From contig CAZHPN010000105.1 of NCBI GenBank assembly GCA_964534375.1, positions 1 to 20,431 on the forward strand: 20,431 bases of DNA. The letters run 5' to 3'. The notes beneath the pieces are model-generated. The model was not told where the DNA came from. It did no database searches and saw only the letters and a program-made list of their open reading frames with translations. A program made the position numbers and the translations under genes. Positions 1 through 20,431 of this stretch are shown piece by piece (within the stretch, counting starts at the first letter, position 1; each line of letters begins with the position of its first letter). The stretch is from an uncultured bacterium (GTDB lineage: Bacteria; Lernaellota; Lernaellaia; Lernaellales; Lernaellaceae).

Positions 1-49
1 GACCCACAGCTTGGAAGGCTGTTGCTCTAGCCAACTGAGCTACTCCCGC
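1..49 (-). tRNA. tRNA-Gly(TCC), 3' part cut off by the window edge
   Basis: Reverse complement reads GCGGGAGTAGCTCAGTTGGCTAGAGCAACAGCCTTCCAAGCTGTGGGTC: 5' acceptor strand, D-arm, and anticodon arm ACAGC-CT TCC AA-GCTGT. Confidence 0.93.
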
Positions 50-127
50 GCAATCTCGCGTTCTCCCGGAGGTGCCAACCGCGCGCCAAACCAGCGCTTC
101 GCGTCCCTCCTTTGGGGCGCATTGATC

Positions 128-210
128 TGGCGAGAGGTGGATTCGAACCACCGAAGGCTTCCGCCGGCGGATTTACAGTCCGCTCCCATTGGCCGCTCGG
201 GAATCTCGCC
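128..210 (-). tRNA. tRNA-Tyr(GTA)
   Basis: Acceptor stem GGCGAGA/TCTCGCC plus discriminator A, anticodon loop CT GTA AA, long variable arm, GGTTCGAATCC T-arm. CCA not encoded. Confidence 0.96.
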
Positions 211-246
211 ATCTAGCGACAAATTCTTAAAGAGCAGTCCCTTCAA

Positions 247-318
247 AGCTGGCGATGGGACTTGAACCCGCAACCGGCGCATTACAAATGCGCTGCTCTG
301 CCATTGAGCTACGCCAGC
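247..318 (-). tRNA. tRNA-Thr(TGT)
   Basis: Acceptor stem GCTGGCG/CGCCAGC, D-arm GCTC/GAGC, anticodon arm GCGCA-TT TGT AA-TGCGC, T-loop TTCAAGT. CCA not encoded. Confidence 0.95.
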
Positions 319-354
319 ATACCGGCGCCGCCCCTCGCACTTTGAGGGACGGTA

Positions 355-382
355 ATTATAGGCAAGTAAACATTCGTGTCAA
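355..382 (-). promoter_or_regulatory. sigma70 promoter of the tRNA operon
   Basis: Minus strand TTGACA-16 nt-TATAAT (perfect hexamers; 16-nt spacers are common at stable-RNA promoters), about 36 nt upstream of tRNA-Thr. Confidence 0.9.
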
Positions 383-618
383 GCGGCTTTCGCGCGAAAT
401 GTAAGCCCGGAAAACACGGCCGCCGCCGGGCAATTTCACGGGGTTGGCCCGGCGGGCGTTCTATTACGCCAATCGCGCAACGACGGCAATGCCCGCGTAC
501 GGCCGCAAGCGATTCCCTGGACCGGCGCGCGACTCTTTCCTCGGTCGGTTATTTCGTTTGCAAGGGCCCGTGGCGTAAATCGCGAGCACGGTGGGAACAT
601 TAACGGCGAGGAGGATCC

Positions 619-1389
619 ATGGGTGCGCTTGTTTGCGCAAATTGCGGCGCGCCGCTCGACGTCACAGCGGCCGCGGCGGCGCTTGGCTATGTAAAATGCC
701 CGTACTGCAGCGGCTCGACGCCGCTGGCGCAGCCGGCCCGCGGGGGAGCCGAGGCGGACGCGCCGCCGTCGCCGTTCGTCCGCGTCGGCAGCGACAATGT
801 GGAGCTTCTGCCCGCGGATCTCGACGCGGTCGCCGAGCGGCCGCCGTTCACGAGAATCGACCTCACGCAGAAGCCGGGCGAGCATTTTCGCTTGCTGATG
901 CCGCGAAAAAATGTGCTGGCGGTCGTTATCTTCGCGGCAACTCTCGCGGGCGGAGTCGGCGGCGGCGGCATTGGCGTCGTCGCGGCGGTCACCGCGGTGG
1001 CGGCGGGTTTCGGTTACGGGTGGCTGGCGTTCGCAATTTCCAGCGCCGTCGTTGTGGTCGCGCTCGCCGTTGGCGCCTGGTATCTCGTCCGCATCGCGCG
1101 CGGCCGCAACGAAATCGCCGGGCGCGGCGGCAAGTTGCGGGTCGTCAAACGCGGCATCACGGTAACGACCGCCGAGTATCCGTTGACTGCGGCGACCGAC
1201 CTGGCGTTCGACCCCCTGGACGAAACGCTCGACGGCACGCCGGCTTACTGCCTCGGCCTGAACACCGAGTCGGGCCGGATGCCGCTGCCGGATTTCTTCT
1301 TGAGTTGCACGGCTGGCCAACAGCGTTGGATTCGCACGGAATGGCGGCATTTCCACGAATCGATCCGTAGGGGCGGCGGCCCGGAGTAG
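619..1389 (+). CDS. Zinc-ribbon-containing membrane protein (hypothetical)
   Basis: GAGGAGG SD directly upstream of ATG. N-terminal CANC...CPYC zinc ribbon, two hydrophobic segments mid-protein, soluble beta-rich C-terminus. Confidence 0.8.
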   Translation: MGALVCANCGAPLDVTAAAAALGYVKCPYCSGSTPLAQPARGGAEADAPPSPFVRVGSDNVELLPADLDAVAERPPFTRIDLTQKPGEHFRLLMPRKNVLAVVIFAATLAGGVGGGGIGVVAAVTAVAAGFGYGWLAFAISSAVVVVALAVGAWYLVRIARGRNEIAGRGGKLRVVKRGITVTTAEYPLTAATDLAFDPLDETLDGTPAYCLGLNTESGRMPLPDFFLSCTAGQQRWIRTEWRHFHESIRRGGGPE

Positions 1390-1416
1390 GCTTGCCCGAA
1401 GCGGCATTCCGAATTC

Positions 1417-2652
1417 TCAGCGGCAGCACGCGGCAAGCCGTTCACATACACTGGATTGCGGTTCGCTGCCGTAGTGCATGATCCTTCCCCCGCGACCGAC
1501 GGCGAACACATTCCAAGGGGAGTCACCCCAGACGCCAAGGAACTCCGGCCCCATGTCATTCATCGTCGACCACGAGGAACCGTCGTAGTGGAGAATTGCT
1601 CCGTTGAAGCCCACGGCGAACACGTTTGACGAAGAGCTTCCCCAGGCACCGTACAACATCGCCAGCGCAAACGGATCCGTCATCGTGGACCACGATGAGC
1701 CGTCGTATTGCAGGATCAACCCGTCTCCGGCCGGCACTGTATATCCTACGACGAACACGTCCGTCGAAGAACTCCCCCAAATGCCCTCTAGATCTTCCGA
1801 CGAATCGCTCGTCGCCAGCGACCACGGGGAGTGGCCATCGAAGTGAAAAATGGAGCCGTTGAAGCTCACGCAGAACACGTCGCTGCCGGAACTGCCCCAA
1901 ATCCCATTGCAACCTGTCGCCGATCCGCCCGCCATCAGCGACCACGAAGAACCGTCGTAGTGCAAAATGACACTGTCGCCCACGACGAACACGTCTGAGC
2001 CAGAGATTCCCCAAACGCCGTACAATTCCTTTGTCGTCCCGGTCGTCACCGGCGACCATGAGCCGCCGTCGTAATGCAGAAGCTGCCCGGTGTATGCGGC
2101 GCTGAATCCTACGGCGAAGACGTTCGAGCCCGAACTGCCCCAGACACCGCCCAAATCAAACGTAGTGCCGCTGGTCATCCCCGACCAATACGAACCGTCA
2201 TACTGAAGAATTGTTCCGGCGGTGCCGACGGCGAATACGTCCGCTGCAGAGCTTCCCCATACGGCAAACAAATCTTCCGACGTCCCGCTCGCCATTGGCG
2301 ACCAGGAACACGCTGTGGTGTCGTTGTCGTCGTCGTCATCGGTCGTGTCGTCGTTGTCGTCATCGTCGTTGTCATTGTCATCATCGTCATCGGTCGTGTC
2401 GTTGTCGTCGTTGTCGTCGTTGTCGTCATCGGTCGTGTCGTCGTTGTCGTCATCGTCATCGGTCGTGTCGTCGTCGTTGTTGTCGTTATCGTTATCATTG
2501 TCGTTGTCGTCATCATTGCCCGACGATGTGTCGTCGTCCGTCTGCCGGCTCGCGCTGTTGCCATTGCCGCCGGAGCCGCCGCACGCAACAAGGAAAAGGA
2601 ACGCCGTGAGAATAACGGTGACTCCGAAAATCATAAATGCATTGCGCTTCAT
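1417..2652 (-). CDS. Lipoprotein with Asp-rich linker and 7 WGSS repeats (probable 7-bladed beta-propeller)
   Basis: GGAGG SD. Signal peptide with lipobox LVAC-GG, a D/N/T-rich tract of about 70 aa, then seven units of about 40 aa (L-x-G-V-W-G-S-S-x-x-D-V-F-A-V-G...I-L-H-Y-D-G-S-S-W). Confidence 0.88.
   Translation of the reverse strand: MKRNAFMIFGVTVILTAFLFLVACGGSGGNGNSASRQTDDDTSSGNDDDNDNDNDNDNNDDDTTDDDDDNDDTTDDDNDDNDDNDTTDDDDDNDNDDDDNDDTTDDDDDNDTTACSWSPMASGTSEDLFAVWGSSAADVFAVGTAGTILQYDGSYWSGMTSGTTFDLGGVWGSSGSNVFAVGFSAAYTGQLLHYDGGSWSPVTTGTTKELYGVWGISGSDVFVVGDSVILHYDGSSWSLMAGGSATGCNGIWGSSGSDVFCVSFNGSIFHFDGHSPWSLATSDSSEDLEGIWGSSSTDVFVVGYTVPAGDGLILQYDGSSWSTMTDPFALAMLYGAWGSSSSNVFAVGFNGAILHYDGSSWSTMNDMGPEFLGVWGDSPWNVFAVGRGGRIMHYGSEPQSSVCERLAACCR
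2320..2538 (-). repeat. Low-complexity Asp/Asn/Thr coding repeat (DDDDNDDTT-like units)
   Basis: Runs of gtc/gtt/atc triplets on the + strand, with recurring ggtcgtgtcgtcgttgtcgtc units. Confidence 0.9.
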
Positions 2653-2797
2653 GACGCCTCCGGCTCAGCCCCTCAACAGTCGTTGGCGTGCGCCGAGCGG
2701 TTTCGCACCAATTTCTCCTCGAACCCCGTTCGCGCGTGAAAAGTCGGATTTATTCGCGACCGGCAGAACCTTTTCACGTCGCTATGATGTGAGGACG

Positions 2798-2826
2798 ATT
2801 CTTCCAGAATTGAGGTTAGTTTTCAA
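2798..2826 (-). promoter_or_regulatory. Putative sigma70 promoter for the 1417..2652 gene
   Basis: Minus strand TTGAAA-17 nt-AAGAAT with TG just upstream of the -10, in the divergent intergenic region. Confidence 0.45.
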
Positions 2827-3064
2827 GGCAAAAAAACAGATGGCGTGCGAAATGCGCAATTGCGCGCCAGAAAAGCACGTTTTCAACCGCGCCGTTCGCG
2901 GCGCTCCGTGCCCTTCGCCCGACCGGGCCGGCGCCGCCGCGTTCTCACACGCCGCCGTCCGGCGCCCGCTTGCATTCTCGACGCGCGACCCGTAGAAACA
3001 GGCAAAGACGCGCCCCGGATGTCCTCCGTCGGGCGCGGGCGTCGCTGCCGAGGAAAACGACTTC

Positions 3065-4957
3065 ATGACCGATAGCCCGCCTCCGAAGTTGGTCATGCCG
3101 CAAATCGAGCCGGGGATGGTGCTGGCCGGGCGCTACCGCATTTTGTCATCGGTCGGCAAAGGCGGCATGGGCCAGGTCTATGCCGGCGAGGAGGAAAGCC
3201 TCGGGATTCGCCGGCTGGTCGCGATCAAGGTTCTGCCGCCGCAAATGATGCTCGACGAAAGCCTGATGGCGCGATTCCGCGAGGAAATCCGCATCGCGGC
3301 GCAGCTCGACCATCCGCACATCGTGCCCATCTACAGTCTGGGCGAGCACCAGGGCGTCTACTTCTACGTCATGAAGCTGCTGGACGGCCAAACGGCCTTC
3401 CAGCGGCTGCGGCAGAGCGGCCCGTTCACCGAGCCCGACTTGCGCAAGATGGCGGCGCCCATCGCCCGCGCGCTGCATTACGCGCACAGCAAGGGCGTCA
3501 TTCACCGCGACATCAAGAGCAACAACATCCACCTCGGCGCCGACGGCCATCCGACGTTGATGGATTTCGGCGTCGCCCGCGGCCACGAAAGCGCCGAATT
3601 GACCTCGCCGGGCCAGATCATCGGCACCGCCGAGTGCATGGCGCCCGAACAGTGGGTCGGCCATGCCGAGCCGCGCAGCGACATCTACGGTCTCGGCGTG
3701 GTGCTCTACGAGTTGGCCGCCGGCAAGCTGCCGTGCGACAGCCGGCAGACATACGAATTGATGAAATTCCACATGGAGGTGACGCCGCCGCGCCTGCGCA
3801 TCGCCGCGCCGGGCATGTCGGCCGAACTGGAAGCGATCGTCCTCAAGTGCCTGGCGAAGGAACCGAACGACCGCTACCCCCATGCCCTGGCGCTCGCCGA
3901 AGCGCTCGAAAGCCCCTACCGCGCGCCCGATGCGGCGCCGGATGCGCCGCCGCCCGCGGTCGAACCCGCCGCGTTCACCGGCGATAGATCGCCAACGGCG
4001 ATGGAGACAGCGCGCACGATGCTGACGCCTGGCGCCGCGGTCGAATTGGTGCGGGTCGACAAGCGGCTGTGGCGCAAGTGCGTGACGGCCGACGAGGCCT
4101 ATGCCGGCGGCGAACTGGCCGAGGCGCTGCGATTGATGAAGCGCGCCGCGAAGGCGTATCCGGACAGCCGCGAGGTGAAGGAACGCGTCGAAAAATTCTC
4201 GAAGATGAAGGCACTGACCGATCAGATCATGGCGCGGGGCGACGCTGCGATGGCGGCCGCGAAACTGAAACAGGCGATCGCCGAGTACGAGAACGTCTTG
4301 CGCTGCATGCCGCTGCCGGCCGCCGCCGCGAAATTGGTCCGCGCCCGCGCGCAGGCCGAACAGGCCGACGAATTGCTTTACCGCGCGCAGCAGGCCAAAC
4401 GCGACGGCCGGCCCGGGGAGGCGCTCAAGCTCGCCGCCAGGGCCTTTCGGATGCACCAGGAAATCGACCCGCCGCACGACGGCGGTCCGCGCTCGGGCCG
4501 GCACAAGCGCCGGCCAAAAAAGAAGCGCGCGCCGATCGTCACCGGCGGCCGGGTCGCGCTGCTGCTATTCGTCGCGCTGCTCGTGGCGGCCGTCGACGGC
4601 GCCCGGCCGCTCTTGCTGCGGTTGGCCGACGCCGCCTACGACGCCAATACCGACCAAAGCCTGTTCCTGGCCGAATTCGGCGCCGAACGTTATTACGCCG
4701 CCCTGGCCCGCCTGCCCTCGCCGCCGCCGCGCGTCGCCGACCGCCTCCGCACAATCAACCGGCGCGCGAAGGCCTACTATACGGCGCGGGCTAACGAGGC
4801 CGTGCAATCCGGCGCGCTCGGCGCCGCCATCAAGTATTTGGAAAAGGCGCTGGCCCGCGACCCCGGCGACGGGAAGTTGGTCGACGCGCTGCAACTGTAC
4901 CAGGCGAAATACGCGGTGCAGCAAAGTCTTGCGACGAAACCCGGGGAAAGCGAGTGA
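3065..4957 (+). CDS. Hanks-type Ser/Thr protein kinase with TPR-like helical regions and one TM segment
   Basis: GKGGMG P-loop, VAIK, HRDIKSNN, DFG, APE and DIYGLG motifs. Then a Pro/Ala linker, TPR-like helices, basic RHKRRPKKKR patch, TM VALLLFVALLVAAV and a C-terminal TPR-like helix pair. Confidence 0.95.
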   Translation: MTDSPPPKLVMPQIEPGMVLAGRYRILSSVGKGGMGQVYAGEEESLGIRRLVAIKVLPPQMMLDESLMARFREEIRIAAQLDHPHIVPIYSLGEHQGVYFYVMKLLDGQTAFQRLRQSGPFTEPDLRKMAAPIARALHYAHSKGVIHRDIKSNNIHLGADGHPTLMDFGVARGHESAELTSPGQIIGTAECMAPEQWVGHAEPRSDIYGLGVVLYELAAGKLPCDSRQTYELMKFHMEVTPPRLRIAAPGMSAELEAIVLKCLAKEPNDRYPHALALAEALESPYRAPDAAPDAPPPAVEPAAFTGDRSPTAMETARTMLTPGAAVELVRVDKRLWRKCVTADEAYAGGELAEALRLMKRAAKAYPDSREVKERVEKFSKMKALTDQIMARGDAAMAAAKLKQAIAEYENVLRCMPLPAAAAKLVRARAQAEQADELLYRAQQAKRDGRPGEALKLAARAFRMHQEIDPPHDGGPRSGRHKRRPKKKRAPIVTGGRVALLLFVALLVAAVDGARPLLLRLADAAYDANTDQSLFLAEFGAERYYAALARLPSPPPRVADRLRTINRRAKAYYTARANEAVQSGALGAAIKYLEKALARDPGDGKLVDALQLYQAKYAVQQSLATKPGESE

Positions 4958-4960
4958 AGG

Positions 4961-5002
4961 AAAAAGGAAAAAAGAGCGGGGCCGCGTCGGTTAGCCGTTG
5001 CT
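4961..5002 (-). terminator. Possible intrinsic terminator for the 5151..6299 gene
   Basis: Imperfect GAGC..GGC/GCC..GCTC stem followed on the minus strand by TTTTTTCCTTTTT, between convergent genes. Confidence 0.4.
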
Positions 5003-5026
5003 CGCATCCCGGTTAGGGTCGGCCGA

Positions 5027-5062
5027 TTCCCATTACTCCCATATTTCTCATAATTCCCATAT
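5027..5062. repeat. Tandem 9-mer array (4 units)
   Basis: ttcccatta ctcccatat ttctcataa ttcccatat. Confidence 0.8.
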
Positions 5063-5074
5063 TTTTGTTCCAGC

Positions 5075-5146
5075 CCGTTCTCGGTTTACGGTTGCCAGTC
5101 GCCGGCGGCCGTTCGTCTTTCGCCGTTCCGCATTCGCCATTCCGCG
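5075..5146. repeat. Degenerate tandem 7-mer array
   Basis: ccgttct cggttta cggttgc cagtcgc cggcggc, then ttcgtct ttcgccg ttccgca ttcgcca ttccgcg (5112-5146). Confidence 0.6.
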
Positions 5147-5150
5147 TTGG

Positions 5151-6299
5151 TCACGAGCCGCTGTAATGCAGAATCGTGCCTGCGAGGCCGACGGCGAACA
5201 CGTCTGTGGCGGAACTGCCCCAGATGCCGTTCAATTCCAGCGTCGAACTGTTGGTCATTAACGTCCAGGCGGAGCCGTCATCGTGCAAAATGGCGCCGTT
5301 CCAACCCACGACGAAGATGTCGGACGAAGAGCTGCCCCAGACGGCGTTGAACTGTATCGCGGCCGAACTCTGCGATACCGTTATCCAGGTCGAACCGTTG
5401 TAGCGCCAAATCAGGCCGAGGTTGGTGTCCAAGTCGACGCCGACGGTGTACACGTCCGAGGCCGAACTGCCCCAAACGCCGTAAAAAATGGCGTCGGCCT
5501 TGCCGCTCTGCGACATTTCCGCCCACGCGGAACCGTTGTATTTCATGATCACGCCGAAGTCGGAAACGTCGGTGCCGACCGCGAAAGCCTCGGCGGCGGA
5601 ATTGCCCCAGACGCCGCGCAACGTGTTGGCCGTTGACGTCGACGACCACGAGGAGCCGTTGTAGCTGAAGATCGCGCCCGAGCCGACGGCGAACACTGCC
5701 GACGCCGACGAGCCCCAAACGCCGGACAACCAAACGTTCGTCGAACCGCTGTCCATCGCCTTCCACGTGGAACCGTCGTAGCCGACGATCACGCCCGCGT
5801 TGTCATAGCCGCCCACCGCAAAAACGTCCGTGGGCGAACTCCCCCAGACGCCGGCCAGCACGGTCTCCGCCGTCGTCCCGGGCTGCTGCATCACCGACCA
5901 CGCCGAGCCATCGTAGTGCACAATCGCGCCGCTCCAGCCCACCGCGAAAACGTCCGAACCGGAACTGCCCCACACGCCGTACAAGTCCGCGGTCGTGCCG
6001 CTCGTCATCGCTGGCCATTGAGTCGAACTGTCGTCGTCATCGTCATCGTCGTTGTCGTCGTTATCATCGTCGTCGCCGGGCGAGGAGTCGTCGTTGTCGT
6101 CATCATCCGGGGAGGCGTCATTGTCGTTGTCGTCATCATCCGGGGAGGCGTCATTGTCGTCGTCGTCGCCGGGCGAGGCGTCGTCGTCGATCACGCTCGC
6201 AGCGTGACTGCTGTTGGAACTGCCGCCGCACCCGATCATCATGGCGACGACCGCCAGAGCCAGGAAAGCGAGAAAGGCAAAAGAAGATATCCGGCGCAT
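5151..6299 (-). CDS. Lipoprotein with Asp-rich linker and 7 WGSS repeats (paralog of 1417..2652)
   Basis: Start reassigned to ATG at 6299 (GGGGAG SD; MRRISSFAFLAFLALAVVAMMIG-CGG lipobox). Asp-rich tract, then seven WGSS/DVFAVG/YDG repeats. 382 aa. Confidence 0.88.
   Translation of the reverse strand: MRRISSFAFLAFLALAVVAMMIGCGGSSNSSHAASVIDDDASPGDDDDNDASPDDDDNDNDASPDDDDNDDSSPGDDDDNDDNDDDDDDDSSTQWPAMTSGTTADLYGVWGSSGSDVFAVGWSGAIVHYDGSAWSVMQQPGTTAETVLAGVWGSSPTDVFAVGGYDNAGVIVGYDGSTWKAMDSGSTNVWLSGVWGSSASAVFAVGSGAIFSYNGSSWSSTSTANTLRGVWGNSAAEAFAVGTDVSDFGVIMKYNGSAWAEMSQSGKADAIFYGVWGSSASDVYTVGVDLDTNLGLIWRYNGSTWITVSQSSAAIQFNAVWGSSSSDIFVVGWNGAILHDDGSAWTLMTNSSTLELNGIWGSSATDVFAVGLAGTILHYSGS
6030..6188 (-). 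repeat. Asp-rich coding repeat (DASPDDDDN-like units)
   Basis: Duplicated gtcgtcatcatccggggaggcgtcattgtcgt blocks at about 6096-6160 within a gtc-rich tract. Confidence 0.88.
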
Positions 6300-6445
6300 C
6301 GTAGTCTCCCCGCGTACGAGTGAAGCTCTGGCGTGGGCTGCTGTCTCTGCGCGAACCTGCCGCCAGTGCGGACGCATTCCACGCCGATGCCGGCGCCGCG
6401 TCAAGGCGGTCTGGCGCGCGGACGGCGCGAGAGATGAATTTTGTC

Positions 6446-6541
6446 CACAGATTACACAGATTTCACAGATTCGGGTGGAATCACCCCGCAACGTGGCCAG
6501 AGCGAAGCGGGACGATCTGTGAAATCGGTATCGTCTGGGGA
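6446..6541. repeat. Inverted pair of tandem 9-mer arrays (CACAGATTN x3, then degenerate reverse complement x3)
   Basis: cacagatta cacagattt cacagattc (6446-6472) and atctgtgaa atcggtatc gtctgggga (6515-6541). Confidence 0.75.
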
Positions 6542-6549
6542 AGCTTGGA

Positions 6550-7134
6550 TCAATCCCCGTGTTTGGTCAGCGTGCGCTCGAACCGGCGGTCCGGAATTAG
6601 CCACGCCAGCGCCACGCCGACCAGAACGGCGATCGCCGCCCAGCGGTTGGCGAAAGCCAACGGGATCGCCGCGACGTAGGCGACGATCGACGCCTTGCCC
6701 TTCCAGTCACGCCCGAGCGCACGCGCCAGCGCCGAGTCGGCGCCGTGCAGCGGCAATAGCGCGCGCGTCAGCAGGAAGTAGGCGACGGCGGCCAGCAGTT
6801 GCACAACCGCGTACGCCGCAACCGGAATCGGCGCCGCATGGCGCTCCCCCAACCACGCGGTGACGAACGGCGTCAGCGACAGCCAGAACAGCAAGTGCAT
6901 GTTGGCCCAGAGCACGCGGCCGTTCACCTGCGCCACCGCGTGCAAGAGATGATGGTGGTTGTTCCAGTAGATCGCGATAAACGTGAAGCTGAGCAGATAA
7001 CTCAAGAACGTCGGCACGAGCGGCGCGAGATCGGCCCAATTCGTACCCGCCGGCGGCCTCAACTCAAGCACCATGATCGTGATGATGATCGCGATCACGC
7101 CGTCGCTGAATGCTTCCAATCGGTTGCGGGTCAT
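6550..7134 (-). CDS. TMEM175-family (DUF1211) potassium channel
   Basis: Signature RLEAFSDGVIAIIITIMVLEL, then YLLSF..IAIYWNNHH and LFWLSLTPF.TAW. Six TM helices, 194 aa. Confidence 0.93.
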   Translation of the reverse strand: MTRNRLEAFSDGVIAIIITIMVLELRPPAGTNWADLAPLVPTFLSYLLSFTFIAIYWNNHHHLLHAVAQVNGRVLWANMHLLFWLSLTPFVTAWLGERHAAPIPVAAYAVVQLLAAVAYFLLTRALLPLHGADSALARALGRDWKGKASIVAYVAAIPLAFANRWAAIAVLVGVALAWLIPDRRFERTLTKHGD

Positions 7135-7232
7135 CGCGTCCTCTGCGCCGCCCGGGTGAGATCGAAGTTCGCTTTCCGCTAATCAAGCCTGCGCACGCGC
7201 GCGGGCGTTGTCCAGAGTCGCTTGATCGGGGC

Positions 7233-7340
7233 CTTGGGAGTTCTGGGAATTCCGGGAGTAATGTCTGGGTTGGCGACGCCGGTCAGCAGGTTCGGGCGCT
7301 CATGATTCCCAGAATTCCCGGGATTCCCAGGATTCCCGTT
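7233..7340. repeat. Inverted pair of tandem 9-mer arrays (GGGAAT-core x3 / ATTCCC-core x4)
   Basis: cttgggagt tctgggaat tccgggagt (7233-7259) and attcccaga attcccggg attcccagg attcccgtt (7305-7340). Confidence 0.8.
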
Positions 7341-7405
7341 GCGTACGCACGCCGGCGGACTCGGAAACGCCGTGACACGGACCGAGTTCCACAGCCGCTC
7401 GCCGC

Positions 7406-8827
7406 TCAATACTTGATGAGCATCGCGGCGCCCACGCGATCTTCGGAATCCACCAGATCCGGTTGCCAGCCCGCGACCAGCGAACCGGGGCTGCCCTGGT
7501 TGCCGCCCGAAGGGGTGACGCCGCCGTGGCCCGAGAAGTACGGCACGTTTGCCGCGCGGTGGTTGTACTCCAAGCGGAAGGTGATAAACGGGCGCGGCAT
7601 GTAATCGAAGGTCAATTGCGCGTCCCACGCCTTGAATTTGTCGCCGGGGTTTTCGGGGAAATACGGCGTCCCGGAGACGGCGGTGGCGCCGTTGATCGGC
7701 GGCAGAAGCACGAGGTAGCGGCCGGGGTTCGTGATGGCGCCGCCGCCGAAGGTGACGCCGAACACGTCATGGTGGAACCAAAATCGGTTGTAGGCCATGA
7801 AGCCCAGGAAATACTGGTTCGAGCATTTGACCCCGCCGCCCGATTCGCAGCCGGCGTCCAGCGTCAGCGACACCGCGGCCTTGTCCAAGCCCCATTCCGG
7901 CTGGTCCAGGTATTTGAAACTGGCGCTGTCGTCGGTGTGCATGCGTTTGCGGCCGGGGTTGCCCAGCGTGTCGGCGCCGCCGTATTGGTTGCCGACGAGC
8001 GAGAACCAACCGGTCGGCCGCCACAAAATCTGCCCGCCCCCGCCCGGCGCCTGGTTGAACATGCCGTACGATTGCCAGCCGTCGACCAGCCACGGTTCGA
8101 TCTTCAGCGTGTCGGTCACGAAGATTTGCAGGCGCATGCCGTTGAAGAACCACGGCGTATTCGACGAAACGTAGGACGGCTGATAGGTCCAGTTGTCGAA
8201 GTTGTAGTAGCTCCAGAGGCCGATGTACGACATGAAGATGCCGGCCTGGATGTTGATGCCGTGCAGCGCGTCGATGTGGTACCCGCCGTAGCCCTCGGAG
8301 ATGTAGCGATAGGCGTCGGCGAGATTCCATTGGCCGCGGCCCGGGCTCGCGTCGTTACGGGGCGTGGTCTGCGAATACATGCCGAACTGGGTCATGATCC
8401 GCGCTTGCACGTTTTTGTAGAGGAAGTCGCCGCCGAAGCCGAGTTGCGTAAGTTGAAATTCGTTGTGCCGAAAAACCTCGCTCGACCCGCCGATGGTGTC
8501 GTCCTTCGGACGATTGAAGCTGTAATTGTAGTCCACGTCGACGCGGACCTCGCCGGTGAACGGGCCCCAGGTCAACGGCCGCTCGCTGGCGCCGGCGTTG
8601 CCGGGAACCCACGAGAAGTCAGCGAAGGCGAACGGCTCGGTCGGCGCGGCCGGCTTCTTCTCCGCGTCCGGCGCCTTTGGCGGCGCAGCGGCGTCGGCCG
8701 GCGTCGCCGGCGGCGGCGCGGCCGGCGTCGCCTGGCCTCCGGGCGCCGTTTGGGCGCTTGCCGTCGTCGCTATCGCCGGACAGCAAACCAACGCAATGCT
8801 GGTGAACAAAATGTACGCGATGCGCAT
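7406..8827 (-). CDS. Outer-membrane beta-barrel protein (putative porin, DUF1597/BBP2-like)
   Basis: GGGAGG SD, Sec signal peptide, Pro/Ala-rich linker, amphipathic beta-strands, AGIFMSYIG..SY...NW.Y..S motif, aromatic C-terminal residue (MLIKY). Confidence 0.85.
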   Translation of the reverse strand: MRIAYILFTSIALVCCPAIATTASAQTAPGGQATPAAPPPATPADAAAPPKAPDAEKKPAAPTEPFAFADFSWVPGNAGASERPLTWGPFTGEVRVDVDYNYSFNRPKDDTIGGSSEVFRHNEFQLTQLGFGGDFLYKNVQARIMTQFGMYSQTTPRNDASPGRGQWNLADAYRYISEGYGGYHIDALHGINIQAGIFMSYIGLWSYYNFDNWTYQPSYVSSNTPWFFNGMRLQIFVTDTLKIEPWLVDGWQSYGMFNQAPGGGGQILWRPTGWFSLVGNQYGGADTLGNPGRKRMHTDDSASFKYLDQPEWGLDKAAVSLTLDAGCESGGGVKCSNQYFLGFMAYNRFWFHHDVFGVTFGGGAITNPGRYLVLLPPINGATAVSGTPYFPENPGDKFKAWDAQLTFDYMPRPFITFRLEYNHRAANVPYFSGHGGVTPSGGNQGSPGSLVAGWQPDLVDSEDRVGAAMLIKY

Positions 8828-8930
8828 TTCACGCCTCCCTTTTCATTGTTCACGGCCGTCCTGGCGGAAACCAAGACGTTGACAACACCTCGGCTCTCCG
8901 TTTTTCGGCCGGGGATGCTGCTCCCTTTCA

Positions 8931-8982
8931 GATCAAGATGCCGTAAAGATGGGTGCGATGCCCGTCAAGAAAGCATCAAAAC
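8931..8982 (-). promoter_or_regulatory. Two pairs of 11-bp-spaced direct repeats (OmpR-family, KdpE-like boxes)
   Basis: Minus strand TTTTGATGC-TTTCTTGACGG-N-ATCTTTACGGC-ATCTTGATC; half-site spacing 11, 21, 11 bp, about 105-155 bp upstream of the porin start. Confidence 0.6.
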
Positions 8983-9023
8983 ATTCGGACGATTTCGGCT
9001 CGTCCGCCAGATGGGTTTTTCGC

Positions 9024-9050
9024 GCCGGGCGTCCGGCCTGGACGCCCGGC
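9024..9050. other. Perfect 11-bp GC hairpin just after the APC-PII stop codon
   Basis: GCCGGGCGTCC-GGCCT-GGACGCCCGGC. No U-tract follows on the minus (sense) strand. Confidence 0.7.
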
Positions 9051-9059
9051 TTCGGCCGG

Positions 9060-10940
9060 CTATAGCGCGTAAATCCCTCGTTCGGCGGTGCGGATGCGCA
9101 TGACGTCCATGGCGTTCATCACGTAGATCTTGCCGTCGCCGGCCTTGCCGGTGGCGAGCACATCCCGCATCATGTTCATCACCGTCGGCACGTCCCAGTC
9201 GTTGACCATGACGTCAACTCGCACCTTCGGCAGGAAGAGGTATCGCTCGCCCTCGCCGTCGGGCGATTTTCCATTCCCGTTCCCCTTCCCGTTCTGCCTC
9301 CCGAAGCCCTTGACGTTGGTCACGGTCATGCCGAGAACGAGGTTCTCCTCTTTCAACACTTCGACCAGGACATTGAGCCACTCGGGCCGAATAATGGCGG
9401 TGACCATTTTGAGGCTATAGGATTTGCTCACCGTGGTGATCACCACGTAGGCGAGCGTGGCGATGGCCCAGGCGCCGGCGATCAGGAAGCAGATGTAGGC
9501 TTCCGCCTGCGAATCGGCATTGCCCACGGAGTACAGGTACACGATCGCGACGACCATGACGACGTTGAAGAGCACGCCGAGCCCGGGGATGAGGCCGTGT
9601 TTGAGGAAGCTGAAATCAGCCCGCTTTTTGTAAGCCACGATCGTCCATACGCAGGTCAGGCCGTACAGCACGAAGGTCCCGAAGTTCGAGGCCAGGGTGA
9701 TGCCGGTCAGACCGACGACCGACCGCACGCCGATCGCGCCGATCAACGAGGTGACGATCAGCAGCGCGCCGAGCGACACGTGCGGCGTGGCGTGCGTGTG
9801 GTGGATGAAGCCCATCATGCGCGGCAGTTCGCGGTCGGCGGCCATGCCGGCGCTGACCCGCATCGCGGTGTTGATGCAGCTCAGCGTCGAACCGACGATC
9901 GCGATTGCCACCGTGACGGCCATCGAGATCATCAGCCCGAACCCGATGCCGTGCAGCAGATTGTCGCCGAGCAGTTTCGCCATGTCGCCGATCGGGGCCG
10001 AAGAGGCCGCCGCCGCCGCCATGCCGGTGGTGAGCGCGGCGCCGGCGCCGTTCACCAACTTCTCGCTGACCATCGTGCCGGCCGCGAAATATTCGAGCAG
10101 GTAGGCGAACAAGCCCTGAATCACCAGCGAGATGATAATGGCCTTGGGGATGTTCTTGCCCGGGTTTTTCGTTTCGGCGGAGAGCGCCGTCGCGCTCTCG
10201 AAGCCGACCAGAATGAGTATGGCCAGCGTCGATTGCACGAGCACGCCGTTGAAGGTGTGCGGCCGGATGATGTCCCAGGCGCCGCTGAACGCCCACGTCG
10301 CGGCGGCCTGCGGGTTGCCCAGACGGTACAGAATGGCCAGGCCGCTGAAGACGACCAACGTCATAATTTGAATGACGTTGATCCAGACGGCGGTCGTCGT
10401 CGAACCGGTGACGCCGCGATAGGCGATGTACCCGATGGCCGCGGTGATGACGACCGCGATCGCGGTCAGCGTCAGGTTGGTGAATTCCTTGCCGGTGAAT
10501 TGCGTGAAGATGTAGCCGAGCAGCGTGGCGAACATGGCGACCATGACGCCGGGGTACACCCAATAAAACAGGTGCGCCGCCCAGCCGGTCGCGAGTTTGG
10601 ACAGGCGGGCCATCGAGTTCGGCCCGGCCCGTTTGGCGCCGTTGCTGTCGAGGAACGCCTTTTCCGCGAAGTACGTGACGCTGGCGAACCCGGCTTCCGG
10701 ATAGATCTTCGCCAACTGCGAATAGGAAATTGCCGTCAGGAAGGCGACAACCAACGCCACGACGATGCCCGCCCAGATGTCGCCGGCGACCGAGGCCCCG
10801 CCGGGCGAGGTGGCGGCCGCCTGCATTTGATACGTGATCCAAAGAAAAGCGCCCGGCGCAATCAGCGCCATGGCGTTAATCGTCGCGCCGGCTACGCCCA
10901 GAGTAGGAACGACGAGCGGTGATTTTTTGGCGTCGGCCAT
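9060..10940 (-). CDS. APC-superfamily (amino acid/polyamine) permease fused to a C-terminal PII (GlnB/GlnK-like) domain
   Basis: GGAGG SD before ATG 10940, 626 aa. About 12 TM segments with APC features (TM1 NAMALIAPGA, TM6 LVGFES..ALSAETKNP, MAADRELP). The last 117 aa are PII-like: KMVTAIIRP, GMTVTNVKGFGRQ, FLPKV, TGKAGDGKIYV, RIRTAERG..AL. Confidence 0.93.
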   Translation of the reverse strand: MADAKKSPLVVPTLGVAGATINAMALIAPGAFLWITYQMQAAATSPGGASVAGDIWAGIVVALVVAFLTAISYSQLAKIYPEAGFASVTYFAEKAFLDSNGAKRAGPNSMARLSKLATGWAAHLFYWVYPGVMVAMFATLLGYIFTQFTGKEFTNLTLTAIAVVITAAIGYIAYRGVTGSTTTAVWINVIQIMTLVVFSGLAILYRLGNPQAAATWAFSGAWDIIRPHTFNGVLVQSTLAILILVGFESATALSAETKNPGKNIPKAIIISLVIQGLFAYLLEYFAAGTMVSEKLVNGAGAALTTGMAAAAASSAPIGDMAKLLGDNLLHGIGFGLMISMAVTVAIAIVGSTLSCINTAMRVSAGMAADRELPRMMGFIHHTHATPHVSLGALLIVTSLIGAIGVRSVVGLTGITLASNFGTFVLYGLTCVWTIVAYKKRADFSFLKHGLIPGLGVLFNVVMVVAIVYLYSVGNADSQAEAYICFLIAGAWAIATLAYVVITTVSKSYSLKMVTAIIRPEWLNVLVEVLKEENLVLGMTVTNVKGFGRQNGKGNGNGKSPDGEGERYLFLPKVRVDVMVNDWDVPTVMNMMRDVLATGKAGDGKIYVMNAMDVMRIRTAERGIYAL

Positions 10941-11013
10941 GGTCCATACCTCCGTTAATCGACCCATCCACGGCGATAAGCAAATGCCTATTGCCGTTTC
11001 GTCATCCAGACAA

Positions 11014-11029
11014 AGCAAGTTGCGTGCCA
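11014..11029 (-). promoter_or_regulatory. sigma54 (RpoN) -24/-12 promoter of the APC-PII gene
   Basis: Minus strand TGGCAC-GCAAC-TTGCT, an exact match to TGGCAC-N5-TTGCW, about 74 nt upstream of the ATG. Confidence 0.88.
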
Positions 11030-11072
11030 GACCCGGCTTCGCGACGCGTTAATAACTTCTAAAACGTGTCTT

Positions 11073-11085
11073 TATCAAATCTTTA
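11073..11085 (+). promoter_or_regulatory. IHF binding site
   Basis: TATCAA-ATCT-TTA matches WATCAANNNNTTR exactly, in an AT-rich patch just upstream of the sigma54 promoter. Confidence 0.7.
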
Positions 11086-11165
11086 CAATGACATAGGCGG
11101 AACCGCATTATCTGAGGCGACCCTCATCCGAAAGCGTGGCCTTACGCCCGAACAAGTTGACGCGC

Positions 11166-11401
11166 TACAGAATTGTACCGAAATCAATGCGGCTTGCCTT
11201 GAGGGGCGTGACAAATCCACTCGCGTTCGACGGCGCAGACACGCGGCGGCCGACCGACCGACCGGAAAAGACCGTTAACTGAATTTTCGCCGACGGAAAG
11301 CGCAACCGCCGGCGCTCGGCGAGGTCGCGAAACAGCGCGAACGATCGGCGGGCAACAAATACACGTTTGTAGCGCATTTGTGATCGCGAAACATAAATGT
11401 A
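11166..11401. promoter_or_regulatory. Three TACA-N4-TGTA-type palindromes (candidate enhancer sites for a sigma54 activator)
   Basis: TACAgaatTGTA 11166-11177, TACAcgttTGTA 11360-11371, AACAtaaaTGTA 11390-11401. The last two are 30 bp apart. Confidence 0.55.
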
Positions 11402-11436
11402 TCTTCGCGCGACGGATGGATTCCGCTTCTTGCCGC

Positions 11437-12705
11437 CTAAAATTCGCGTCGCCAGGCGAGCGGCAGCAAGGCAAATGCGGAAACGACGGCGAAGGCTACG
11501 AAAAACAGGAACAGCGCGTTCCAACCCCAGGTTTGCGAAACGTACGCCGTGACGACGCCCTGGCAGGCGCCGCCGATCGAGCCCAGGCCGTTGATGATGC
11601 CGGCGGCGGAACCGGCCGCCCGGTCGCGGCCGAGGTTTTGCGCGACCGCGCCGGAAAGCAGCGCGTCCGGCCCGAAGAGCAGGAACCCGATCAGGGCGAG
11701 CGAGCCGCCGACTGCCCACATGCCGATCGGCCCGGCGACGCGGAGCATGAGAAACGAGCCCGCGAGCGCCAGGATCACCGGCGCGACCAACCGCATGGGG
11801 TTCTTCGCGAACCAGCGGTCGGCGACGCGGCCAATGAGGACCACGCCGACGATCCCGCCGGCTTCGAAGCTCGTCGACAGGTAACCCGCGGCGCCTTCGC
11901 TGTAACCGAGGCTCCGCTTGAGAAAAAACGGCAACCAGAACAGCAGGCTGTAGCGAATGAGCTTCAACCCGAAATACGAGCCGCCGAGAATCCACAAGGC
12001 CGGCAGGCGGATCATCGCCATGAACGGCGACCGGCGCGGCGCCGCCGGCCCCGCCGCGAACGCGACATCCACGTTGTCGTCGAGCGGCGGCAGTCCGGCG
12101 TCTTGCGGTTTGTCAATCAGAAAGAGAAGCACGATCAGCCCAACGGCGCCGACCCAGCCCGCCGGCGCGAAAAACGCCGCTCGCCAGCCGAAATTCACGA
12201 GGGCGAAGGTTGCCAGCGCCGTCGCCGCCAGACCGCCGACTTGATAGTTCGTACACCAAATGCCCATGACGAAGCCGCGCGACCGCCGCGCCAGCCAGGG
12301 CGTCATCGCCTTCACACTGTTCGGCCAACCGGTCGCCTGAAAAACGCCGTTGAGCCCGAACGCGAGCGCCAGGATCCACCACGTCGAACTCAGCCCGAAG
12401 ACGACGGCGCCCGCGGCCGACGCAAACATGCCGAAGGCTAGCATCCGCCGCGCGCCAAAACGGTCGCCCAAGCCGCCGCAAAGGAATTGCCCGACGGCGT
12501 AGAGCACGAGATAGAATGTGTCGATGCCGGCCAGCGCGCCGACGCTGATGCCGAGTTCTTCGTGCAACCGGTTCTTGACCACGCTGAAATTCTTGCGGGT
12601 GAGATAATACGACGCGTAGCCGAGCCAGGTCAGCGTAAACGCCCGCGCCTGCAAGGCGCGACGCCGCGCTGCTGCTTCGTTCGCCGGTGGGGTTTGGTCC
12701 GTCAT
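11437..12705 (-). CDS. MFS transporter, organophosphate:Pi antiporter family (GlpT/UhpC-like)
   Basis: LTWLGYASYYLTRKNFS, GLGDRFGARR motif A, LNGVFQATGWP, RGFVMGIWCTNYQVGG, KLIRYSLLFWLP, AAGIINGLGSIG. 12 TM. Start at ATG 12705 or the upstream TTG at 12723. Confidence 0.93.
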   Translation of the reverse strand: MTDQTPPANEAAARRRALQARAFTLTWLGYASYYLTRKNFSVVKNRLHEELGISVGALAGIDTFYLVLYAVGQFLCGGLGDRFGARRMLAFGMFASAAGAVVFGLSSTWWILALAFGLNGVFQATGWPNSVKAMTPWLARRSRGFVMGIWCTNYQVGGLAATALATFALVNFGWRAAFFAPAGWVGAVGLIVLLFLIDKPQDAGLPPLDDNVDVAFAAGPAAPRRSPFMAMIRLPALWILGGSYFGLKLIRYSLLFWLPFFLKRSLGYSEGAAGYLSTSFEAGGIVGVVLIGRVADRWFAKNPMRLVAPVILALAGSFLMLRVAGPIGMWAVGGSLALIGFLLFGPDALLSGAVAQNLGRDRAAGSAAGIINGLGSIGGACQGVVTAYVSQTWGWNALFLFFVAFAVVSAFALLPLAWRREF

Positions 12706-12836
12706 CGCCGCCTTCGCCTGCAAGCTGGTTTTCCGCCCACGGTAAGTTCTGTTTGGCGCGAATCGGTTAGCGGAACGTCAGGGAAAGATGAAAAATTCGA
12801 CGAGCGTCCAACGCCGGCGTCCGGCGCCGCACGGCG

Positions 12837-13229
12837 TCATGCCCGTTTCAGTTTTTCGGACATGGCGCGGGCAATTACTTCATGGATCTGATCGACCGAA
12901 ACAGGCTTGTCGAAGACAAAATGCACGCCGAGGTCGGTGAACTCGTGCCGATTTTCGTCATTGACGTATGAGGAGACGACCGCGATCAGCGCATTGGTCG
13001 CGCTTTTGAGGCGGAGCATGCCGCGCAACAATTCCTGGCCGTCATAGGTCGGCATCATGTAATCGAGGAAAATCACATCCGGCTGGGACTCTTGGATGCG
13101 GACGAGGGCCTCGAACCCGTTCCAGACCCATTCGATTTCGCAATCGACACCGCTCTTGGCGATGAATTCGTTGACGATTTCCGCCGCCAGTTCATCGTCG
13201 TCGACAATTAAGACGCGCAAATCCGCCAT
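12837..13229 (-). CDS. Single-domain response regulator (CheY-like receiver)
   Basis: VLIVDDD acidic pocket, FLDYMMP phosphoacceptor Asp, VSS, FDKP. GAGG SD. Confidence 0.92.
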   Translation of the reverse strand: MADLRVLIVDDDELAAEIVNEFIAKSGVDCEIEWVWNGFEALVRIQESQPDVIFLDYMMPTYDGQELLRGMLRLKSATNALIAVVSSYVNDENRHEFTDLGVHFVFDKPVSVDQIHEVIARAMSEKLKRA

Positions 13230-13476
13230 GATGCCGCCTCGCTTCGTTGAGTGACGCGGCCCGGTTCGGAAAAACGACCCTCGGCATTGACGGGCCGTAT
13301 CCGCGCGGGCTGCTCACCGCGCCGCCGGAATCCCGGCGCCGTTGAACTTTTCTACAGACTTCGCATCCAACCCATATTTTGTATACCCGTTGCGGCGCCG
13401 CGAGTCCAGCCCTGCAGGCAACCGGACTCGGCGAACGCACGGCGGGTAAGCGTCGCGATCCCGTAACGAGTCGGCG

Positions 13477-15204
13477 CTAGATCCGCAAATCCTTGCGCGT
13501 TCGCTGCTTGATTTGTTGCAGCGTGATTTCGCGCTCGACCTCTTCGTTGTGCGGATTGATGTTTTGCGCTGCCAGAAAGTGGGCCATGGCGCCGCGCTCA
13601 TCTTTTTCCGCCTTGAGGATTTTGCCCATGTACAAGTGCGCCCACTCGTTATTTTCGTCGACCGTGATCGCCTTTTCCAGCCGTCGCTTGATCGGCCCCA
13701 CAATGCTGGCGTCGTACTGCGACAAACTGCAGAAATCCGCCCAGGCCCACAAGGCCGAGATTTCGCCGGACCGCGGCGCAAAGCGGGTGGCCTGGTGCAG
13801 CGTCGAAACCGCCTCGCCGTACCGCTTGTCGAGCAGGTGCTCGCGGGCGATGCGGACCAATTCCGCCGCCGCCTCCGGATTCGCCGGGCGCACGCCGTGG
13901 CGCGGCGGATCCGGCGGCGCGAATGTCGCCAGCGGCGCGGTCGGCGTCGCGGGCGCGGGCCGTGCCGGCGCAGGCGCGGGCCGGGCCTCGGCCGCGGGGG
14001 CCTTGGGCGGGACGGCGAAGGCCTGCTTCTCGACGAACCAGGCGCAGCCGAGAACGACCATCAAATGGGCATACCGAAGCCAGGCGGGGTGTTCCGCGGG
14101 CGGAATGGCGATTTTCATTTCGCCCAGGGTCTTCCCGTTCAACCGCTTCGCGTATTCGGGGAACGAGGCAGGCAATTCCAATTGGCCCCAGAATTCGTTG
14201 GCGCGATCGGCAAACAGCAGCGGATTGCCGGCGGCTTCGTGCCGGGCGAGAAAATCGATCGCCATCCGCAAGGGCATGTCCTTCAAGATCGTCTGGATCA
14301 GAAACGACGCCACGTCCACTTCGAGCGACGCCCCGCTGTCGGCGGACGAATCCGCGAGGCGGACATTGTATGTCCCCTGCGGTTTCGGATGACAGACGAA
14401 GTAACGCATTTTGGCGATTTTCTGTCGCCGCACGGCGCCTTTCAGGTCGGCCGAGCTCAGCAAGTTGAGATCGGTCAACATCTCGCCGAATCGCCGGTTC
14501 GACTTGCGCGCCTTGGCCCAAATCGCCTCGGATTCGGGCGGCGCCAGGATGCCTTCCGCGACCAGCAAGGCCCCAAGGGTGGCAGCCGGCACGAAGTTGC
14601 TGGCGATGTTCGCGACCTTGCCGCGGCCGACCTTGATCTTGACCTTCGTCTGGTTCATTTTCACGAGCAGGATGTGTTCTTCGTCGGCGCGGGACAACTG
14701 ATAAAGCAGGCTGCCGACGGTCCATTCTTTCAATTCGCCCTGCTGTGTCTCGCCGGCGTCGCTCGCGGCGGCGGCCGGTTCGGCCGGCGGCCGCGGGACC
14801 GGCCGTTTTTCCATCGGCGAGGCGCCGGGGCGCGCCGCCGACGTGCGATTCATCCACCGATTGACCGCCTCATAAAGGTCGAGCGGCGTGGTGGACGGCC
14901 GGAGGCACTCGTCCGCCGCCCCCGCCGGCGCACTTCGACTGGTCAGCAGCAGAATCGGCGTTTGCTCCAGCCGGCGCTCGGCGCGCAGCAATTCGATCAT
15001 TTTTTCGCCGTCGAACGGCGAAACGGCGCTGCCGACGATAATCACCTCGGGCGCCGCGCCGACGGCAAAATCACGCGCCATAGTGGCGTCGATGCAAACC
15101 CGCGCGCTGACCTTCATCTCGCGAAGGAACGAACGGTACTGCTCGAACAGCGTGTCGGCGCCGATGAGCAAGACTTGAATCGCCGAACCGCCGGCGTCGT
15201 TCAC
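13477..15204 (-). CDS. Multidomain signalling protein: degenerate receiver-like domain, DUF4388-like region with tandem MshEN-like motifs, C-terminal TPRs
   Basis: N-terminal receiver-like pattern (VLLIG, PEVIIVG, TPILLLTS) without the acidic residues; QQGELKEWTVGSLL; LGALLVAEGIL...RFGEMLTDLNLL; TPR-like AHLYMGKIL...A..HFLAAQNINP. Start uncertain: GTG 15204 (GGAGG SD) or ATG 15276. Confidence 0.8.
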   Translation of the reverse strand: MNDAGGSAIQVLLIGADTLFEQYRSFLREMKVSARVCIDATMARDFAVGAAPEVIIVGSAVSPFDGEKMIELLRAERRLEQTPILLLTSRSAPAGAADECLRPSTTPLDLYEAVNRWMNRTSAARPGASPMEKRPVPRPPAEPAAAASDAGETQQGELKEWTVGSLLYQLSRADEEHILLVKMNQTKVKIKVGRGKVANIASNFVPAATLGALLVAEGILAPPESEAIWAKARKSNRRFGEMLTDLNLLSSADLKGAVRRQKIAKMRYFVCHPKPQGTYNVRLADSSADSGASLEVDVASFLIQTILKDMPLRMAIDFLARHEAAGNPLLFADRANEFWGQLELPASFPEYAKRLNGKTLGEMKIAIPPAEHPAWLRYAHLMVVLGCAWFVEKQAFAVPPKAPAAEARPAPAPARPAPATPTAPLATFAPPDPPRHGVRPANPEAAAELVRIAREHLLDKRYGEAVSTLHQATRFAPRSGEISALWAWADFCSLSQYDASIVGPIKRRLEKAITVDENNEWAHLYMGKILKAEKDERGAMAHFLAAQNINPHNEEVEREITLQQIKQRTRKDLRI

Positions 15205-15470
15205 CGCTTCGCCTCCGCCTCGAATGACGAGATCACCCGAGTTGATTTCCCGCTTCCAAAGTCCGGATGCCGACATCCGCTTATCCCCTCTCGGACCGGC
15301 GACACGGCGATTTTCACGCCGTCGCACCGAATTTCGCCGCCGACGCCGGCGTCATCGCCGAGCCAACAGCGATCATTCAAAATCTGGTCTTCTACGGTTA
15401 ACATTCGCGAGCTATCCACTACGCGATCGGCACGCGCCGCCACGCGCGTCGCCGAAGCGGACATTGGCGG

Positions 15471-15499
15471 AATATAATACGGTTTTCGCCGGATTGCAA
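15471..15499 (-). promoter_or_regulatory. Putative sigma70 promoter for the 13477 gene, bracketed by an inverted repeat
   Basis: Minus strand TTGCAA-17 nt-TATATT. CGGAATAT (15468-15475) and ATATTCCG (15502-15509) flank it. Confidence 0.55.
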
Positions 15500-15930
15500 A
15501 AATATTCCGCTGCTTTCAGATTTCGCCATTTTGTCCACCGCACTTGCGCGCCCGCCCTCCGACACGATTCGAAACGTGTCGAATTGCCCTGCGCCGGGCC
15601 GCCTCAGCGGAGTGACCGTTAACTGATTGAAATCTGCTCGGAGTCGGCTAGCCGCAATGCTCGCTGCGAAAAGCGATTCACCGGGCTGAGCCACTCTGCG
15701 AGCCCGAACGCATGCGGTATCTAACGCAGTCCAGACGGGAAATCAAGCAAAAAATTACAAATGTAAAAATTTTCTGCATTCATGTAGTTCTACGAAAAAT
15801 TTGATCAGAATCATGCAGTATTGAGAGATTGTTCATGGGTCTGGTTCGTTGCGATCGTCGGGAAATCGTCCATAGATTCCCCGCGTTGCCTTTCTCCGGA
15901 CTGGGATCGGAGCGATCAAACTCCGGGGCC

Positions 15931-15967
15931 GCGGCCGAGCCGAATGGTCGGCTCGACCGCAGTTTTT
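15931..15967. terminator. 13-bp hairpin with a T-tract on the + strand
   Basis: GCGGCCGAGCCGA-ATGG-TCGGCTCGACCGC-AGTTTTT. One position is a C.A mismatch on + but a U-G pair on -, so the functional strand is ambiguous. Confidence 0.55.
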
Positions 15968-16206
15968 GAGGGCTGCCTTTTATCGATCGCGTTTGTTCGT
16001 GACCTGCCTCCGTGCTCGTTAGCGGTTGCCTGGCCTCTATCCGTCGCCCGCGGGTTGCCGCCCGCGAGCCTTGCTGTCTGGCCGGCCTTCCCATGGCGCA
16101 CCCCGCGTCATGCGCAGGCGCTTCCCATCGGAGTTTTCCCTGCCGTTTTGATCCCCACTTTGCCGACCTCGCAGTCATCTCGAATAAGCCAACCGGGGTT
16201 GCTTCT

Positions 16207-16222
16207 TTCAAATCCGGCGCCA
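16207..16222 (-). promoter_or_regulatory. Possible variant sigma54 promoter
   Basis: Minus strand TGGCGC-CGGAT-TTGAA: correct spacing, but GA in place of GC at -12. Confidence 0.45.
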
Positions 16223-16248
16223 ACCGCCTTCGACCAACGACCACGCAA

Positions 16249-16261
16249 TATCAACGAGTTA
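16249..16261 (+). promoter_or_regulatory. IHF binding site
   Basis: TATCAA-CGAG-TTA matches WATCAANNNNTTR exactly. Confidence 0.6.
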
Positions 16262-16402
16262 GGGGCTTTCCCGGCGGCGGCGACGAACAGCTCGCGGCGC
16301 TCCCGTAATGATTTGTTACGCAATGTAACGTTGGATGCGCACACCCATTCCTCGTTTTCCGCCTTATGTTTGAAAAGGCTGCCATCGGAGAAGGAGAAAA
16401 TC

Positions 16403-17050
16403 ATGACGCAACCGTTCACGCCGCCCCCGGCCGAACCGCCGTGCCGGCCAACCTTGCGCGACCGCTTTGGAAACTTGTTCTTCAAGAATATTTATCGGGC
16501 CAAGCCGCCGTGGGACGTCGGCCTGCCGCAGCCGGAAATCGTCGCCCTCGCCGACGCCGGCGACATTCGCGGAGACGTGCTGGATATCGGGTGCGGCACT
16601 GGCGAGAACGCGCTGTTTCTGGCCGGCCGCGGGCTGCGCGTCGTGGGCTTGGATTTCGCCGCACGCGCCATCGCCCAGGCCAAGGAAAAAAGCGCAAAGC
16701 GCAACGTGGCCGTGGAATTCCTCGTCGGCGACGCGATCAAGGGCGGCGGTTTGCAGCGCGCCTTCGACACGGTCATCGACTGCGGGCTGTTTCACATCTT
16801 CGGTCCCAATCGCCAGCCCTGTTACGTGACGACGCTGGCGCGCCTGACGCGCCCCGGCGGCCGGTTGTTCGTTCTCTGCTTCAGCGAACACGAGCCGGGA
16901 AATTGGGGCCCGCGGCGGATCACGCAGGCCGAAATTCGGCAAGCCTTCCGCGACGGCTGGGTCGTCAACGACATCCGTTCCGCGCGCCTTGACGCGAAGA
17001 TCAACGACGGTTTCGCGAAAAGCTGGCTGGCGACGATCACCCGCACGTAA
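16403..17050 (+). CDS. Class I SAM-dependent methyltransferase
   Basis: AAGGAG SD before ATG 16403. PPWD, VLDIGCGTGENA motif I, VVGLDF, FDTVIDCGLFH, RPGG. 215 aa. Confidence 0.93.
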   Translation: MTQPFTPPPAEPPCRPTLRDRFGNLFFKNIYRAKPPWDVGLPQPEIVALADAGDIRGDVLDIGCGTGENALFLAGRGLRVVGLDFAARAIAQAKEKSAKRNVAVEFLVGDAIKGGGLQRAFDTVIDCGLFHIFGPNRQPCYVTTLARLTRPGGRLFVLCFSEHEPGNWGPRRITQAEIRQAFRDGWVVNDIRSARLDAKINDGFAKSWLATITRT

Positions 17051-17070
17051 CCGCGCCGGCCGGACGGGGT

Positions 17071-17562
17071 CTACTCCGCGTCATGCGCCCCGTTGACGCG
17101 TCGGCCCAGGTAGTCGGAGTAATCGTGCGCTTGCGGCTGGTATTGCCGGCTCATCAAGCTTGACGAGACCATGAAGTCCGCGCTCGACCGATTGCACGCG
17201 ATCGGGATGTTGTAGACGACGGCAATGCGCAACAGCGCCTTGACGTCGACATCGTGCGGATGCGGCTCCATCGGATCCCAGAAAAAAATGACGAGATCGA
17301 TCTTGCCCTCGGCGATCATGGCGCCGAGTTGCTGATCGCCGCCGAGCGGTCCGGATTTCAGTTTGACGATCACGCGCCCCGAATCGTCCGTGTCGTTTTG
17401 CGCCGCCAGATCCTGCATCAGGCGCTCGACCATGCGGCCCGTCGTGCCGGTGCAAATGATGTTGTGCGCGGCCAGCGTGCCGTAATTGAAGCGCAGCCAC
17501 TCCAACAGGTCGCGCTTTCGGTTGTCGTGAGCGACGAGGGCGATACTCTTGATGGCGTCCAT
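17071..17562 (-). CDS. mgsA: Methylglyoxal synthase
   Basis: IALVAHDNRK, TGTTG, SGPLGGDQQLGA, FFWDPMEPHPHDVDVKALLR, PIACNRSSAD. AAGGAG SD. Confidence 0.97.
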   Translation of the reverse strand: MDAIKSIALVAHDNRKRDLLEWLRFNYGTLAAHNIICTGTTGRMVERLMQDLAAQNDTDDSGRVIVKLKSGPLGGDQQLGAMIAEGKIDLVIFFWDPMEPHPHDVDVKALLRIAVVYNIPIACNRSSADFMVSSSLMSRQYQPQAHDYSDYLGRRVNGAHDAE

Positions 17563-17727
17563 GCCGGCTCCTTTCTTGGGATGACCTTAAGGTAAACATT
17601 GCCTGGACGCGCGACAACTCGGCGAACGGGCGCCTCGGCTCGTCCCTCTTGCCCGCCGGCGCGGAGCATGGTAAGCGGAACTGCAATTTACAATCCGCAA
17701 CCAAAAGTTCAGGAAAGGGCCTTCTCG

Positions 17728-18576
17728 ATGAGCATCCAAACGATTTTTGTCGTCGGCGCGGGGCAGATGGGCGCGGGCATCGCGCAGGTCGCGGCCGACA
17801 AGGGCTTCGCTGTTCTGTTGCACGACATCACGCAGGAACTCGCCGACAAGGGCAAGAACGGCATCGCCAAGGGCCTGGATAAGCTGATCCAGAAAGGCAA
17901 GATCGACGAGGCGAAAAAGGCCGCGCTGCTCGGCCGCATCCGCGCGGTGAGCCAATTCGCGCCGGCGGCGGACGCCGACCTCGTCATCGAGGCCGCGACC
18001 GAAAACATGGACATCAAAAAGAAGATATTCGTCGAGCTCGACAAGCTGTGCCGGCCCGAGGTCATCCTCGCGACGAACACGTCGAGCCAATCGGTCACCG
18101 CCCTGGCCGCCGTGACCAAACGGCCCGACAAAATCATCGGGATGCACTTCTTCAATCCGGTGCCGGTGATGAAGCTGATCGAAATCGTCAACGGCCTCGC
18201 CACGTCGGCGGAGACGTATCAGACGATCTACGAATTGTCGGTGAAGCTCGACAAGACGCCGGCCAAATGCGCCGATTACCCGGGCTTCGTCAGCAATCGC
18301 GTCCTGATGCCGATGATCAACGAGGCGATCTCGTGCCTGCACGAGCACGTTGCCGACGCCGAGGCGATCGACACGGTGATGAAACTTGGCATGAATCACC
18401 CGATGGGCCCGTTGGCCCTCGCCGATCTGATCGGCCTGGACACCTGCCTGTTCATCATGCAGCGCCTGTTCCACGGCTTCGGCGACAGCAAATACCGCCC
18501 CTCGCCGCTGCTGATCAAGATGGTCGAGGCCGGCAAGCTCGGCCGTAAAGTGGGCGAGGGGTTCTACAAGTATTGA
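17728..18576 (+). CDS. hbd: 3-hydroxybutyryl-CoA dehydrogenase
   Basis: GAGQMGAGIAQV Rossmann motif, VIEAATE, ATNTSS, GMHFFNPVPVM, PGFVSNR, HPMGPLALADLIGLD, GKLGRKVGEGFYKY. 282 aa from ATG 17728. Confidence 0.95.
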   Translation: MSIQTIFVVGAGQMGAGIAQVAADKGFAVLLHDITQELADKGKNGIAKGLDKLIQKGKIDEAKKAALLGRIRAVSQFAPAADADLVIEAATENMDIKKKIFVELDKLCRPEVILATNTSSQSVTALAAVTKRPDKIIGMHFFNPVPVMKLIEIVNGLATSAETYQTIYELSVKLDKTPAKCADYPGFVSNRVLMPMINEAISCLHEHVADAEAIDTVMKLGMNHPMGPLALADLIGLDTCLFIMQRLFHGFGDSKYRPSPLLIKMVEAGKLGRKVGEGFYKY

Positions 18577-18691
18577 GGTCGGGCGGCCAAGGCCGTTCGC
18601 CCCAGGGCGAGTCGGCGATTCCCGAGGCCGGCAATTGCCCCGCCCCGCGTCGGTGATTACGATAGGTAAACTTTGCTGTTCGGGAGGCCGC

Positions 18692-19375
18692 GTGAAACTG
18701 TCCATCCTCATGCCGGTGTACAACGAGCGCACGACGATCGAAGAAATCGTCAAACGCGTGCTCGCCGTCGACTTGGAAAAAGAACTGATCATCGTCGACG
18801 ACGGCTCGGCCGACGGCACGCGCGAGATTCTCAAAGAGAAGATCGAGCCGCTGCCGAACGTGCGTGTTTTTTACCACGACAAGAACCGCGGCAAGGGCGC
18901 GGCGTTGCGCACCGCGAAAGAGCAGATCACCGGCGACATTGCGATCGTGCAGGACGCCGACCTGGAATACGACCCGAACGACTACCATTCGCTCATCGAA
19001 CCGATCGTGGCCGACCGTGCGGACGTCGTCTACGGCAGCCGTTTTCTCGGCGCCAAGCGGAAGTTCATTTTCTGGCACTACGTCGGCAACCGCATGCTGA
19101 CTGCCGTCACCAACGTGATCTACAACAAGCGCATCACGGACATGGAGACCTGCTACAAGGTCTTCCGTGCGCCGATCCTGAAAGGCATGACGATTCGCGC
19201 CGACCGCTTCGATTTCGAGCCCGAAATCACAGCCAAGGTGTTCAAGAGCCGGTGCAAATTCGTCGAGCTGCCGATTCGCTACGAAGGGCGGGAATTTGCC
19301 GAAGGCAAGAAAATCACCTGGCGCGACGGCTTCCGCGCCCTGTGGACGATCCTCAAGTTCCGCTTCACCGACTGA
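18692..19375 (+). CDS. Glycosyltransferase family 2 (polyprenol-phosphate mannosyltransferase/DPM1-like)
   Basis: GGGAGG SD before GTG. SILMPVYNE, IIVDDGSADGT, NRGKGAA, QDADLEYDP, VYGSRF, TDMETCYK, GKKITWRDG. Confidence 0.95.
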   Translation: MKLSILMPVYNERTTIEEIVKRVLAVDLEKELIIVDDGSADGTREILKEKIEPLPNVRVFYHDKNRGKGAALRTAKEQITGDIAIVQDADLEYDPNDYHSLIEPIVADRADVVYGSRFLGAKRKFIFWHYVGNRMLTAVTNVIYNKRITDMETCYKVFRAPILKGMTIRADRFDFEPEITAKVFKSRCKFVELPIRYEGREFAEGKKITWRDGFRALWTILKFRFTD

Positions 19376-19388
19376 TCAGGGCGGTCCG

Positions 19389-19934
19389 TTGAAACGAACT
19401 GTCGCGCTGCTGCTGGTCGTCGCGCTCGCTGCCGCCTGTTCCGCGAATTCGGACCGCTTGCGCGACAAGGCGCTGCAACCGTACGCGATCGGCTTTCGTC
19501 TGGGCGATTCGACGCGCGTCGCCCTGCGCGGCCGCCTGAATCTCCATACCGTGGGCGACGGGATCTACTGGTGGGAAACCACGGGTCCGGGGAACGTGCG
19601 CCGGCGCGTCAGCGTCCGCACCGACGGGGATGCGGTCCATTGGTTTCAAGTGCAAGACACGCCAGTCGCCCCGCACGTCGCCGATGAGGAACGCCGCTTC
19701 GCCGACGAGGTCCTCCGCTTGAGCGCCCTGCTCGGCGTCGGCGACGCCGAAGTCGGCCGCGGCGGCGCCGTCAACCAAGCCACTTGGCGCCTGCCGGATG
19801 GCACGGTGCTGCTGCTGCAGCTCGAAATCACCACCGACGCGCAATCCGCCGTCCGCTCGCTTGGCGTCGGCCTCGCCAAATACAACCTGCTGCCGCTGCT
19901 CAAAGAACAATCCAAGCCGTCGTCCCTGATCTGA
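19389..19934 (+). CDS. Hypothetical lipoprotein
   Basis: TTG start 13 nt after the GT2 stop; (M)KRTVALLLVVALAAA-C lipobox. 181 aa, no recognisable domain. Confidence 0.7.
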   Translation: MKRTVALLLVVALAAACSANSDRLRDKALQPYAIGFRLGDSTRVALRGRLNLHTVGDGIYWWETTGPGNVRRRVSVRTDGDAVHWFQVQDTPVAPHVADEERRFADEVLRLSALLGVGDAEVGRGGAVNQATWRLPDGTVLLLQLEITTDAQSAVRSLGVGLAKYNLLPLLKEQSKPSSLI

Positions 19935-20044
19935 CGAACAAGTTGTCCGACGGCGCGCCGCTCGTCTCCGACGACCGCCTGGGCGCGATCTACTGCATCA
20001 TCTAGGATCCGCGGCAATTTCGCGCCAAATCGCCTGGGAAATGG

Positions 20045-20075
20045 ATAAAGAAGGGGCGGGCTCCGAACCCGCCCC
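20045..20075 (-). terminator. Intrinsic terminator for the incoming minus-strand gene
   Basis: GGGGCGGG-N7-CCCGCCCC 8-bp stem followed on the minus strand by TTCTTTAT, about 30 nt past the stop at 20106. Confidence 0.7.
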
Positions 20076-20105
20076 CGTCGATTTCAAAATCGCGCTAGTG
20101 GTCCG

Positions 20106-20431
20106 TTACGAACCGCAGCCGACGCGCACCGCCGTGGTCGGATTCGCCGAATGGCCCGGCGCGGCGTCATCGTCGATGCTGGAAGTCGGCGCGCCGTCGT
20201 CGTCGATGGCGTTGTCGTCGTCGACGCTCGAACTCGGCGTGCTGTCATCGTCATCGATCGCATTGTCGTCGTCGATGCTCGACGTCGGCGTGTGGTCGTC
20301 GTCCGCGGCGCTGTCGTCGTTGTCGTCGTCGTCCGCCACGCTGTCGTCGTTGTCGTCGTCGTCCGCGGCGCTGTCGTCGTTGTCGTCGTCGTCCGCGGCG
20401 CTGTCATCGTTGTCGTCGTCGTCCGCGGCGC
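20106..20431 (-). CDS. C-terminal fragment of an Asp-repeat protein ending in GCGS (5' part outside the window)
   Basis: Open frame from the window edge: (SAADDDDNDD)n, then TP(T/S)SS(I/V)DDDNAIDDD repeats, ending TTAVRVGCGS-stop, followed by a terminator. Confidence 0.75.
   Translation of the reverse strand, partial: AADDDDNDDSAADDDDNDDSAADDDDNDDSVADDDDNDDSAADDDHTPTSSIDDDNAIDDDDSTPSSSVDDDNAIDDDGAPTSSIDDDAAPGHSANPTTAVRVGCGS
20295..20431. repeat. 30-bp tandem repeat (at least 4.5 copies, runs off the edge)
   Basis: ctgtcgtcgttgtcgtcgtcgtccgcggcg repeated with few substitutions; encodes SAADDDDNDD. Confidence 0.93.

Follow-up and report, generated by a model that had tools for sequence, protein, structure and literature searches.

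A family of APC-fold permeases with a covalently fused PII domain, and a partner-less copy from an uncultured bacterium

Few signal proteins are as widespread as those of the PII family, and a PII protein that is physically coupled to the membrane transporter of a nitrogen source is known from the AmtB-GlnK pair, in which the regulatory contact is made by the T-loop. The gene that we describe here lies in a window of 20,431 nucleotides (the whole stretch of DNA analysed) and encodes an APC-fold permease fused to a PII domain (APC-PII). It resembles AmtB-GlnK in this physical coupling, in the PII residues that contact the effectors, in an expression that may be nitrogen-regulated (here judged from a sigma-54 motif), and in that APC-PII relatives reside in the same genomic islands. 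It differs from AmtB-GlnK in that its transporter half is assigned by Pfam to the APC group and is not a trimeric Amt channel of the Ammonium_transp type, and in that its coupling is covalent and permanent, whereas the docking of GlnK to AmtB is reversible. In addition, the APC-PII T-loop lacks Arg47 and Tyr51, varies in length, and should turn its face off the membrane.

Only a small number of transporters are known to be under PII control, namely Amt, SbtA and two ABC importers of cyanobacteria. As far as the available text of a 2023 review goes, the use of PII seems to be limited to transporters that function in trimeric form, and no APC carrier is among those named. The SbtA-SbtB system and the control of the cyanobacterial NrtABCD and UrtABCDE importers share with APC-PII the principle that a member of the PII family switches a non-Amt transporter according to metabolic state; to the extent that the consulted excerpts describe them, they differ in using separate PII proteins, whose targets are the SbtA trimer or the ATPase subunits of ABC importers. 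The fusion raises a structural question, namely how a sensor with ligand sites between three subunits can be coupled to a fold that mostly occurs as a monomer or dimer. By the available review text, LacS with its IIA-like domain and fusions with CBS or UspA domains likewise carry a small C-terminal sensor as a 'plug-on' allosteric control of a secondary carrier, and the c-di-AMP-regulated KimA (8b70) combines such a 'plug-on' sensor with an APC-superfamily fold. Unlike the sensors of the LacS and KimA type, PII has its ligand sites between the subunits of an oligomer, so that the regulation of APC-PII should depend on the oligomeric state. A literature search that took in two reviews, to the extent of their available text, found no characterised APC-PII fusion, in keeping with the sequence-only reading of this DNA, which knew of none.

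The fused gene and its junction

The APC-PII gene is a single unbroken frame of 626 codons that runs from 10940 to 9063 on the minus strand and ends with a TAG stop codon (9060..9062, minus strand); translation of 10940..9060 accordingly yields 626 residues and a stop. The listed open reading frame spanning it (9060..11018, minus strand) contains no internal stop either. The start codon is the ATG at 10940, which is preceded by the Shine-Dalgarno sequence GGAGG (10949..10953, minus strand; 8 nt 5' of the ATG), while the TTG at 11018 falls within a promoter box. This box is an exact match to the sigma-54 type -24/-12 motif (TGGCAC-N5-TTGC; 11015..11029, minus strand), is located 75 nt 5' of the start codon; the window contains a single such match, with an expectation of 0.08. 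A relaxed form of the motif is present 5' of 16 of the 30 fused loci that we compared (background 0.024 per kb), and rpoN was found in the source genome. By motif match only, we regard the box as a candidate promoter.

Within the protein, residues 1-504 (9429..10940, minus strand) form an APC-fold permease domain with 12 transmembrane helices, as delimited by the Pfam families AA_permease_2 and AA_permease, by the helices of an AlphaFold2 model (pLDDT 76, pTM 0.78) and by Foldseek. Residues 510-626 (9063..9413, minus strand) constitute a PII domain, which is delimited by Pfam P-II, by alignments to solved PII proteins and by its kept effector-contact residues. The sequence-only reading had described a single frame without stop or frame-shift between the last transmembrane helix and a complete PII domain, with a Leu codon in place of the usual PII initiator; Pfam finds both domains in the open frame, and the initiator place is indeed occupied by a CTC codon (9413-9411). 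The residues across the junction read T V S K S Y S L K M V T A I I R P, and the pattern K-S/T-Y-S/G/R is kept in APC-PII homologues. In the AlphaFold2 model, helix 475-508 leads straight into strand 510-517. Hence, the stretch that had been taken for a linker of about six residues (VSKSYS) is short and lies in one frame, as stated, but it is not a flexible linker: the junction SKSYS (residues 505-509; 9414..9428, minus strand), defined by sequence reading, the model and the homologues, represents the helical end of TM12.

The junction recurs in DNA that was sequenced elsewhere. A contig of 2294 nt (run X2) covers 8800-10877 and one of 420 nt (run X3) covers 9036-9455, both assembled from wetland DNA in two separate other studies; a 310-nt contig of the RNA library X6 covers 9282-9591. 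Each of these contigs spans the junction, including positions 9400-9450, with 0 differences. The contigs from RNA libraries are confined to 9010-9591 and to 40 nt at 10838-10877; they show that the sequence is present in such libraries but do not prove transcription, the uncovered parts carry no information, and depth cannot rank expression. Both domains were present in all 120 best relatives listed (65-77% identical, about 600-656 amino acids). Neither these nor the 29 other loci that we inspected have a stop and a separate start at the junction; the fused frame is kept throughout. Among the 27 fused genes in which the junction was found by its pattern (31 fused genes in total), Met, Leu, Ile, Val or Phe stands where a PII initiator would be, and a Shine-Dalgarno-like motif ahead of an internal start codon was seen in a single case. 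We therefore rejected a separately translated PII protein from an internal start, for which 26 of these 27 genes lack a ribosome-binding motif. An ATG (Met512) is present two codons inside the PII domain, but in view of the identical contigs of the two other studies, of the frame conserved in the relatives and of the variable residue at the initiator place, it is hardly credible that two neighbouring genes were joined erroneously in sequencing or assembly, or that PII is made from an internal start. These observations confirm that a single gene encodes a covalent APC-PII fusion, which is real and does not represent two genes.

The permease half, its family and its cargo

The permease half is a member of the APC superfamily by its profile scores, by the 12 helices of the model and by its LeuT-type fold in Foldseek. 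Pfam AA_permease_2 matches residues 43-486 (E 1.1e-20, 74.5 bits; cut-off 27), and AA_permease reaches 56.9 bits (cut-off 24.6). The best structural matches were AdiC, BasC, GkApcT, the LATs and ApcT (probability 1.00, TM 0.7-0.79 by target), with KimA (8b70) and NKCC1 also among the matches. Positively charged residues (K+R) on the loops number 12 inside against 5 outside, so that the N and C termini should both be cytoplasmic. With AdiC, BasC, GkApcT and ApcT the permease half shares the 12-helix LeuT-type fold and the G-F-E motif in TM6, which aligns with the CAT and LAT carriers as well. It differs from these proteins in its low identity to them (16-18%; at most 18% to any solved APC carrier), in an aromatic-rich TM3 with the invariant motif W-x-x-H-L-x-Y-W-x-Y-P-G, in the fused PII domain, and in its TM1 motif, A-P-G-A-F, where APC carriers usually have G-S/T-G. 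The invariant residues of the fused permeases sit in TM1, TM3, TM6, TM8 and TM10, the helices that form the substrate path in APC carriers, and the permease half is, with about 70% mean identity across phyla, more conserved than the PII half. None of the characterised APC subfamilies that we examined (TIGR00909, BcaP, FrlA and LAT; NCBIfam) was reached, the best being TIGR00909 with 67.9 bits against a cut-off of 556.8. Solved APC chains were absent from the results of a single-sequence search (E up to 0.001), and a profile search of solved chains gave APC matches over partial stretches only (best E 2.8e-6). The designation 'amino acid/amine transporter' used in the sequence-only reading is consequently a family label only, as identities and subfamily scores of this size point to no particular cargo.

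Relatives are encoded in at least 590 of the 600 matched stretches listed (one-genome-per-species contigs). In a permease tree from a quick IQ-TREE search, the fused genes form one clade (30 fused genes and one gene cut by a contig end; SH-aLRT 100), and in the PII tree all 31 fused domains form one clade as well (SH-aLRT 100), apart from AmtB-linked PII and from partner PII. As judged from these phylogenies, the fusion is shown to have arisen once. The fused clade extends over at least seven named phyla and comprises uncultured bacteria from wetland and peat. A search with the PII domain only yielded 283 candidates sharing words and 201 matches at E up to 0.001; the same APC-PII family made up most of the best 120 of these 201 that were listed. 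A few long proteins (P0121, P0140 and P0143) have a P-II match without an APC Pfam match.

We compared the genomic context of 30 fused loci, including this window, with that of 45 unfused sister loci. A free PII gene is present in 24 of the 30 fused loci, amtB in 14, a gene for an NtrC-like activator in 13 and a glutamine synthetase gene in eight; at least one of these accompanies the permease in 26 loci. A dedicated free partner PII is encoded directly downstream in 22 of the 29 other fused loci, and in one locus (L014) the gene order is permease-PII, PII, AmtB, PII, AmtB, PII, glutamine synthetase. Such a partner behind most fusions agrees in general with the idea, put forward in the sequence-only reading, of hetero-oligomers with free PII. 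A monophyletic PII-APC fusion family that spans at least seven named phyla and resides in nitrogen-assimilation islands would represent a new class of PII targets. The unfused sister permeases belong to the same subfamily (50-66% identity) and share its glutamine-synthetase and porin neighbourhood; they differ in lacking PII, in a short conserved tail, and in the gene that follows, which encodes a PP2C phosphatase in 45/45 loci. A Ser/Thr kinase gene is found in 41/45 sister loci, whereas the corresponding numbers in fused loci are 0/30 for PP2C and 1/30 for the kinase; glutamine synthetase follows in 30/45 sister loci. The carrier thus never lacks a post-translational regulator, which is either a fused PII domain or PP2C, the latter mostly together with a kinase, so that the sister lineage offers a natural experiment with a second regulatory solution for the same carrier. 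The literature search found no study of these PP2C/kinase-linked permeases.

The copy in the window deviates from this pattern. No partner PII gene lies downstream of it, a porin gene standing there instead, and none of the nitrogen-assimilation neighbours (AmtB, NtrC-like activator, glutamine synthetase, free PII) was detected by Pfam within the window. In the source genome, which is 94% complete, the only free PII genes are two that adjoin amtB and fall outside the partner clade; its three Amt genes all lie away from the window, and GlnD (Pfam PF08335) was not found in it. Being partner-less, this copy is the simplest version of the family to express and test.

Taken as a whole, the gene probably encodes a PII-controlled APC-fold importer, namely a carrier of a small nitrogen compound that would be induced by nitrogen starvation and switched by its own PII sensor; both the direction of transport and the cargo are inferred. 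With respect to the cargo, organic nitrogen is favoured over ammonium, ammonium being possible. That the cargo is an amino acid, a polyamine or a small amine, and that PII adds nitrogen-status control to a scavenging permease, is a reading to which we lean tentatively, at a little under even odds. It draws on the Pfam matches to AA_permease and AA_permease_2, on the fact that the best structural matches are all amino-acid or polyamine carriers (AdiC, BasC, GkApcT, LAT1/2, xCT, ApcT), on the G-F-E motif that TM6 has in common with CAT and LAT carriers, and on the presence of Amt in 38 of 40 permease-bearing genomes, so that ammonium uptake is already covered. The nearest ESM-Atlas clusters are auto-named putrescine (PotE) and dimethylamine permeases, which we treat as a lead only. 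These points have to be weighed against the low identity to every solved carrier, scores far under every NCBIfam subfamily cut-off, the failure to retrieve solved APC chains other than in partial stretches by profile, and a linkage to AmtB, GlnK and glutamine synthetase that is tight and more typical of ammonium uptake; moreover, the 2023 review, in its accessible portions, names no PII-controlled amino-acid carrier.

Ammonium or methylammonium as the cargo of an active APC-fold carrier, operating beside Amt under strict PII control against futile cycling, is rather unlikely by comparison. The serial arrangement of gene and partner PII with AmtB-PII pairs and glutamine synthetase in locus L014, the glutamine synthetase genes behind the unfused sisters and the dimethylamine label in the ESM-Atlas (again a lead only) are in its favour, as is the fact that the APC fold carries inorganic cations elsewhere (KimA transports K+; NKCC1 is also among the structural matches). 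PII control of transporters is, in the available text of the 2023 review, best known for ammonium. However, if ammonium were the cargo, one would expect carrier genomes without Amt, and we found no such complementarity: Amt is present in 38/40 of them, often in at least two copies, and in three here. Furthermore, the literature search found no APC-family ammonium carrier.

A more elaborate version, which we consider doubtful, envisages that ammonium or methylammonium has a second way in besides Amt, through an energy-coupled APC carrier for nitrogen-poor wetland water, in which the welded sensor would allow instant shut-off. The PII ring would then be made up of fused domains and the free partner, for instance two fused domains and one free subunit on a dimeric carrier, and a partner-less copy such as the one described here would either recruit a GlnK subunit or make the carrier assemble as a trimer. 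If true, such a mixed ring would solve the mismatch between dimeric carrier and trimeric sensor. Whichever its chemical nature, the cargo bears on nitrogen scavenging in carbon-storing soils, since the hosts are uncultured wetland and peat bacteria.

The PII half and the proposed switch

Pfam P-II matches residues 511-620 over profile positions 2-102 of 102 (E 5.2e-18, 65.7 bits; cut-off 25), so that the domain belongs to the PII family (PF00543) at full length and above the curated cut-off. It matches 41 solved PII sequences at E up to 0.001 (best named 6yc6, E 4.8e-18, and 2eg1, E 1e-17), among them the AmtB-GlnK complexes 2ns1 and 2nuu. When PII positions are numbered by alignment to solved PII proteins (2eg1, 6yc7), residues G547-R548-Q549, K572, T597-G598..G601-D602-G603-K604 and R615/R617 correspond to positions 37-39, 58, 83-90 and 101/103, which we take to be the contacts for ATP/ADP and 2-oxoglutarate. 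G547, K572, G598, G601-K604 and R615 are invariant across 75 fused proteins, while at least 90% of them retain R548, Q549, T597 and R617. The alignment thus bears out what had been claimed for this copy, and every PII residue contacting these effectors is retained.

The domain is otherwise no canonical GlnB or GlnK. It is joined to a 504-residue permease in place of being a free-standing, homotrimer-forming protein of about 112 residues, and it misses the GlnB/GlnK equivalog cut-offs (NF008111, 69.8 bits against 202; NF007946, 73.3 bits against 181). Its T-loop region (G547 to K572; 9225..9302, minus strand), as delimited by the alignment to 2eg1 and 6yc7, by the family alignment and by low pLDDT (below 50 for residues 548-564), is 4 residues longer than the canonical 19-residue loop and rich in Gly, Asn and Asp. 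Position 51 is a Glu and position 47 an Asp, and the loop lacks Tyr51, Ser49 and Arg47. Across the fused family the T-loops range from shorter to 12 residues longer, have no conserved Tyr51 and represent the least conserved part of the proteins. The canonical AmtB-GlnK mechanism can therefore not simply be carried over. The loss of these modification and plug residues, the sigma-54 motif and the nitrogen-island context of the family had not been mentioned in the sequence-only reading.

In the copy analysed here, PII has diverged somewhat more than the permease part. The corresponding ratio is 0.89, the fifth lowest among 75 (median 0.98), its terminal branch in the PII tree measures 0.45 (median 0.14), and it has Tyr for Phe606 and Ala for Gly619 at positions that are otherwise nearly invariant. 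The extra divergence makes a partly relaxed or altered sensor possible in this copy. That PII has ceased to sense effectors altogether and serves as an oligomerisation or stability module only, as the degenerate T-loop, the excess divergence relative to the permease part and the two exceptional substitutions might suggest, is improbable: this copy keeps the effector-contact residues, which vary little or not at all among 75 homologues, and such conservation is unexpected for a purely structural module.

We favour a working sensor on a working carrier. The APC (LeuT-like, 12-helix) secondary carrier would be made under nitrogen limitation from the sigma-54 promoter and would import a small nitrogen-bearing solute, while its cytoplasmic C-terminal PII domain, carried by the stiff terminal part of the last helix and presumably mediating oligomerisation, would bind ATP or ADP and, with Mg-ATP, 2-oxoglutarate at the inter-subunit clefts. 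Binding of these effectors is predicted from the conserved contact residues. The resulting conformational change would switch transport on at high 2-oxoglutarate, the sign of nitrogen-poor conditions, and off at low 2-oxoglutarate. As to the route by which the signal may reach the carrier, PII strand 1 directly follows TM12, and for topological reasons the PII face opposite the T-loops should be nearest to the membrane; a switch by a GlnK-like T-loop plug is therefore improbable. More likely routes would be TM12 together with the oligomer interface or, in relatives with a partner PII, the conserved T-loop of that partner. The gene of this genome would be a partner-less, horizontally acquired copy of such a system.

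T-loops that point off the membrane, as the fold topology suggests, and the dedicated free PII of the relatives would also suit a sensor (transceptor) or membrane anchor that regulates soluble targets or sequesters free PII at the membrane. We judge this to be more improbable still than a loss of sensing, as the permease half is the more conserved one and has its invariant residues in the helices of the substrate path, and as the fused T-loops are least conserved, unlike a specific interaction surface.

Surroundings and origin of this copy

None of seven genomes of the same family and none of nine genomes of the same class contained a match to the permease part; odd hits in two related genomes (G009, G014) turned out to be ordinary amtB-glnK pairs. 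The nearest relatives, with 77% identity, are encoded in metagenome-assembled genomes labelled as Desulfomonilia or delta proteobacteria. By this distribution, the copy in the window was probably acquired horizontally. Meaningful flanking repeats as signs of a mobile element were not found around the gene, and the GC content is flat at about 0.63; two tRNA genes are present in the window (127-318).

The gene downstream encodes a BBP2 (OmpL-like) outer-membrane porin (7406..8827, minus strand; Pfam BBP2, E 3.5e-40), whose part in the module is uncertain. An outer-membrane barrel gene is present in 13/30 fused and 18/45 unfused loci, mostly adjoining the permease. We considered the porin as a member of a travelling module and rejected this: it is only 23-30% identical to the porins of other loci (E about 3e-6) and so is no orthologue that travelled together with the APC-PII gene, and its adjacency here may be due to chance. 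Between the two genes, a terminator-like hairpin is found at 8986..9006 (minus strand), about 55 nt 3' of the APC-PII stop codon; since the region has five sites of this kind where 3.6 are expected, it is a weak candidate. A contig of the RNA library X7 stops at 9010, a weak hint of a terminator.

The reading frame and its junction

The fusion of an APC-family permease to a PII signalling domain is real. PII-controlled transport is known, and what is new here is that the control would be exerted through covalent attachment to an APC carrier. The ORF listing of the window contains a single open frame on the minus strand from 11018 to 9060. Its TTG codon at 11018 falls within a putative promoter box and a GGAGG sequence is present 8 nt 5' of the ATG at 10940; we therefore took this ATG as the start. 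The resulting protein of 626 residues (P0001) carries an AA_permease_2 match, the APC-type permease, at residues 43-486 (Pfam, E 1.1e-20) and a P-II match at residues 511-620 that covers the whole profile (positions 2-102 of 102; E 5.2e-18), as expected from the sequence-only reading, which had described one ORF running through the permease and a complete PII domain. The junction reads T-V-S-K-S-Y-S-L-K-M-V-T-A-I-I-R-P, and the place of a free PII's initiator is indeed occupied by a CTC (Leu) codon (9413-9411). The proposed linker of about six residues, VSKSYS, is present as a sequence but does not stand out as a separate element: in an AlphaFold2 model built from 75 sequences (pLDDT 76, pTM 0.78), helix 475-508 runs without a break into strand 510-517, so that there is no flexible linker.

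Contigs from two wetland DNA runs of two other studies, chosen such that a possible source run of the window DNA was excluded, cover 8800-10877 (run X2) and 9036-9455 (run X3) with 0 differences to the window. A contig from an RNA library (X6; 9282-9591, 0 differences) likewise spans the junction; since an RNA library can hold DNA, we count it as presence only and not as proof of transcription. The junction is thus genuine and not an error. Both Pfam domains were found in all of the 120 best database relatives listed (65-77% identity, 597-656 aa). Among those 27 of 31 fused genes whose junction fitted our search pattern, the codon equivalent to the initiator specifies Met, Leu, Ile, Val or Phe, and only one has a Shine-Dalgarno-like word before the internal start. 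Because of this variation and rarity, separate translation of the PII part is not supported, in keeping with the earlier argument against a separate gene.

This box is an exact TGGCAC-N5-TTGC sequence on the gene's strand (11015-11029), 75 nt 5' of the ATG; one such sequence was observed in the window against 0.08 expected, and rpoN is present in the genome. In 16 of 30 fused loci, a relaxed form of this sigma-54 box stands 5' of the fused gene or of the barrel gene that precedes it; the background rate is 0.024 per kb. In the window, the box lies in a 500-nt spacer between the fused gene and an MFS gene directly 5' of it on the same strand (11437-12723, minus). This MFS transporter is of the organophosphate:phosphate antiporter type and resembles GlpT, PgtP and UhpC, with every score under the respective equivalog cut-off. 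A weak terminator-like hairpin is located 3' of the stop codon (9006-8986).

Features of the PII and permease halves

At E up to 0.001, 41 sequences of solved PII proteins aligned over the entire domain, among them 6yc6 (E 4.8e-18) and 2eg1 (E 1e-17). This alignment places G547-R548-Q549 at PII positions 37-39, K572 at 58, T597-G598-x-x-G601-D602-G603-K604 at 83-90, and R615 and R617 at 101 and 103, positions that we take to contact ATP/ADP and 2-oxoglutarate. Across 75 fused proteins, G547, K572, G598, G601-K604 and R615 are invariant, and R548, Q549, T597 and R617 are conserved in at least 90%, so that the effector residues are retained as the sequence-only reading had held. The T-loop of the window protein is Gly/Asn/Asp-rich, has four residues more than the canonical one, and has position 51 occupied by Glu and position 47 by Asp. 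Within the fused family this loop may be shorter than the canonical one or up to 12 residues longer, and its Tyr is not conserved. The PII domain of the window protein scores far under the GlnB and GlnK equivalog cut-offs.

The modelled permease has 12 long helices plus loop helices. Twelve Lys and Arg residues lie on the predicted inner loops and five on the outer; by this count the N- and C-termini are cytoplasmic, and the PII domain with them. Foldseek matched the model at probability 1.00 to AdiC, BasC, GkApcT, LAT1/2, xCT and ApcT, at only 16-18% identity, and with the Pfam match this bears out the assignment to the APC family; the K+ carrier KimA and NKCC1 were also among the matches. 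With the single sequence as query, none of the solved APC chains was matched at an E of 0.001 or below, a 20-member profile aligned with solved chains over partial stretches only (best E 2.8e-6), and the top NCBIfam subfamily score was 67.9 against a cut-off of 556.8. By sequence the subfamily is remote, and its cargo is therefore not readable from homology.

Gene neighbourhoods, origin and the window copy

When one genome per species was scanned, at least 600 stretches matched, and 590 of the 600 listed encode a relative. The best 80 loci, all from metagenome-assembled genomes, were retained and comprised 29 fused loci besides the window, 45 complete unfused loci and six cut by contig ends. 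Neighbours were surveyed with profiles of both halves, and adjacent ORFs were clustered and named via Pfam. The family is tied to nitrogen-assimilation genes: at least one of PII, AmtB, NtrC and glutamine synthetase is encoded in 26/30 fused loci (window included) and 36/45 unfused ones. The respective counts are 24/30 and 10/45 for a free PII, 14/30 and 7/45 for AmtB, 13/30 and 10/45 for an NtrC-like sigma-54 activator, 8/30 and 30/45 for glutamine synthetase, and 13/30 and 18/45 for an outer-membrane barrel gene. A PP2C phosphatase gene follows the unfused permease in 45/45 loci and a Ser/Thr kinase gene accompanies it in 41/45; in fused loci these numbers are 0/30 and 1/30, the sole kinase being the window's own unrelated one, 4 kb off on the opposite strand. 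One carrier is thus equipped in two mutually exclusive ways, by PII fusion or by a PP2C/kinase pair, and is always paired with a post-translational regulator.

The unfused sisters of the permease (loci L024-L086, e.g., L048:5977-7491 and the genes after it; about 505-550 aa, 50-66% identical) have in common a short C-terminal tail, N-S-R/K-x-x-G-K/R-x-I-I/L-P, which may be the phosphorylation target. Proteins of clusters c9 and c11 (L008:489-1202, L014:5028-5807 and relatives; about 240-300 aa, signal peptide, C-terminal Phe, no Pfam match) look like small outer-membrane beta-barrels; c9 genes stand directly 5' of the permease in four fused and four unfused loci, and c11 genes adjoin it in four fused loci, on its 5' side in three of them and on its 3' side in L007, with a fifth 5' of the truncated L016 gene. 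Locus L037 holds two fused paralogs (2-808, 5965-7935), L075 holds two unfused ones in tandem (4195-5673, 5971-7509), and a protein with an adenylate/guanylate cyclase domain (L007:4457-5506; domain E 1.9e-6) is encoded with an amtB-PII pair on one side and the fused gene on the other. Three proteins of 438-555 aa with a C-terminal P-II domain and no APC Pfam match (P0140, P0143 and P0121, the last with P-II matched in two stretches and DUF3240 matched weakly) may be other PII fusions or fragments.

A quick IQ-TREE analysis of 75 permease domains groups the 30 fused genes in a single clade (SH-aLRT 100), inside which L016, labelled unfused because its gene is cut by a contig end, also nests; unfused genes of the PP2C type are its nearest outgroups. 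In the PII tree, too, a single clade (SH-aLRT 100) unites the 31 fused domains. Both trees indicate a single origin of the fusion followed by spread. As the fused clade mixes genomes labelled Planctomycetota, Omnitrophota, Spirochaetota, Nitrospirota, Fibrobacterota, Pseudomonadota, FCPU426 and 'delta proteobacteria', the gene has moved between phyla.

A free PII gene, the partner PII, lies directly behind the fused gene in 22/29 other fused loci; 21 of these 22 proteins fall into a clade of their own (SH-aLRT 96), and their T-loop is conserved, of canonical length and with Tyr51. The tree-nearest relative of the window gene, L007 (77% identity in the permease part), has this partner, which is also present throughout the rest of the surrounding seven-row clade. 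The window is without it: its fused gene is followed by a BBP2 porin gene (7406-8827) and preceded by the MFS gene, and none of its 20 kb encodes nitrogen assimilation. The genome, 94% complete, contains just two further PII genes; each lies next to amtB and falls outside the partner clade. The permease part was matched in 0/7 same-family and 0/9 same-class genomes, and a genome further removed yielded one unfused homologue; two odd matches in related genomes proved on inspection to be amtB-glnK pairs. With the T-loop excluded, the PII domain of the window protein is slightly more diverged than its permease part (ratio 0.89, the fifth lowest of 75; median 0.98), and its end branch in the PII tree is long (0.45; median 0.14). 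The porin shares 23-30% identity with porins of other loci and is no orthologue of them. The window gene is probably a horizontally acquired copy whose partner was lost or never received; no insertion boundaries around it are definable within the window.

The window further encodes a 194-aa protein matching the TMEM175 endosomal/lysosomal potassium-channel family (6550-7134, minus; E 8.8e-32), a Ser/Thr protein kinase whose C-terminal part contains TPR repeats (3065-4957, plus) and a large protein that matches DUF4388 and TPR weakly, below their cut-offs (13477-15327, minus), the latter two unlinked to the permease in other genomes. Genes for tRNA-Tyr (GTA) and tRNA-Thr (TGT) stand at its start (127-318, minus), and three overlapping copies of a 9-nt unit (GATTCCCAG-like) form a short tandem array (7304-7338) between the TMEM175-like and porin genes.

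Possible mechanism and cargo

The closest known system is AmtB-GlnK. Passages of a 2023 review on transporter regulation cover PII control of AmtB/Amt1, NrtABCD, UrtABCDE and SbtA, and the fused regulatory domains mentioned there include IIA, CBS and UspA, with PII not among them; in a 2023 review on prokaryotic ammonium transporters, the words 'fused' and 'APC' are absent. A full-text literature search, with most subscription journals outside its reach, found no published study of the APC-PII architecture, in line with the initial impression that no such fusion had been characterised.

In the fused protein, a cytoplasmic PII domain with intact effector-contact residues is rigidly joined to TM12 of an APC-fold carrier. 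We propose that the carrier serves the uptake of a small nitrogen compound when nitrogen is limiting, that ATP/ADP and 2-oxoglutarate would be bound between PII subunits, and that the liganded state of the PII domain would switch transport. As the effectors would bind between subunits, the fused domain would have to pair with other PII subunits, its own or free ones. Strand 1 of the ferredoxin-like PII fold is parallel to strand 2, from which the chain enters the T-loop; with the carrier attached at the N-terminus, this topology suggests that the face opposite the T-loops adjoins the membrane. Such an orientation, taken with the lack of T-loop conservation, speaks against a plug of the GlnK kind, and we favour a signal passed via TM12 or an oligomer interface. 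Alternatively, in the relatives, the conserved T-loop of the partner PII may act on the carrier.

As to the cargo, we lean, at somewhat below even chances, towards organic nitrogen, to which the fold relatives of the permease and the co-occurrence of Amt in 38/40 carrier genomes point. Ammonium or methylammonium seems roughly half as likely; it is suggested by the placement of the gene, in relatives, in series with AmtB-PII pairs and glutamine synthetase, and APC-fold cation carriers provide a precedent.
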